Shown here: positions 1-64,000 of the stretch, in pieces
Position numbering within the stretch: position 1 is the first letter of the stretch
Layout of the letters: each line of letters begins with the position of its first letter
Assembly (NCBI GenBank): GCA_037447115.1
Contig: JBBIHH010000013.1
Coordinates: forward strand, 18,772 to 82,771
Direction of reading: 5' to 3'
Source of the DNA: Acidobacteriota bacterium
Lineage (GTDB): Bacteria > Acidobacteriota > Polarisedimenticolia > Polarisedimenticolales > JBBIHH01
DNA length: 64,000 bases
Notes under the pieces: model-generated
Told to the model about the DNA's origin: nothing
Seen by the model: the letters and a program-made list of their open reading frames with translations, nothing else
The model's database searches: none
Made by a program: the position numbers and the translations under genes

Positions 1-1173
1 GCCGCGGGGCCGGAAGTCCTGATCGTGGACGACGATCCCCGCAACGTCAAGCTTCTCGAGAGCTACTTGACGGGCGAGGGCTACCGCGTGCGCTGCGCCT
101 CCAACGGACCCGAAGCGGTCGAGCTCGCGCGCGCATCCGTGCCCGACGTGGTGCTGCTCGATGTGATGATGCCGGGCATGTCGGGTCACGACGTGTGCCG
201 GGAACTGCGGCAGGACCCGCGGACACGGGCGACACCGATCGTGCTCGTGACCGCCCTCGACAGCACGGCGCACCGCGTGGAAGGGCTCGACGTGGGAGCG
301 GACGACTACGTGACCAAACCCGTCCGCCGCGAAGAATTCCTGGCCAAACTCCGCTCGCTCCTGCGCGTGCGCCGCCTGCTCCTGGAGCTGCAACGCGCGC
401 GCGACATCCTGGCCCAGCGCAATGCCCAACTCGAAGAGCTGGAGAGCCTCAGGCAAACCCTGGCCCAGACCCTGGTGCACGATCTCAAGAACCCCCTGGC
501 GGCGCTGATGGGCAACCTCGATCTGATGGCCCGGCAGGCGGACGCCACGCTCGAGCCGCTCATCGAGCGGTGCCGGGTGACCGCGAACCGGATGCATCGC
601 ATGATCCTCGATTTGCTGGACGTGGCAGGTCTCGAGGAGGGGCGGTTGCAGCTGCACACGGCTCCGGTGTCCCTGGCGGAGCTCGCGCGGGCCGCCGCGG
701 ACGAGATGGGCGCCGCCGCCGCGGCGAGGCGCGTGCGCGTGGCCTTCGAGGCGGCCGGAAGCGGGCTGCTCGTGCAGGGCGATGCCTCGGTGCTGCGCCG
801 CGTCGTGGACAACCTCCTGGCCAACGCCATCGAGCACTCCCCCCCCGAGCGCGAGGTGCGGGTGCGCGTCGCGGACCGCGAGGAGGGCGTAGAGCTCGCG
901 GTGGCGGATCAGGGGCCGGGCATCCCGCCCGAGCACCGCGAGCGGGTGTTCGAGAAATACGCCCGGCTCGCGCTGCGCCATTCGGGTGTCTGCGCCAATC
1001 GCGGCCTGGGGCTGACGTTTTGCCGTCTGGCCGTGGAGGCTCACGGGGGGACGGTGTGGGTCGAGGACGCCCCGGGCGGGGGCGCCCTCTTTCGGGTCGT
1101 GCTGCCAGCGCTCGAACCGCTCGACCCCCCCGGATCCGCCGCAGCAGAGGAGGGCGGGGAGAGCCCGGGCTAG
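1..1173 (+). CDS. Hybrid response regulator/sensor histidine kinase (REC-HisKA-HATPase); start probably upstream of the window
   Basis: Frame is open from base 1 (AAGPEVLIVDDD). Receiver motif LLDVMMP, H-box VHDLKNP, N-box NLLANA, G-boxes DQGPGI and GLGL. Confidence 0.9.
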   Translation, partial: AAGPEVLIVDDDPRNVKLLESYLTGEGYRVRCASNGPEAVELARASVPDVVLLDVMMPGMSGHDVCRELRQDPRTRATPIVLVTALDSTAHRVEGLDVGADDYVTKPVRREEFLAKLRSLLRVRRLLLELQRARDILAQRNAQLEELESLRQTLAQTLVHDLKNPLAALMGNLDLMARQADATLEPLIERCRVTANRMHRMILDLLDVAGLEEGRLQLHTAPVSLAELARAAADEMGAAAAARRVRVAFEAAGSGLLVQGDASVLRRVVDNLLANAIEHSPPEREVRVRVADREEGVELAVADQGPGIPPEHRERVFEKYARLALRHSGVCANRGLGLTFCRLAVEAHGGTVWVEDAPGGGALFRVVLPALEPLDPPGSAAAEEGGESPG

Positions 1174-1175
1174 CC

Positions 1176-2624
1176 CTAGTCTCGGGCCGCCGCTCGGGGC
1201 TCGGGCATCCGAAGGCCGGCGAGCGCCAGGAAGCGCGCGAAACGCTCCCGCGAGTCGCTCGGGTCGGGGAGGGCGTCGCGCAGCGCCACGAGATCCCGCA
1301 GGATCTCGGCGAGGTCCTGCCGGTTCGCGCGCGCCCGCGCCCGGTACTCCTGCAGCAGCGGCAGGGCGCGCGCCACCGCCAGGCGCAGGCGCATCCGCTC
1401 GAGGAGTTCGTCGCGGAAGGCCTCGTCGGCCAGACCCTCCAGGGCGCGCATCCGTGACGGGTAGCGGCGAACGACCCAGCTCCACTGGGCGAGGCGGCCC
1501 GGGTCGTCCAAGGCCGCGAGAGCCTGGGCGAGATTGTCTCGCGGCGCACCGCGGTAGTTGCGCGTGCCGACCCATCCGCCCCATTCGAGCGCCTGCGTGC
1601 GCAGGGCCTCGCGTGCGGCTCCGTCGCTTCCGGCGAGGCGCGCGATGGCCCGCTCCCAGCTTTGGTCGGCGTCGTAGCTCCACGGCTCGCTGAGGAAATC
1701 GGCCACCGTCAAGAGAGCCAGCCGCGACGCGCCGAGCTCGCGCATCGGGCAGGCGAGATAGGCCGCGACGGCTCCGGCGAGGCGCGGGTCCCGCTCGCGC
1801 AGCGGGGCGAGGACGAGCGCCAGCGCGTCGCGCTCCACGTCCTCGTTCACGGGGAAGTTGTCGTAGAGCAGGATCGGCCGTTGGCCGAACCAGCTCCACA
1901 CTCGCTGCACGTCCTCCAACCGGATCGCCGGCGAGATCACCTCGGGACCCGTCCACACCAGCCCCACGCGGCGCGACACTCGCGGCAGCTCCCGGAGCAG
2001 GACCCGGCTGTAGGGCCCGTGGCCGTCGCCGATGTGCCGGTCGCAATAGGCGCTCGGGCAGAACCACAGGCGACCCCGGCCTCGCAGCTCCCGCCTCACG
2101 CGCCGCAGCAAGTCCACGTGCGCCGCCGCCGCGCTGCGGCCGAAGGCCAGCACGTCCCGCAGCTCCTCGAGGATGGTCGGCTGGTCGTCGAAGGAGAGCA
2201 CAAAATCCTCGACCCCCGCTTCCCGGTGCAACAGCCGTAAAAAGAGCACGATGCGATGCGCGAGCCGCGCCTCGGTGAACACGAACCGACCGCGGCTGTC
2301 CGCCACCGGATTCACGGAGACGAAAAGGCGCATGCCGTGAGCGCGGCACCAGCGCGCAAGCTCCAGGAATGCCGGGTCCAGGTAGGGACCGTCGGCGGCG
2401 CCCTGGGGGGTCCAGCGGCCGGCGTCGTGACTGTAGACCCACACCGCATTGAATCCAGCGCGGCGGCAGAACTCCACGTGAGCCCGCGTGCGCGGGTCGC
2501 CGGGGGGACCGCCGAGCTTGACCATGCGCACCTCGAAGCGGGCCGGTTCCGCCGCCGCAGGGGCACCTACGGCCGCTGCCGCCGCGACGAGCGCCAGGGC
2601 TGCCAGCGGCCCGCCCGCCCTCAA
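1176..2624 (-). CDS. Secreted beta-N-acetylglucosaminidase (GH84/O-GlcNAcase-like)
   Basis: TTG start overlaps the transporter TGA; Ala-rich signal peptide; FVLSFDDQ catalytic DD pair, FCPSAY, WTGPEV and YDNFPVN match GH84 motifs. Confidence 0.75.
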   Translation of the reverse strand: MRAGGPLAALALVAAAAAVGAPAAAEPARFEVRMVKLGGPPGDPRTRAHVEFCRRAGFNAVWVYSHDAGRWTPQGAADGPYLDPAFLELARWCRAHGMRLFVSVNPVADSRGRFVFTEARLAHRIVLFLRLLHREAGVEDFVLSFDDQPTILEELRDVLAFGRSAAAAHVDLLRRVRRELRGRGRLWFCPSAYCDRHIGDGHGPYSRVLLRELPRVSRRVGLVWTGPEVISPAIRLEDVQRVWSWFGQRPILLYDNFPVNEDVERDALALVLAPLRERDPRLAGAVAAYLACPMRELGASRLALLTVADFLSEPWSYDADQSWERAIARLAGSDGAAREALRTQALEWGGWVGTRNYRGAPRDNLAQALAALDDPGRLAQWSWVVRRYPSRMRALEGLADEAFRDELLERMRLRLAVARALPLLQEYRARARANRQDLAEILRDLVALRDALPDPSDSRERFARFLALAGLRMPEPRAAARD

Positions 2625-4003
2625 CTGAAGTCTTTCCCCCGCACCACAGCGGCGAGGATGGCGGCCACCGCCAGGGGCGCGACGTAGCGAATGAAAAAGC
2701 GCCACAACCCGTAGGAAAACCAGCGCGGGGTCGCCTCGTCCAAGAGCTCCGAGGCGGTGGCCTCGCGCGTCATGAACCAGCCCGCGCCGAGCGTGATCGC
2801 CAGGCCGCCGCACGGCAGCAGCCAATTGGCCGCGAGGTGATCGAGGTGCGCGAACAGGCCACGCTTGCCCGCGAAGAGCTGCAAGTCCGCCAGCGCCGGC
2901 CAGGCCCCGAAGGACAGCGCGCAGAGGACGGACAGGCCGAAGGTCGCCGCCGAGCAGCCGACCACGGCCGCCGGGCGGGAGACCCCGCGCTCGTCGATGA
3001 CGCAGCTCACGACGACCTCGAGCAGCGAGATCGTGGAGGTCAGGGCCGCGAAGGCCACGAGCACGTAGAACAGCGGCCCGAGGAACTGGCCGAAGGGCAG
3101 GCGCGTGTAGAACAGCTCCGGCAACGTCATGAACAGCATGCCCACCGTGGAGCCGGTGATCCGGTCCGCGAGCTCGAAGGTGAAGATGACGGAGAACATG
3201 ATGACCGCGGCCGCGAGCGCGATCAGGGTATCGAGGACCACCACCATCGCCGCGGAGCGCACGATGGATTCCCGGCGGCCGAGGTAGGAGCCGTAGGTGA
3301 TCATCGCGCCCATGCCGAGCGAGAGGCTGAAGAACGCCTGCCCCAGGGCCTCGAGGGCCCCCAGGGGCCGGAACGACTCGGGGCGCGGGACGAAGGTGAA
3401 TGCCAGGGCCTGTCCCGCGCCGGGAAGGGTGAGGGCGCGAAGGAGCAGCAGCACCAGGATGCCGAACAGCGCGGGCATGAGTATCCGCGAGGCCCGCTCG
3501 ATGCCGCCTCCGATACCCCCATAGACGATCCAGGCCGTCAGCGCCAAAAACGCGGCCGCGAGGGTCACCTGGAGCGGGCCGTTGCCGAGGAACGCCTCGA
3601 AGCTTTCCCCGCTCGCCGTGCCCGGAACGAAGCCGCCGAACGTCCAGCGCAGGCACTTCCAGAAGTACTGCAGCGACCAGCCCGCGACGACGGTGTAGTA
3701 ACCGAGGATCACGAATCCCGTGAAGACGCCCAGCCCGCCGACCCAGCCCCACCCAGGGCCCACCGCCTCGCGCAGCGCACCCACGGGATTGCGCTGCGTC
3801 TTGCGCCCGATGAGCATCTCGGCCACCATGATCGGCAGCCCCACGCAGGCGACGCAGATCAGGTAGACGAGGACGAACAGTCCCCCGCCGTTCTCCCAAC
3901 TGAGATACGGAAACTTCCACAGGTTGCCGAGCCCGATCGCGCTGCCCGCGGCGGCGAGGACGAAGCCAGCCCTCGACGTCCAGTGACCGCGATCGTTCGC
4001 CAT
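2621..4003 (-). CDS. Sodium-dependent transporter, NSS/SNF family
   Basis: GSAIGLGNLWKFPY, GQAFFSLSLGMG and AALTSTISLLE motifs; many TM segments. Confidence 0.95.
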   Translation of the reverse strand: MANDRGHWTSRAGFVLAAAGSAIGLGNLWKFPYLSWENGGGLFVLVYLICVACVGLPIMVAEMLIGRKTQRNPVGALREAVGPGWGWVGGLGVFTGFVILGYYTVVAGWSLQYFWKCLRWTFGGFVPGTASGESFEAFLGNGPLQVTLAAAFLALTAWIVYGGIGGGIERASRILMPALFGILVLLLLRALTLPGAGQALAFTFVPRPESFRPLGALEALGQAFFSLSLGMGAMITYGSYLGRRESIVRSAAMVVVLDTLIALAAAVIMFSVIFTFELADRITGSTVGMLFMTLPELFYTRLPFGQFLGPLFYVLVAFAALTSTISLLEVVVSCVIDERGVSRPAAVVGCSAATFGLSVLCALSFGAWPALADLQLFAGKRGLFAHLDHLAANWLLPCGGLAITLGAGWFMTREATASELLDEATPRWFSYGLWRFFIRYVAPLAVAAILAAVVRGKDFS

Positions 4004-4043
4004 GCCGCGCACCTCGATCCGGGCCCGACGGCGCAGGCGCGGG

Positions 4044-4073
4044 AGTATAGGGAGGCGGGGCGGCGGGCGTCAA
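4044..4073 (-). promoter_or_regulatory. Sigma70-type promoter for the transporter/GH84 operon
   Basis: TTGACG-18 nt-TATACT on the minus strand. Confidence 0.65.
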
Positions 4074-4122
4074 CCGTGCGGGGGGCGCGCGCGGTCCCCG
4101 GTCGTCGAGCCGGCGCCCGCGT

Positions 4123-4710
4123 TCAGCCCGGGAGTTCGTCCCACAGCACGAGACGCTTGGAAAGCTTGCGGAAGACGATCACGTGCTCGCCTTCGAAACC
4201 GCCTTCCCGCTCGCCCCTCCGGATCTTCTTCTCGTAGTGGCTGAAGTGGACGACGAGTGTCCGCCCGTCGTCGGCGCGGTAGAGGGTGAAACGGCCGCGC
4301 TCGAAGCGGGTGGCTCCGGGCAGCTTGAGCTCCCACAGCCACGTGCCCCGTGCGGTGTCGGCATCGGCCTCCTCGATCGTCACGGCGAAGGTCCCGGGAT
4401 GGTTCTGCGCTTCGTAGTCCGCCCGGCCATCCCATGCCGTCTCGAAGGTTTCCGCGGCGCGGTAGCTCTCGTAACGGAACTTCGCTTCCAGTTTGCCCTC
4501 GCTGGTGCGCATCCACAGGGCGAGCCGTCCGTCGCGGCTCACGTAGAGCCAGGTACCGTCCCAGTTTCCACGGTCGGTGCGCTCCGGAATGCCGACGAGG
4601 ACACGCTCGCGCGGCACGGGCAGCGGAGGTGCCGCGGCCGCCGCGGCGCCCAGCAGGCTCCCGGCGAGCGACCAGGCGAGCGCGCGCCGCGCACGAGGGG
4701 ATCGCCTCAC
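4123..4710 (-). CDS. Hypothetical secreted beta-rich protein
   Basis: Signal-peptide-like N-terminus, protein-like composition (GNWDGTWLYV...). GTG lies 7 nt after TATAGT. Confidence 0.7.
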   Translation of the reverse strand: MRRSPRARRALAWSLAGSLLGAAAAAAPPLPVPRERVLVGIPERTDRGNWDGTWLYVSRDGRLALWMRTSEGKLEAKFRYESYRAAETFETAWDGRADYEAQNHPGTFAVTIEEADADTARGTWLWELKLPGATRFERGRFTLYRADDGRTLVVHFSHYEKKIRRGEREGGFEGEHVIVFRKLSKRLVLWDELPG

Positions 4711-4761
4711 GCGCCGCACTATATACCGCGGTCCGAGCCGGCGGCCAGTGAAGCCGCCAAC

Positions 4762-5628
4762 TCAACCGCCGAGCCGCTTGCGCGCCGCCTCGGCCTGCCG
4801 GCGGCCCATCAACCCCTGACGGCGAGCCAGGGCCAGCAGCGCCCGCGAGAGGGTCCGGTGGACGGCGGAGGCGACGCGGTCGCTTCGCGCAAGGGCGGCT
4901 CGTTGCGCAGCGACCGTGGCGCTGTCGCCTCGCGCGAGGGGGCCCGTGAACGCGCCGGGCAGGCCGTAGCGCGCCCACTGGGCGAGGCTTCCCTGGGCGA
5001 GGGAGGCGATGGCGCGGTGGGCCGCCGCCGCGGTGAGACCGGCGCGCGTCAGCGCCGCTTCGGCGAGGGTCAGCAGGGCGACGAGATCGTTCGACGCCAG
5101 CGAGGCTGCGGCATGGTAAAGGCCGCGCCGGGCGGGCGGGGGCAGGAGGAAGGGCCGGAGCCCGAGTTGGCGTGCGATCTGCCGCGCCACGCGCACCGCG
5201 CGGGCGTCGCCCTCGACGCGTGCCCACGATCCTCGCAACGGTGCATCGCGCACGCCGAGCGTCTGCAAGGGGTGCAGCACCCCCACCGCCGCGCCCGCCC
5301 GCCGCAGCGGGCGCAGGGGCGCGCACCCGAGGGCTCCCGCGTGGTGCAGCACGACGCGCCCGCCCCACGATACTCCGGCTGCGGCGAGCTCGCGCGCGAG
5401 GGGCAAAAGCGCCCGGTCCGGCACGGCGAGCAGGAGGATGTCGCTGCGGCGCGCGAGTTCCGCCGCGGAGCCGAAGCATGGCACCTGCAGGCGCCGCGCG
5501 AGGCGGCGGCCCCGCGCGGCACCCCGCGCGCTGATCCCTGCGACGGCATAGCCTGCCTCCACCAGCGCAGGAAGCAGGGCGCGCGCCAGTCGCCCGGCGC
5601 CGATGCAGCCCAGTGCGGGACGCCTCAC
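4762..5628 (-). CDS. Rossmann-like/DUF2520 oxidoreductase (PanG-like)
   Basis: IGAGRLA, LLAVPD, HPLQT, YHAAASLASN, TGPLARGD; GTG overlaps the upstream TGA. Confidence 0.85.
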   Translation of the reverse strand: MRRPALGCIGAGRLARALLPALVEAGYAVAGISARGAARGRRLARRLQVPCFGSAAELARRSDILLLAVPDRALLPLARELAAAGVSWGGRVVLHHAGALGCAPLRPLRRAGAAVGVLHPLQTLGVRDAPLRGSWARVEGDARAVRVARQIARQLGLRPFLLPPPARRGLYHAAASLASNDLVALLTLAEAALTRAGLTAAAAHRAIASLAQGSLAQWARYGLPGAFTGPLARGDSATVAAQRAALARSDRVASAVHRTLSRALLALARRQGLMGRRQAEAARKRLGG

Positions 5629-6584
5629 GACATCTCCCGCAGCGCCCGCAGGAGACGATCGAAAGTCTCGGGTCGCTCGGCCTCGACGTGCAGGGGGCGG
5701 CCCGTGACGGGATGCGCAAAAGCAAGCTCGCGGGCATGGAGGGCGAGGTGGGGAAAGTCCCGCAGCAGCGCCCGCCGGCCCCCATCGGCGACCTCGCGCC
5801 AGGGGCGGCCGCCGTAGCGCCTGTCTCCGACGACGGGGTGGCCCAGCGCATGGAGGTGCACGCGGATCTGATGCGTGCGCCCCGTTTCGATCTCCACCTC
5901 CAGGAAAGCCAGCCCGTGCAGGCGCTCCACGGTCGTGTAGCGCGTGCGTGCGGGCCGGCCCCGCGGCGATCGGACCGACATGCGCGTCCGGTCGCGCGCA
6001 CTGCGCCCGATGGGATGCTCGACGATCCCCGCGGGCGGGTCGGGCTGTCCCCAGACCAGGGCGTCGTAGCGTTTGAGCACGCGCCGCTCTCGAAACGCCC
6101 GCACGAGCCCCTGATACGCCGCCTCGGTCTTGGCGACGACGAGCAGCCCCGAGGTCTCCCGGTCCAGCCGGTGCACGATCCCGGGCCGCTCGGGGGCGCC
6201 GGTGCGCGCGAGGGGCGTCCCCCGACCGAGCAGCGCGTGCACGAGCGTGCCCGAGCGCACCCCCGGCGCGGGGTGCACGACCATACCGGGGGGTTTCGAG
6301 ACCACCAGGAGGTGCGCGTCCTCGTAAACGATATCGATCGGGATCGGCTCCCCCTGGAGCGTGGCCGGGGGGGGCGGGGGAATCTCCACGGCGAGCTCGT
6401 CCCCGGCGCGCAGGGAGGTGGCCGCTTTGGCCACCGACCGACCCGCGAGCCGCACCTTCCCCGCCCGGATCAGCCGCTGGAAGAACGCGCGGCTGTGTTC
6501 GGGCCAGCGCTCGTGGAGAAAACGGTCGAGCCGGGCCCCCTCCGCCTCGGGGGGCACGCGAATCCGATGCGTCCGCGCGCTCAT
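5625..6584 (-). CDS. RluA-family (RluD-like) pseudouridine synthase
   Basis: S4 domain RLDRFL, KPPGMVVHP, HRLDRETSG, TGRTHQIRVH. Confidence 0.95.
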   Translation of the reverse strand: MSARTHRIRVPPEAEGARLDRFLHERWPEHSRAFFQRLIRAGKVRLAGRSVAKAATSLRAGDELAVEIPPPPPATLQGEPIPIDIVYEDAHLLVVSKPPGMVVHPAPGVRSGTLVHALLGRGTPLARTGAPERPGIVHRLDRETSGLLVVAKTEAAYQGLVRAFRERRVLKRYDALVWGQPDPPAGIVEHPIGRSARDRTRMSVRSPRGRPARTRYTTVERLHGLAFLEVEIETGRTHQIRVHLHALGHPVVGDRRYGGRPWREVADGGRRALLRDFPHLALHARELAFAHPVTGRPLHVEAERPETFDRLLRALREMS

Positions 6585-7399
6585 GGCGTCGCGTGCAGGC
6601 TCCGCCGCGCTCGCAGGAGCATCCCGCTCGCCAGCAGGACGCCCGCGAGGGCGAACAGTTGCGAGGTGGACACACGCCCTCCGAAGTAGAGCCCCCGCTG
6701 CGCATCGCCACGCCAGAACTCGAGCAGGGCCCGCATCGTGCTGTACAGCAGCAGGTAGATCCAGAAGACCGTCCCCTCCGGCCGCAGCCGCCGGTGCCAG
6801 AGCCAGGCGAGCAAGCCCGCGAGGAGCAGGTCGCCCGCCATCTCGTAGAGCTGCACGGGCACGAGGGGCACGTGCAGCGGGATGCCCGTCTGCGCGGCTG
6901 CGCGGGGATCGCTGAAGATCACGGCGAGGCGCCCGTGCGAGCGTACCCCGTAACAACATCCGGCGAAAAAACAACCCAGGCGTCCCACCGCCTGGCCCAG
7001 GGTGAGCGGTGCCGCCACGGCGTCCGCGAGGGCGAGGGTGGGAAGGCCGTGGCGGCGACAGTAGACGAGAAACGTCAGGGCCCCGGCCACGATGCCGCCC
7101 ATGAGCACCCCGGCCGAGCGCAGCGTGCCGAGAAGCAGCCGCGGGTTCTCCCAGTAGAGCCGCCACTCCACGACGACGAGCATGAGCTTCGCGCCCAGCA
7201 GACCCAGGAGCACCGTGTAGAACGAAAGGTTGAACGCCGCATCGGGGTCCACCCCCAGGCCGCGGGCCCGCCGCTGGAACCAGATCCATCCCCCCAACGC
7301 CGCGGCAGCGAAGAGCACCCCGTAGGTGGGCAGCGCCAGGCTGACCTCGCCCACCCAGGGAAGCCTCGCGCGGCCGAGGTCGATCAGAATCGGATGCAC
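6581..7399 (-). CDS. lgt: Prolipoprotein diacylglyceryl transferase
   Basis: HPILI..YG, GRLGCFFAGCCYG, PVQLYE, EFWRGD. Confidence 0.9.
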   Translation of the reverse strand: MHPILIDLGRARLPWVGEVSLALPTYGVLFAAAALGGWIWFQRRARGLGVDPDAAFNLSFYTVLLGLLGAKLMLVVVEWRLYWENPRLLLGTLRSAGVLMGGIVAGALTFLVYCRRHGLPTLALADAVAAPLTLGQAVGRLGCFFAGCCYGVRSHGRLAVIFSDPRAAAQTGIPLHVPLVPVQLYEMAGDLLLAGLLAWLWHRRLRPEGTVFWIYLLLYSTMRALLEFWRGDAQRGLYFGGRVSTSQLFALAGVLLASGMLLRARRSLHATP

Positions 7400-7408
7400 G
7401 CGTTCAGT

Positions 7409-7975
7409 CTAACCCGAGCCTGCCTCTGCCGCCGGAGGCGTGCGCCGCCGCTCGGGCCGGAAGACATCGAGCAAAAGCAGGCCGGCGCCGACGACGATCG
7501 CCGAGTCCGCCACGTTGAAGGTGGGCCAGTGGGCCGTGCCGAAGTAGCGCAGGCACCCATCGCGCAACGGGGCCCAGGAGACGTAGACGTCCAGAAAATC
7601 CACGACCTCCCCCCGCAGCACCCGGTCGAGCAGGTTGCCCGCGGCCCCCCCCAGGATCAGCCCCAAGCCTAAGAGGGTGGACCGGTCGGGCTCGCCCGTG
7701 CGCGCCAGAAACCAGGCGATGAGCACGACCGCCGCGATCGGAAACAGGGTCAACAGCAGGAAGCGCCACGGATCCTCGAAGTCCGCGAAGAACCCGAAGA
7801 GCCCGCCGCGGTTGCGGGAGTAGCTGAGCTGAAAGCATCCCGGGATCACCACCAGCGGTTCCCGACCGCGCAGCCACCGATCCGCCGCGACCTTGCTCGC
7901 TTGGTCGAGAAGAAAGACCGCCAAGGCCGCGAGAAAGTACGGGGCGCGGCCCGTGCACGCCGGGGCGTGCCTCAC
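7409..7975 (-). CDS. lspA: Signal peptidase II
   Basis: [35 protein letters not shown]. Confidence 0.95.
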
Positions 7976-10950
7976 GAGGGCTCCTCCGCCAGCATCTCGC
8001 GCACCGCCTCCGCGCAGCGGGCGCAGATCTCGGGAAACGCCGGATCCTGGCCCACGTCCCGCGTGTAGTGCCAGCAGCGGGCGCACTTGCTTCCCGCCGC
8101 GGGCGCCACGGCCACGGCGAACCCCTCCAGTTCGGGGGGGCGGTAGGCCTCGGGTCCCGCGTCGCCGAAGGTCACCGCGCTCGTGAGGAACACGAAGCGC
8201 AACTCCGGCCCGAACGACGCGAGGAAGGCGCGGGTCGCGGGATCCGCTTCGATCGTCAACTGGGCTTCGAGCGACCCGCCGATCCTCCGCGCGGACCGCG
8301 CTTGCTCCAGCGCTTTGGCCACGACCTCGCGCAGGCGCAGCAGGCGCTCCCAGCGGGCGAGGAGATGGGGATCGTCCTCCACCACCCGATCGGGGAAACG
8401 CTCCGCATGGACCGTGGCCTCTCCCCAGGCGGGACGGCCGTGCAACGCCTCGAGCTCCTGCCACACCTCCTCGGCGGTGAAGCACAGCAGGGGGGCCATC
8501 AGGCGGCAGAGATCGGTCGCCAGCCGGTAGAGGACCGTCTGAGCCGAGCGCCGTCGCCGGGAGCGGGCGGGTGCGGTGTACAGCCGATCCTTCAGGACAT
8601 CGAGGTAGAAGGCGGAGAGGCTCACGGCGCAGAACTGGTGGAGCGTGTGGTAGACGACGTGATACGCGTGGCGTTCGTAGGCCTCGAGGATGCGGCGGCG
8701 CGCTCGCTCCAGGCTCTGCAGCGCCCAGCGGTCGATTTCCTCCAGCGCCCCGTAGGGCAGGGCGTCGCGCAAGGGGTCGAAGTCCCACAGGTTTCCCAGG
8801 AGATAGCGGAACGTGTTGCGGATCTTGCGGTAGGCCTCGGCGCTGCGCTCGAGGATCTCCTCGGAGAGCCGCATGTCCTCGAGGAAGTCCACGCCCGAGA
8901 CCCACAGCCGCAGGATGTCCGCGCCGCGCTGTTCCGCGACCTCCATCGGAGAGACCACGTTGCCCAGGGACTTCGACATCTTCCGGCCTTCCGCGTCGAG
9001 CGTGAAACCGTGGGTCACGACCTCGCGGTAGGGTGCGCGCCCCCGGTCGTGCACCGCGACGAGGAGGGAGGAGTGGAACCAGCCGCGGTACTGGTCGTGA
9101 CCCTCAAGGTAGCAGTCCGCCGGCCAGGGGAGCTTCGGATCGCGGCCCAGCACGGCGGCGTGGGAGACGCCGGACTCGAACCACACATCCACGATATGAT
9201 CGTGCGGGCGCAGCGTTTCGCGCCGGCCGCAGCGCGGGCAGCGGACCTCGGGGGGCACGAGCCGCTCGCGCCGCTCCACCTCCGAAGCGTAGGGGCGGAA
9301 GCCGCCGTCGGCGGGCACGCCGAACCAAGCATCGGAGCCTTCTTCGAGGAACAGGCGCGCCAGGTGCTCGAACAGCGCCGCATCCCGCACGAACGCGTCG
9401 GGATGTTCGTCGAAGCAGGACGCGCAAACCACTGCCGGGACGGGGACCCCCCAGGTCCGCTGGCGGGAGATGCACCAATCGGGCCGCGTGGCGACCATCT
9501 GCGCGATGCGCTGCTCCCCGAAGGCTGGGATCCAGCGCGTGGCGCGGATCTGCTCCAGGGCGCGCTGGCGCAGACCGCCGTGGTCGATGGCGATGAACCA
9601 TTGCGGGGTGGAACGGAAGAGCACCGGGTTCTTGCAGCGCCAGCAGTGCGGGTAGCTGTGCGAGTACTCCTCGCGATGGAGCAGCCATCCGCGGCGCGCG
9701 AGGTCCTCCACGATGGCGCGGTTGGCCTCGAGCACGAACTGCCCCCCGAGCCACGCGACACCCACGCGCTCCGGAAGGAACCGGCCGTCGTCGCCCACGG
9801 GGTTGAAGGGCGCGAGACCGTAGCGGCGGCCCACCTCGTAGTCTTCGGCGCCGTGGCCAGGCGCGGTGTGGACGCAACCCGTACCGGCCTCGAGCGTCAC
9901 GTGCTCGCCCAGAACGAGCAACCCCGGCCCCGAGGCCGGGCCCGCGGGCGGGGGATAGGGCCGTTCCACCGCCACGCTTCGGCCGACCCAGTCCGCCCCT
10001 TCGCCCACGAGCTCGGCTCCCTTCCAGCGGGCGACCACTCGCGCGCCCTCCCGCCCGAGCTTGCCGAGCAACGCCGGGAGCAGCCCTTCGGCGACGATCC
10101 AGATCTCCCCGCCGAGCTCGGCGGCGACGTAGGGCAGTTGCGGGTGCAGCGCCACCGCCAGGTTCGCCGGCAGGGTCCACGGTGTCGTGGTCCAGATGAC
10201 GACGTACACCGACTTGCCCGCCACAGCCGGCGCGCGGCTCTCGAGCCCCCGCACGGGGAGCTTGACGTAGATCGAAGGATCGGTGCGCTCCTCGTACTCC
10301 ACCTCCGCTTCGGCGAGCGCCGTGCGGCAGGCGTAGCACCAGTGGACGGGTTTCTCGCCGTGGTAGACAGCTCCGTCGCTGAAGAACCGTCCGAGCTGGC
10401 GGACGATCTCGGCCTCGTAGGTGCGATCCAGAGTACGGTAGATCGCGGTGCGATCCGGCAGGTGCGCCGCTTCCTCCGCGTCGTCGCGCGCCCAGTCCCA
10501 CAGCACGCCCAACCGCCGAAACTCCCGGCGCTGCACGGCGATGTACCTCTCCGCGTAGGCGCGGCAGCGGGCGCGGATCTCGAGGGGCCCGAGCCCCGCC
10601 TTGCGCGGACCGAGCTCGCGATCCACGCGGTGCTCGATGGGCAGCCCGTGGCAATCCCAGCCGGGAACGTAGCGCGCGTCGTTGCCCATCATCGTCCGGG
10701 ACTTGACGACGAAGTCCTTGAGGATCTTGTTCAGCGCCTGGCCGAGGTGGATGTGCGCGTTGGCGTAGGGAGGCCCGTCGTGCAGGACGTAGGGCGGCGC
10801 GTCGCGCCGGGCCTCGCGGATCCGCGCGTAGGCGTTGGTGCGCGTCCACCAGGAGAGGATCTCGGGCTCGCGGCGCGGCAGGTCCGCCTTCATCGGGAAA
10901 CGCGTGCGGGGCAGGTGGACGGTTTTCTTGAGCTCCACGTTCCTCGACAC
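7972..10950 (-). CDS. ileS: Isoleucine--tRNA ligase (type 1)
   Basis: [38 protein letters not shown]-terminal CARCW..CARC zinc finger. Confidence 0.97.
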
Positions 10951-10998
10951 TTGGCGCTCCCTGCGGGAACCGGCTACTGTAACACACACGGAGCGCCG

Positions 10999-12180
10999 AT
11001 GAACGCCGGCAGGGATCGGATCTACCTCGACCACAACGCCACGAGCCCCTTGCGTCCCGAGGCCCGCCACGCCTTGCTCGAGGCCCTGGACGTCGTGGAG
11101 GGCAACCCGTCCTCGCTGCACCGCGAGGGGCAGCGGGCCCGAGGGCTGCTGGAGCGTGCGCGCGAGCGCGTGGCGGCGCTGCTCGACGTGCCGCCCTCGT
11201 GGGTGGTGTTCACGAGCGGAGGCTCGGAGGCCATCGCCGCCGCGGTGCGGGGGGTGTGCGACCGGGCGCCGCGGGGGCGGAGAAGGATTCTCGTGGGGGC
11301 CGTGGAGCATTCGGCGGTGCTCGAGGCGGCGCGCCTCGCCGCGCAACGCGGCGGCTTCCACGTGGAGACCATTCCCTGCGACCGCGACGGCCGGGTGCAG
11401 GAGGACGTTTTCCTGGCCCGTCTGGGCGAGGACGTGGCCCTCGCCGCCCTGCAGTGGGCGAACAACGAGACGGGGGTCGTGCAGCCGGTGGAGCGCGTCG
11501 CCTCGGGCTGCCGCGACGCGGGGGTGCCCCTGCTCGTGGACGCCGTGCAGGCTGCGGGGAAGTTGCCCCTCGCGATGCGCGAGCTCGGGGCGGACTTGCT
11601 GGCGCTGTCGGCCCACAAGCTCGGCGGGCCCCAGGGTAGCGGAGCCTTGGTGCTGCGGGAGGGCCTGAGGCTCGCGCCGCTCATCGCGGGTGGCTCCCAG
11701 GAACGGCGCCGGCGCGGGGGCACCGAGGCCGTGGCGCTGGCCGCCGCCTTCGGTGCCGCCGCCGAAGCGGCGCAGCGGAGCCTGCGCGAGGAGTCCCAGC
11801 GACTGCTGCGGCTGCGGGTGCACATCGAGAGTCGCTTGCGGGAGGACTTCGATGGCGTGCGCATCCACGGGGACGGCGCGCCGAGGCTTCCGCAAACGGT
11901 GAACTTCGCTCTGCCGGGCGTGCCCGGGGAAGCCCTGGCCATCGCGCTCGACGTGGAAGGCTTCGCCGTCGCCACCGGCTCCGCGTGCGCTTCCGGGGCG
12001 GCGCGCCCCTCGCATGTCGTGCGAGCCATGGGTTACGCGGAAGAAGCCGCGCGCGAGGCCGTGCGGGTGTCGCTCGGCTGGAGCACGTCCCGCGAGGACG
12101 TGGAGCGCTTCCTCGAGGTGCTGCCCCGTGTTGTGGCCCGGGTGCGCCAGGGCCTGCGCCTCGCGCGGGAGGGACGGTGA
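10999..12180 (+). CDS. Cysteine desulfurase (IscS/NifS family)
   Basis: [24 protein letters not shown]; overlaps the start of mnmA. Confidence 0.92.
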
Positions 12181-13295
12181 AGATGTCGGGCTTCGGGAGG
12201 CGGGAGGGCCGGGCCCTCACCGCGGTCGCCATGAGCGGAGGGGTGGACAGCTCCGTGGCCGCGCTCTTGCTCGCACGGCAGGGCCGCCCGCTCGTGGGGT
12301 TCTCGATGCAGCTCGTGGACCGCCTCGCCGGCGAGACGGAGCGTTACGGGCGCTGTTGCTCGCCGGACGATTTCCGCGATGCCCGCAGCGTCGCACAGGA
12401 CCTGGGCTTTCCGCACTACGTGCTCGACTTGGAGCGCGAGTTCCGGGAGCGCATCCTCGTGCCCCTCGCCCAGGACTACGCCGCGGGGCGCACCCCCTCG
12501 CCCTGCGTGCAATGCAACCGCTCGGTCAAGTTCGCCGCGTTGCTCGCCCGGGCGCGTGCGGTCGGGGCGGAGCGTCTGGCCACGGGGCACTACGCCATCC
12601 TGGAGCGCGACCGGCGTTCGGGGCGGACGCTGCTGCGCCGCGCCGCGGACGAGGACAAAGACCAGTCGTACTTCCTGTTCGATCTTTCCGAGGCCCAACG
12701 CCGTCGGGCCGAATTCCCCCTCGGCCGGTTGCGCAAGTCCGAAGTGCGCGCCATCGCGCGCGAGGCCGGGCTCGTCACGGCGCAGAAGCCCGAGTCCATG
12801 GACCTGTGCTTCGTCGCGCCCGGCGAAAGTTACCGCGACGTCCTGGCCCGCGCCGGTCTCCTCCGAGACGACGCACCGGGAGAGATCGTGGACACCGCGG
12901 GACGCCGGCTCGGCCGTCACGAGGGACTTGCCCGCTACACCGTGGGGCAGCGCCGCGGTCTGGGGGTGGCCGCCGGACGCCGGCTCTACGTGGTGGCGCT
13001 CGAGCCTCGCGCGCGACGGGTCGTCGTCGGCGAGGCGCAGGAGCTCGAGCGCGAAGGTTGCCTCGTGGAGCGCGTGCGCTGGATCCCCTTCGACCGTCCC
13101 GGCGGGGCGCTGCGCGCCACGGTCAAGATTCGCGCCGGCCATGCGGGCGTCGGCGCCAGGATCGAGCCCCTCGAAGAGGGCCGGGCCCGGGTCCTGTTCG
13201 ACGAGCCCCAGCGGGCGGTCACGCCGGGGCAGGCCGCGGTCTTCTACGACGGCGCGCTCGTGCTCGGCGGCGGCTGGATCGTCGGCGCCCTCTGA
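12177..13295 (+). CDS. mnmA: tRNA 2-thiouridine(34) synthase
   Basis: [40 protein letters not shown]. Confidence 0.96.
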
Positions 13296-13399
13296 GCAGC
13301 TATACTGCAGGCTTCTGCAACCGATCCGCCGGCCGGTGCGCCCGTGCGCCGGGCAGGGCGCGCCGTGTGGGCATGGCGAGGGCGAAGGAGGAGGCGCGC

Positions 13400-15550
13400 A
13401 TGAGAGCCGCTCGATGCATGCTCGGGCTCGCGGGGTACCTCGCGTTCTGTCCGGGGGTCGGCGCGGAGGAGAAGCACGTTTGGACACTGGAGCACGTCGC
13501 CGCGCTGCGTTCGGTGAGCGAAGCGGCGATGGCCCCGGACGGGTCGGCGGTGGCCTTCGTCCTTCAGGTGCCGCGCATCCCGTACAAGGACGAGGACGGC
13601 CCGGCGTGGCGGGAGCTGCACGTGGCGGAGGCAGCGAGGCAGGCCCGTCCCTACGTGGCCGGCAAGGTTTCGGTCGGCGACATCGCGTGGACCCCGGACA
13701 GCTCGGCCATCGTTTTCCTCGCCAAGCGCGAGGGCGACGAGCATCGCGCCGTGTACCTGATTCCCGTGCGCGGAGGCGAGGCGCAGCGCAAGGTAACCCA
13801 CGAGGAAGACATCGAGGCCTTCAGCCTGTCGCCCGATGGCCATCGGATCGCCTTCCTCGCGCGGCCCCCGCGGGACAAAAAGAAGAAGAAGCTGGAGGAG
13901 AAGGGTTTTCGCGTCGAGGTCTACGAGGAGGACTGGCGCCCGGTGAAGGTCTACATCGCCTCGCTGGACGATGCGGCGGCGAAGCCGCGGGTGCTCGACC
14001 TTCCCGGCTCGGCCTCGGAGCTTCACTGGAGCCCCGTGGATGACCGCCTCGTCGTGGCTTTGGCCCCGACGCCGCTCATCGACGACCACTACATGCGCCG
14101 CAAGGTCCACGTCGTGGACGCCGGCAGCGGCCGTGTGCTCGCCCGCCTGGACAACCCCGGGAAGCTCGGTCCCGTCGCGTGGTCGCCCGACGGCCGTTCC
14201 CTGGCATTCATCTCCGCCGCCGACCTCCACGATCCCAGGGAAGGCCGCCTCGTCGTCGCCTCCGCCTCGGGGGGCCCGTTGACGGACGTGCTGCCAGGTT
14301 TCGCGGGCCACGTCATCGCCTTCGCCTGGCAGGACGCGGACACGCTGCTCTACGTCGGCCACGAGGGGGTGGGAAGCGTCTTCGGAGAAGTGCGCCGCGA
14401 CGGCAGCGCGCGCAAGACGATCGTGGCCGCGGGCGAACCCATCCTGAACTCCCTCAGCCTGAGCCGCGACGGGCGGCGGGCGGCGTTCGTCGCCGACAGC
14501 CCTGCGCATCCGGCGGAACTCTACGTCATGGCCCACGGGGATCGCGCCCCGGCGCGGTGGACGACGACGAATCCCGAGGCCGAGTCCCTGCGACGCGCCC
14601 TCCAGGAAGTCGTCCGCTATCGCGCGCGCGACGGGCTCGAAATCGAAGGGCTCTTGATCCGACCCCTCGATGCGCGCGCGGGCCAGCGCTACCCCCTGAT
14701 CCTCGTCGTCCACGGCGGGCCCGAGGCGCACTACTCCAACGGCTGGCTGACTTCTTATGCCGCGCCCGGTCAGGTGGCGGCGGCGCGCGGCTTCGCGGTG
14801 TTCTACCCCAACTACCGCGGGAGCACCGGTCGCGGGGTCGCCTTCTCCAAACTGCACCAGGGCGACTACGCGGGCCGCGAGTTCGACGATCTCGTGGACG
14901 GTGTGGACTACCTCGTGGCCCAGGGGCTCGTGGACGCCAAGCGTGTGGGCGTCACCGGGGGCTCCTACGGCGGCTTCGCCACGGCCTGGTGCGCGACCCG
15001 TTACAGCGAGAGGTTCGCCGCGGCAGTGATGTTCGTGGGCATCGCCGATCACGTCTCCAAGGCCGGCACGACCGACATCCCCTGGGAGATGTACCTCGTC
15101 CACGCTCGGCGCTGGCCGTGGGAAGCGTGGGACTGGTTCCGCGAGCGCAGCCCCCTCTACCACGTGGAGCAGGCGCGCACCCCGATCCTGATCGCGCACG
15201 GCAAGGAGGACCCCCGGGTGCACCCGAGCCAATCCCTGGCGCTCTACCGCTACCTCAAGGTCCTCGAGCGCACGCCCGTGCGCCTCGTCTTCTACCCCGG
15301 CGAGGGTCACGGCAACCGGCGCGCCGCCACGCGCTACGATTTCTCGCGGCGCTTGATGCAGTGGATGGAGCACTACCTCCAGGGCCCCGGCGGCGCGCCG
15401 CCGCCCTACGAGCTCGAACTCGACCTCCGGGCCCTGGGCGTCGAGGAAGAAGGCGAAGAAGAAGAAAATCCCCAACGAGAACAGGATCCACGAGAGGCCG
15501 CCGCGGCGGGGCCGGGCCAGCGAGCCCCAGCGGCGCCAGCGCGCCGTTGA
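13400..15550 (+). CDS. Secreted S9-family peptidase (beta-propeller + alpha/beta hydrolase)
   Basis: GGAGGAGG RBS, signal peptide, SPDG repeats, HGGP, GGSYGG nucleophile, DPRV, EGHG. Confidence 0.93.
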   Translation: MRAARCMLGLAGYLAFCPGVGAEEKHVWTLEHVAALRSVSEAAMAPDGSAVAFVLQVPRIPYKDEDGPAWRELHVAEAARQARPYVAGKVSVGDIAWTPDSSAIVFLAKREGDEHRAVYLIPVRGGEAQRKVTHEEDIEAFSLSPDGHRIAFLARPPRDKKKKKLEEKGFRVEVYEEDWRPVKVYIASLDDAAAKPRVLDLPGSASELHWSPVDDRLVVALAPTPLIDDHYMRRKVHVVDAGSGRVLARLDNPGKLGPVAWSPDGRSLAFISAADLHDPREGRLVVASASGGPLTDVLPGFAGHVIAFAWQDADTLLYVGHEGVGSVFGEVRRDGSARKTIVAAGEPILNSLSLSRDGRRAAFVADSPAHPAELYVMAHGDRAPARWTTTNPEAESLRRALQEVVRYRARDGLEIEGLLIRPLDARAGQRYPLILVVHGGPEAHYSNGWLTSYAAPGQVAAARGFAVFYPNYRGSTGRGVAFSKLHQGDYAGREFDDLVDGVDYLVAQGLVDAKRVGVTGGSYGGFATAWCATRYSERFAAAVMFVGIADHVSKAGTTDIPWEMYLVHARRWPWEAWDWFRERSPLYHVEQARTPILIAHGKEDPRVHPSQSLALYRYLKVLERTPVRLVFYPGEGHGNRRAATRYDFSRRLMQWMEHYLQGPGGAPPPYELELDLRALGVEEEGEEEENPQREQDPREAAAAGPGQRAPAAPARR

Positions 15551-15698
15551 GACGCTAGCCGGCGCCAGGTCTCGCGCTTCGGGTCGGTGCCGCGCCAGGT
15601 CATCGCGCTTACGAAAGTGGCATCGGCACGCCGCCGCGCGCGCAGTCTTGCCTTTCCGGGTGGGCGGGGCCAATTTTATGTGCGGAGGTGTGCAGGCG

Positions 15699-16187
15699 AT
15701 GGTTTTCGTGGTGCGGTCCAGAGGCCGGGGCGCTCGAGCGCGCTCGAGCGAGGCCGGCTTCTCGCTCGTGGAGCTGCTCGTGGTTCTGGTCATTCTGTCG
15801 CTCGTGCTCGGCTTGGCCATGCAGACGGCCCTCTACGCCTTCGATGTCTCGCGCGCCGGGCACACGTTCGGGAATATCCGCGGCCTGGCGACCCTGCTGC
15901 TCGCGTACCAGTCGAGCGAGGGCACGCTACCCGGCGACGGATCGCTCCAGCCCGTGACCGCCATCGAGGCCGACCTCGAGCGGCTCGGGGCACCGGTGCC
16001 GAAGCTCGACGGTTGGGGCAACCCGCTCTACTACCAGCGCCTCAGCGGCGCGAACGGCGTGACGTTCCGCATCTACTCCTACGGCAAGGACCACACGCCC
16101 GACGGCACCACGGTGACGGGCGTATGGGTGGATTTCTACAGCGACATCGTCAACCAGGGCGGCAGCTTCATCCAGGGGAAGTGGTAG
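15699..16187 (+). CDS. Type IV pilin/GspG-like prepilin protein
   Basis: GFSLVELLVV cleavage motif; DGWGNPLYY..IYSYGKD GspG-like C-terminus. Confidence 0.85.
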   Translation: MVFVVRSRGRGARARSSEAGFSLVELLVVLVILSLVLGLAMQTALYAFDVSRAGHTFGNIRGLATLLLAYQSSEGTLPGDGSLQPVTAIEADLERLGAPVPKLDGWGNPLYYQRLSGANGVTFRIYSYGKDHTPDGTTVTGVWVDFYSDIVNQGGSFIQGKW

Positions 16188-16190
16188 GCC

Positions 16191-16727
16191 ATGGCGGGCC
16201 AGCTCAATCCAGCCACGGAGGCTCGCTACCTGGAGCTGCTCGGCCTCGCCCCCGGCGCGACGCGCGAGGCTCTCGACGCCGCTTACTACCTCGCCCTGGG
16301 CAATCTCCCGCAGCATCCGACCGAGGAGGATCTCGCGCGCCAGCAGCGTCTGCACCACGCCTACGCCGTGCTGCGGCGGATCTACAAGGCGCGGGAGGGG
16401 CAGCGCAGTTTCGGCGTGCGCCGGGCGCGGTGGGCGGCCGTCGCCCTCTTCGCGGCGGCGGGGGCGCTGGGGAGCGGACTGCTCTGGAGCTGGCCGGACT
16501 TGCGCCTGCGCCTCGTGCACTACGAGCCGGGGACCGTTTTGGGCTGGAAGCACGCGCGCGCGCCCTACGCCGTCGTCGTGGGCTACGAGCGCGCCCGCCG
16601 CTTCGCCACGGGTCGCGCCGCTCCCGCCTACGAGCTGCGGCTCGTGGAGAACGGGCAGACCGTGTGGCTCAGCGAGCGAGTCGTCGAGAAAGGCATGGCG
16701 CGTATCGAGCCCGCGCAGAGCGGCACT

Positions 16728-16736
<9 letters not shown>
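16191..16736 (+). CDS. Membrane protein with a degenerate J-domain-like N-terminus
   Basis: [20 protein letters not shown]...HPT...AYAVL, then one TM helix. Confidence 0.6.
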
Positions 16737-19649
<2,913 letters not shown>

Positions 19650-19801
19650 CGTAGGGGCTCCTTGGCCGCGCTCCGAATGAAGGCTCAGGGTAGCGGGCCA
19701 CCGCAGCCTCGGCAATGCCGCCTGCGCCCCGATGGCCGCGCGAGGTGCGGGGCCCTATATTCTGCCACGGCCTGCGAGGGACCCCGAGGAGCGGCGCCGT
19801 C

Positions 19802-21499
19802 GTGCACTGCAACGTGCTTTTGGTGTCCAGCTTCGCCCCGGGCCGCGAGGAGCTCGCGGCGGCGTTGCGTCGGCGAGGCTGCAACGTGCTCTTCGCCACC
19901 GGCGAGGCGGAGGCCATCCGTCTCGGGCGCAGCGTCAGCCTGGACGGCGTGCTGATCGAGTCCTCGAATCCCGACGCTTCGGTCAAACGCCTGCGCGAGA
20001 AACTTCTCCGGCAACGCCCAGGCCGGCCCGTGCTCGTCGTCACGAGCTTCGCCGCGGTGCGCCAGAGCCTCGAGCTTCTCCAGTTCGGCCAGGGCGACTA
20101 CCTGATCCAGGCCGAGCAGCTGGCGGAGGCGATGGTGCCGCGCACGGAGGCGCCGGCCGGTACGGCCGGCGCACCCGAGCGCGCCGTGCGCGCCCTGGTC
20201 CAGGTGCTCGACCTGCTCGTGGGGCTTCTGGAGGTGGACGACCGCTTCTTCGGCGGGTTCTCGCACCAGGTCACGCGCCTGACCCGTGCCGTGGCGGAGG
20301 AAATGGGGCTCGACGACGCCGCCGTGCAGGAGATCACGATCGCCACGCTGCTGCGGGACCTCGGGAAGGCGGGAGTGGATCACGCGGTGCTGCTCGAACC
20401 GAGTGCGTTCACCGCCGAGCAGGCGGAGCAGATGCAGAAGCACGTCGAGGGGAGCGTGCGCCTGCTCGAGCACATCGATTTTCCGTGGAAGGTCTTGCCC
20501 ATCATCCGGCACCATCACGAACGCTACGACGGGCGGGGTTACCCCGATGGGTTGAAGGGACGGGAGATCCCCCTCGGGGCGCGGATCATCTCGGTGGTCG
20601 AGGCCTACATGGCCATGCTCTCCGACCGGCCGCACCGCGCGGCGTTCGCGCCCCAACATGCCCTGGCGGAGCTGGAGCGCCATGCCGGGACGCAGTTCGA
20701 TCCCGAGGTGGTTGAGGTGTTGATCCGCGTCGTGCACAAATTCCACAGGCATTCCCGGAGCGCGCAGAAACCGCGGGTGCTGTTGGCGGAGCCGCAGGGC
20801 GAGTTCCGGCGCCTGCTCAAGATGCGGCTGCTCAACGAGGGCTTCGAGGTCGTGACCGCGACCACCGTCGAGGAAGCGCTGGCGCTCGTGCGCGACGCGG
20901 AGCCCGAATGCCTCCTAGCGGACGCCGAGCTTCCCGGGGGAGGGCCCCTGGAGCTGCTGCGGCGGGTGCGCGACGAGCGGGCGTGGGCCGCGCTGCCGGT
21001 GTTGGTGTTGAGCGAGGCGGAGGATCGCCTGCTGAAGCTGCGGGCCTTGCGTCTGGGCGCGGACGACTGGCTGCTGAAGACGGAAGACCTGGAGGAGCTC
21101 GTGGCGCGCGTGGAGAACATCCTGGCGCGGGAGGCCGTGCGGCGCGGCGAAGGCGAGCCGCCGGCGCCTCGCGGGATCACGGGAGACCTGGAGAACCTTC
21201 CGCTCCCCGATATCGTGCAGGTGCTCACGATCGGCATGAAGACCGCGCGCGTGACGCTCGTGCGAGGCGAGGCCCGGGCTCGCCTGTGGTTCCAGCAGGG
21301 ACGGCTCGTCCACGCCGAACTCGGTGCGGTCCGCGGCGAGCAGGCCTTCTATGCCGTCGCCCGCTGGCAACGGGGCCGCTTCGCCATCGAGCACAACGTG
21401 GACTGCCCCGAGGTCACCATCGAGCAGGACGCGATGTATCTGCTCATGGAGGCGCTGCGGCGGATGGACGAGGAGTCGGCCGGCGCTGCTGCATCGTGA
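19802..21499 (+). CDS. Signalling protein: atypical REC + HD-GYP-like + REC + DUF4388
   Basis: HHHERYDGRGYPDGL and GTQFDP; second receiver domain; C-terminal ITGDLENLPLPDIVQ (DUF4388-like). Confidence 0.85.
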   Translation: MHCNVLLVSSFAPGREELAAALRRRGCNVLFATGEAEAIRLGRSVSLDGVLIESSNPDASVKRLREKLLRQRPGRPVLVVTSFAAVRQSLELLQFGQGDYLIQAEQLAEAMVPRTEAPAGTAGAPERAVRALVQVLDLLVGLLEVDDRFFGGFSHQVTRLTRAVAEEMGLDDAAVQEITIATLLRDLGKAGVDHAVLLEPSAFTAEQAEQMQKHVEGSVRLLEHIDFPWKVLPIIRHHHERYDGRGYPDGLKGREIPLGARIISVVEAYMAMLSDRPHRAAFAPQHALAELERHAGTQFDPEVVEVLIRVVHKFHRHSRSAQKPRVLLAEPQGEFRRLLKMRLLNEGFEVVTATTVEEALALVRDAEPECLLADAELPGGGPLELLRRVRDERAWAALPVLVLSEAEDRLLKLRALRLGADDWLLKTEDLEELVARVENILAREAVRRGEGEPPAPRGITGDLENLPLPDIVQVLTIGMKTARVTLVRGEARARLWFQQGRLVHAELGAVRGEQAFYAVARWQRGRFAIEHNVDCPEVTIEQDAMYLLMEALRRMDEESAGAAAS

Positions 21500-21671
21500 G
21501 GCCCGACCCCGGGGTTGCGCGGGCCGGATGCGGCGCCCCCGCGGATCGTCACCTGGGACTCTCTCGCCGAGGCCCGGGCGCCACCGCCAGGGCTTTTCTC
21601 TCCGGCGCGGTGTGGTGCTATGCTAGGGGCGCCCGGGGACGGGCCCCGCGCGGACGGTCGAGGGCGATCGA

Positions 21672-21747
21672 GCGGGAATAGCTCAGTTGGTAGAGCATCA
21701 GCTTCCCAAGCTGAGGGTCGCGGGTTCGAATCCCGTTTCCCGCTCCA
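21672..21747 (+). tRNA. tRNA-Gly (anticodon CCC)
   Basis: GCGGGAA acceptor stem, TCAGC-TTCCCAA-GCTGA anticodon arm, GTTCGAA T-loop, encoded CCA; extended -10 TGCTATGCT at 21616-21624. Confidence 0.97.
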
Positions 21748-22139
21748 CTTTCTTCCCTCCTTGGACTGCCAGCTTCGAGGACCCCTGAAGGGGCGCGGAC
21801 CAGCTCGGGATTCGACGCGAGAGGAAGCCGCCCTGGCGGGCGGGCATCGGTCGCCCGCCCGCTTCGCTCGCCTCCGCGCCCGCTGCACCATCCGCGCCCA
21901 GCCAAGCTCGCCCCCTGCCGAAGGTCCGGAATAGACGGAAAACGCGCCCTCGGTAACGCAGCCGGTCGAGGGCTTCCGATTGCCCGTCGCCGAGACCCCG
22001 TGGTACTTTTCCGCAGGATCGTCGTGCAGGCGTTTGTCGCGACGCGCACGAAACACGCGAGCGCCGCCGTTGCGGACCCGGGGGGTGCACGGCGCCGGGG
22101 CCCGCACACCGCACTCCGCTACGGGCAAGGAGACGGATC

Positions 22140-22532
22140 GTGACCCGCCGGCAGCAGATCCTGGTCGTGGACGACGACCCCGACATCCGCGAGCTGGCGC
22201 GCACCGTCTTGGGCGCCGCGGGTTATGCCATCGAGACGGCGGCGAACGGCCGCGAGGCGCTCGAACGGCTGGCCGAGAGGGCGTGGGACCTCGTGCTGCT
22301 GGACATCCAGATGCCCGAGCTCAGCGGGTGGGAAACCCTGCGCCTGATGAAAACCGACGAGCGCTTCGGCTCCGTACCTGTCGCGATGTTCTCTGTCAGG
22401 GGCGAAGTGCACGACAGGCTGTTCGGCTTGCAGGAGGGAGCGGTGGATTACATCACGAAGCCCTTCGTCGTCGACGAGCTCGTGGCGCGCGTGCGGCGGT
22501 TGCTCGGGACTGCGGCAGGGCCGACCCGCTGA
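22140..22532 (+). CDS. Single-domain response regulator
   Basis: ILVVDDD, LLDIQMP, YITKPF. Confidence 0.92.
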   Translation: MTRRQQILVVDDDPDIRELARTVLGAAGYAIETAANGREALERLAERAWDLVLLDIQMPELSGWETLRLMKTDERFGSVPVAMFSVRGEVHDRLFGLQEGAVDYITKPFVVDELVARVRRLLGTAAGPTR

Positions 22533-22539
22533 GGTTTCG

Positions 22540-23847
22540 ATGGAAGAACCCCCGCGCACGCCTGACCCGCCGCTGACGCAGACGCTCAAGCTGCGCCGGG
22601 CGCTCTACGACCGTACCACGGGGCTTCCGGCGCTGTCGCTGTTGTTCGATCCCCTGTCGCTCCTGCTGGAGCGGCACGGCCGGGCCGGGGTGATCCATGT
22701 GGAGGTCACCCAACTGCGCCTGATCGAGGCCCTCCACGGCTGGCAAGCGCTCGACCGCATCCTGAGCGCGCTGAGCGAGCGGCTGCGCCGGTTTGTTGAC
22801 GAGGCCCTCCCCCAGGGCTCGCTCGTGGGCGTGCACGAGATCGGGGGCGAGCGCTTCGTGGCCTTCACTCCCCCCGCGCCCGAAGGACAGGCCCAGCCTC
22901 CCCTGGCGGAGACCGCCGAAGCTCTGGCGCGGGAGCTCCAGCAGGTTCTCGCCCAGCACGAGCCCGTCGGCTTCGGTCCGCGGCCGTGCGCCTTCGTGGG
23001 GCACGCCTGGCTGTGGCGCGACCCGTTCTATCGGTTCGAGCGCCAGGTCTACGCCGTGCTCGAGGAGGCACGCCGCTCGGTGGAGGTGCGCGAGCGTGCG
23101 AAGGAGCAGCTCTGGGGCGCGCAACTGCGGCGCATCGTCCATGAGCGGTCGATCCGCACGGTGTTCCAGCCCGTGGTGGACCTGCTCACCGGCGGCATCC
23201 TCGGCTTCGAGGCCCTGGCGCGCGGCCCGCAGGACACGGATCTCGAGGCTCCGGGTCCCCTGTTCGCCCTCTCGAGCCGCATGGGTCTCGAACTCGACCT
23301 GGATCGCGTGTGCCGCGAGCTGGCCCTCGACGCCTGGGGCCGCCAGCGTCCCGCCGGAAAAGTCTTCGTCAACGCCTCGCCGGCAGGCCTGGCCGACCCG
23401 GCCTGGTTGCGGGAGGTGCCGCAGCGGCTGGCGGAAGCCGCCCTGACGGCGGCGGATCTCGTGATCGAGATCTCGGAGCGCATCGTGCATGCCGACCTCA
23501 CCCATCTGGAGCGGGTCGTCGAGGCGCTGCGAGGCCAGGGCTTCGCCGTGGCCCTCGACGACGTGGGCACGGGTTACGGGACGATCGCCACCCTCGAGCG
23601 CGTGCACCCGGAGTTCATCAAGCTCGACCGGAGCTTGATCCAGGGGATCGAGCAGAGCTTCATCAAACAGGAGCTGCTCGCCTCGCTGGTGCAGATCGGG
23701 CATCGCCTCGGGGCCTGCCTCATCGCCGAGGGCATCGAGAGCGAGGCGCAAGTTGCCGCCGTGCGGGCCGCGGGGGCTCGCTACGGTCAGGGGTTCTGGT
23801 TCGCGAGGCCCAGCGCCTGCCTCGCGGGTGGCGGAGGAGCGGCCTGA
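22540..23847 (+). CDS. EAL-domain c-di-GMP phosphodiesterase with degenerate GGDEF domain
   Basis: FQPVV, FEALARG, EISE, DDVGTGY, IKLDRS, AEGIE, GQGF; N-terminal YDRTTGLP...GGERF. Confidence 0.9.
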   Translation: MEEPPRTPDPPLTQTLKLRRALYDRTTGLPALSLLFDPLSLLLERHGRAGVIHVEVTQLRLIEALHGWQALDRILSALSERLRRFVDEALPQGSLVGVHEIGGERFVAFTPPAPEGQAQPPLAETAEALARELQQVLAQHEPVGFGPRPCAFVGHAWLWRDPFYRFERQVYAVLEEARRSVEVRERAKEQLWGAQLRRIVHERSIRTVFQPVVDLLTGGILGFEALARGPQDTDLEAPGPLFALSSRMGLELDLDRVCRELALDAWGRQRPAGKVFVNASPAGLADPAWLREVPQRLAEAALTAADLVIEISERIVHADLTHLERVVEALRGQGFAVALDDVGTGYGTIATLERVHPEFIKLDRSLIQGIEQSFIKQELLASLVQIGHRLGACLIAEGIESEAQVAAVRAAGARYGQGFWFARPSACLAGGGGAA

Positions 23848-23903
23848 GTCGTCCGAGACGGAGCGGGCGTCGAACCGGAGACTCGGGCGCCGGGGATGGG
23901 ATC

Positions 23904-26327
23904 GTGAACGGGTGGATCGTCGCTCAGGCGCTCGTTCCCACCGGAGGAGCCATGGCGCTCCTCGTGGGCGCCGGTGCGCTCGTCCTCGCCGCGGTCGTCT
24001 TCGTCGCCCAGTTACTGGCGCGCCGCGAACAGCGGCGCGAGCTGCGCGAGCTCGTGCTCGTGCTCGAGGAGCTGCGCGCCGGCCGCAGCCGCCGGCGCCT
24101 CGAGGTGCATCCGCGCTCGTCGCTGGCGGTTCTGGGGGACGTGGTCAACCGCTTGGTCCAGGACATCCACGCCCGCAGCCTGGAGTGGAATCGCACGCGC
24201 GAGCAGCTCGAGGCGTTCCTCGAGGGGATGGGCCAGCTGGCGATCGTGCACGTGGATGCGGATTGGGACATCCGCGCCTTGGGCGGGGCAGCGAGGGAGC
24301 TGCTCGGCTGGAGCGAGCAGGAGCTGTTCGCGCGGCCGGTGGAGGAGCTGTTCGTACCGGAAGCCTGGGGCGAGCTGCTCCCCAAGCTCGCGCGGCGCAG
24401 CCTGCGGGAGCAGGCTATCCGCACCCGGACGGCCCTGCGGCGCAGGGACGGGTCGAGCTTCGAGGCGGAGCTGACGGTCCAGCCCGCCCGCAGCGGCACG
24501 GGCGAGGTCACGGGCTATGTCCTGCTGGTGCGCGACATCAGCGCCCAGGTGCAGCTCGAACGCGAGCGCGACAGCGCGCGGGCGCGGTACGCAGGCCTGC
24601 TCGAGGCGCTGCCCGCAGGCGTCCTCGTGGTGCGGGACGGCGAGGTAGCCTATGCCAACCCGCCCGGTGCGCAGCTGCTGGGTGTGGGCGGGGCGGAGCC
24701 GTTGCGGGGCCTGAGGCTGCGGGATCGGGTCGCGGTGCGCGACCTGCTCGTCGTTCAGGAGGCGCTCCAAGCTTGCGCGGCGCAGGGCCGGCCGGCGTCG
24801 GCGGTCTGCACGCTCCTCGGCTCGCGCGGCGAGCCGGCGGCGCACGTCCGCTTCGAATGCCGTCCGCTGAGCGGGGAGGAAGGCGCTGCCGTGCTCGTCT
24901 TCGTCGTGGACGAGACGCCACTCAGAGCGGCCGAGGCGACGGCGGTGCGCCTGCAGGGCCGGTTGCAGGCGCTGGTCGATGCGCTGCCGGATGCGGTGGC
25001 TTGGTTCGAGGTGGATGGAGCGGGCGCCCTGCGGCTGCGGATGGCCAACCGTGCCCTGGCGCAGCTCCTGGGCACAGGACGAGCCACACTGGAGCAGGAT
25101 GCGCCCGAACGCCTCGCGGCGCGCCTGGCCGAGGCCGGCGCCGAAGTTCCCGCGCGCTGGCTCCAGGCGCCGCCCGCCGAGCGGCGGGAGGCGATCTTCG
25201 AGCAGGCCGCGAGCGGGCGGCCGAAAAGCTTCCAGGCCGCGTGGCTGCCCGCAGGGCCGCTCGCGCCCGGGACAGGGGGGGCGCTGCTCCTGCTGCACGA
25301 CTGCACCCATGCCCTGTGGCTCGAGCGGGAGCGCCAGGCCGAGATCGAGCGCCTGCGGCGCGAGCGCGCCGAGCTCGAGCAAGCGCACGAGCGGCTGGAG
25401 CAGGAGCGCGCGGAGCTCGAACGACGCTGCGCGCAGCTGGAGCGCCTGCGCGAGGAGCTGCGGCAGCTCGACCGCATGAAATCGGATCTGCTGGCCAACG
25501 TCTCGCACGAGTTGCAAACGCCGCTCGTGTCCATCAAGGGCTACACGGAAATGATCCTCAAGGAGCGTCTGGGGCCGATCAACGAAGAACAACGCAAGGG
25601 GCTCTCCTTGGCGTTGCGCAACATCGACCGGCTGATCTCGATGATCGACAACCTGCTCCTCGTGTCGCGCCTGGAAAGCGAGATCGGCGAGCTGAAGCGC
25701 ACCGTCTTTGCCCTGCGCCCCCTCGTGGAGGAAGCGCTGGAGCTGCTGGCCGAGGCGATCGCGGCGAAACGGTTGAGCGCGGAGGTGGATTTCGAGGACC
25801 CGGAGATCCGCGTCGCCGGGGACCGCGAGAAGCTCCTGCAGGTGTTCGTCAACCTCCTGAGCAACGCGGTGAAGTTCAACCGGGAAGGGGGCCGGATCGA
25901 GATCCGGGCCCAGCCGATCGAGGCGCACTGGGTCGAGGTGCGGGTGCGCGACACCGGCGTCGGCATCCCCCAGGAGGCGCTGGAGCGGATCTTCGAACGC
26001 TACTACCGGGCGAGCGAAGGCGGCCAGGCGGGTACGGGGATCGGCCTGGCCATCGTGCGGGACATCGTGCGCCTGCACGGTGGCTCCATCCGCGCGGAGA
26101 GCGAGCCCGGCCAGGGGGCGACCTTCATCCTCACGCTTCCGCTCGAGGCCGATGGCCGGGGCTCGGGCAGCGAGGCGGGGGGAGACCCCCAGGCCGGCGA
26201 GCAAGCGCCGAGAAGCGCGCACGATCGCGCCGGCTCGCCCCCCCAGGAGCCGCCTCCGGGCCGCGGCGATCCCGAGGCGCAGCGGCCCCGCCCGCGCTTC
26301 CGGGTCATTCGTCGCCACCCCTCGTGA
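23904..26327 (+). CDS. Membrane-anchored multi-PAS sensor histidine kinase
   Basis: N-terminal TM, PAS repeats, coiled coil, SHELQTP, NLLSNAVKF, DTGVGI, GTGIGL. Confidence 0.9.
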   Translation: MNGWIVAQALVPTGGAMALLVGAGALVLAAVVFVAQLLARREQRRELRELVLVLEELRAGRSRRRLEVHPRSSLAVLGDVVNRLVQDIHARSLEWNRTREQLEAFLEGMGQLAIVHVDADWDIRALGGAARELLGWSEQELFARPVEELFVPEAWGELLPKLARRSLREQAIRTRTALRRRDGSSFEAELTVQPARSGTGEVTGYVLLVRDISAQVQLERERDSARARYAGLLEALPAGVLVVRDGEVAYANPPGAQLLGVGGAEPLRGLRLRDRVAVRDLLVVQEALQACAAQGRPASAVCTLLGSRGEPAAHVRFECRPLSGEEGAAVLVFVVDETPLRAAEATAVRLQGRLQALVDALPDAVAWFEVDGAGALRLRMANRALAQLLGTGRATLEQDAPERLAARLAEAGAEVPARWLQAPPAERREAIFEQAASGRPKSFQAAWLPAGPLAPGTGGALLLLHDCTHALWLERERQAEIERLRRERAELEQAHERLEQERAELERRCAQLERLREELRQLDRMKSDLLANVSHELQTPLVSIKGYTEMILKERLGPINEEQRKGLSLALRNIDRLISMIDNLLLVSRLESEIGELKRTVFALRPLVEEALELLAEAIAAKRLSAEVDFEDPEIRVAGDREKLLQVFVNLLSNAVKFNREGGRIEIRAQPIEAHWVEVRVRDTGVGIPQEALERIFERYYRASEGGQAGTGIGLAIVRDIVRLHGGSIRAESEPGQGATFILTLPLEADGRGSGSEAGGDPQAGEQAPRSAHDRAGSPPQEPPPGRGDPEAQRPRPRFRVIRRHPS

Positions 26328-27171
26328 TCGTGGGCTCCCGCCCTTCGCGAACCCCCGCCGCGCGCTCGCGTCGCTGCCGCGCGGCCTCGAAGAGGAGCAC
26401 CGCGGCCGCCGCCACGACGGGAAGGCTCTCCATGCCGCGCGCCAGCGGAATCCGCACCCGGGTCCAGCGCGCAGGATCGAGCTCGGATGGCAGGCCTCGC
26501 CCCTCGCTCCCGAAGGCGATCGCGAGCGGAGGCCGCAGGTCCAGCGCGTCGTAGCTTCGGCCCCGGTGCGGCTCGGCGGCGAGACGCCGCAGGGGAGCCG
26601 CTTCCAGGCGCGCGCGTGCGTCCTGGGCGCTCGCGTGGGCGGCGGGCCAGTCCAGCAGCGCGCCGGCGCTGGCGCGCACCGTGCGCGGGTGGAACAGATC
26701 GGCGCACGGTTCCACGGCGAGCAGGCCCGAGGCCCCTGCGGCTCGTGCGGTCCGGGCCAGCGCGCCGAGGTTGCCAGGATCCTGGATTCCCCAGGCCAGA
26801 ACGATGCAGGGCGGAGCGCCCGCGTTGGAGACGATTTCCTCGATGCTCCATCGCCGCCGCCGGATTAGCAGCAGCACAGGTTGGGGCGCGCGGGCATCTT
26901 GAAGGCTGGCGAGGACCTCCGGTGCTACCTCGTACGCCCGGATCCCTGCCTGCTGCACGCGCTGCAGTACGTCGCGGCCTTCGGGCTGGTTGGCCAGCGG
27001 CTCGGAGGCCACGAACGCCGCTTCGATGGCTTCCGACCGGCTCAGCGCCTCGAGGGCGAGGTGGACGCCCTCCGCCAGCAGCAGCCCCCGCGAGTCGCGC
27101 AACCGCCGATCGCGGCGCAAGCGGCGGATCTCCCGTAAAAGGGGGTGATGGCGGCCGAGCGGTGTGGGCAC
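26305..27171 (-). CDS. TrmH/SpoU-family RNA methyltransferase
   Basis: QDPGNLGALART, FGSEGRG, ESLPV. Confidence 0.92.
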   Translation of the reverse strand: MPTPLGRHHPLLREIRRLRRDRRLRDSRGLLLAEGVHLALEALSRSEAIEAAFVASEPLANQPEGRDVLQRVQQAGIRAYEVAPEVLASLQDARAPQPVLLLIRRRRWSIEEIVSNAGAPPCIVLAWGIQDPGNLGALARTARAAGASGLLAVEPCADLFHPRTVRASAGALLDWPAAHASAQDARARLEAAPLRRLAAEPHRGRSYDALDLRPPLAIAFGSEGRGLPSELDPARWTRVRIPLARGMESLPVVAAAAVLLFEAARQRRERAAGVREGREPTITRGGDE

Positions 27172-27264
27172 GAAGGGCGATCTCCCCTCTCATGGTAGAC
27201 TCGGCGCGGCCAGCGGCCGAAGCGAGCCCGGCAGGATGGCGCGGCCGGCGCTTCGACGATCCCT

Positions 27265-27945
27265 ATGGATCCACACCTCATCGCGGTCGATCCCCGGCGC
27301 CCGAGCCGGGAAAGCCTGGCTGCGGCGGTGGAGGCGCTGCGGCGCGGCGGGGTCGTGGCTGTGCCGACGGAGACCGTCTACGGCCTCGCGGTGGATCCGT
27401 TTCTTCCCGGGGCGGTGGGCCGCCTGAACCGGCTCAAGGGCAAGCCGGAAAACGCACCGGCGCTGCTCCTTCTGGCGGACGAGTCGCAGCTCCGGCTCGT
27501 CGCTCGCGACCTCGATCGGCGCTTCTACGAGCTTGCGGCGCGCTTCTGGCCGGGACCCCTCACGCTCGTCGTTCGGGCCGCCGAGCAGTTGCCGGCGGAG
27601 GTCTCGGGAGGGAGGGGCACGGTGGCCGTCCGAATTCCGGGTCTCGCCTTGCCCCGCATGCTCGCCGAGGCGCTCGGCCGTCCCATCACCGGGGTGAGCG
27701 CCAATCCCCACGGTGCGCTGCCGGCACGGACGGCGGCGGAGGTGCTGCAGGCCTTCGCGGAATGTGGCGAGCTACACCTCGTACTGGACGGCGGGATTTC
27801 CCCGGGGAGCCGCCCCTCCACGCTTCTGGACCTCACGGAAGAGGTGCCGCGCCTGCTGCGGGAAGGCGCGGTCTCGAGCGAAGCCTTGCGGTCTTTGCTC
27901 CCCGAGCTCGCCGAGGGCGGTCGGGGCGGCGCTGCGCAGGTATAA
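27265..27945 (+). CDS. tsaC: L-threonylcarbamoyladenylate synthase (TsaC/Sua5/YrdC)
   Basis: PTETVYGL, KGK, FWPGPLT, SAN, PSTLLD. Confidence 0.92.
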   Translation: MDPHLIAVDPRRPSRESLAAAVEALRRGGVVAVPTETVYGLAVDPFLPGAVGRLNRLKGKPENAPALLLLADESQLRLVARDLDRRFYELAARFWPGPLTLVVRAAEQLPAEVSGGRGTVAVRIPGLALPRMLAEALGRPITGVSANPHGALPARTAAEVLQAFAECGELHLVLDGGISPGSRPSTLLDLTEEVPRLLREGAVSSEALRSLLPELAEGGRGGAAQV

Positions 27946-27959
27946 TGAAGCTTGCCGTG

Positions 27960-28369
<410 letters not shown>

Positions 28370-28427
28370 GCGGTGCGGCGATCTCTCGAATCCGGGTGGC
28401 CGGGGGAGGGATCGCGCCGCTTTTTTT
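28370..28427 (+). terminator. Intrinsic terminator after rnpB
   Basis: GCGATCTCTC/GAGGGATCGC stem followed by T7. Confidence 0.6.
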
Positions 28428-28530
28428 CGGGCGGTGACGCGGCGGCCGCCGCGCGGACCTCCCGGGCTCGACGCGGAGGACGGCGATCGGTTCCAGGGGC
28501 TCTCCCGCGCGAGAGGGAAACGGCGTTCCC

Positions 28531-29430
28531 GTGCTTCGGCGCGGCGATCGCGTGGAGGTCGTGGCCCCGGCTTTCGCGGTGTCTTCCAGGGCGCTGGGCG
28601 GCGGGCTCCGGTGGCTGGAGCGCGCGGGCTTTCGGGTGAGCCTGGGCCAGTACGTGGGCGCGCGGGCCGGTTATTTCGCGGGAGACGACGCCCAGCGCCG
28701 CGCCGACCTTAACCGCGCGCTCGCCGATCCCGACGTTCGCGCCGTGTGGTTCGCCCGAGGCGGCTACGGCTCGGCGCGGCTGCTCGACGGGGTCGACTGG
28801 GCTCCGTTGCGCCGGCAGGGGAAGCTTCTCGTCGGATACTCGGACATCACGGCGCTTTTCGCCGCGGTTCCCCGGTGGGCGCGTGCGCGCTGTCTGTACG
28901 GGCCCGTCGTCGCGGAACTCGGCCGGCCGGCTTCGTTCCACCTCCCGTCGTTGCGCTCCGCGCTCGCCGGCCGACCGATCACCGAGCGCCTGCCGCGGCA
29001 CAGCGTCCTCGTACCCGGCCGGACCGCGGGTCCCCTGAGGGGAGGCAACCTCACCGTGCTGGCGAGCCTTTTGGGCACGCCCTTCATGCCGGATTTGCGC
29101 GGCAGCGTCGTGTTGCTGGAGGACGTCGGCGAGCCGCTCTACCGGCTCGACCGCATGCTATGGCAACTGCGACGAGCGGGCTGCCTGCGGGGCGTTCGCG
29201 GCGTCCTGGTCGGCTCCTTCGACCCTGTGCCGCGGCCGAGGGAGGGGCGCGAGCGCTCGGTGCGCGAAGTCTTGATGGAGGCGTTGGGCGGCCTGGGCAT
29301 CCCCGTGGTGCACGGGCTGCCGGTCGGGCATTGCCCCGGCAAGTGGACCCTGCCGCTCGGTGGCGAGGTGGTTCTCGATACCCACCGGGGCCGTCTGGTT
29401 TCCGGACTGCGGAGCGAACGGCTTCGATGA
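28531..29430 (+). CDS. LD-carboxypeptidase (peptidase S66)
   Basis: ARGGYG, GYSDIT, GGNL, LEDVGE, GH triad. Confidence 0.93.
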   Translation: MLRRGDRVEVVAPAFAVSSRALGGGLRWLERAGFRVSLGQYVGARAGYFAGDDAQRRADLNRALADPDVRAVWFARGGYGSARLLDGVDWAPLRRQGKLLVGYSDITALFAAVPRWARARCLYGPVVAELGRPASFHLPSLRSALAGRPITERLPRHSVLVPGRTAGPLRGGNLTVLASLLGTPFMPDLRGSVVLLEDVGEPLYRLDRMLWQLRRAGCLRGVRGVLVGSFDPVPRPREGRERSVREVLMEALGGLGIPVVHGLPVGHCPGKWTLPLGGEVVLDTHRGRLVSGLRSERLR

Positions 29431-30308
29431 GCGGGCGCCGCCTGCGGGTGGATCTGGCCTACGACGGCACCGGCCTGCGCGGCTGGCAGGTCCAGCCCCG
29501 CGGCCCCACCGTGCAGGGCTTCCTCGAACAGGCCCTGGCACAGCTGTGCGGGCACGCGGTGCGGGTACGCGCGGCGGGCCGCACTGACGCGGGCGTGCAC
29601 GCCTGCCAGCAGGTGGCGGACGCCTGGGTGGCGACGCGGCTCGACGATGCGACTCTGGAGCGGGCCCTGGGGGCGCTGTTGCCGCGGGCGATCCGCCCTC
29701 TGGCGGTGCGCACCGTCGCCCCCGAATTCGACGCGCGCCGCGACGCGCGGTGCAAAGTCTACCAATACCTGATCGACCGTTCGCCCCGCGGCGATCCTTT
29801 CTTGACGCGCTTCGCGCTCCACGTGCCGGTGCCGCTCGACCTCGAGGCCATGCGCGACGCGCTGCGCCGGCTCGAGGGCCGCCACGACTGGCGGGGGTTC
29901 GCCTCCGGCGACGGGCCGACCGGCCGCACCGTGCGAACGCTCGAACGAGCTGCAGCGGCGGAGGCCGGCGCCCTGCTCGCCCTGACGTTTTTCGGGAGGA
30001 GCTTCCTGCGTCAGATGATCCGCACCCTCGCCGGCACGCTGATCGAGATCGGCAAAGGCCGCTTCCCGCCGGAGCGGATCGAGCGCATCTTGCACAGCGG
30101 GGCGCGCGCGCTGGCGGGGCCCACCGCCCCGGCGCAGGGCCTGTGTCTGGTGCGCGTCCTCTACGCGGAGGACGCGGAGCCGATCGCCGCAGGCCTGGAG
30201 CGCCCGTGGATCGCGCACCAGCCGCCGGCCAGCGGGCCGTGGGAGACGGTGGAGTCGCGGGCCACTTTCCGCGCCCCTGCGGGGCGCGAGTCCGGGGAGC
30301 CGAAGTGA
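29427..30308 (+). CDS. truA: tRNA pseudouridine(38-40) synthase
   Basis: YDGT..GWQ, AGRTDAGVHA, FLRQMIR, TAPAQGL. Confidence 0.95.
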   Translation: MSGRRLRVDLAYDGTGLRGWQVQPRGPTVQGFLEQALAQLCGHAVRVRAAGRTDAGVHACQQVADAWVATRLDDATLERALGALLPRAIRPLAVRTVAPEFDARRDARCKVYQYLIDRSPRGDPFLTRFALHVPVPLDLEAMRDALRRLEGRHDWRGFASGDGPTGRTVRTLERAAAAEAGALLALTFFGRSFLRQMIRTLAGTLIEIGKGRFPPERIERILHSGARALAGPTAPAQGLCLVRVLYAEDAEPIAAGLERPWIAHQPPASGPWETVESRATFRAPAGRESGEPK

Positions 30309-31342
30309 GCGCGAACAAAGCGGTCCTGGTCACGGGCGGGGCGGGCTACATTGGCAGCCATATCGTGCGCCAACTGCGCGAGGCGGGCCGCTCGGTGATC
30401 GTGCTCGACGATCTCTCCGAGGGGCACGCCGCCGCGGTGGGGGATGCGCGCCTCGTGCGGGCGGACTTCGCCGATCGCACGAGCCTCGACTCCATCCTCG
30501 GCGGTGGCGAGGTGAGCGCGGTCGTCCACATGGCGGCCTCGTGCCTGGTCGGCGAATCGGTCAGCCACCCGGCGCGCTACTACGAGAACAACGTGGTGCG
30601 GACGTTGCGATTACTCGATGCGATGCGCGAGCACGGGGTGCGCGCCATCGTGTTCTCCAGCACGGCCGCAGTCTACGGGGAGCCCGAGGCCGTTCCTATC
30701 CCGGAGGAGCACCCCACGAGACCGACCAACCCCTACGGAGAAACCAAGCTGGCCGTGGAGCGCGCCCTCGCCTGGTACCACCAGGCCTACGGCATGCGCT
30801 ACGTCTCCCTGCGGTATTTCAACGCCGCCGGTGCGCATCCGAGCGGCGAGCTGGGGGAAGACCACGAGCCGGAAACCCATCTCGTTCCGCGCTTGCTGCG
30901 CGCGGCCCTGCACGGCGGACCGCCGACCCCGATCTACGGCACCGATTATGCGACTCCCGACGGCACTTGCGTGAGGGACTACGTCCACGTGGTGGATCTC
31001 GCGCGGGCGCATGTCTCGGCCCTCGAGGGGCTGGAGGGCGGGCGTATCGAGGCCGAGGTCGTCAACCTCGGCAACGGCCGCGGCTTTTCGGTGCGCGAGG
31101 TAGTGGAGGCCGTCGCGCGCGTCACGGGCCGCACGCCGCCTACCGTGCCCGCGCCGCGGCGGGCGGGGGATCCGGCGATCCTGGTGGCTTCCTCCGAGCG
31201 CGCCCGCGCCCGGCTCGGCTGGGAGCCCCGCCTGGCGGAGCTCGAGACGATCGTCGCCACGGCCTGGGCGTGGCACGCGAGCCACCCGCACGGCTTCGAC
31301 GACCGGCGAGAAGGGCCGGGCCCGTCCCACCCGGGCGACTGA
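30305..31342 (+). CDS. galE: UDP-glucose 4-epimerase
   Basis: TGGAGYIGSH, FSSTAAVYG, YGETK, LRYFNAAG, DGTCVRDYVHV. Confidence 0.95.
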   Translation: MSANKAVLVTGGAGYIGSHIVRQLREAGRSVIVLDDLSEGHAAAVGDARLVRADFADRTSLDSILGGGEVSAVVHMAASCLVGESVSHPARYYENNVVRTLRLLDAMREHGVRAIVFSSTAAVYGEPEAVPIPEEHPTRPTNPYGETKLAVERALAWYHQAYGMRYVSLRYFNAAGAHPSGELGEDHEPETHLVPRLLRAALHGGPPTPIYGTDYATPDGTCVRDYVHVVDLARAHVSALEGLEGGRIEAEVVNLGNGRGFSVREVVEAVARVTGRTPPTVPAPRRAGDPAILVASSERARARLGWEPRLAELETIVATAWAWHASHPHGFDDRREGPGPSHPGD

Positions 31343-31446
31343 CCCCCGAGGGTCCGGCGAGGCGGCGCGCGGTTGAACCGCCCAGCCGAGGGGACTAGTA
31401 TGCCCGCGGCACCCACCTCCAGCGTGGTCGCCGCAGGGTGGCATCC

Positions 31447-32241
<795 letters not shown>

Positions 32242-32250
32242 CGGGCGGGC

Positions 32251-33075
32251 ATGCGCCGTCTCGCCACCGCCGCCTTCCTGCTGCCCCTGTTCGGGTACGT
32301 CTTCGGTTTCGCCCCGGCCTGGTTCTTCTACGGGCTGACCTCGCTCTGGATCGCGCTGGCCACTTGGGAGTGCTACGGGCTGCTCGAGGCGGCGGGCGGG
32401 CGTCCGTTCAAGGGGCTCGGGCTGCTGGGCACCCTCGGTGTCGTGTGGGCCTTCGTCGGACATGCACCGCACTTCGAGCCGCAAGTGCCGCTCGTGATCC
32501 TGACTCTCGTGGCCTGTGCCTCCGCCCTCGCCTGGCGCAACGACGCGCGCCTCATGCTGCGCACGGCTGCGGAGACGCTCTTCCCGGTGATGTTCGTGGG
32601 GCTCACGCTCGCCCATCCGGTGGCCCTGCGGTCGCTGTCCGACGAACTCGGCCGGCGGTTGCTGTTGCTGCTGCTCATGTGCGTGGTGGCGGCGGATACG
32701 GGCGCGTACTGTCTTGGCCGCTGGCTGGGGCGGCACCCGCTGGCCCCCCTGCTCTCCCCGCGCAAGACATGGGAGGGCGCGGTCGGCGGGCTCGCGGCCA
32801 GCGTCCTCGTCGCCGCCGGGGCGCACCTCTGGCCCCTGACCCGGATCGGCCTCGGGCACGCCCTGGCCCTGGGCTTGCTGCTGGGGCTCGCGGGCCTCGC
32901 GGGGGATCTGGCGGAGAGCATGGTCAAGCGCGCCGCGGGTGTCAAGGATGCCTCGGCCTTGCTCCCGGGCCACGGCGGCCTGCTCGACCGCACGGACAGC
33001 ATGCTGTTCGCGGGCCCGGTCCTCTACTATTACTCCCGGCTGCTGCTCCTGGGACCCGCGGGCACCTCGGGATGA
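32251..33075 (+). CDS. cdsA: Phosphatidate cytidylyltransferase
   Basis: SPRKTWEG, GDLAESMVKR, PGHGGLLDR. Confidence 0.95.
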   Translation: MRRLATAAFLLPLFGYVFGFAPAWFFYGLTSLWIALATWECYGLLEAAGGRPFKGLGLLGTLGVVWAFVGHAPHFEPQVPLVILTLVACASALAWRNDARLMLRTAAETLFPVMFVGLTLAHPVALRSLSDELGRRLLLLLLMCVVAADTGAYCLGRWLGRHPLAPLLSPRKTWEGAVGGLAASVLVAAGAHLWPLTRIGLGHALALGLLLGLAGLAGDLAESMVKRAAGVKDASALLPGHGGLLDRTDSMLFAGPVLYYYSRLLLLGPAGTSG

Positions 33076-34232
33076 GAACGATCGCGCTGCTCGGCTCGAC
33101 CGGTTCCATCGGACGCAGCACCCTGCGCGTCGTCGAGGCCCATGCGGGCGCCTTCCGCGTCGTGGCGCTCGCCGCGGGCCGCAACGTGGAGCGCCTGGCG
33201 GTCCAAGTCGAGCGCCATCGGCCGTCCCTCGTGGCGGTGGCCGACCGGGAAGCCGCGGCGCGCCTGCGCGCCCGGGTTTCCGCGCCGGTGAAGGTCGTCG
33301 AGGGGGCCGAGGGGCTGATCGAGGCCGCCACCCATCCCGAGGCGGATACCGTGGTCTGCGCCCTGGTGGGTGCCCTCGGAGTGCGCCCCACCTGGGCCGC
33401 CGTGGCTGCCGGCCGCCGGGTGGCGCTGGCCAACAAAGAGGCGCTCGTCGTGGCGGGAGCGCAGCTCGTGCAGCTCGCCGCCGAATCCGGGGCGGTGCTG
33501 CTTCCCGTGGACAGCGAGCACAATGCACTCCATCAGTGCCTGCGAGGGGAACCCAAGGAAGCCGTGCGCCGGCTCTGGCTCACCGCCTCCGGCGGCCCGT
33601 TTCGCGACTGTCCGCTGGAGGCGCTCGCAGGGGTGACGCCGGAAGAGGCGTTGCGCCATCCCACGTGGAGCATGGGCCCCAAGATCACCGTGGACTCGGC
33701 GACCTTGATGAACAAAGGCCTCGAGGTGATCGAGGCGCACTGGTTGTTCGGGTTGCGCGCCGAATGCATCCGGGTGGTCGTCCATCCGCAGAGCGTGGTG
33801 CATTCCATGGTCGAGTTCGTGGACGGCGCGTTCAAAGCCCACCTGGGCGCCACCGACATGGCGCATCCGATCCAGTACGCCCTCACCTGGCCCGAGCGCT
33901 GGCCCGCCGCGCTCGAATCGTTCGACCCCGTCGCGGTGGGGCGGCTGGAGTTCTGCGAGCCGGACCCGGAACGCTTCCCGTGCCTGGCGTTGGGCTACGA
34001 GGCCCTCGCGCGCGGGGGAGCCGCCCCGGCGGTGCTCAATGCCGCCAACGAGGTGGCGGTCGCGGCCTTCCTCGAGGGGCGCATCCGCTTCACCGAGATC
34101 CCGCGACTGATCCGGCAGGCACTCGACGTGCTCGGGGACGCCCCGGGCGGCGAGGTGGACGCGTTGCTCGAAGCGGACGCCCGCGCTCGGCGCTGTGTCG
34201 GCGAATGGATCGCCTCCCGCGTGGGCCGATGA
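33072..34232 (+). CDS. dxr: 1-deoxy-D-xylulose 5-phosphate reductoisomerase
   Basis: LGSTGSIG, LANKE, PVDSEH, TASGGPF, HPTWSMG, NAANE. Confidence 0.97.
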   Translation: MRTIALLGSTGSIGRSTLRVVEAHAGAFRVVALAAGRNVERLAVQVERHRPSLVAVADREAAARLRARVSAPVKVVEGAEGLIEAATHPEADTVVCALVGALGVRPTWAAVAAGRRVALANKEALVVAGAQLVQLAAESGAVLLPVDSEHNALHQCLRGEPKEAVRRLWLTASGGPFRDCPLEALAGVTPEEALRHPTWSMGPKITVDSATLMNKGLEVIEAHWLFGLRAECIRVVVHPQSVVHSMVEFVDGAFKAHLGATDMAHPIQYALTWPERWPAALESFDPVAVGRLEFCEPDPERFPCLALGYEALARGGAAPAVLNAANEVAVAAFLEGRIRFTEIPRLIRQALDVLGDAPGGEVDALLEADARARRCVGEWIASRVGR

Positions 34233-35551
34233 TGGCGTTGGTCGAGACCGTCGGGGCTTTTCTGCTCGTGCTCGGCGTGCTCATCTTCGTGCACGAAGCC
34301 GGGCACTTCCTCGCGGCGAAGGCTTTCGGCGTGGAGGTGCCGGTGTTCTCCCTCGGTATCGGGCCCAAGCTCGTCGGCGTGCGCCGGGGCGGCACCGAGT
34401 ACCGCATCTCCTGGTTTCCTCTCGGCGGCTACGTGCGGCTGGCCGGCGACGAGAGCGATCCCGCGCGCACCGGGGCCCCGCACGAGTTTCTCTCGCGCCC
34501 GCGCTGGCAGCGCTTCCTCGTATTCGTCGCGGGACCGGCGGCGAACGTGGCGCTCGCGCTCGTCGTGACCTGGACGGTGCTCCTGGTGTGGGGCAAGGAC
34601 GAGGTGCGGCCGAGCGCGAGCCACCCGGTGGTGGTGGCCGTCGCGCCGGGCTCGCCCGCAGCGGCGGCCGGGATCCAGCCCGGGGATCGCCTGCGCAGCA
34701 TCGCCGGCCGCGACGCGCGCGACCCGCGCACGCTGCGCGACGAGGTGGAGCTCGCGCCGGAGAGCACGAAAGACGTCGTGGTCGAGCGCGAGGGGCATCT
34801 GTTGAGCGTGAGGCTGTTCACGGGCGCCGACCCGCGCTACAAGCTCGGTGCCCCCGGCTGGGCCCTCAGTACCGACAGCGACGCGCCACCTCAGATCGAG
34901 CAGGTGTTGGCTGGCTCGCCGGCAGAGGCGGCGGGCCTGCGCCCGGGCGATCGGATCGTGGCCGTGGAGGGTGAGACGCTGGGCGAGCTCGAGCTGCGGG
35001 AGGTGCTCGCCGCCAGCCCGGGGCGCGCCCTGCGCTTGACCGTGGAGCGCGGCGGCGAGCGGCTGGAGCTCACCGTCGTCCCCGCGGACGAGGGCGGGCA
35101 GGGGCGTCTGGGGGTGCTCTTCCGGCCGGCGGGACTCGTGCACCGTGAGCTCGGACCGCTCGCTGCAGCCGTGGAGGCGGTGCGCGTGAACCTCGAGCTC
35201 ACCGTCCTTGTCTTCGACACGCTCCACCGGATGCTGCGGCGCGAGATCTCGCCGCGGGCCCTTTCGGGACCCATCGAGATCGCGCAGGTTTCCCGGCAGG
35301 CGGTGCGCAGCGTGCGCTCGCTGCTGTCGTTTTTGGCCTTCATCAGCCTGCAGCTCGGGGTGTTCAATCTCTTGCCGGTGCCCGTGCTGGATGGGGGGCA
35401 CATCCTGATCCTGGCGGTGGAGGGGACCTTGCGCCGGGAGCTTTCGCTGCGGGTCAAGGAGCGGGTGATGCAGGTCGGGCTGGTGCTGTTGCTGGCGGTG
35501 TTCGCGATGGTCCTCTACCTCGACGTGATCAAGGCCTTCTTCAGCTCATGA
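34229..35551 (+). CDS. rseP: RIP metalloprotease RseP (two PDZ domains)
   Basis: HEAGH, PLGGYV, AGPAAN, NLLPVPVLDGGH. Confidence 0.95.
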   Translation: MMALVETVGAFLLVLGVLIFVHEAGHFLAAKAFGVEVPVFSLGIGPKLVGVRRGGTEYRISWFPLGGYVRLAGDESDPARTGAPHEFLSRPRWQRFLVFVAGPAANVALALVVTWTVLLVWGKDEVRPSASHPVVVAVAPGSPAAAAGIQPGDRLRSIAGRDARDPRTLRDEVELAPESTKDVVVEREGHLLSVRLFTGADPRYKLGAPGWALSTDSDAPPQIEQVLAGSPAEAAGLRPGDRIVAVEGETLGELELREVLAASPGRALRLTVERGGERLELTVVPADEGGQGRLGVLFRPAGLVHRELGPLAAAVEAVRVNLELTVLVFDTLHRMLRREISPRALSGPIEIAQVSRQAVRSVRSLLSFLAFISLQLGVFNLLPVPVLDGGHILILAVEGTLRRELSLRVKERVMQVGLVLLLAVFAMVLYLDVIKAFFSS

Positions 35552-36375
35552 CCGAGGAGGTTCTGCAGGCCCTGCTCGACGAGCTGCGCGCCGGCCGGCC
35601 CGCCGCATGCGCCACGCTCGTCCGGGCCTCGGGCTCCACGCCGCGTCAGCCCGGCGCGCGGATGCTCGTGCGTCAGGACGGCTCGACGGTGGGGACGATC
35701 GGCGGTGGCGCCTTCGAAGCCATGGTCGTCGCCGACGCCCGGCAGTGGCTGGCGGAGGCGGCCGGGCCGCGCACCATGCTGCGGCGCTACACCTTCACCG
35801 AGCGGGGCGAGGACGCCCTGGGCATGGCCTGCGGCGGTCAGGCGGAAGTGTTCCTGGAGCTGCACCTGCCTGCGGAACGGCTGATCGTCTTCGGTGCAGG
35901 CCACGTGGGGCTCGCGGTGGCGAGGCTTGCGGCGCAGGTCGGCTTCCGAGTGGAGATCGTCGACGACCGGCCCGACAGTTGCGCCAAGGCGCGCGCTCTC
36001 GGGACGGGGCCCGTCCACCGCTGCGAGCCGGAGTACACCGGAAAACTCCCGGATACCGACGCGCGAACCTATGTGGCGGTTCTCACGCGCTGCCACCGTA
36101 CCGACCGCAACGTCTTGGAGCGCGTTTTGGGGCGGCCCGCCCGCTACGTGGGTCTGATCGGCAGCCGGCGCAAGCGGCACGTGATCTTCGAGGAGTTGCG
36201 CGCGCGGGGGGTGGCGGAAGAGCAGCTGGCGCGGGTGCGCTGCCCGATCGGCCTTCCCCTCGGAGGCGACCGGCCCGAGGAGATCGCGGTGAGCATCGTT
36301 GCGGAGCTGATCCAGGAGCGCCACGCTCGCGCGAGCGAGCCCATGTCCACCCTCCCCGAGCACGACAGGGGCTAG
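35548..36375 (+). CDS. XdhC/CoxI-family molybdo-hydroxylase accessory protein
   Basis: GSTPR, GTIGGG, CGG, FGAGHV, YVGLIGSRRK, PEEIAVSIVAE. Confidence 0.92.
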   Translation: MTEEVLQALLDELRAGRPAACATLVRASGSTPRQPGARMLVRQDGSTVGTIGGGAFEAMVVADARQWLAEAAGPRTMLRRYTFTERGEDALGMACGGQAEVFLELHLPAERLIVFGAGHVGLAVARLAAQVGFRVEIVDDRPDSCAKARALGTGPVHRCEPEYTGKLPDTDARTYVAVLTRCHRTDRNVLERVLGRPARYVGLIGSRRKRHVIFEELRARGVAEEQLARVRCPIGLPLGGDRPEEIAVSIVAELIQERHARASEPMSTLPEHDRG

Positions 36376-36526
36376 CGCGGGCCTCCGTCGAGTGCCACGG
36401 TCCTCGGCGCGAGCGCCGCCGCCCAGGCGGCTCGCGGGCGGTCCTCTGCGCCCGCCGGCGGGCGCGGAGTTCTGGCGGGCGCCGCGACCGCTGCGCCGTT
36501 GCGGGCAAATCCGATGCACCTGCAGC

Positions 36527-36541
36527 TGGCACCCGGGTTGC
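36527..36541 (+). promoter_or_regulatory. Sigma54 (-24/-12) promoter upstream of comEA
   Basis: TGGCAC-CCGGG-TTGC is an exact match to TGGCAC-N5-TTGC, about 100 nt before the ATG. Confidence 0.7.
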
Positions 36542-36643
36542 CCTTCCCGCGCCGGGGTCGCGACCGGCCCGGCGGCGACCCCTTGGCCGCGGGGAGGGCC
36601 CGCGGCGCGGTTCCCAGGACGGGCCGAGGAAGGAGACGTAAAG

Positions 36644-36973
36644 ATGCAGAACCCTCGCCACTGGCCACCGTCCGCGATCGTGGTGCTGGCGCTCGCTCTC
36701 GCCGCGCTCGTGTGGACTGCCCCGGTGCAGTCGGCACCTCTTCCCCAGGACGCGCCCCAGAGCGCCAAAGCCGTGGACGTCAACCGCGCGACGGCCGCGG
36801 AGCTCGAGGCGGTGCCGGGTATCGGTCCGGTGCTGGCCAAGCGTATCGTGGAGTTCCGCGAGAAGCACGGGCCGTTCGAGCGCCTCGAGGATCTGCTCAA
36901 GGTCCGGGGCATCGGGGAGAAATCCCTGGAGCGGTTGCGGCCCCACTTGACGGTCGGGAAGCCGCGTGCGTGA
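36644..36973 (+). CDS. comEA: ComEA-family helix-hairpin-helix DNA-binding protein, exported
   Basis: AAGGAG RBS, signal sequence, VDVNRATAAELEAVPGIGP..LLKVRGIG. Confidence 0.9.
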   Translation: MQNPRHWPPSAIVVLALALAALVWTAPVQSAPLPQDAPQSAKAVDVNRATAAELEAVPGIGPVLAKRIVEFREKHGPFERLEDLLKVRGIGEKSLERLRPHLTVGKPRA

Positions 36974-37578
36974 GGCACCGCGCGCACGGCGGCGCCGCGG
37001 GGTGGTCGGTGGCCGAGGCGCTCGTGGTCCTCGCGCTGGGGGGCCTGGCGCTGGCCGCTTCGGTCCCCGCACTCACCAAGCTGCGTCAGGCCGGCCGCGG
37101 TGCGGCCGGCGCGCGGTTGCTCGCGACGCAACTTCAGGCCTCGCGCTGGCAAAGCGTCGCGAGCCACCGGGGACGGGGGCTCGATTTTCGGCGCGAGGGT
37201 GGCGGGTGGGTGTGGTACGTCGTCGAAGACGGCAACGGCAACGGCGTGCGCACCGCCGAGCTGCGTTCCGGCACGGACCGCGTGCTTTCCGGCCCGCACC
37301 GGTTGCAGGATTTCGTCGCCGGGGTGCGGCTCGGGTTTCCCCACGCCGGTCCGTTTCCGGAGATCCCGCCCAAGACAGGCACCATCCCCGATACGGACGA
37401 TCCCGTGAAGTTCGGTCGCAGCGATCTCGTGGGCTTCTCGCCGCGGGGCGATGCCTCGAGCGGTACGCTCTACCTCACCGACGGCGCCGACGCCCTCTAC
37501 GCTGTGGTCCTCTTCGGCCCGACGGCGCGGGTGCGTGTCTGGCGCTACGAGGCGCGGAGCGGCCGGTGGGTCCGCTGA
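36970..37578 (+). CDS. GspH/FimT-like minor (pseudo)pilin
   Basis: G-WSVAEALVVL prepilin-like motif; FSPRG..SSGTLYL C-terminus; GTGA overlap with comEA. Confidence 0.75.
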   Translation: MRHRAHGGAAGWSVAEALVVLALGGLALAASVPALTKLRQAGRGAAGARLLATQLQASRWQSVASHRGRGLDFRREGGGWVWYVVEDGNGNGVRTAELRSGTDRVLSGPHRLQDFVAGVRLGFPHAGPFPEIPPKTGTIPDTDDPVKFGRSDLVGFSPRGDASSGTLYLTDGADALYAVVLFGPTARVRVWRYEARSGRWVR

Positions 37579-37856
37579 GGGCTGCGCGTGGGCGCGAGCC
37601 TCCGTGAGGCGGCCGCGCCGGCCGCCCCGCCGGGCCGGGCGGCCGGGTCCGAGAGAACTGCACGCGGCGGGTGCCTACCGCCAAGTGACCGCGCCAGGCC
37701 GGGATCGCGGTCGCGTCCGAAGCTCCCCGGTTTCCGTTCCCCAGTCGTCTCCCTCGACCCTCCCCACACCCGCCGCGTGCCCCGGCATGGTCCGTTATTA
37801 CGGTTGAATGCGCAAAGGGACGGGTGTTAGGCTGCCCCCCGGATCCCCGCCGGAGG

Positions 37857-38651
37857 GTGCCTTTCTCGTTGGACGCGTTGCTGCTCGTCGCCGCCGTGAC
37901 CCTCTACGCCGCGGGCGTGGGCCTCGCGGCGCGGGCGTTCGCGCGGCACGATCGCCGAATGCACCGGGCTGCCTTGGCGGTGTTGGCGGGCGGTGCGGCC
38001 GTGAACCTCGCCGCGTGGCTGTTGCCCGGGGTGCGCGAGGCCCGCCTGCCCCTGGCGGATCTGCGCGAGTTGCTCACCGGGTTGGCGTGGCTGATCGTGA
38101 GCCTGCACGTGGGCATCGCTTTGCGTGCGGGACTCGAGGCCATGTCGCTGATCGTGCCGCCCTTCGCCACCGTGCTGCTCCTCGGTGCCTCCGGCCTGTC
38201 CACCCCGGTGCAGTCGCGGCCTGCCGGCGGACCGCTGTTCGTCGCCCACACGGTGACCGCCACCGCGGGCCTGGCGGCCCTGGGCCTGGCCTTCACGATG
38301 AGCGTCGTCTACCTGTTGCAGGATCGGGTCCTCAAGCGCAAGCGTTCCTTCGGACTCCTCGAACGGCTTCCCTCCCTGGACACGAGCGACCGCATCGGCT
38401 TTCAGGCGTTGGCCTGGGGATTCGGCCTGCTCACGGCAGCCATCGTGACCGGGGTGCTGTGGAACGCGATCGCGCACGGTCGGCTGTGGAGCGCGCGCCC
38501 GAAGGAAAGCTTTCCGCTGCTGGCCTGGATCGTCCTCTCGGCGTTGCTCTACGCGCGCTTGGCGCGGGGCTATCGTGGCCGGCGTTGCGCCTATTTGGTC
38601 ATCGTAGGTTTCGTGTTCGCCCTGGCTTCGGTCGTGGGGATCGCGCGGTGA
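37857..38651 (+). CDS. Cytochrome c assembly-family (CcsA/HemX-like) membrane protein
   Basis: About 8 TM helices, YLLQDRVLKRK..LPSLD, WSARPKE; precedes hemA. Confidence 0.85.
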   Translation: MPFSLDALLLVAAVTLYAAGVGLAARAFARHDRRMHRAALAVLAGGAAVNLAAWLLPGVREARLPLADLRELLTGLAWLIVSLHVGIALRAGLEAMSLIVPPFATVLLLGASGLSTPVQSRPAGGPLFVAHTVTATAGLAALGLAFTMSVVYLLQDRVLKRKRSFGLLERLPSLDTSDRIGFQALAWGFGLLTAAIVTGVLWNAIAHGRLWSARPKESFPLLAWIVLSALLYARLARGYRGRRCAYLVIVGFVFALASVVGIAR

Positions 38652-38655
38652 AGCG

Positions 38656-39978
38656 ATGATCCTGCTTCTGGGCGTCTCGCACCGCACCGCACCGGTCCAG
38701 CTACGCGAGCGGCTTGCCCTTCCGGAACGGGACGTGCCGCAGGTGCTCCCGCGGCTGCGCGGGGCCGCCGCGGCCCGCGAGGCGTGGTTGCTGTCCACGT
38801 GCAATCGCGTGGAAGTCCTGCTCGATACGGAGGAGACCGACGCGGCCGCGGCGTCGCTCGTGGCGTTTTTCTGCCGGGAACGCGGTTTGAGCCCCGCCGA
38901 GCTCGAGGCCTCGCTCTACCGCCACGAGGGCCCCGACGCCGTGCGGCATCTGCTGCGTGTGGCCAGCGGGCTGGACTCCATGATCCTCGGGGAGCCTCAG
39001 ATTCTGGGCCAGGTCAAGCGCGCCCACCATCTGGCGCGGGAGGCCGGAACCCTGGGACCGGTGCTGGAGCGGCTGCTCCAGCGCTGTCTGGCCGTGGCCA
39101 AGCGCGTGCGCGCCGAGACGGGCATCTCCCGGCACGCGCTGTCGGTGGCGCACGCGGCGGTGGAGCTCGCGCGCAAGGTGGTGGGCGAACTCGCCGGGCA
39201 GAGCGTGCTCGTCGTCGGGGCGGGCAAGATGAGCGCGCTCACCGCGCGCTATCTCGCGGGCGCGGGGGCGCAACTCGTCGTGACGAGCCGCCGCTACGAG
39301 AAGGCCGAAGCCCTCGCCGCGCGCTTCGGCGGTCGCGCCGTCGCCTGGAACGAGTTCGACCGCTGGCTGGCGCGGGCCTGTGCCGTCATCTCCGGCACGG
39401 CGGCTCCGGGCATCGTCCTCGACGCCGCCCGCGTGGCCGCGGCGATGCGCGAGCGCCACCAGCGCCCGCTGTTTCTGGTGGACGTGGCCGTCCCGCGCGA
39501 CGTGGACCCCGAAGTCCACCGCATCGAAAACGTCTACCTCTACGACATCGACGACCTCGAAGGCGTGGTGGCGCGCAACCTGGACCAGCGCCGGCTGGCC
39601 GCCTCCCAGGCGCTACCGATCCTGGAAGAGGAGGTGGCGCGCTTCGAGCACTGGCGCCGCTCGCTGCAGGTGACGCCCACGATCGTGCGCTTGCGGGAGG
39701 TGTGGCTCGAGCGGGCCCGTGCCGAGCTGCAACGCCAGCGCCGGCGCCTCGGCCCCCTGGACGATGCCCAGGCCACGCAGCTCGAGCAGCTCGTGTCGGC
39801 GATCGTGCGCAAGATGCTCCACCGCCCCACCGAGTACCTGCGCCGCCGCGGCGAGCAAACGGACGCCGCGGGGCTCGTGGCGCTCTACCGGGAAATCTTC
39901 GAACTCGACGCCGCCGGTCCCGATGCCGCGGAAACTGGCGTCTCGGCGTTGCCCAGCGAAAAGGACGAGCCTCGGTGA
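38656..39978 (+). CDS. hemA: Glutamyl-tRNA reductase
   Basis: STCNRVE, SGLDSMILGEPQILGQV, GAGKM, DVAVPRDV. Confidence 0.97.
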   Translation: MILLLGVSHRTAPVQLRERLALPERDVPQVLPRLRGAAAAREAWLLSTCNRVEVLLDTEETDAAAASLVAFFCRERGLSPAELEASLYRHEGPDAVRHLLRVASGLDSMILGEPQILGQVKRAHHLAREAGTLGPVLERLLQRCLAVAKRVRAETGISRHALSVAHAAVELARKVVGELAGQSVLVVGAGKMSALTARYLAGAGAQLVVTSRRYEKAEALAARFGGRAVAWNEFDRWLARACAVISGTAAPGIVLDAARVAAAMRERHQRPLFLVDVAVPRDVDPEVHRIENVYLYDIDDLEGVVARNLDQRRLAASQALPILEEEVARFEHWRRSLQVTPTIVRLREVWLERARAELQRQRRRLGPLDDAQATQLEQLVSAIVRKMLHRPTEYLRRRGEQTDAAGLVALYREIFELDAAGPDAAETGVSALPSEKDEPR

Positions 39979-40916
39979 GGCGCTTGGTGATCGGAACGCG
40001 GGCCAGCAAGCTCGCCCTGTGGCAGGCCCACCACGTCCAACAGCGACTCGAGGCGGCGCACCCGGGGCTCGCCGTCGCGCTGCGCACGATCCGCACGCGG
40101 GGCGATTTGCAGCGCGAGGTGCCTGTGGGGCGGCTCGCGGGCAAGGGATTCTTCGTGCGGGAAATCGAAGAGGCATTGCTGCGCGGCGAGGTGGACCTCG
40201 CCGTCCACTCGCTCAAGGACCTTCCCTCGCAGCTGCCAGGTGACCTCGTCCTGGCGGGCGTTCTCGAGCGGGCGGATCCCCGCGACGCGCTCGTGAGCGC
40301 GCAAGGCTGGTCGCTCGAGAGCCTGCCGCGCGGTTGCGTTCTCGGGACGGGAAGCCTGCGGCGCCGGGCGCAGCTGCGCCACGCGCGTGCCGACCTCGAG
40401 ACGGTGCCGCTGCGGGGCAATGTGGACACGCGGCTGCGCAAGCTGGCCGAGCGGGCCTGCGACGCCCTCGTCCTGGCGGTGGCCGGGCTGGAGCGGCTCG
40501 GCGTGCGGGACGTGCCCGTGCGCCCTCTCCCCGTGGACCAGTGCCTGCCCGCCGTGGGGCAGGGCGCGCTCGCGCTCGAGGCCCGGGCGGACGACGCGGA
40601 GGTGGCGCGCTGGGTGGTCCCCTTGCGGCACGCTCCCACCGAACGCGCCATCGCCGCCGAGCGCGCCTGGCTGGCGCGGCTCGGAGGCGGGTGCCTGGCT
40701 CCCGCGACGGCCTACGCTCGGACAGACGGGGACCGGCTGCGCCTGGAAGCGATGGTGGCCCACCCCGATGGCGGGACGTTACTGCGGCGGAGCATCGAAG
40801 GACCGGCGGCGCAGGCCGAGAGCCTGGGCGAGAAGCTCGCCTGCGAGATGCTGGAGGCGGGGGCGGCGGCGTTGCTCGAAGCTGCGCGGGCGGAGCCGGG
40901 CGATGCGGCCCGCTGA
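39975..40916 (+). CDS. hemC: Hydroxymethylbilane synthase
   Basis: GTRASKLALWQA, VHSLKDLP, RGNVDTR, LGGGC. Confidence 0.96.
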   Translation: MRRLVIGTRASKLALWQAHHVQQRLEAAHPGLAVALRTIRTRGDLQREVPVGRLAGKGFFVREIEEALLRGEVDLAVHSLKDLPSQLPGDLVLAGVLERADPRDALVSAQGWSLESLPRGCVLGTGSLRRRAQLRHARADLETVPLRGNVDTRLRKLAERACDALVLAVAGLERLGVRDVPVRPLPVDQCLPAVGQGALALEARADDAEVARWVVPLRHAPTERAIAAERAWLARLGGGCLAPATAYARTDGDRLRLEAMVAHPDGGTLLRRSIEGPAAQAESLGEKLACEMLEAGAAALLEAARAEPGDAAR

Positions 40917-41703
40917 GGGAGTTCTCTCGGGCCGCCATGTGCTCCTGACGCGAGAGGCACGGCGGGCCGCGTCCTTCGTCGAGGCCCTCGCGCAGGACGG
41001 CGCCCGCGCCACGTGCCTGGGGCTCGTGCAGTTCGCCGCGCCCCGCGAACCCGAGCCTTCGCTGCGGGCCGTCGAAGCCCTGGCGGCGTACGGTTGGGTC
41101 GTCTTCACGAGCGCCACGGGCGTGCGCTTCTTCCTCGAGGCTTGCCGCGCGCGAGGCGTGGACCCGCGGACGGCCACCGCACGCTGGGCCGCAGTCGGGC
41201 CCGGCACCGCCTCCGCGCTCGAGCTCGCCGGGCTCGGGCCAGTCTTCGTTGCGGACTGCGCGGACGCCGCAGGACTGGCCGAAGCCCTGGCCTCGCGGAT
41301 CGCACCAGGCGACCGCCTGCTGTGGGTGCGGCCCGAGCGCGCAGCGCGGGAGCGTCTGGAGGCCCTCGAGACGCGGGGCGCCCGGGTGGAGGGCGTGGCC
41401 TTCTACCGCACGCTGGCGGCCCCTTCCGCCGTGCGCGAGGCCGCTCGGGGCCTGGCGGCGGGCCGCTTCGATGCGGTGCTCCTGACCTCCCCCTCCTCGC
41501 TCGAGGCCCTGCTCGAGGGCGCGCCGCACTGCCGGCAGCACCTCGCCCGCATGGTGCGCGCGGCGCTGGGCCGCACGAGCGCCGCGGCGCTCGAAGCCCG
41601 GGGTTTGCCGCCTCACGCCGTCGCCCGCCGCCCCGACGCGGAAGGCGTGCGCGAGGCGCTGCGGCGCGCCTTCGGCGTGGCGCGCGGAGGAAAGGTAGGG
41701 TGA
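40903..41703 (+). CDS. hemD: Uroporphyrinogen-III synthase
   Basis: VLLTR, WVVFTSATGV, AVGPGTA, TSPS. Confidence 0.9.
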   Translation: MRPAEGVLSGRHVLLTREARRAASFVEALAQDGARATCLGLVQFAAPREPEPSLRAVEALAAYGWVVFTSATGVRFFLEACRARGVDPRTATARWAAVGPGTASALELAGLGPVFVADCADAAGLAEALASRIAPGDRLLWVRPERAARERLEALETRGARVEGVAFYRTLAAPSAVREAARGLAAGRFDAVLLTSPSSLEALLEGAPHCRQHLARMVRAALGRTSAAALEARGLPPHAVARRPDAEGVREALRRAFGVARGGKVG

Positions 41704-41739
41704 GCGTGCTACCATGCGCGCTCTTGCCCCGAGCGACCC

Positions 41740-42849
41740 GTGAGCGAGGCCCGATCCACACCCCTCCGCGCCGCCCATGAGGCTCTGGCGGCGCACTGGG
41801 TCACCTTCGCCGGCTGGCGCATGCCTGGCTTCTATTCCAGCGTGATCGAAGAGCACCTCGCGGTCCGCAGCGCCGCGGGCTGTTTCGACGTCAGCCACAT
41901 GGGCGAACTGCTCCTCGAAGGAACGAGGGCGGGGGAGCTCCTCCAGCAGCTGACCTGCAACGATGTCTCGCGACTCGAACCCGGGCGCGCCCACTACAAT
42001 GCGCTGATGCTTCCCAACGGCGCGCTGCTCGATGACCTGATCGTCTACATGCTGGCGCCCGAACGCTACTTGCTGGTCGTCAACGCCGCGAACACGGTGC
42101 GCGATCTGGTGTGGATCCGTCGGCACGCCCGCGCCTACGCCGTGCGGGTCGAGGATCTTTCGGCATCCTGGGCGCTCGTCGCCGTGCAGGGGCCGAAAGC
42201 GCAGGCCGTTCTGGCTCCCCTGACCCGCGAGCCGCTGCAGACGCTGGGTTCCTTCCACGTGCGGGAGGCGCAAGTGGCGGGGGTGGCGTGCCTCGTGGCC
42301 CGCACCGGATACACGGGGGAGGACGGATTCGAGGTCTTCGTCCCCGCCGCGCGCGCCCTGGAAGTCTGGAACGCGGTGCTCGAGAGCGGCCGGCCTGCGG
42401 GCCTGCGGCCCGCGGGACTCGGCGCGCGCGATACGCTGCGGCTCGAAGCGCGTCTGCTGCTCTATGGCCAGGATATGGACGAGAGCACCAGTCTGCTCGA
42501 GGCGGGCTTGGGCTGGCTCGTCCAGTGGGGCAAGGGGCCCTTCGTGGGCCGGGGAGCGCTCGAGCGGGAGCGCGCCACGGGACCCGCACGCAAGCTCGTG
42601 GGTTTCGAGATGCGCAGCCGCGCCATCGCCAGGCACGGCTACGCGATCCTGCGCGGGGGCAAGATCGTGGGGCGGGTGACGAGCGGGAGCTTCGCCCCGT
42701 TCCTGAAGAAGAACATCGGGCTCGCCTATCTCCCGCGCGGCATGTGGGAGCCGGGGACTCGTTTCGAGGTCGAGGTGCGCGGACGCGCCGAGCCTGCGGA
42801 GGTCGTGCCGACACCGTTCTACCGCCGGCCGCCGTCCGCGCCCGCCTGA
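41740..42849 (+). CDS. gcvT: Glycine cleavage aminomethyltransferase T
   Basis: FDVSHMGE, RTGYTGEDGFE, GLGARDTLRLEA. Confidence 0.96.
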   Translation: MSEARSTPLRAAHEALAAHWVTFAGWRMPGFYSSVIEEHLAVRSAAGCFDVSHMGELLLEGTRAGELLQQLTCNDVSRLEPGRAHYNALMLPNGALLDDLIVYMLAPERYLLVVNAANTVRDLVWIRRHARAYAVRVEDLSASWALVAVQGPKAQAVLAPLTREPLQTLGSFHVREAQVAGVACLVARTGYTGEDGFEVFVPAARALEVWNAVLESGRPAGLRPAGLGARDTLRLEARLLLYGQDMDESTSLLEAGLGWLVQWGKGPFVGRGALERERATGPARKLVGFEMRSRAIARHGYAILRGGKIVGRVTSGSFAPFLKKNIGLAYLPRGMWEPGTRFEVEVRGRAEPAEVVPTPFYRRPPSAPA

Positions 42850-42875
42850 AACGGGAGCAGGAGAGGAGGGCGACG

Positions 42876-43262
42876 ATGGTGCCGCAGGATTGCCGCTACA
42901 CGCGGGAGCACGAATGGATCCGCCTGGAGGGGGAGCACGCGCGGATGGGGATCACGGACTTCGCCCAGAGCGAGCTGGGGGATATCGTCTACGTCGAGCT
43001 CCCGGAAGTGGGGCGCCGCGTGCGCGCGGGCGAGGCGCTGGGGACGGTGGAGTCGGTCAAGGCCGTCTCGGAGATCTACGCGCCCGCGAGCGGCGAGGTC
43101 GTCGAGGTGAACGCGGCGCTCGCCGAGGCTCCCGAGCGCATCAACCGCGATCCCTACGGGGAGGGCTGGCTGTGCCGACTGCGGCTCGAGGACCCCTCCG
43201 AGGTGGAGGCGCTGATGGACGCGCCGGCCTACGCGGCGTTCATCGCGGGCGGGGCTTCCTGA
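42876..43262 (+). CDS. gcvH: Glycine cleavage H protein
   Basis: HEW, GITDFAQ, VESVKA lipoyl lysine, PYGEGW. Confidence 0.96.
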   Translation: MVPQDCRYTREHEWIRLEGEHARMGITDFAQSELGDIVYVELPEVGRRVRAGEALGTVESVKAVSEIYAPASGEVVEVNAALAEAPERINRDPYGEGWLCRLRLEDPSEVEALMDAPAYAAFIAGGAS

Positions 43263-43869
43263 GGGGGCGGGGCCGCAGGTAGGCCAGCAGGTCGAGGCCC
43301 GCCGCACGGAACAGCTCCGGCAGCCGCTCCAGAGGCAAGCCCACGACGTTGCTCCAGGAGCCCTGGATGGCCTTGCACAACAGCGCCCCGCGCCCCTGAA
43401 TCCCGTAGGCTCCCGCCTTGTCGGCACCCTCGCCGCTCGCCAGGTACCAAGCGATCCATGGTTCGGCGAGCTCTCGGAACTGGACGCGGGTGCGCTCTAC
43501 GGCGGTGTGGGTGCTGCCTGCGGGCCCGCGCCACAAGCACAGCCCGGTCCACACGTCGTGGACACGCCCGGACAAGGCGCCGAGCATGCGGCGCGCGTGC
43601 GCGCGGTCTCGGGGTTTGCCCAAAAGGCGGCGGTCCAGGGCCACCACCGTGTCGGCGGCGAGCACGCAGGCGGCCGCTCGGGCGGGAAGGAGCGCCGCGG
43701 CGGCCAGGGCCTTGGCCAGCGCGAGGCGTTCGACGTAAGCTTCCGGCGCTTCGCCGCGGCGGGGCCGCTCGTCCACCCGCACGCGCAGCCCTCGGGCCCG
43801 CAGACCCGCCGCCCGCAGCAGCGCGCGGCGGCGCGCCGAGGTGGAGGCGAGCCAGAGCGTGGGCGGCAT
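43240..43869 (-). CDS. maf: Maf-family nucleotide pyrophosphatase
   Basis: LASTSARR, AADTVV..LGKP, DKAGAYGIQ, NVVGLP. Confidence 0.93.
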   Translation of the reverse strand: MPPTLWLASTSARRRALLRAAGLRARGLRVRVDERPRRGEAPEAYVERLALAKALAAAALLPARAAACVLAADTVVALDRRLLGKPRDRAHARRMLGALSGRVHDVWTGLCLWRGPAGSTHTAVERTRVQFRELAEPWIAWYLASGEGADKAGAYGIQGRGALLCKAIQGSWSNVVGLPLERLPELFRAAGLDLLAYLRPRPLRKPRPR

Positions 43870-43915
43870 GGAGCCTCGACTCTAGCATCGCGGAGGGCGC
43901 CGCTGGCCATGCGGT

Positions 43916-43944
43916 TTGGCGAGCTTGCCCGGGCCACCTATAAT
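43916..43944 (+). promoter_or_regulatory. Sigma70-type promoter for the UshA-like/ruvX/mltG operon
   Basis: TTGGCG-17 nt-TATAAT. Confidence 0.6.
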
Positions 43945-43994
43945 CCACGCGCAGACGGGCGCGCAGGAAGGACAGCGCGCCGGGAGGTTGCGGG

Positions 43995-45017
43995 ATGCAT
44001 CGGGGGTGGATCGCGCTCGGGATGGGGGCGGTTCTCGCCGCTGCCTCGGTCCCCTCGGGGGCTCAAGCCGGCCACACGCTGCAGCTACCCACGGACGCGC
44101 TCGTGGCCCCGGGGCAGCCGCCCAGTCTCGTGTTGCTCTACACGGGCAACGTGATCGGGTATCTCGAGCCCTGCGGCTGAAAGAACAACCCCTCGGGGGG
44201 CCTGGCCCGGCGGGCTTGGCTGACACAGCAGATCCGACAGCAACTCGGCGGCGCTCCGGTGGTGTGGTTCGACCTCGGCAACTTCTGGGACAATCCCACC
44301 TCGGACGGCCTCGCCAAAACCGAGGGGCTGGTCGAGGCCATGAACCGGCTGGGCTATGCGGCGGCGAACGTGGGCGAGCGCGATCTCGTCCTGGGTTACG
44401 ACGAGTTCGTGGCCCGCACGGCGAAGGCCAGTTTCCCCTTCGTTTCGGCCAACATCGTGCGCGAGGACACCAAGGCCCCGGTGTTCGCCCCGTACACGGT
44501 CCTGGAGGTGCCGGGCCGCGCGGGACAGAAGTGGCGCCTGGGCGTGCTCGGTCTCGTGCGCTTCAACCCCGTGTTCCTCAAGGCGGGGCCCGAGAAAAGC
44601 AACCTCGTTATCGTGCCGCCCCTCGACGCGGCGCGGCGTTACGTGCCCGAGCTGCGCGAGCGGAGCGATCTCGTCGTCGTGTTGGCGGCGCTCCATCGCG
44701 ACGACGCGCACGTGATCGCGCGAGAGGTTCCAGGCATCGACCTCGTTTTGGGCAGCTACGGGGCCATCTACTCCTCGGCGATGGACACGGAGGGCGGCGT
44801 GCCGATCCTCTATGCGGGCCACCAGGGCCAGCGCGTCGGCGAAACGCGGATCTTCCTCGATGCGGGAAGCAAGCTTTCGGGCAGCGTGTCGTTCCTGCAC
44901 ACGCTGACAGCCCGCTATCCTTCCGATCCCGAAATGGAGCGCTTCGTCGGTGGGATCCTGTCGCGCCTGGCCGGCGCCGCCGCGCCCGCTGCGAGCTCGA
45001 CGGGCGGGGGGACGTGA
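43995..45017 (+). CDS. Secreted UshA/5'-nucleotidase-like probable selenoprotein (340 aa, TGA at codon 62, C-G-U motif)
   Basis: GGAGG RBS and signal peptide. ORFs 43995-44180 and 44259-45017 share a frame and are separated only by TGA 44178-44180. The joined sequence LLYTGNVIGYLEPCG-U-KNNPSGGLARR...FDLGNF...NVGERD...FVSANI is a continuous metallophosphoesterase-type N-terminal domain. Confidence 0.85.
44181..44216 (+). promoter_or_regulatory. Candidate bacterial SECIS-like hairpin
   Basis: A-rich spacer after the TGA, then CTCG(44192-95)/CGGG(44211-14) enclosing GGGC-CTG-GCCC (44198-44208). An alternative CCCC-TCG-GGGG hairpin is possible. Folded by eye only. Confidence 0.4.
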
Positions 45018-45472
45018 GGCGCGGCGCCGGCGGCCGCATCCTGGCCCTCGATCTCGGCGCGCGCCGTATCGGGCTGGCCCTTTCCGACTCCCTCGGCTGG
45101 ACGGCGCAGCCCCTCGGCGTGCTCGTGCGAGGCAAGCTGCGCGAGGATCTGGACCAGCTGCGGGAACTCGTGCGCAGGCACGGGGTGGGCTGCGTCGTCG
45201 TCGGGCGTCCCCTGCTGCTGTCGGGCGAGGCAGGTGCGCAAGCGCGCCGCAGCGAGGCCTTCGCCGAGAGACTCGGCCAGGCGCTGCCCGGCGTGCAGAT
45301 CGAGCTGTGGGACGAGCGCTGGACGAGCGCGGAGGCAGAGCGCCTGCTGCGCGCCGCGGGCGTGGCGCGCGGGCGTCGTCGCGAGCGCGTGGACACGCTG
45401 GCCGCGGTGCTGATCCTCGAGAGCTTCATGGCCGCACGGCCGTCGCGCCGCACCGCAAGCGAGGAGGATTGA
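45014..45472 (+). CDS. ruvX: RuvX/YqgF pre-16S rRNA nuclease
   Basis: LALDLGARRIGLALSD, VVGRP, DERWTS, DTLAAVLIL. Confidence 0.93.
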   Translation: MRRGAGGRILALDLGARRIGLALSDSLGWTAQPLGVLVRGKLREDLDQLRELVRRHGVGCVVVGRPLLLSGEAGAQARRSEAFAERLGQALPGVQIELWDERWTSAEAERLLRAAGVARGRRRERVDTLAAVLILESFMAARPSRRTASEED

Positions 45473-45478
45473 GGCGGC

Positions 45479-46510
45479 ATGGGGCGACGGCTCGGCTGGC
45501 TGCTCGCATCCGCCGCCGCCGCCGCGGGGGCGCTCGTCATCGTGGGCGGGCTGTGGGTCTACACGGAGCTGCGCGCACCGTATCTCGGGTGGGAGGGGGA
45601 GGCGGCGGTGGTCGAGATCCCGCGCGGGTGCCCTGCGGGGCAAGCGCTCCGACGGCTGGGCCAGGCCGGTGTGATCCGCGCTCCGGGGCTCGTGCGCCTG
45701 TGGGTCGTGCTGCGGGGCGGCGCGACGCGACTTCAGGCGGGAGAGTACCGGTTCGATCGCGCCCACACGCCCCTCGAGGTCCTGCGCCGGCTGGAGCAGG
45801 GCGAGGTGTGGCTGCATCCCGTGACGGTTCCCGAGGGCTTGAGCCTGGAGGAAACCGCGGTGCGGCTGGCGGAGGCAGGCTTCGGCTCGGTCGAGGCCCT
45901 GCGGGAGGCTTTCGCAGACCCCGATCCCATCCGGGTCTTCGATCCCGACGCACCCGATCTCGAGGGGTATCTCTTCCCCGACACGTACCATTTCCCCCGG
46001 GGCGTCGCACCCCAGGAAGTGGCGCGCGCCATGGCGCGCCGCTTCCTCGAGGTGGTGGGCGATGACTATCGGGTTCGGGTAGCACGATTGGGCTTGACAG
46101 CGAGGCAGGCCGTCACGCTCGCTTCCATGATCGAGAAGGAGACCTCCGTCGCCGAGGAACGGCGCCGCGTCAGCCGTGTCTTTCACAACCGGCTGGCCCG
46201 CGGGATGCGTCTCGAGTGCGATCCCACGGTGCTCTATGCGCTCGAGCGCGAGGGTCGTCCCGTGGGACGGCTCCTCTACGCCCATCTGGAGTTCGACTCC
46301 CCGTGGAACACGTACCGCATCACCGGGCTGCCCCCCGGGCCGATCTGCAGCCCGGGACGGGAAAGCCTCGAGGCTGCCGCCGATCCCGAGCCGGGCGACT
46401 GGCTTTACTTCGTGGCCTCGCCGGGGGGCGGGCACCGCTTCTCGCGCGACCTGGAGGAGCACCAACGTGCCGTGCAGCTTTGGCGCGAGTACCGGCGCTC
46501 GCGCCCCTGA
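45479..46510 (+). CDS. mltG: Endolytic transglycosylase
   Basis: LEGYLFPDTY, ASMIEKE, SPWNTY..GLPPGPI, LYFVA. Confidence 0.95.
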   Translation: MGRRLGWLLASAAAAAGALVIVGGLWVYTELRAPYLGWEGEAAVVEIPRGCPAGQALRRLGQAGVIRAPGLVRLWVVLRGGATRLQAGEYRFDRAHTPLEVLRRLEQGEVWLHPVTVPEGLSLEETAVRLAEAGFGSVEALREAFADPDPIRVFDPDAPDLEGYLFPDTYHFPRGVAPQEVARAMARRFLEVVGDDYRVRVARLGLTARQAVTLASMIEKETSVAEERRRVSRVFHNRLARGMRLECDPTVLYALEREGRPVGRLLYAHLEFDSPWNTYRITGLPPGPICSPGRESLEAAADPEPGDWLYFVASPGGGHRFSRDLEEHQRAVQLWREYRRSRP

Positions 46511-46517
46511 GGAAGGC

Positions 46518-46727
46518 TCACTCGATCGGCCGGCTCAGGTCGATGCCGTGAAAGTTTATCTCCCGCCGACGGTGTTGATCGCTGAGGCGCTCGTTGATGA
46601 TCCCGAACTCGTTGATTTCCCCGCGCAGGAGCGCTTCGTAGTGAAACTTGCAGAAGCCTTCGAGGTAGACCGGATCCTGGCAGAAGCGGGCGCCTCCGTA
46701 GCTCGAGCGGAACTTGCAGTGATCCAC
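46518..46727 (-). CDS. Small protein (69 aa) with putative zinc-binding C-x11-C-x9-C-x2-H motif
   Basis: GGAGG RBS before GTG; TATAAT at 46779-46784 on the minus strand; composition unlike the GC-shadow ORFs. Confidence 0.75.
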   Translation of the reverse strand: MDHCKFRSSYGGARFCQDPVYLEGFCKFHYEALLRGEINEFGIINERLSDQHRRREINFHGIDLSRPIE

Positions 46728-47189
46728 GCCACCCTCCGGACCTCGCGCTCGCCACAAGCGACCGCTGCCCAGGACGGGATTATAGCCCGCCGCCGTTTAC
46801 GTTTCCGTCGTTCGTCGCTCCACAGTGGGTATCGCGGGGCGCGACTTCGGGGTATACCCCCGTGCGAATCCGCTACCCGCGGCTTGCCCGGGCACTGGCC
46901 GAGTCCTTGCTTGCTCTAGGGCTCGCGACCCCCTCGCCCCGGGCGATGGCCCGGGTTGGAGGCCGCTTCTGCGAGCGGCCTTCGCGAGACCGGGCCGGCT
47001 CGCAAGCGCGGGGCACTGCCTCTTCCCCTCGCAGGAGTGCAGCCCCTCCCTCCCACGGGGCTCCGCGTTGTGCGCCGGCCCGGTCCTCGGTTCGAAGCTT
47101 GCGCGAGGCATCCCAGGCGTGGAAGCGCGGGAGCGGGAGAGACTCCCTGCGCGGGTGCACCCGCGCGGGGTGAGGCTAGAATGCGCGCC

Positions 47190-47528
47190 GTGGGACGGGT
47201 GCGACGCCGCGGGGACTGGCGCACGCTGGGCGAAGGCATCGAGCCAGAAGCTTGGCTGTCGCGAGGGCGGGCGCGCGACCTGCGCCTGGCGCTGGCGTGG
47301 ACGGCAGCCGCGGGCGAGCGCGCGCGCTGCGCGCGGAGGGTCGAGCTGCGGCGCGGCACGCTGGAGCTCGAGGCCGAGGACGCCGCGAGCTTCGATGCGC
47401 TCGCGTCAGCCCTGCCGGAGATCGTGGCGCGACTGGCGGAGCAGCGTCCCGAGTTGGGGGTTCGTGCCTACCGGCTGCGCGATGGGTCGCGGGAGCGGCG
47501 CGCGCGCGTTGACCCGTGCGAGGGCTGA
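47190..47528 (+). CDS. DUF721/DciA-like protein
   Basis: Pattern W...AG...A...RRGTLELEA..LPEIVARL resembles DciA; alternative ATG at 47181. Confidence 0.6.
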   Translation: MGRVRRRGDWRTLGEGIEPEAWLSRGRARDLRLALAWTAAAGERARCARRVELRRGTLELEAEDAASFDALASALPEIVARLAEQRPELGVRAYRLRDGSRERRARVDPCEG

Positions 47529-47537
47529 CCGTATGCT
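47509..47537 (+). promoter_or_regulatory. Sigma70-type promoter for the ABC operon
   Basis: TTGACC-17 nt-TATGCT. Confidence 0.6.
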
Positions 47538-47627
47538 TACGCACCACCTGCCTGTGCCCTGCGCGAGCCGGAGCGCGCCGGCGGGGCGGGATTCCCCGAG
47601 GTAGGGCCCGAGCGGCGGGGTCGCCCG

Positions 47628-48566
47628 GTGATCGAAGTCCGCGATCTGTGCAAGCGTTACGGGCAGCATGTCGCGGTGGAGGGGGTCTCCTTCCATGTGG
47701 CGCAGGGCGAGATCCTGGGTTTCCTCGGGCCCAACGGCGCGGGGAAAACCACGACGATGCGCATCATCACGGGGTTCCTGCCTCCGAGCTCCGGCACGGT
47801 GCTCGTCGAGGGGTGGGACGTCGCGCGCCACCCCCTGGAGGTCAAGCGCCGCATCGGTTACCTGTGCGAGGCGCCGCCGGTCTACCGCGAGATGGTCGTG
47901 CGCAGCTACCTCCACTTCGTGGCCCGGATCAAGGGTGTCGCCGCGTCCGCACGGTCGCGACTCGTGGAGCAGGCCATCGAGCGCTGCGGACTGCAGGAGG
48001 TGGCGCACCGGGTCGTCGGGCACCTGTCGAAGGGCTACCGGCAACGGGTCGGCCTGGCGCAAGCCATCCTGCACGAGCCCCCGGTGCTGATCCTGGACGA
48101 ACCCACCGTGGGTCTCGACCCGCGCCAGATCACGGAGATCCGCCAGCTGATCCGGCAGCTCGGGGCCGAACGCACGGTCATCCTCTCCACGCACATCCTC
48201 CCGGAGGTCACGATGACCTGTTCCCGCGTGCTGATCATCAACCAGGGACGGGTCGTGGCGGAGGATTCCATCGAGAACCTCACCACGGGGCTCGAACGGC
48301 AGGAGACCCTGCGGCTCACCGTGGCCCGGCACGACGAAGCGCTGCCGGCGCGCCTGCGGGAGCTGGCGGGTGTGCTGGCGGTGCAACCCGAAGGGGCCGG
48401 CGTCTTGCGGCTGCGCCTGGAGAAGCGGCCCGGACTGCGCGAGGCCGTGGCGGCGGCGGTGGTGGAGAGCGGGGCCGGGTTGCGCGAGCTGACGCCGCTG
48501 GCGGCGAGTCTCGAGGAGGTGTTCCTGCAGCTCGTCACGGACGAGACGGCGGAGGCGGTGGCTTGA
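47628..48566 (+). CDS. ABC transporter ATP-binding protein (GldA-like)
   Basis: GPNGAGKTT, LSKGYRQR, ILDEPT, STH. Confidence 0.93.
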   Translation: MIEVRDLCKRYGQHVAVEGVSFHVAQGEILGFLGPNGAGKTTTMRIITGFLPPSSGTVLVEGWDVARHPLEVKRRIGYLCEAPPVYREMVVRSYLHFVARIKGVAASARSRLVEQAIERCGLQEVAHRVVGHLSKGYRQRVGLAQAILHEPPVLILDEPTVGLDPRQITEIRQLIRQLGAERTVILSTHILPEVTMTCSRVLIINQGRVVAEDSIENLTTGLERQETLRLTVARHDEALPARLRELAGVLAVQPEGAGVLRLRLEKRPGLREAVAAAVVESGAGLRELTPLAASLEEVFLQLVTDETAEAVA

Positions 48567-49318
48567 GCGTCGTGTGGGCGATCCTCCGCCGGGAGATCCA
48601 GAGTTACTTCGTTTCCCCCATCGCCTACACCGTGATCGTGGGTTTTCTCGCGGTCTCCGGGTTCTTCACCAGCGACACCGTGCGCGCGTACGCCGCCCGC
48701 TCGCCCGAGGACTTCCTGCTGCTCGAAATCACCGCCCAGGCGGCCGTCATCGGACGCGTCGCCATGTGGCAGAGCGTCGCCGTGTTGATGTCGCTCCCGC
48801 TGTTGGCGATGCGGTTGCTCAGCGAGGAGCGAAAGGCCGGCACGATCGAACTCCTGCTCACCTCCCCGCTGACGACCCCGCAGCTCGTGCTCGGCAAATA
48901 CCTGGGCGCCCTGGCGGTCTACGCGGCGATGCTCGTCCTCGGCACGCCGTACTTGCTGTGGCTCGGCCGCCGGGTGGCCCTGGAATGGGGCGCGGTGGGC
49001 ATGACGTATCTGGGACTGTGGCTGTTCGGCGGCGTCGTGCTGGCGATCGGCCTGTTCGCCTCGGCGTTGACGGAGAACCAGATCGTCGCCGCGGTGCTGA
49101 CTTACCCGATGGTCCTGCCCTTCGTTTTCCTGGACCTGTTGCTGCCCTTCGTTTCTACCGAGACGGCGGACTGGCTCACGGGCTTCTCCCTCAGCGCGGC
49201 CTTCGCCACCTTCGCGCGGGGGGCGCTGGACACGCACGCGCTGGTGTTGCACGCGACGCTCGTGGCGCTCTTCCTCTTCCTCGCCGCGCAGGTCCTCGAC
49301 TCCGCCCGCTGGAGATGA
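48563..49318 (+). CDS. ABC-2 permease (GldF-like)
   Basis: REIQSYFVSPIAY, MRLLSEERKAGTIELLLT, ENQIVAA. Confidence 0.9.
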   Translation: MSVVWAILRREIQSYFVSPIAYTVIVGFLAVSGFFTSDTVRAYAARSPEDFLLLEITAQAAVIGRVAMWQSVAVLMSLPLLAMRLLSEERKAGTIELLLTSPLTTPQLVLGKYLGALAVYAAMLVLGTPYLLWLGRRVALEWGAVGMTYLGLWLFGGVVLAIGLFASALTENQIVAAVLTYPMVLPFVFLDLLLPFVSTETADWLTGFSLSAAFATFARGALDTHALVLHATLVALFLFLAAQVLDSARWR

Positions 49319-50691
49319 TGATGGCGACGGGTTCGTGGCTCTCCACCGGGGCCGCCAGCTCCCGCTCCCGTCGCCGCGCGGACGGAATCGCGCAGGCGCT
49401 CTACACGGGGCTCGTCGTCGTGGCGTGCCTGCTCGTGATCGCCCTTTCCACGAAACTGCGCCACCGCATGGATCTCTCCCTCAGCGGCGGCAACACGCTC
49501 TCGCCCCAGACGCTCGGCGTCCTGGAGCGCCTCGAGGAGGACGTCTGGATCTACCCGTTGTTCACCCGCCAGCACCCCGACCGCGAGCGCTACTGGTTTT
49601 TGCTCCAGCTCTACCGGGAGGCGTCGCCGCGCGTGCGGGTGGAGTTCATCGATCCCGTGGCGCAGCCGGGTGCGGTGCGGGGCCTGGGGCTCGATCCGTC
49701 GGAGGACAACGCGCGCCGGGACGGCACGACCGTCGTCGTACGCGGCGAGGTGCGCCGGGTTTTCTTCGGGGTTTCGGAGGAGGCCGTGACCAACGCCATC
49801 CTCGACGCGGGCGCGACGGCGCGCCGGGTGGTGGCCTTCCTGCGCGGTTACGGGGAGCGCGATCCGGAGTCGTCGCTGCCCGCGGGGATGGCGCACGCCG
49901 CCCGCGCCATGCGCGAGGAATACTACCAGCTCGGGGAGCTGGATCTGGCGCAGCCGATCCCGCCCGAGGTCACGCTCGTCGTGGCCGCGGGTCTGCGGCT
50001 CCCCCTGCCCCCCGAGCACCGCGCCGAGCTCGCCGCGTATCTCGAGCGGGGTGGGCGCCTGCTGGTCCTCGCGGACCCCGGTGTCGACGCGGGTCTGGGA
50101 GAGATTCTGGAGCGCTGGGGTGTGCGCGCGACGGGAGAGCTCCTGGTGGAGCCCCGAGCCAACGTGAACAACGACCGCCAGTTCTTGCGCGTGCTGCACT
50201 ACACGGACCATCCGGTCGTGCGGGGCTTTGGCGGGGGGTTCCGCATCGGGTTGCCGGTGGCGACGGTGGTGGAGCACTTCGAGCCCGGCGATCCGCTCGT
50301 CTTCCATCAAGCCCTGGCGCGCACGACGGAGTTCGCCATCGCCCGCGCCCTCGACGGCTCCAGACGGCAGGGACCCTTCGCCGTCGCCGTGGCCTCGTGG
50401 CGGCGGGAGGAAGAAACGGGTCGCGAGACGCGGGTGATCCTCGTGGGGGACAGCGACTTCGCCACGAACCAGTACCTGGCCTACGGGGCCAACCGCAACT
50501 TTCTCCTCAACTGCCTGGGGTGGCTCAGCCGCGAACAGGCCCTGGTGACCCTGCGGCGCGAGCCGCTGGCGAACCAGCAGCTCGAGCTCGCCCCCGGGGA
50601 CGGAGTGCGCTTGCTCCTCGCGGCCTACGGGGCGCCCCTCGCCGTCGCGCTCGCCGGTGTGGCGATGTTCTTCGCGCGCCGGAGGCTGTGA
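49315..50691 (+). CDS. GldG-family ABC auxiliary component
   Basis: DLS...TLSPQT, YLERGGRLL, GDSDF..NRNFLLNCLGWL; TM at both ends. Confidence 0.85.
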   Translation: MMMATGSWLSTGAASSRSRRRADGIAQALYTGLVVVACLLVIALSTKLRHRMDLSLSGGNTLSPQTLGVLERLEEDVWIYPLFTRQHPDRERYWFLLQLYREASPRVRVEFIDPVAQPGAVRGLGLDPSEDNARRDGTTVVVRGEVRRVFFGVSEEAVTNAILDAGATARRVVAFLRGYGERDPESSLPAGMAHAARAMREEYYQLGELDLAQPIPPEVTLVVAAGLRLPLPPEHRAELAAYLERGGRLLVLADPGVDAGLGEILERWGVRATGELLVEPRANVNNDRQFLRVLHYTDHPVVRGFGGGFRIGLPVATVVEHFEPGDPLVFHQALARTTEFAIARALDGSRRQGPFAVAVASWRREEETGRETRVILVGDSDFATNQYLAYGANRNFLLNCLGWLSREQALVTLRREPLANQQLELAPGDGVRLLLAAYGAPLAVALAGVAMFFARRRL

Positions 50692-51933
50692 GTGCGGCGC
50701 CTGCTGGTCGCCCTGCTGCTCGTCGCCGTCCTGGCTGGCGCGCTGTGGCTGGTGCGGCAGCGGGAGGCGCGGACAGCCCGGCTGGAACGCGCGCAGGCAC
50801 GGTTGCTTGCCTTCGACGACCGTGCGGTCGAGGGCCTCGAACTCGAGGTCGCAGGGCGCGGTCTGTGGCGCTTCGAGCGGCAGGACGAAGGATGGCGCGT
50901 CGTCGCGCCGGTGCAGGACCTGGCCGCCGACGGGGCGATCAGCAGTCTGCTGTTCGCGTTGCGGGCCGTTCCCGTGACGCGCGTCATCGAAGTGCCCGAA
51001 TCGCTCGGGGAGTACGGGCTCGATCCCCCGCAGGTCCGGTTGCGGCTGCAGGGTGTCGCGGTCCCGCCGCTCGATCTCGGGATGCGCACCCCGACCGGCG
51101 ACGGCCTCTTCGCCCGCGATCCCCGGCGCAAGGGCGTGCTGGTGTTGGGCGATCTCGGCGGTGCGGGAGCCCATCTGCTCGGGCCGTTCCCCGAGAGCTT
51201 GCGCGAGCGCCGCCTGCTCGATGTCCCAGTGACGCAGATCGACGCCTTGGAGATCGAGCCGGCGAGCGGGCCTGTGACGCTGGAGCGGCGCGCCGATGGC
51301 TGGTGGTTGACGCGACCGCACGCACTTCCCGCCTCGGAACGGGTGGTGGGGGAGGTGCTTCAGATTCTCGCGCGCGCGGAGGTGGTGGCCTTCGAGGACG
51401 AAGCTGGCGCCGAGGCCGCCGCGGACGCGGGCGTGCGGGTGCGCGTGAAGGCGGCGGGTCGAGCGCGCGAGTTCGTCTGCGCCGCGCGCCCCGACGGAAG
51501 CTTCGCCGTCCGCACGCCCCACCGCCAGCCGCTGCTGGTGGTGGCCCTGGGGGCCGATCCGCGCTCGTGGGAGGCCGCGATCTTCGGCCCGGAAACACTG
51601 TGGCGAGTCAACCGCTATGCGGTCCAGGAGGTGCGCTACGCCTGGGGCGCGCGCCATTTCGCGGCCCGGCGCGAGAATGACCGCTGGCGGAGCGCGGACG
51701 GCCGGGAACTCGAGGAACAAGAGGTCTACACGCTACTGGCGCGGCTGTTCGACTTGCCCGTCCGCGGATGGGAAGTGGGTTCGCGGGAGGGCGCGCTTCG
51801 AGGGAGCCTGTGGTTTCGGCTCGAGGACGGCGGGGAGGGCCGGGCCTTGCTGTTCGAGGGGGGGCGCGCGGCGCGCGACGACGTGCCCGGGATCGTGTTC
51901 CATCTGGGCGCGACCCCGCCACCGCCGCCGTGA
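50692..51933 (+). CDS. DUF4340-domain protein
   Basis: N-terminal TM anchor, LGEYGLDPP, repeated W-containing beta motifs; typical position after GldG. Confidence 0.75.
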   Translation: MRRLLVALLLVAVLAGALWLVRQREARTARLERAQARLLAFDDRAVEGLELEVAGRGLWRFERQDEGWRVVAPVQDLAADGAISSLLFALRAVPVTRVIEVPESLGEYGLDPPQVRLRLQGVAVPPLDLGMRTPTGDGLFARDPRRKGVLVLGDLGGAGAHLLGPFPESLRERRLLDVPVTQIDALEIEPASGPVTLERRADGWWLTRPHALPASERVVGEVLQILARAEVVAFEDEAGAEAAADAGVRVRVKAAGRAREFVCAARPDGSFAVRTPHRQPLLVVALGADPRSWEAAIFGPETLWRVNRYAVQEVRYAWGARHFAARRENDRWRSADGRELEEQEVYTLLARLFDLPVRGWEVGSREGALRGSLWFRLEDGGEGRALLFEGGRAARDDVPGIVFHLGATPPPPP

Positions 51934-51940
51934 GGCGGCG

Positions 51941-53353
51941 CTACGGGCTGCCGAAGGCCCTCTGCCAGCCGAGCAGCCAGGCGTCCCGATCCCGGCTGAA
52001 CCACTGCGTGTCGCGACGCAACTCGACGAACCAGGCGACGCGTTCCAGGCGCACGCCGGCAGCGTAGCGCCGGCGCTGCACATCCCCGGCTTCGGCCTCG
52101 AGTTCGACGTAGGGCCGGGGCGACCGCGCTGCGCGCCGCACCCACCAGCGGGCGCCCAGGTCGAGATGCCAGCGCCGCCGCTCGCCGAAGCTGCTCGTCA
52201 GCAAGGCCCCGGCGCGCAGGCGCCCCTCCCACCGGGGAGCTCGCGGCGCGCCCTCCGCGTGCGGCACGCGCCATCCCAGGCTCTCGGCGCTCCATTCGAG
52301 AACGTTGAGGCTCGTGATTTTTCCTCCCGGCTCCGCGAGCTGGTGGTTGGAGCGATGGTAGAAAGACACCCCCCATAGCCACCGGGGTCTCGGCTGCTCG
52401 TAGCCGAGGCGGTACAGGTAGTAGAGATCGCCGGTGTCGTCGGCCGTGAGCACGTGCAGATCGAAATCGGCTGCGAGCCGCCCGCGGCCGAGCGGGGGCG
52501 AGTGGAACACCAACCACAGCCGCCCGGCGTGCCGGCGAGCTGTCCCCGCAGCGAGAAGGCCAGAGAGGTGCCCGGGCTCGCTGGAGGGGTTCCCGGCACT
52601 GCGGGCCCGGTAGGCCATCCCGAGCAGAGCCCCCCGAACCCGTGCACCCAGCGGATGGCGCGCGTGGAGGTAATGCGCGAAAAGCTCCAGCCCTTCGGTG
52701 CGCGCGCCGCGGGAGCGCCAGGTAGGACCCAGACGCGCGTCCCCCGCGAGCGAGCCTTCCCCGAACAGCCCGTCGTAGCTTCCATCCACGAGCCACGCGC
52801 CGGATTCCGCGGCGGCGAGTTCGAACCTCAGGGTCGCCCGGCCGTAGCCCTCGGCGCGGACCTCCCGGCGGTCCACCACCGGGCCGAGTTCCACCGCCGC
52901 CTCCCCCCGGGGGAACGTCCAGGATCGCCCGAGCCCGACGTAACGCACGAAGCCTTGCCCCGGGCGGTCCACTGCTTCGCGGCCCCGCTGGCCCACGACG
53001 GCGGTCCAGCGGAGGGTCGGCGCCTGCAGGCGTCCCTCCACCTGGTAGAGAAGCTCCCGCACGAGAAAGGTGAAATCCCCGAGGGTCTTCTGGATCGTGG
53101 TGGTCGTCTCGATGCGAAGCCCGAGCTGGAACGGCCCGATCCGCGCGACCGGTGCGTCGAGCCCCAGCTCTCCCCAAAGATCGAGCGCCTCGCCCCCGAT
53201 CCAGGCGATGGCCCCCCGAGCCTGTGCAGGAGGCAGGGTCTCGTCGTCCTGCGGTTCGGAGTCGGCCGTTACGGTGCTCGCCGTCCCCAGCAGCAGGACG
53301 GTGACATACACGGCTCGCCGCAGAACGCGCCTGCGGAACGCCGGGCGGGTCAC
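51941..53353 (-). CDS. Hypothetical exported protein, probable outer-membrane beta-barrel
   Basis: Signal sequence, alternating Gly/aromatic strands, ends WLLGWQRAFGSP; GTGA overlap with the GWxTD gene. Confidence 0.65.
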   Translation of the reverse strand: MTRPAFRRRVLRRAVYVTVLLLGTASTVTADSEPQDDETLPPAQARGAIAWIGGEALDLWGELGLDAPVARIGPFQLGLRIETTTTIQKTLGDFTFLVRELLYQVEGRLQAPTLRWTAVVGQRGREAVDRPGQGFVRYVGLGRSWTFPRGEAAVELGPVVDRREVRAEGYGRATLRFELAAAESGAWLVDGSYDGLFGEGSLAGDARLGPTWRSRGARTEGLELFAHYLHARHPLGARVRGALLGMAYRARSAGNPSSEPGHLSGLLAAGTARRHAGRLWLVFHSPPLGRGRLAADFDLHVLTADDTGDLYYLYRLGYEQPRPRWLWGVSFYHRSNHQLAEPGGKITSLNVLEWSAESLGWRVPHAEGAPRAPRWEGRLRAGALLTSSFGERRRWHLDLGARWWVRRAARSPRPYVELEAEAGDVQRRRYAAGVRLERVAWFVELRRDTQWFSRDRDAWLLGWQRAFGSP

Positions 53354-54855
53354 CAGCTTCCCGCGGTAGCGTTTTCGGCGACCGCCTCGCCCTGCGCCTG
53401 CGGGGCGAGCTCGAAGCTCAGGAAGGCTTCCGCCGCCGCTCCCGCGACATCCGAGACCGAGATCCTCACGCGGTACTCCCCGAGCGGCCAAGCAGGGCTC
53501 GTGGGCACGGCCCAGCCCTGAGCGCCCCGGGCATCCGGTTGTTCCACGGGCCTGCCCACGGACTGCCAGGGCTGGTCCGGCTGCGCTCGCGCCTCCAGGC
53601 TATAGGTCACGCGATAGGGACCCTCTCCCCCGTACACCTCGTACAGGAGGGCGATGGGCTCGCCCTGGGGCACGCGCGGGCTCACCCGGGGCACGGCACG
53701 GAAGGCGCCGACGATGAAGGGTTCCTCGTAACCGCGCAGCGCTTGGTAGCGCACGGGTTCGAGTTCGCGGGCCAGCACGACATCGCTCAGCTGCAGCCCT
53801 TCCCCTGCGAAGGGCTCCACGGGGATCTCCCGCAGGGCCACGCGCGAGAGGCTGGAGCCAGGATAGACCGCCAGCGCGATGAGCGTGTAGGTTCCCGGCT
53901 GCACCACGACCCGCGCCTGCCCGAGAAACCGCCGGCCCTCGACGAAGCGGAACGACTCCTGTCCCAGGACGTAGCGTCGATCGCTCCCCTTGGCCTGGAG
54001 CTTGGCGATCACGGCGGGGACAGCGCCGCCCGCCACGTCGGGGGGGGCGACCGTCAGCGACAGCACGACCCCCCGCCCCTGGGGGTCCCTCAGGCGGTGC
54101 ACCACGAGAGGCAGGATCGCCTCGGTGTAGAACTCGCGCGTCTCGATGCGCTCGAGGAGGACCTCCTCCTGCGGCGGTACCTCCTGCATGCGCCCCAGAT
54201 CGAGCATCACCGCCAGCGGCGAGCGGTTGGGGTGGATCAGGTCCACCTGCAGCCACTGCTCGTAGAACGAGCGCTGCTCGAGCGCGTCCAGGTCGAAGAA
54301 CTCGCTCGCCAGCTTGGGATCGAACGACAGGCGGTACTCGCCGCTCGCGTCGCGGACGAAGGGCACCACCACCACGGGACCCAGGTCGGGGCGGCCCCCG
54401 GGCCGCCCTTCGTAGTGCCAGCGCAGGACGCCCCGCGTCCCGGGAGCGAGCTGCGGGAACTCCGCGTAGGGGTCCTCCTCGATCCTCTGCGGGGCGCCGT
54501 AGAGGATGTGGATCTTGCCGCGGTCCGTCATCCAGCCCGGTCGCGGGCTGTCCAGGAAGCGCTCGTTGGCCTCGCGGACGCGCTGCCAGAAGAGCTGGCG
54601 GTACTCGTTGACGAGCGTCCGAGGCTCGGGATCCCGGCGTGCCCAGAACGCTTCGATGAACGCCGCGCGGCTCTCGTCGTCCTCGAGCGCCTTGAAGGCA
54701 TCGATCTCGGCGGGCGTGGCGATGTACCGCACCGGGCCTTCGATCCAGTCGCGCAGCGACGCCTCCCCCGCGCCTGCCCCGCTCGCGAGCAGGCACACCC
54801 CCAGCAGGCTCGCGCCCCGCGACCGTCTCGCCCCCAGGCCTCCCGGCAACCTCAC
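53350..54855 (-). CDS. GWxTD-domain protein
   Basis: FIEAFWARRDP..NEY..RV..AN..F..GWMTDRGKIHILYG; signal peptide. Confidence 0.9.
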   Translation of the reverse strand: MRLPGGLGARRSRGASLLGVCLLASGAGAGEASLRDWIEGPVRYIATPAEIDAFKALEDDESRAAFIEAFWARRDPEPRTLVNEYRQLFWQRVREANERFLDSPRPGWMTDRGKIHILYGAPQRIEEDPYAEFPQLAPGTRGVLRWHYEGRPGGRPDLGPVVVVPFVRDASGEYRLSFDPKLASEFFDLDALEQRSFYEQWLQVDLIHPNRSPLAVMLDLGRMQEVPPQEEVLLERIETREFYTEAILPLVVHRLRDPQGRGVVLSLTVAPPDVAGGAVPAVIAKLQAKGSDRRYVLGQESFRFVEGRRFLGQARVVVQPGTYTLIALAVYPGSSLSRVALREIPVEPFAGEGLQLSDVVLARELEPVRYQALRGYEEPFIVGAFRAVPRVSPRVPQGEPIALLYEVYGGEGPYRVTYSLEARAQPDQPWQSVGRPVEQPDARGAQGWAVPTSPAWPLGEYRVRISVSDVAGAAAEAFLSFELAPQAQGEAVAENATAGSW

Positions 54856-54904
54856 AGCGAAGACAGTATAATCACGCCTCGCACGGCAGCGCATCGCGGG
54901 AGGC

Positions 54905-55939
54905 GTGAAGGTGCGGGTGCGGAGCGTGCCGGTCCGGTGCGGCGCGGGGGCGATCGTGGTGCTGTGCGTGGCGCTCGCTGCCGCGTGCGGCCGCGACGCG
55001 CGGGTCGGCTACCGCGAGCTCGCGGACGAAGACCCTGAGGTGCGCGCGGACGCGGCGCTGCGGCTCGGGCAAACTAAAGCCAGGGAAGCCGTCGATGCGC
55101 TCGTCGCCGTGCTCGACGATCCGGACGAGCGGGTTCGCGTGGAGGCCGCGCGCGCGCTCGGCGAGATCGGCGATCCGCGTGCGGTGCCGGCGCTGACGCG
55201 CCTGGCCGGCGATCGCCTGCACACGGTTCGCATCGCCGTGGCGCAGGCGCTGGGCAAGATCGGCGACCCGGCGGCGCTGCCGGCCCTCAAGCAACTGCTC
55301 TACGATCCCGAGCAAGGCGTGCGCCTGGCCGCGACGACTGCCGTCGGTGCCGTTCCCGGAGACGAGTCGCTCGATCTTTTGCTCCAGGTGGCGTTGCGCG
55401 ACGACAACGAGACCCTGCGCACGCACGTGGTGCGCTTCCTCGGGGAGCGCGAAGCCCGGGGGGCCATCCCGCGCCTGGAGGCAGCCCTGGTGAGCGAGGC
55501 CGATATCGTGCGGGCCAACGCGGCTCTCGTCTTGCGGGATCTGGCGGACCGCTCCTCGGTACCGGCGCTCCTGCGAGCCCTGGAGGACCCGTTCTTCAAA
55601 GTCCGCAGTCAGGCGGCGTTCGCCCTGGCGCGCGTGGCCCCCGACGATGCCGAGGTGCGGCAAGCCCTGCACCGCCGTCTCGAACGCGAGCAGGATCAGA
55701 TCGCGATCGTGGACCTGGCGTGGTGCCTGGCGAAGATGAACGATCCCTCCCGGCTCGACCTGATCCGGGAGTTGCTGTTTCGCGGGCAGCCGGAAGATGT
55801 GCGGGCCGAGGCCGCGATCGCGTTGGGCGAGGTCGGCGACGCGTCCGACGTGCCTCGGTTGGAACGGGCGCTGCGCGACAAGAAGGGCCTGGTGCGCAAG
55901 GAGGCGCGACGCGCCCTCGAGCGGTTGCGCGCGGCCTGA
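54905..55939 (+). CDS. HEAT-repeat protein, probable lipoprotein
   Basis: LAAAC lipobox-like sequence; repeated VR..AA.ALG.IGD. Confidence 0.88.
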   Translation: MKVRVRSVPVRCGAGAIVVLCVALAAACGRDARVGYRELADEDPEVRADAALRLGQTKAREAVDALVAVLDDPDERVRVEAARALGEIGDPRAVPALTRLAGDRLHTVRIAVAQALGKIGDPAALPALKQLLYDPEQGVRLAATTAVGAVPGDESLDLLLQVALRDDNETLRTHVVRFLGEREARGAIPRLEAALVSEADIVRANAALVLRDLADRSSVPALLRALEDPFFKVRSQAAFALARVAPDDAEVRQALHRRLEREQDQIAIVDLAWCLAKMNDPSRLDLIRELLFRGQPEDVRAEAAIALGEVGDASDVPRLERALRDKKGLVRKEARRALERLRAA

Positions 55940-55983
55940 AGGTGAGCCGGCGCTCGGGTTCGCCGTGTCGGAGCGGAGGGAAC

Positions 55984-56577
55984 GTGCGCCCAGCGTGGGA
56001 GGGGCGGCTCGTGAGCCGCGTGCTGGCCGAGATCGCTCGGCGGCAGTATCCTCAGGTCCTCGATCTGGGACCGCTATGCGGCGCCTCGGTGACCCAGCTC
56101 GCGCGCCTGGGCGCGCGGGTGCACGTCGAGCCCTTCGAACCCCCTCCCCCGACGCCGCCCCGCCGGCCGCGCCAGCCCCCGCCTCCCCTGGTACCTCTAC
56201 GCATCGCCAGACTCGACGCCAGCTTCGATCTCGTGCTCGCGGGCGAGTGGCTCGATTTCGTACCGCCTGACCGCTGGGACGATTTCGGTACCGAGCTCGC
56301 GCGCGTGGTGCGGGGCGGGGGATGGGTTGTGCTGTTTTCCCGGATGGGACGCAGCACGATGATGGACCGCCCCGCGGCGTTCCGCGTGGAGGCCGACGGG
56401 CGCCTCGTGCGTCAGGCTGCCCGCGGCGCCCGCCGCCCGCGCTGGAGCCCGACGACTCGCGAGATCGAGCGAGTCCTGGGCGCCTTCGTCGTGGAGCAGA
56501 TTCACCTCTATCGCGATCAGCTGCGCGAGGTCGTCGCCCGGCGCCGGCACGCGGAAGCGGAGGGGAACGCCCCGTGA
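55984..56577 (+). CDS. Class I SAM-methyltransferase-like protein
   Basis: GGAGGG RBS; VLDLGP, SFDLVL, RVVRGGG. Confidence 0.65.
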   Translation: MRPAWEGRLVSRVLAEIARRQYPQVLDLGPLCGASVTQLARLGARVHVEPFEPPPPTPPRRPRQPPPPLVPLRIARLDASFDLVLAGEWLDFVPPDRWDDFGTELARVVRGGGWVVLFSRMGRSTMMDRPAAFRVEADGRLVRQAARGARRPRWSPTTREIERVLGAFVVEQIHLYRDQLREVVARRRHAEAEGNAP

Positions 56578-57782
56578 AGCTCGCGGCTCGCGCTTGGGCC
56601 ACCCGCACCTCGCCGACGATGCGCATCGCCGGACGGGCCATCGAGCTGCGCGCCGCCGGGCACGAGATCGTGGACTTGAGTGTGGGCGAGCCGGATCTGC
56701 CGACCCCGGAACCCGTCAAGGAGGCCGGCCGCAGGGCGATTACGGAAAACCGCACGCGGTACACGGCCAACGAGGGGCTGCGCGAACTGCGCGAGGCGAT
56801 CGCCGCGCGTCTCGAGACGGAGCTGGGGCTCTCGTACGGCAGCGACGAGATCCTCGTTTCCAGCGGGGCGAAGGCGAGCCTGTATCTGGCGGCGATGGCT
56901 CTCTTCGAGGAAGGCGACGAGGTGGTCCTCGTGGCCCCCTACTGGGTGTCCTATCCGGCGCAGCTGAGACTGGCCGGTGCGACCCCCGTCGTGGTGCGCA
57001 CGGGGATCGAGCAGGGGTTCCGGCTCGATGCGCACGCCCTGCGCCAAGCCGTGACACCGCGCACCCGGGGCGTGATCCTCAACTACCCCGCGAACCCGAC
57101 GGGCGTCTGCTACACCGCGGACGAGCTGCGCAGCTTGGCCGAGGTCTGCCTGGAGTGTGACCTCGTGGTGCTGGCCGACGAGATCTACGAGAAGCTGCTC
57201 TACGACGGGCGCACCTTCACCAGCATCGGCGCGCTCCACCCGGGGATGCGGGAGCGCACGGTGATCGTCAATGGCGTCAGCAAGGCCTTCGCCATGACGG
57301 GCTGGCGGCTCGGGTACGCGGCGGGTCCGCGGGAGGTGATCGCGGCGATGGCCCGTCTGCAGAGCCACATGACGAGCCACCCGTCCTCGATCTCGCAGTG
57401 GGCGGCCCTGGAGGCGTTGCGCGGCGGTGGCGATGCGGTCGAGGCGATGCGGCAGCGCTTCGAGAGGCGGCGCGATGCGATGCTGCGGGCCCTGAGCGAG
57501 CTGCCTGGCGTGCGGTGGGTGGTGCCGGAGGGGGCGTTCTACGTGCTCGTGGACGTGCGGGCTTGGCTGGAGCCCGAGCGCGACGGACCCCGCGCGAGCG
57601 CCGAGGCCCTGGGCCTGCACTTGCTGGAGGAGGCCGGTGTGGCCGTCGTCCCGGGGGAGGGTTTCGGGGCGCCGGGGCACCTGCGCCTGTCGTTCGCATG
57701 CGAAGAGGCCACGATCGGGGCCGGCGTGGGACGTATCCGGGAAGCCCTGCTGCGGCTGGGGGAACCTCGTGGGGCGGAATAA
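56574..57782 (+). CDS. PLP-dependent aminotransferase class I/II (aspartate aminotransferase-like)
   Basis: GEPD, NYPANPTG, DEIY, SKAFAMTGWRLGY. Confidence 0.95.
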   Translation: MKLAARAWATRTSPTMRIAGRAIELRAAGHEIVDLSVGEPDLPTPEPVKEAGRRAITENRTRYTANEGLRELREAIAARLETELGLSYGSDEILVSSGAKASLYLAAMALFEEGDEVVLVAPYWVSYPAQLRLAGATPVVVRTGIEQGFRLDAHALRQAVTPRTRGVILNYPANPTGVCYTADELRSLAEVCLECDLVVLADEIYEKLLYDGRTFTSIGALHPGMRERTVIVNGVSKAFAMTGWRLGYAAGPREVIAAMARLQSHMTSHPSSISQWAALEALRGGGDAVEAMRQRFERRRDAMLRALSELPGVRWVVPEGAFYVLVDVRAWLEPERDGPRASAEALGLHLLEEAGVAVVPGEGFGAPGHLRLSFACEEATIGAGVGRIREALLRLGEPRGAE

Positions 57783-57858
57783 CGCCGTGGGCTTCCGGGT
57801 TGTCGCAGGCAGAGCCGGCCATGGACTCCCCCTTGCGCTTAGACTCGGGCCGGCACGG

Positions 57859-57901
57859 GAGGCGGCGCAGGCTCTTGCCCCCCTGCGCCGCCTCGTTTTT
57901 T
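57859..57901 (+). terminator. Intrinsic terminator
   Basis: 13-bp stem GAGGCGGCGCAGG/CCTGCGCCGCCTC followed by GTTTTTT. Confidence 0.75.
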
Positions 57902-57937
57902 CCCCTGACGTCTGCCCGGGCCGGCCGGACTGACGCG

Positions 57938-58666
57938 ATGTGGCTCTACCGACTGGCCCAGGGCCTGCGCCCCGTGCTCCGCCTCTACTGGGACCTGCGC
58001 CTGGAGGGCGCCGTGGACGCGCTTCCGCGCGAGGGACCGTTGATCGTCGTGGCCAACCACTCCAGCTTCCTCGATCCCTGGCTGCTGGGGGCGGTGTTCC
58101 CGCGGCCGCTGCATTACCTGATCACGCGGGAGTGGTACGATCGCTCGCCGTTGTGGCGCGCGTTTTTCCGCGCATGGGGCGTGATCCCCGTCCAGCGCGA
58201 TCCCCAGGCGACTGTGGACGAGGTGGCCCGGGTGGTGGAGCGGGGCGAGGTGGTGGGCGTATTCCCCGAGGGCCGCATCAGCCACGACGGCCGGATGCAG
58301 CGCTTCCGCTCCGGCGTGGTCTACCTCGCGGCGCGCACCGGCGCACCGGTGCTGCCCGTGGGTCTCGCTGGTCCCTACGAGATCCTGCCGCGGCACCGGC
58401 GATGGCCTCGCCGGGGGCGAGTCGTGGCGCGGGTGGGCCTGCCTCTGCGCTTCGCGGGAAGCCCCGAGGCGCGGCCCTCGCGCCAGGCGGTGCGGGCGTT
58501 TCGAGAGGCCCTGTTTCGAGCGGTGGCATCCCTCGCGGACGCGCCCGCCCCCGAGGCTGGTGCCGAAGGGGAGACTCGAACTCCCACGGGCTTGCACCCA
58601 CTAGATCCTGAATCTAGCGCGTCTACCAGTTCCGCCACTTCGGCACGGGATCGCGTACCCGGGTGA
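57938..58666 (+). CDS. Lysophospholipid acyltransferase (PlsC family)
   Basis: NHSSFLD, FPEGR, PVLPV; the C-terminal tail runs antisense through tRNA-Leu. Confidence 0.9.
   Translation: MWLYRLAQGLRPVLRLYWDLRLEGAVDALPREGPLIVVANHSSFLDPWLLGAVFPRPLHYLITREWYDRSPLWRAFFRAWGVIPVQRDPQATVDEVARVVERGEVVGVFPEGRISHDGRMQRFRSGVVYLAARTGAPVLPVGLAGPYEILPRHRRWPRRGRVVARVGLPLRFAGSPEARPSRQAVRAFREALFRAVASLADAPAPEAGAEGETRTPTGLHPLDPESSASTSSATSARDRVPG
58558..58644 (-). tRNA. tRNA-Leu (anticodon CAG)
   Basis: GCCGAAG acceptor stem, CTAGA-TTCAGGA-TCTAG anticodon arm, long variable arm, GTTCGAG T-loop, ACCA end. Confidence 0.97.
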
Positions 58667-58690
58667 CCACTCGCCGGCGTGTCGGCGCCC

Positions 58691-58720
58691 AGGCTAACAA
58701 AGGCCGCCGGGAGTTGTCAA
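58691..58720 (-). promoter_or_regulatory. Sigma70-type promoter for tRNA-Leu
   Basis: TTGACA-18 nt-TAGCCT on the minus strand. Confidence 0.65.
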
Positions 58721-58776
58721 CGCGCGGTGGGCTCGCAGTCGCGCCTCGCCGGGGCGAGGGCCGCAGCGAGGAGGCC

Positions 58777-60747
58777 ATGCCACGAGCGCCGTTTCCCGCG
58801 GGACACGAGGAGCAGCGACGCCTCGTTCTGGAATACCTCGAGCGCCGCCGCGGGCGGCCGGTGACCAGCGCGACGCTCATGCGCCAGCTGGGGGTGCCGC
58901 GCGAGCGGCGCCGCGCCGTGCGCAGGCTTCTCGAGGGGCTCGAGCGGGAGGGTGCCGTGGAGCGGCGGGATGCGGGGGGCTGGGTGCGCCGCCACCCGCG
59001 GGAAGTCGCCCCGGAGCGCCCGGAAAAGCCGTGGGTCGCGGTGCTGCGGCTCGACCGCTCGCGCGCCTTCGCGCGGGCGCTCTCCCTCGATCGCGAGCGG
59101 CCCGGCGCGGTGGTCCTTCGCAGCGGGCAGTGCCGCGGAGCCCGCGACGGGGACGTGGTCGTGCTGGAGCCGCCGCGGGAGAGCCGAGGCGAGGCCGTGG
59201 CGGGACGGGTGAGGGAAGTTCTCGGACCGCTCGAAGCTCCCGGCGTGGATGGGGAGGTCGTGGTCCGGCTCTACGGTCTGCGCCGGGAGTTCCCGCACCC
59301 GGTCCTGCTCGAGGCGAGCAAGCTCGCCGCGGCGACGCCCCGCTTGCTGGCCGGGCGCGAGCTTTTCGACGACCCGCCCCCGGTGACGCTCGACGGGGAG
59401 ACGGCGAGAGATTTCGACGACGCCATCGCCGTCGCGGCGAGGCCGGGAGGCGGTTTCCGCCTCTACGTCCACATCGCGGACGTCTCCGCCTACGTGCGAC
59501 CGGGGGGCCCGCTCGATCGCGAGGCCTTCGCCCGCGCCACGAGCGTCTATTTTCCCGGAACGGTGCTCCCCATGTTGCCGCCGGCGCTTTCCGAGGATTT
59601 GTGCTCGCTCAGGCCGGGGGAGCTGCGGCCCGTGCAGACGGTGATCCTGGATGTCGACGCGCGCGGCCTCGCGCGCCGCATCCGCGTCGCCGACGGGGTG
59701 ATCCGCTCGGCGGCGCGCCTGACCTACCGTCAGGTAGCGGCGGCGCTCGAGGGGCGCCGCCGCTACGCGGGCATTCCCCCGGCGATTCTCGAGATGCTGC
59801 GCACGGCGGACGGCCTGAGGGAGCGTCTGGAAGCCCGCCGGCGCGCGCGCGGCAGCATCGATTTCGATCTTCCGGAGCCCGAGATCCTGCTCGATCTGGA
59901 CGGGGTCGTGACCGGCGTGATCGTCGAGCCGCGCAACCGGGCGCATCGCATGATCGAGGAGTTCATGCTCGCCGCCAACGAGGCGGTGGCCCGCTGCCTC
60001 GCGCGGCGGCGCGCGCCGTGCCTCTACCGCGTCCACGAGCCCCCGGATCCGGCCAAGGTCGAGGCACTGCGGGAAATGGCGCGCGCCTTCGGGCTGTCCT
60101 GGCGCTGCGAGGCGCCTCACCCGCAGCCCCGAGACTTCCAGCGCTTGCTCGAGCGCGCCCGCGGCCGGCCCTTTTACCCCGTGCTGGCCCAGGCGGTGCT
60201 GCGCTCGATGAAGCAGGCGCGCTACGCCGCGGAAAACCTGGGTCATTTCGGGCTGGCGGCCCCCGTCTACTGCCATTTCACCTCCCCCATCCGGCGCTAC
60301 GCGGACCTGGTCGTCCACCGGCTCCTGCGGGCCTGCCTCCGGGGGGACCGGCGTGCCCTGCGGCAGGCGGGCGGTGGGCTCGAGGCTTGCGCGGCGCATT
60401 GCTCGGCGAGCGAGCGCAACGCCGAAGCGGCGGAGCGCGAGATCATCGCCTGGAAGCTCGTGCATTTCCTGCGCGGCCGCGAGGGGGAGCGGCAGAACGG
60501 AACCGTGGTGGCCGTCGCGCCCTTCGGTGTGTTCGTGCGCCTGGCGGACCCCCCGGTGGAGGGACTCGTGCGGATCGAAAGCCTGGGCCGGGAGCGCTGG
60601 AGATTCGACGAGCGGCGCCAGCAACTGCGGGGGGAGGCGACGGGCCGCGTGGTGCGCGTGGGGGACACGATGCCGGTGCGGATCGTGCGCGTCGATCCCG
60701 TGCAGCGGCGGGTGGATCTTGCCGCCGTCGAGCCGCAGCCGGCCTAG
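58777..60747 (+). CDS. rnr: Ribonuclease R (VacB/RNB family)
   Basis: TLDGETARDFDDAI, HIADVS, IEEFMLAANE, HFTSPIRRYADL, S1 domain. Confidence 0.92.
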   Translation: MPRAPFPAGHEEQRRLVLEYLERRRGRPVTSATLMRQLGVPRERRRAVRRLLEGLEREGAVERRDAGGWVRRHPREVAPERPEKPWVAVLRLDRSRAFARALSLDRERPGAVVLRSGQCRGARDGDVVVLEPPRESRGEAVAGRVREVLGPLEAPGVDGEVVVRLYGLRREFPHPVLLEASKLAAATPRLLAGRELFDDPPPVTLDGETARDFDDAIAVAARPGGGFRLYVHIADVSAYVRPGGPLDREAFARATSVYFPGTVLPMLPPALSEDLCSLRPGELRPVQTVILDVDARGLARRIRVADGVIRSAARLTYRQVAAALEGRRRYAGIPPAILEMLRTADGLRERLEARRRARGSIDFDLPEPEILLDLDGVVTGVIVEPRNRAHRMIEEFMLAANEAVARCLARRRAPCLYRVHEPPDPAKVEALREMARAFGLSWRCEAPHPQPRDFQRLLERARGRPFYPVLAQAVLRSMKQARYAAENLGHFGLAAPVYCHFTSPIRRYADLVVHRLLRACLRGDRRALRQAGGGLEACAAHCSASERNAEAAEREIIAWKLVHFLRGREGERQNGTVVAVAPFGVFVRLADPPVEGLVRIESLGRERWRFDERRQQLRGEATGRVVRVGDTMPVRIVRVDPVQRRVDLAAVEPQPA

Positions 60748-60824
60748 GGCGCGTGGGCGGGATTCGCGCGCGTGCGGCGGGTGGCGCAGCGGTGTAGGAT
60801 GGCGGCCGCACGTGGAGGGTCGGA

Positions 60825-61358
60825 ATGGGGCTGCGAGCGGAAGATGTCATGGTGCGGGATGTGATCTGCGTCCCGGAGGAGATGGACCTGCGCGACCTGA
60901 CGAAGCTGTTCCTCGAGCGCGGGATCACGGGGGCACCGGTCGTGGACCGCGAGGGGAGGCTGCGGGGCGTCATCTCCCAAACGGACCTGCTGTTCTATTC
61001 GCTGACGCGCGACGACGAGTTGCGCATGGACTCGACCTTTTACCATTCCGTGCGGGTGGAGGGCCGTCACCTGCCCGCGGGTTTCCAGATCGAGGATGTC
61101 AACACGGCCCGCGTGGCGGACGTGATGACCCCGGTCGTGCACTCGGTGACCGCACGGGCGTCGCTGGAGTCGGTGGCGAGGATGATGACGCGCAACCACA
61201 TTCACCGCGTCATCGTCCGCCGCGGCTCGAAGGTGGCGGGGATCATCTCCGCCCTCGATATCTTGAAGGCGGTGGGCCGGAGGGAGCGTTCGCGCCCCCG
61301 CCGGGATACCAGGAAGCCCGCGCGGCGGGCCCGGGAGGCCGGGCGGCGCCGGCGCTGA
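60825..61358 (+). CDS. CBS-pair protein
   Basis: AEDVM..ITGAPVVD..GVISQTDL and VADVMT..GIISALDI. Confidence 0.92.
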   Translation: MGLRAEDVMVRDVICVPEEMDLRDLTKLFLERGITGAPVVDREGRLRGVISQTDLLFYSLTRDDELRMDSTFYHSVRVEGRHLPAGFQIEDVNTARVADVMTPVVHSVTARASLESVARMMTRNHIHRVIVRRGSKVAGIISALDILKAVGRRERSRPRRDTRKPARRAREAGRRRR

Positions 61359-61428
61359 CAAGAACCCGGCTCCGCGTCTAGAATTCGCACTTCGACGCGG
61401 GCCAGCGCGCACCGCGGGTGGGCGAGGG

Positions 61429-62415
61429 ATGAGAGCGCAGGCCGCTCGGAGTCCGTGGCGCGAGATCGCCGGCATCGTCGGCGTCGGGCTCGCGCTCGGT
61501 GTGGCCTACAACGCCCTCGGGCTCGTCGCGCAGCCCCCCTACGGCATTGCCTGGATCGCGCAGCCGCGCACGCTCGCCACGCTGGAGGGGCTCGCGCCGG
61601 CCTCCCCCGGCGAGCAGGCGACGCTTCCCGAGATTCCCGAAACACCCCAGCCCCTGCAGGTCCAGCTCCCGGCCGTCAAGCGCTGGTTCGACCAGAGCGC
61701 CGTCGTCTTCGTCGACGCGCGAGACCGGGAGTCCTACGCCGCCGGCCACATCCCCGGGGCGATCCTGATGCCCTACGAAGAGTTCGTCCCGGAGCAGGCG
61801 GAGGCTCTCGAGACCGGGGGCCGTCCCGTCGTGACCTACTGCGACGGGGGGGCGTGCGAGCTGTCGCTGAACCTGGCGTGGGATCTGCTCGCCGCGGGTC
61901 ATCGCCGCGTGCTCGTGTTCGCAGGAGGCTTTCCGGAGTGGAAGGCGGCGGGGTATCCGGTGGCGCTGGGCGAGGAGCCCTGGGGCGAAGCCCAGGAGCG
62001 GGGCGCGGTGCGCTCGGACGATCCCTTCGCGTTTTTCGGCGTGCCCGAGGGAGGCATCGAGATCCCCGAGAGCGAGCGGCCGATCGAGGCCGAGCGCGAG
62101 GTGGTGAAGCGGCTTTTCGACGGCGGAACGGCGCTGTTCCTCGACGCGCGCGAGCCGGAGGAGTTCGCGGCGGGGCACATCCCCGGGGCGCGCAACCTGC
62201 CCTCGGGGCGCTGGTCCCGCGCCTCCCTCCAGGGACTGGCCGAACCGGGCCGGGTGATCGTCGCCTACTGCGGCGGCGGCGCTTGCGAACTGTCGACGGA
62301 TCTGGCCTGGAAGCTCGTCGAGGCCGGCTATCGCCGAGTGCTGGTCTACACCGGCGGGTTTCCCGACTGGGAGCAGGCGGGCTACCCCGTCCGGCGCGGC
62401 GCGGAGGAGGGCTGA
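61429..62415 (+). CDS. Membrane-anchored tandem rhodanese-domain protein
   Basis: N-terminal TM; two copies of DAR..AGHIPGA..YCxGGACELS..GGFPxW..AGYPV. Confidence 0.9.
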   Translation: MRAQAARSPWREIAGIVGVGLALGVAYNALGLVAQPPYGIAWIAQPRTLATLEGLAPASPGEQATLPEIPETPQPLQVQLPAVKRWFDQSAVVFVDARDRESYAAGHIPGAILMPYEEFVPEQAEALETGGRPVVTYCDGGACELSLNLAWDLLAAGHRRVLVFAGGFPEWKAAGYPVALGEEPWGEAQERGAVRSDDPFAFFGVPEGGIEIPESERPIEAEREVVKRLFDGGTALFLDAREPEEFAAGHIPGARNLPSGRWSRASLQGLAEPGRVIVAYCGGGACELSTDLAWKLVEAGYRRVLVYTGGFPDWEQAGYPVRRGAEEG

Positions 62416-62927
62416 TGGCGCGCGAGGGAAGGCTCGCGCTCTGGCGCGCGCCCTGGTTCGTGCGCGCATGCCAGGTGGCTCTCGGTGCGGTGTTCGTCGC
62501 CGCCGCCCTGCCCAAGATCGGCGATCCCGCGTCCTTCGCGCGCCAGGTCCACAACTACCGGCTGCTACCTGTCGCGCTCGAGAACCTGCTCGCGATCCTG
62601 CTTCCGTGGATCGAACTCGTGGCGGGGGTGTGCCTGGTGCTCGGGCGCTACGCGAGGGGTGCGACGTGGGTCGCCGCGGCGCTGCTGGGGGTGTTTCTCG
62701 TGGCCATCGGCCAGGCGGTGGCCCGGGACCTGGACATCGAGTGCGGGTGCTTCGGGACGGCCGATGCGGCCGAGGCGGGCTGGTCCGCGCTCGGCCGCGA
62801 CGTGCTGTTCCTCCTGCTCGCCGCCGGAGCTTGGCCCAAGGCGCCTGCGGGCGAGTCCGGCGCGCCGTCGCTCGCGAGCGCGGCAGGAGAGGGAGGGGCG
62901 GCTCGCCTCACGAGGCGAGGCGGTTGA
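62415..62927 (+). CDS. MauE/DoxX-family membrane protein
   Basis: LGAVFVAAALPK, LPWIEL..G, DIECGCFG; TGATG overlap with the rhodanese gene. Confidence 0.88.
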   Translation: MAREGRLALWRAPWFVRACQVALGAVFVAAALPKIGDPASFARQVHNYRLLPVALENLLAILLPWIELVAGVCLVLGRYARGATWVAAALLGVFLVAIGQAVARDLDIECGCFGTADAAEAGWSALGRDVLFLLLAAGAWPKAPAGESGAPSLASAAGEGGAARLTRRGG

Positions 62928-63174
62928 CGGCGCGGGCGAGGCGCGACTTGGTTCGCGCCGCGGCGTTGTCGTGAATCACGCCGAGCTTGGCTGTCCGGTC
63001 GATGAGGGCGCAGGTCGGGGGCAGCAGCCGCCGCGCCGTTTCCCCATCGCCCGCCGCGATCGCCTGGCGCAGCCGCTTGAGCTGCGTGCGCAGGCGCGAG
63101 CGGTGCGCCCGGTTCCTGAGCCGGCGCTTCTCGTCGCGGCGGTGCGCCTTGATCGCCGACTTGTGGGTCGCCAT
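62908..63174 (-). CDS. rpsT: 30S ribosomal protein S20
   Basis: MATHKSAIK..RN..RT..GVIHDNAAARTKSRL. Confidence 0.96.
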   Translation of the reverse strand: MATHKSAIKAHRRDEKRRLRNRAHRSRLRTQLKRLRQAIAAGDGETARRLLPPTCALIDRTAKLGVIHDNAAARTKSRLARAVNRLAS

Positions 63175-63206
63175 CGTCTCCTCTCCCGTCCGCGCTAGGG
63201 CCCCGC

Positions 63207-63235
63207 AGGGTAGCGCGCCGGGCCGGGGGCGTCAA
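63207..63235 (-). promoter_or_regulatory. Sigma70-type promoter for rpsT
   Basis: TTGACG-17 nt-TACCCT. Confidence 0.6.
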
Positions 63236-63243
63236 CGCCCCGC

Positions 63244-64000
63244 TCAGGGTGCGAGCGCGCCGAGGCTGCGCAACTTCTCCGCGGCGAGCCGGGCCTCGTC
63301 GCTGCCGGGGTACGTGTCCAGCACATAGCGCAGCTGCACGATGCCTTCCTTGATGCGGTTCTGCTCCAGGTAGACCAGGCCCTTTTTCAAATTGGCCGCG
63401 GCCGCCCGGTCGCTCTGGGGGTAGCGCTCCAAGGTGCGGTCGAAGGCCTCGAGCGCCTGGGCGTAGTCACCCTGGCTGAAGTAGCACTCGCCGATCCAGT
63501 ACAGCGCATTGTCCGCCAGCTCGCTGTCCGGGTAGCGGGAGACGTATTCCTCGAACCCGGCGATGGCCAGCGTGTAGTTGCCCTTGGAGAAGTCGGCGTA
63601 CGCGGCGTTGTAGAGGGCCGACGGCTCCGGAGAGGCGCCGGGGCCCGGCGTTGCCTGCGGCGGGGTGCCTTCGGGGGCAGGGGCTTCCGCTCCCGGCGGC
63701 GGCACGTGCCAGCCCGCCGAGAGCTGGCGGATCCGCTCGCGGTTGGCCTCCACGCCCTCCGAGACCCGCGCCAGACGCCGCAGGGTCTCCTCGAAGCGCT
63801 CCTCGAGTCGGATCTGGCGCTGGGCGAGCTCGTTCAGGCGCAGTTGCAAATCCGCGAACTCGCTCCGCGTCACGCCCCCCTCCTCGCGGCGCAGCCGCTC
63901 CAGTTCCGCTGCGAGGCGGGCGATCTCCTCCTGCGCGCGCTGCTGCGCCTCGCGCAGCCGGCCGAGCTCGCCGCGCAGGGCCGCCACGTCCTGTTCCATC
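63244..64000 (-). CDS. cpoB: Tol-Pal protein CpoB/YbgF (5' end outside the window)
   Basis: Coiled coil followed by TPRs: LYNAAY..YPDSELADNALYWIGE..YPGSDEA. Confidence 0.9.
   Translation of the reverse strand, partial: MEQDVAALRGELGRLREAQQRAQEEIARLAAELERLRREEGGVTRSEFADLQLRLNELAQRQIRLEERFEETLRRLARVSEGVEANRERIRQLSAGWHVPPPGAEAPAPEGTPPQATPGPGASPEPSALYNAAYADFSKGNYTLAIAGFEEYVSRYPDSELADNALYWIGECYFSQGDYAQALEAFDRTLERYPQSDRAAAANLKKGLVYLEQNRIKEGIVQLRYVLDTYPGSDEARLAAEKLRSLGALAP

Follow-up and report, generated by a model that had tools for sequence, protein, structure and literature searches.

Within the 64,000-nucleotide window (the whole stretch of acidobacterial DNA analyzed here), an ATG-initiated open reading frame (ORF) of 61 aa at positions 43995–44180 is closed, under translation table 11, by a TGA at 44178–44180. 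The same frame stays open for 26 codons past this TGA (KNNPSGGLARRAWL...) up to a GTG at 44259, which is the start of a 252-aa ORF. An earlier note on this DNA, made from the sequence alone, had proposed that the two ORFs join across TGC-GGC-TGA (44172–44180), and they do form a single frame of 340 codons, in which EPCGU corresponds to residues 58–62 of the joined protein. The features of this locus are as follows, in window coordinates:

43916..43944, + strand: promoter-like TTGGCG-17 nt-TATAAT, a consensus match only (10 of 12 positions)
43982..43987, + strand: Shine-Dalgarno-like GGGAGG, 7 nt 5' of the ATG, read from the sequence
43995..45017, + strand: proposed complete selenoprotein gene, UshA-like, 340 codons plus stop TGA (45015–45017), with Cys60-Gly61-Sec62
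43995..44069, + strand: putative Sec-type signal peptide of 25 aa, ending in AQA before a G, from a by-eye reading of the sequence
44172..44180, + strand: Cys-Gly-Sec motif TGC-GGC-TGA, made up of TGC (44172–44174), GGC (44175–44177), and the predicted selenocysteine (Sec) codon (44178–44180)
44189..44200, + strand: small conserved hairpin CCCC-N4-GGGG, 5' of the SECIS stem, from RNAalifold (columns 21–24 with 29–32), with no compensatory changes
44199..44221, + strand: candidate SECIS hairpin, from its fold, covariation across Sec loci, and RNAalifold
44259..44261, + strand: GTG at which the automatic 252-aa gene call starts, judged not to be the real start, the 26 codons 5' of it being conserved as protein
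45014..45472, + strand: ruvX (TIGR00250, 108 bits), beginning at a GTG that shares the sequence GTGA with the stop of the selenoprotein gene
45479–46510: mltG (TIGR00247, 211 bits), following ruvX

The promoter, ribosome-binding site, and signal peptide that the earlier note had assigned to the upstream part were all recovered. One promoter-like site was found, compared to a mean of 0.0 in 50 shuffles, and the N-terminus (MHRGWIALGMGAVLAAASVPSGAQA, then G), read by eye, is organized into n, h, and c regions with an A-x-A site, as Sec signal peptides are. Homologues have hydrophobic N-termini of a similar kind. The downstream GTG is preceded only by GGCGG, with no clear Shine-Dalgarno sequence, in line with what had been noted earlier, and the GGxAR nucleotidase motif that had been placed in the 26 intervening codons is present as GGLAR, which aligns with the G(G/E)L-x-(R/N) of canonical 5'-nucleotidases. 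Since the public protein collection for this window holds only the shortened 252-aa product, the joined protein was missed by standard gene calling.

The distribution of the in-frame TGA across relatives was evaluated through a six-frame search with the joined protein against 41 genomes, i.e., the window's own and 40 related ones of the same order and class. Matches were detected in 39 of these; in 31 genomes the best match included a single in-frame TGA, and in the other 8 it had no TGA at all. Across the 20 loci that were translated and aligned, the motif column held TGA in 17 (E/D-P-C-G-U) and a Cys codon in 3 (E-D-C-G-C), and conservation flanked the site on both sides, with Y-T-G-D-V-I-G-Y before and N-P-x-G-G-L-A-R-R-A-W after it. 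Another 19 loci, found on named genome contigs by one peptide pattern and hence a sample rather than a census, displayed TGA in 13 cases and Cys in 6 at the motif column. By these named contigs, the clade falls in Acidobacteriota, Candidatus Polarisedimenticolia. Once 6 duplicates were dropped, 33 distinct loci were left, 26 with TGA and 7 with Cys in the same column; a tree of 33 domains had an unresolved backbone. At the scale of the phylum, 301 genomes were sampled, and 39 of them matched at E ≤ 1e-30, G177 among them, which is flagged as unpublished. The matching genomes include all 26 that were sampled from this order and class, and 12 of the 274 others.

The TGA is also found outside the assembly itself. 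In Logan contigs, one run was identical over the stretch, although this run may itself be the source of the DNA. A low-depth contig from a second sample, which represents a strain variant, covered 43900–44268 with 6 differences, none of them at the TGA, and the TGA is therefore no sequencing error. Together, these comparisons bear on the possibility that the locus is a nonsense pseudogene that arose by a TGC/TGT-to-TGA mutation, or else an assembly error. The frame is indeed broken under table 11, and the public call is a 252-aa fragment, as such a history would leave behind. However, the TGA column is shared by loci with only 40–57% protein identity to one another, the 26 codons past the TGA remain conserved, the second sample keeps the TGA, and the genome encodes Sec machinery (see below), which together make a pseudogene or an assembly error extremely improbable.

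A different way to read the two ORFs is as two products, namely a 61-residue exported peptide ending at the UGA and a separate 252-residue protein initiated at GTG 44259. Both ORFs exist under table 11, and some termination product is to be expected at a UGA/Sec codon, since to our knowledge UGA/Sec decoding is never fully efficient. Yet besides the poor initiation context of the GTG, conservation along the protein is highest in the 26 codons lying between the two ORFs (PxGGLARRAW), the Cys-form orthologues are continuous across the site, and a protein begun at 44259 would have neither a signal peptide nor the fold's first strand. We consider separate translation of the two ORFs very improbable, and favor a single protein read through the UGA.

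Read-through as Sec would involve a SECIS element, and the GC-rich hairpin that the earlier note had pointed to past the TGA is present. Its upper stem consists of 5 bp, pairing 44204–44208 with 44212–44216 around a GGC loop (44209–44211), and its lower stem lies below a U/U mismatch, the whole being GGCC-U-GGCCC-[GGC]-GGGCU-U-GGCU. The loop begins 28 nt past the UGA, and the hairpin, whose own codons read G-L-A-R-R-A-W, is contained within the coding sequence for GGLARRAW. The bSECIS model, in the form given in a 2026 review (PMC13188914), specifies a loop of 3–9 nt, an upper stem of 4–16 bp, a G in the first two loop positions, and a distance of 16–37 nt from the UGA. The hairpin at 44199–44221 agrees with all of these published constraints on loop, stem, loop G, and distance. 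Its folding energy was no better than that of shuffled sequences in this G+C-rich DNA (z = 0.07), and the significance of the hairpin thus comes from the cross-genome comparison and not from folding energy.

Among 25 Sec loci, the nine SECIS pairs were standard base pairs in 95.6% of cells, compared to 21–69% in a control in which the 3' partner was slid by 1–3 columns. The pair at the foot of the upper stem (36–48) was GC in 17 loci, CG in 6, GU in 1, and UG in 1, through changes at the wobble bases of one Leu and one Ala codon; repeated compensatory change was limited to this one stem pair. Unguided RNAalifold applied to the 25 Sec loci returned the same stem. Loops read GGA, GGC, GUC, or GUA among loci. 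The observed pairing or covariation score was reached by 0 of 500 shuffles, and synonymous codon identity in the hairpin codons was 0.66 among the 25 Sec loci versus 0.34 among 6 Cys loci, while 3' of the hairpin the two forms were alike (0.58 for Sec and 0.56 for Cys); both the shuffle statistics and this synonymous-site contrast overstate independence, because the related genomes are kin. When the structure was fixed, the mean energy was −12.7 kcal/mol in the 26 TGA loci versus −1.8 kcal/mol in the 7 Cys loci: the hairpin was weaker in 5 of the latter, and the other two (L046 and L060) still form most of it. A search of Rfam around the TGA yielded no relevant family at E values up to 10. Overall, this is a conserved and covarying hairpin in agreement with the bSECIS model.

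The genome is also equipped for Sec incorporation. selA (523 bits), selB (330 bits), and selD (367 bits) all scored above their curated cut-offs, and a tRNA-Sec gene (selC) scored 67.9 bits, above its gathering score of 47, and was called tRNA-SeC(tca), tca being the anticodon, by ARAGORN. The selD gene contains an in-frame TGA of its own, in the usual S-C-A-G-U context, and a GUG-loop hairpin lies 3' of it.

Each computable check that the earlier note had set out thus points the same way: homologues hold TGA or Cys at the exact column and are conserved on both sides of it, selA, selB, selD, and tRNA-Sec are present, a bSECIS-type hairpin is conserved among the Sec forms, and the TGA is retained in a second sample. 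On this comparative evidence, the UGA at 44178–44180 would be read as selenocysteine. SelB with Sec-tRNA(Sec) would bind the hairpin at 44199–44221 and bring Sec to the ribosome, and the selA, selB, selC, and selD of this genome would supply the pathway. We hold with high confidence that 43995–45017 is one gene for an exported UshA-like CxU selenoprotein of ~315 residues once mature, probably a periplasmic redox module. The reading in the earlier note, a Sec-decoded and exported UshA-like protein, is well supported at the level of sequence comparison.

The gene neighborhood is conserved as well. Because the GTG start of ruvX overlaps the stop of the selenoprotein gene, these two genes are probably co-transcribed, and a divergent maf lies on the other side of the gene. 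All 20 related loci have RuvX immediately downstream, and 19 of them have Maf upstream; the one without Maf lies at a contig end. This conserved order points to a core gene that is passed on vertically and probably transcribed together with its housekeeping neighbors. The neighborhood was rejected as a pointer to function, maf, ruvX, and mltG being housekeeping genes. Likewise, no common theme was found among the neighbors of a paralogue and of the homologues in Thermodesulfobacteriota and Gemmatimonas, which encode an FMN reductase, an S41 peptidase, DUF1684, amidohydrolases, and DUF2089.

For the joined protein, the best NCBIfam match was NF041198 ("UshA_like_PCGU", UshA-like (seleno)protein), with 160.8 bits against a cut-off of 275 over profile positions 18–271 of 519; in the genome scan, the same model scored 151.9 bits, again below 275. 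These scores fall under the cut-off because the C-terminal four-haem cytochrome part is absent. The NF041198 family and the gene here share the E-P-C-G-U motif, the UshA-like domain, and the alternation between Sec and Cys, and the gene is orthologous and syntenic to locus L034, which does reach the cut-off (275.3 bits). L034 is 54% identical, displays the same order of maf, gene, and ruvX-mltG, and carries four CxxCH motifs after its UshA-like domain. The differences are that the NF041198 model includes a C-terminal cytochrome with four CxxCH, which the gene here does not have, and that an Asn is found here at the first Asp of the former D-x-H motif, which most relatives keep (as D-V-I). A second model, NF049981 (UshA-like family 2), likewise describes a short UshA-like selenoprotein, but its similarity is weak and limited to the first 88 profile positions (41.4 bits, far below its cut-off of 140), and its motif is tabulated as CxxU (PMC13188914), as opposed to CxU here.

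The family itself has a longer history. A 2008 survey of the GOS data listed "COG0737, UshA-like, CxU" (76 Sec sequences, 92 Cys homologues) and placed UshA-like alongside SelD and FdhA, outside its families with Cys-based redox motifs (PMC2398784), which counts against the redox role proposed below. The UshA-like CxU family is also found in the tables of a 2022 review (PMC9312934) and a 2026 review (PMC13188914). The gene thus adds a new member, without haem motifs, to a selenoprotein family that has been on record since 2008. The description "hidden selenoprotein" in the earlier note therefore holds for the automatic gene call and not for the family, and its remark that UshA-like proteins with CxU or CxC motifs had been noted bioinformatically was right but fell short of the record, which extends to a curated NCBIfam model naming PCGU. 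A literature search (supplements not covered) found no functional study of an UshA-like selenoprotein or of NF041198.

The four-haem part is variable across the family. No CxxCH occurs after the Sec site in the protein here, and 19 of 20 loci of the same order are also haem-less. In the named-contig sample, a four-haem domain was found in 10 of 19 loci, and L066 has four CxxCH. Since this domain is missing here, an electron partner would have to act in trans. The cytochrome part of NF041198 (positions about 400–519) matches a separate four-haem cytochrome of 191 aa encoded on another contig of the genome (L021:1432-2007), which is 33% identical to the fused domain. Among relatives with the short form, this stand-alone cytochrome was not found in G009, and its match in G003 was weak. 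Given this lack of conservation, the protein is a weak candidate for the redox partner.

The wider family was sampled by a profile search over 1.84 billion cluster representatives, which yielded 310 clusters (50% identity) at E ≤ 1e-30. The motif was covered in 99 of the best 150 representatives, as C-x-C in 94, C-x-W in 3, S-x-C in 1, and C-x-x-C in 1. The three C-x-W cases probably correspond to a TGA read as Trp by the gene caller, and the remaining 51 of the best 150 start 3' of the motif, as expected of gene calls cut at a TGA. Three or more CxxCH were present in 45 of these 99 motif-covering representatives.

The N-terminal domain of the protein is homologous to those of UshA, CpdB, and SoxB (PDB 5eqv, E 5e-15; 1ush, E 1e-4), which, like the protein here, are all exported. 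Canonical 5'-nucleotidases hold two metals through the motifs D-x-H, G-D, G-N-H-[ED], H, and G-H-x-H. In alignments to canonical 5'-nucleotidases and to the PDB entries of CpdB and UshA, N-V-I stands in place of D-x-H here, G-N in place of G-D, and G-E-R-D in place of G-N-H-E, with Ala at the position of the motif IV His and S-Y-G-A at that of G-H-x-H. All seven of seven classical metallophosphatase ligand or catalytic positions are thereby replaced, the two-metal ligands and the catalytic His of UshA, CpdB, and SoxB included, and the protein is for this reason unlikely to be a nucleotidase. Moreover, the canonical enzymes have a C-terminal nucleotide-binding domain and no Cys-Gly-Sec, whereas the reverse is true of the protein here.

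The homology to CpdB, UshA, and SoxB could still be taken to mean that the protein works as a metal-dependent phosphoesterase, i.e., a true nucleotidase or SoxB-like hydrolase whose active site is just lined by Sec. A fold predicted for an orthologue counts in favor of this reading: the Atlas model of a natural Cys orthologue, P0008 (pTM 0.87), had TM scores of 0.73–0.80 to cytochrome-c554 fusion clusters and Metallophos 5'-nucleotidases, and of 0.76 to Metallophos clusters. However, the joined protein had no Pfam match, neither to Metallophos (PF00149) nor to 5_nucleotid_C (PF02872), and its 340 aa do not include the C-terminal substrate-binding domain. The canonical positions replaced here are variable across the family too, the five former ligand positions that were scored varying freely across the 99 representatives. 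A functioning phosphoesterase is accordingly a very unlikely reading. Across the wider family a single motif is retained, C-G-[C/U], which sits in the loop right after the first strand. We infer that the protein is a 5'-nucleotidase/metallophosphatase N-domain scaffold without its two metals, with the Cys-Gly-Sec loop as its functional center, and more probably a periplasmic redox or metal-binding module centered on Cys-Gly-Sec. The "redox- or metal-active" function suggested in the earlier note would be an inference of the same kind.

Within this module, Cys60 and Sec62 would form a selenenylsulfide/selenolate center, wired in many relatives to the fused c554-type four-haem domain. Instead of such a redox pair, the two residues could coordinate a metal or cofactor in a new type of site, much as Sec does with Ni in [NiFeSe] hydrogenase and with Mo in formate dehydrogenase. 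C-x-C, the spacing found here, is a common metal-binding spacing. The conserved Asp93, Asn96, and Glu128 lie near the old metal site and could be the remaining metal holders, and fusion to a haem domain is equally compatible with a metal redox center. With no cofactor-insertion genes nearby, however, a metal or cofactor site at Cys60 and Sec62 seems a genuine but rather unlikely possibility. We put forward a broader proposal for the family, tentatively and as something short of probable: C-G-[U/C] UshA-like proteins may not be phosphoesterases but widespread periplasmic redox modules, built on a ligand-less metallophosphatase fold, whose Cys-Gly-Sec catalytic loop would exchange electrons with a c554-type four-haem domain (fused in 45 of the 99 motif-covering representatives and, in this genome, missing or provided in trans), and which in this class would be encoded by a core gene co-transcribed with ruvX and mltG.

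For annotation, the locus should be described as one 340-codon selenoprotein gene rather than a 252-codon fragment, both here and in the majority of genomes of the class. The haem-less form escapes NF041198 because of its cut-off. The analysis adds a corrected gene model for an acidobacterial class, a defined SECIS, and an argument against phosphoesterase activity, none of which would come as a surprise to a selenoprotein specialist. In environmental data, the family ranks among the commoner selenoprotein families. The loss of the metal ligands, the retention of C-G-[C/U], and the fusion of nearly half of the family to a four-haem cytochrome provide a starting point for its biochemistry.

Throughout the order, the gene for the UshA-like Cys-Gly-Sec protein is kept in the arrangement maf, selenoprotein gene, ruvX-mltG. 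In the window, it is bordered by the following features:

42876-43262, strand opposite to maf: gcvH, upstream of the selenoprotein gene
43240-43869, (-): maf, upstream of the selenoprotein gene
45014-45017: GTGA, overlap of the ruvX start and the selenoprotein stop

The 3' end of maf overlaps gcvH on the opposite strand. Because the GTG start of ruvX and the selenoprotein stop codon share GTGA, translational coupling of these two genes is suggested. The window also carries these RNA genes:

21672-21747: tRNA-Gly(ccc)
27960-28373: class A RNase P RNA, 284 bits
58558-58644: tRNA-Leu(cag)

The SelD of the same genome is a selenoprotein too, with Sec in …SCAGU…; its UGA is followed, after ~33 nt, by a hairpin of 7 bp whose loop reads GUG:

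G000:C12:12380-13318: selD (locus L010)

In a tree of 33 UshA-like domains with an unresolved backbone, one well-supported clade from a single family (f4) holds nested Cys forms (loci L046 and L048) and Sec forms (L044, L045, L047, and L058), and the SECIS stems of the latter all carry the C-G variant. This nesting and shared stem variant point to repeated Sec/Cys switching, in one direction or the other. One relative (G030) carries two tandem copies (C73:1848-2810 and 3002-3967), one with the TGA and the other without, and several other genomes encode a second, Cys-type paralogue elsewhere (e.g., locus L060).

The four-haem cytochrome part of the NCBIfam profile NF041198, missing from the window's selenoprotein, is matched (74 bits, C-terminal part of the profile) by a stand-alone cytochrome of the same genome, convergent with a multihaem gene (locus L021, contig G000:C7):

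1432-2007: c554-like four-haem cytochrome, 191 aa, signal peptide
2034-3413: multihaem protein, 459 aa, with a membrane part

Finally, among the 99 family representatives that cover the motif, out of the best 150 of 310, three public protein records (P0138, P0221, and one other) display C-G-W at the Sec column. This Trp probably reflects a TGA translated by the gene caller with another genetic code, in which case these three records would be hidden Sec forms.
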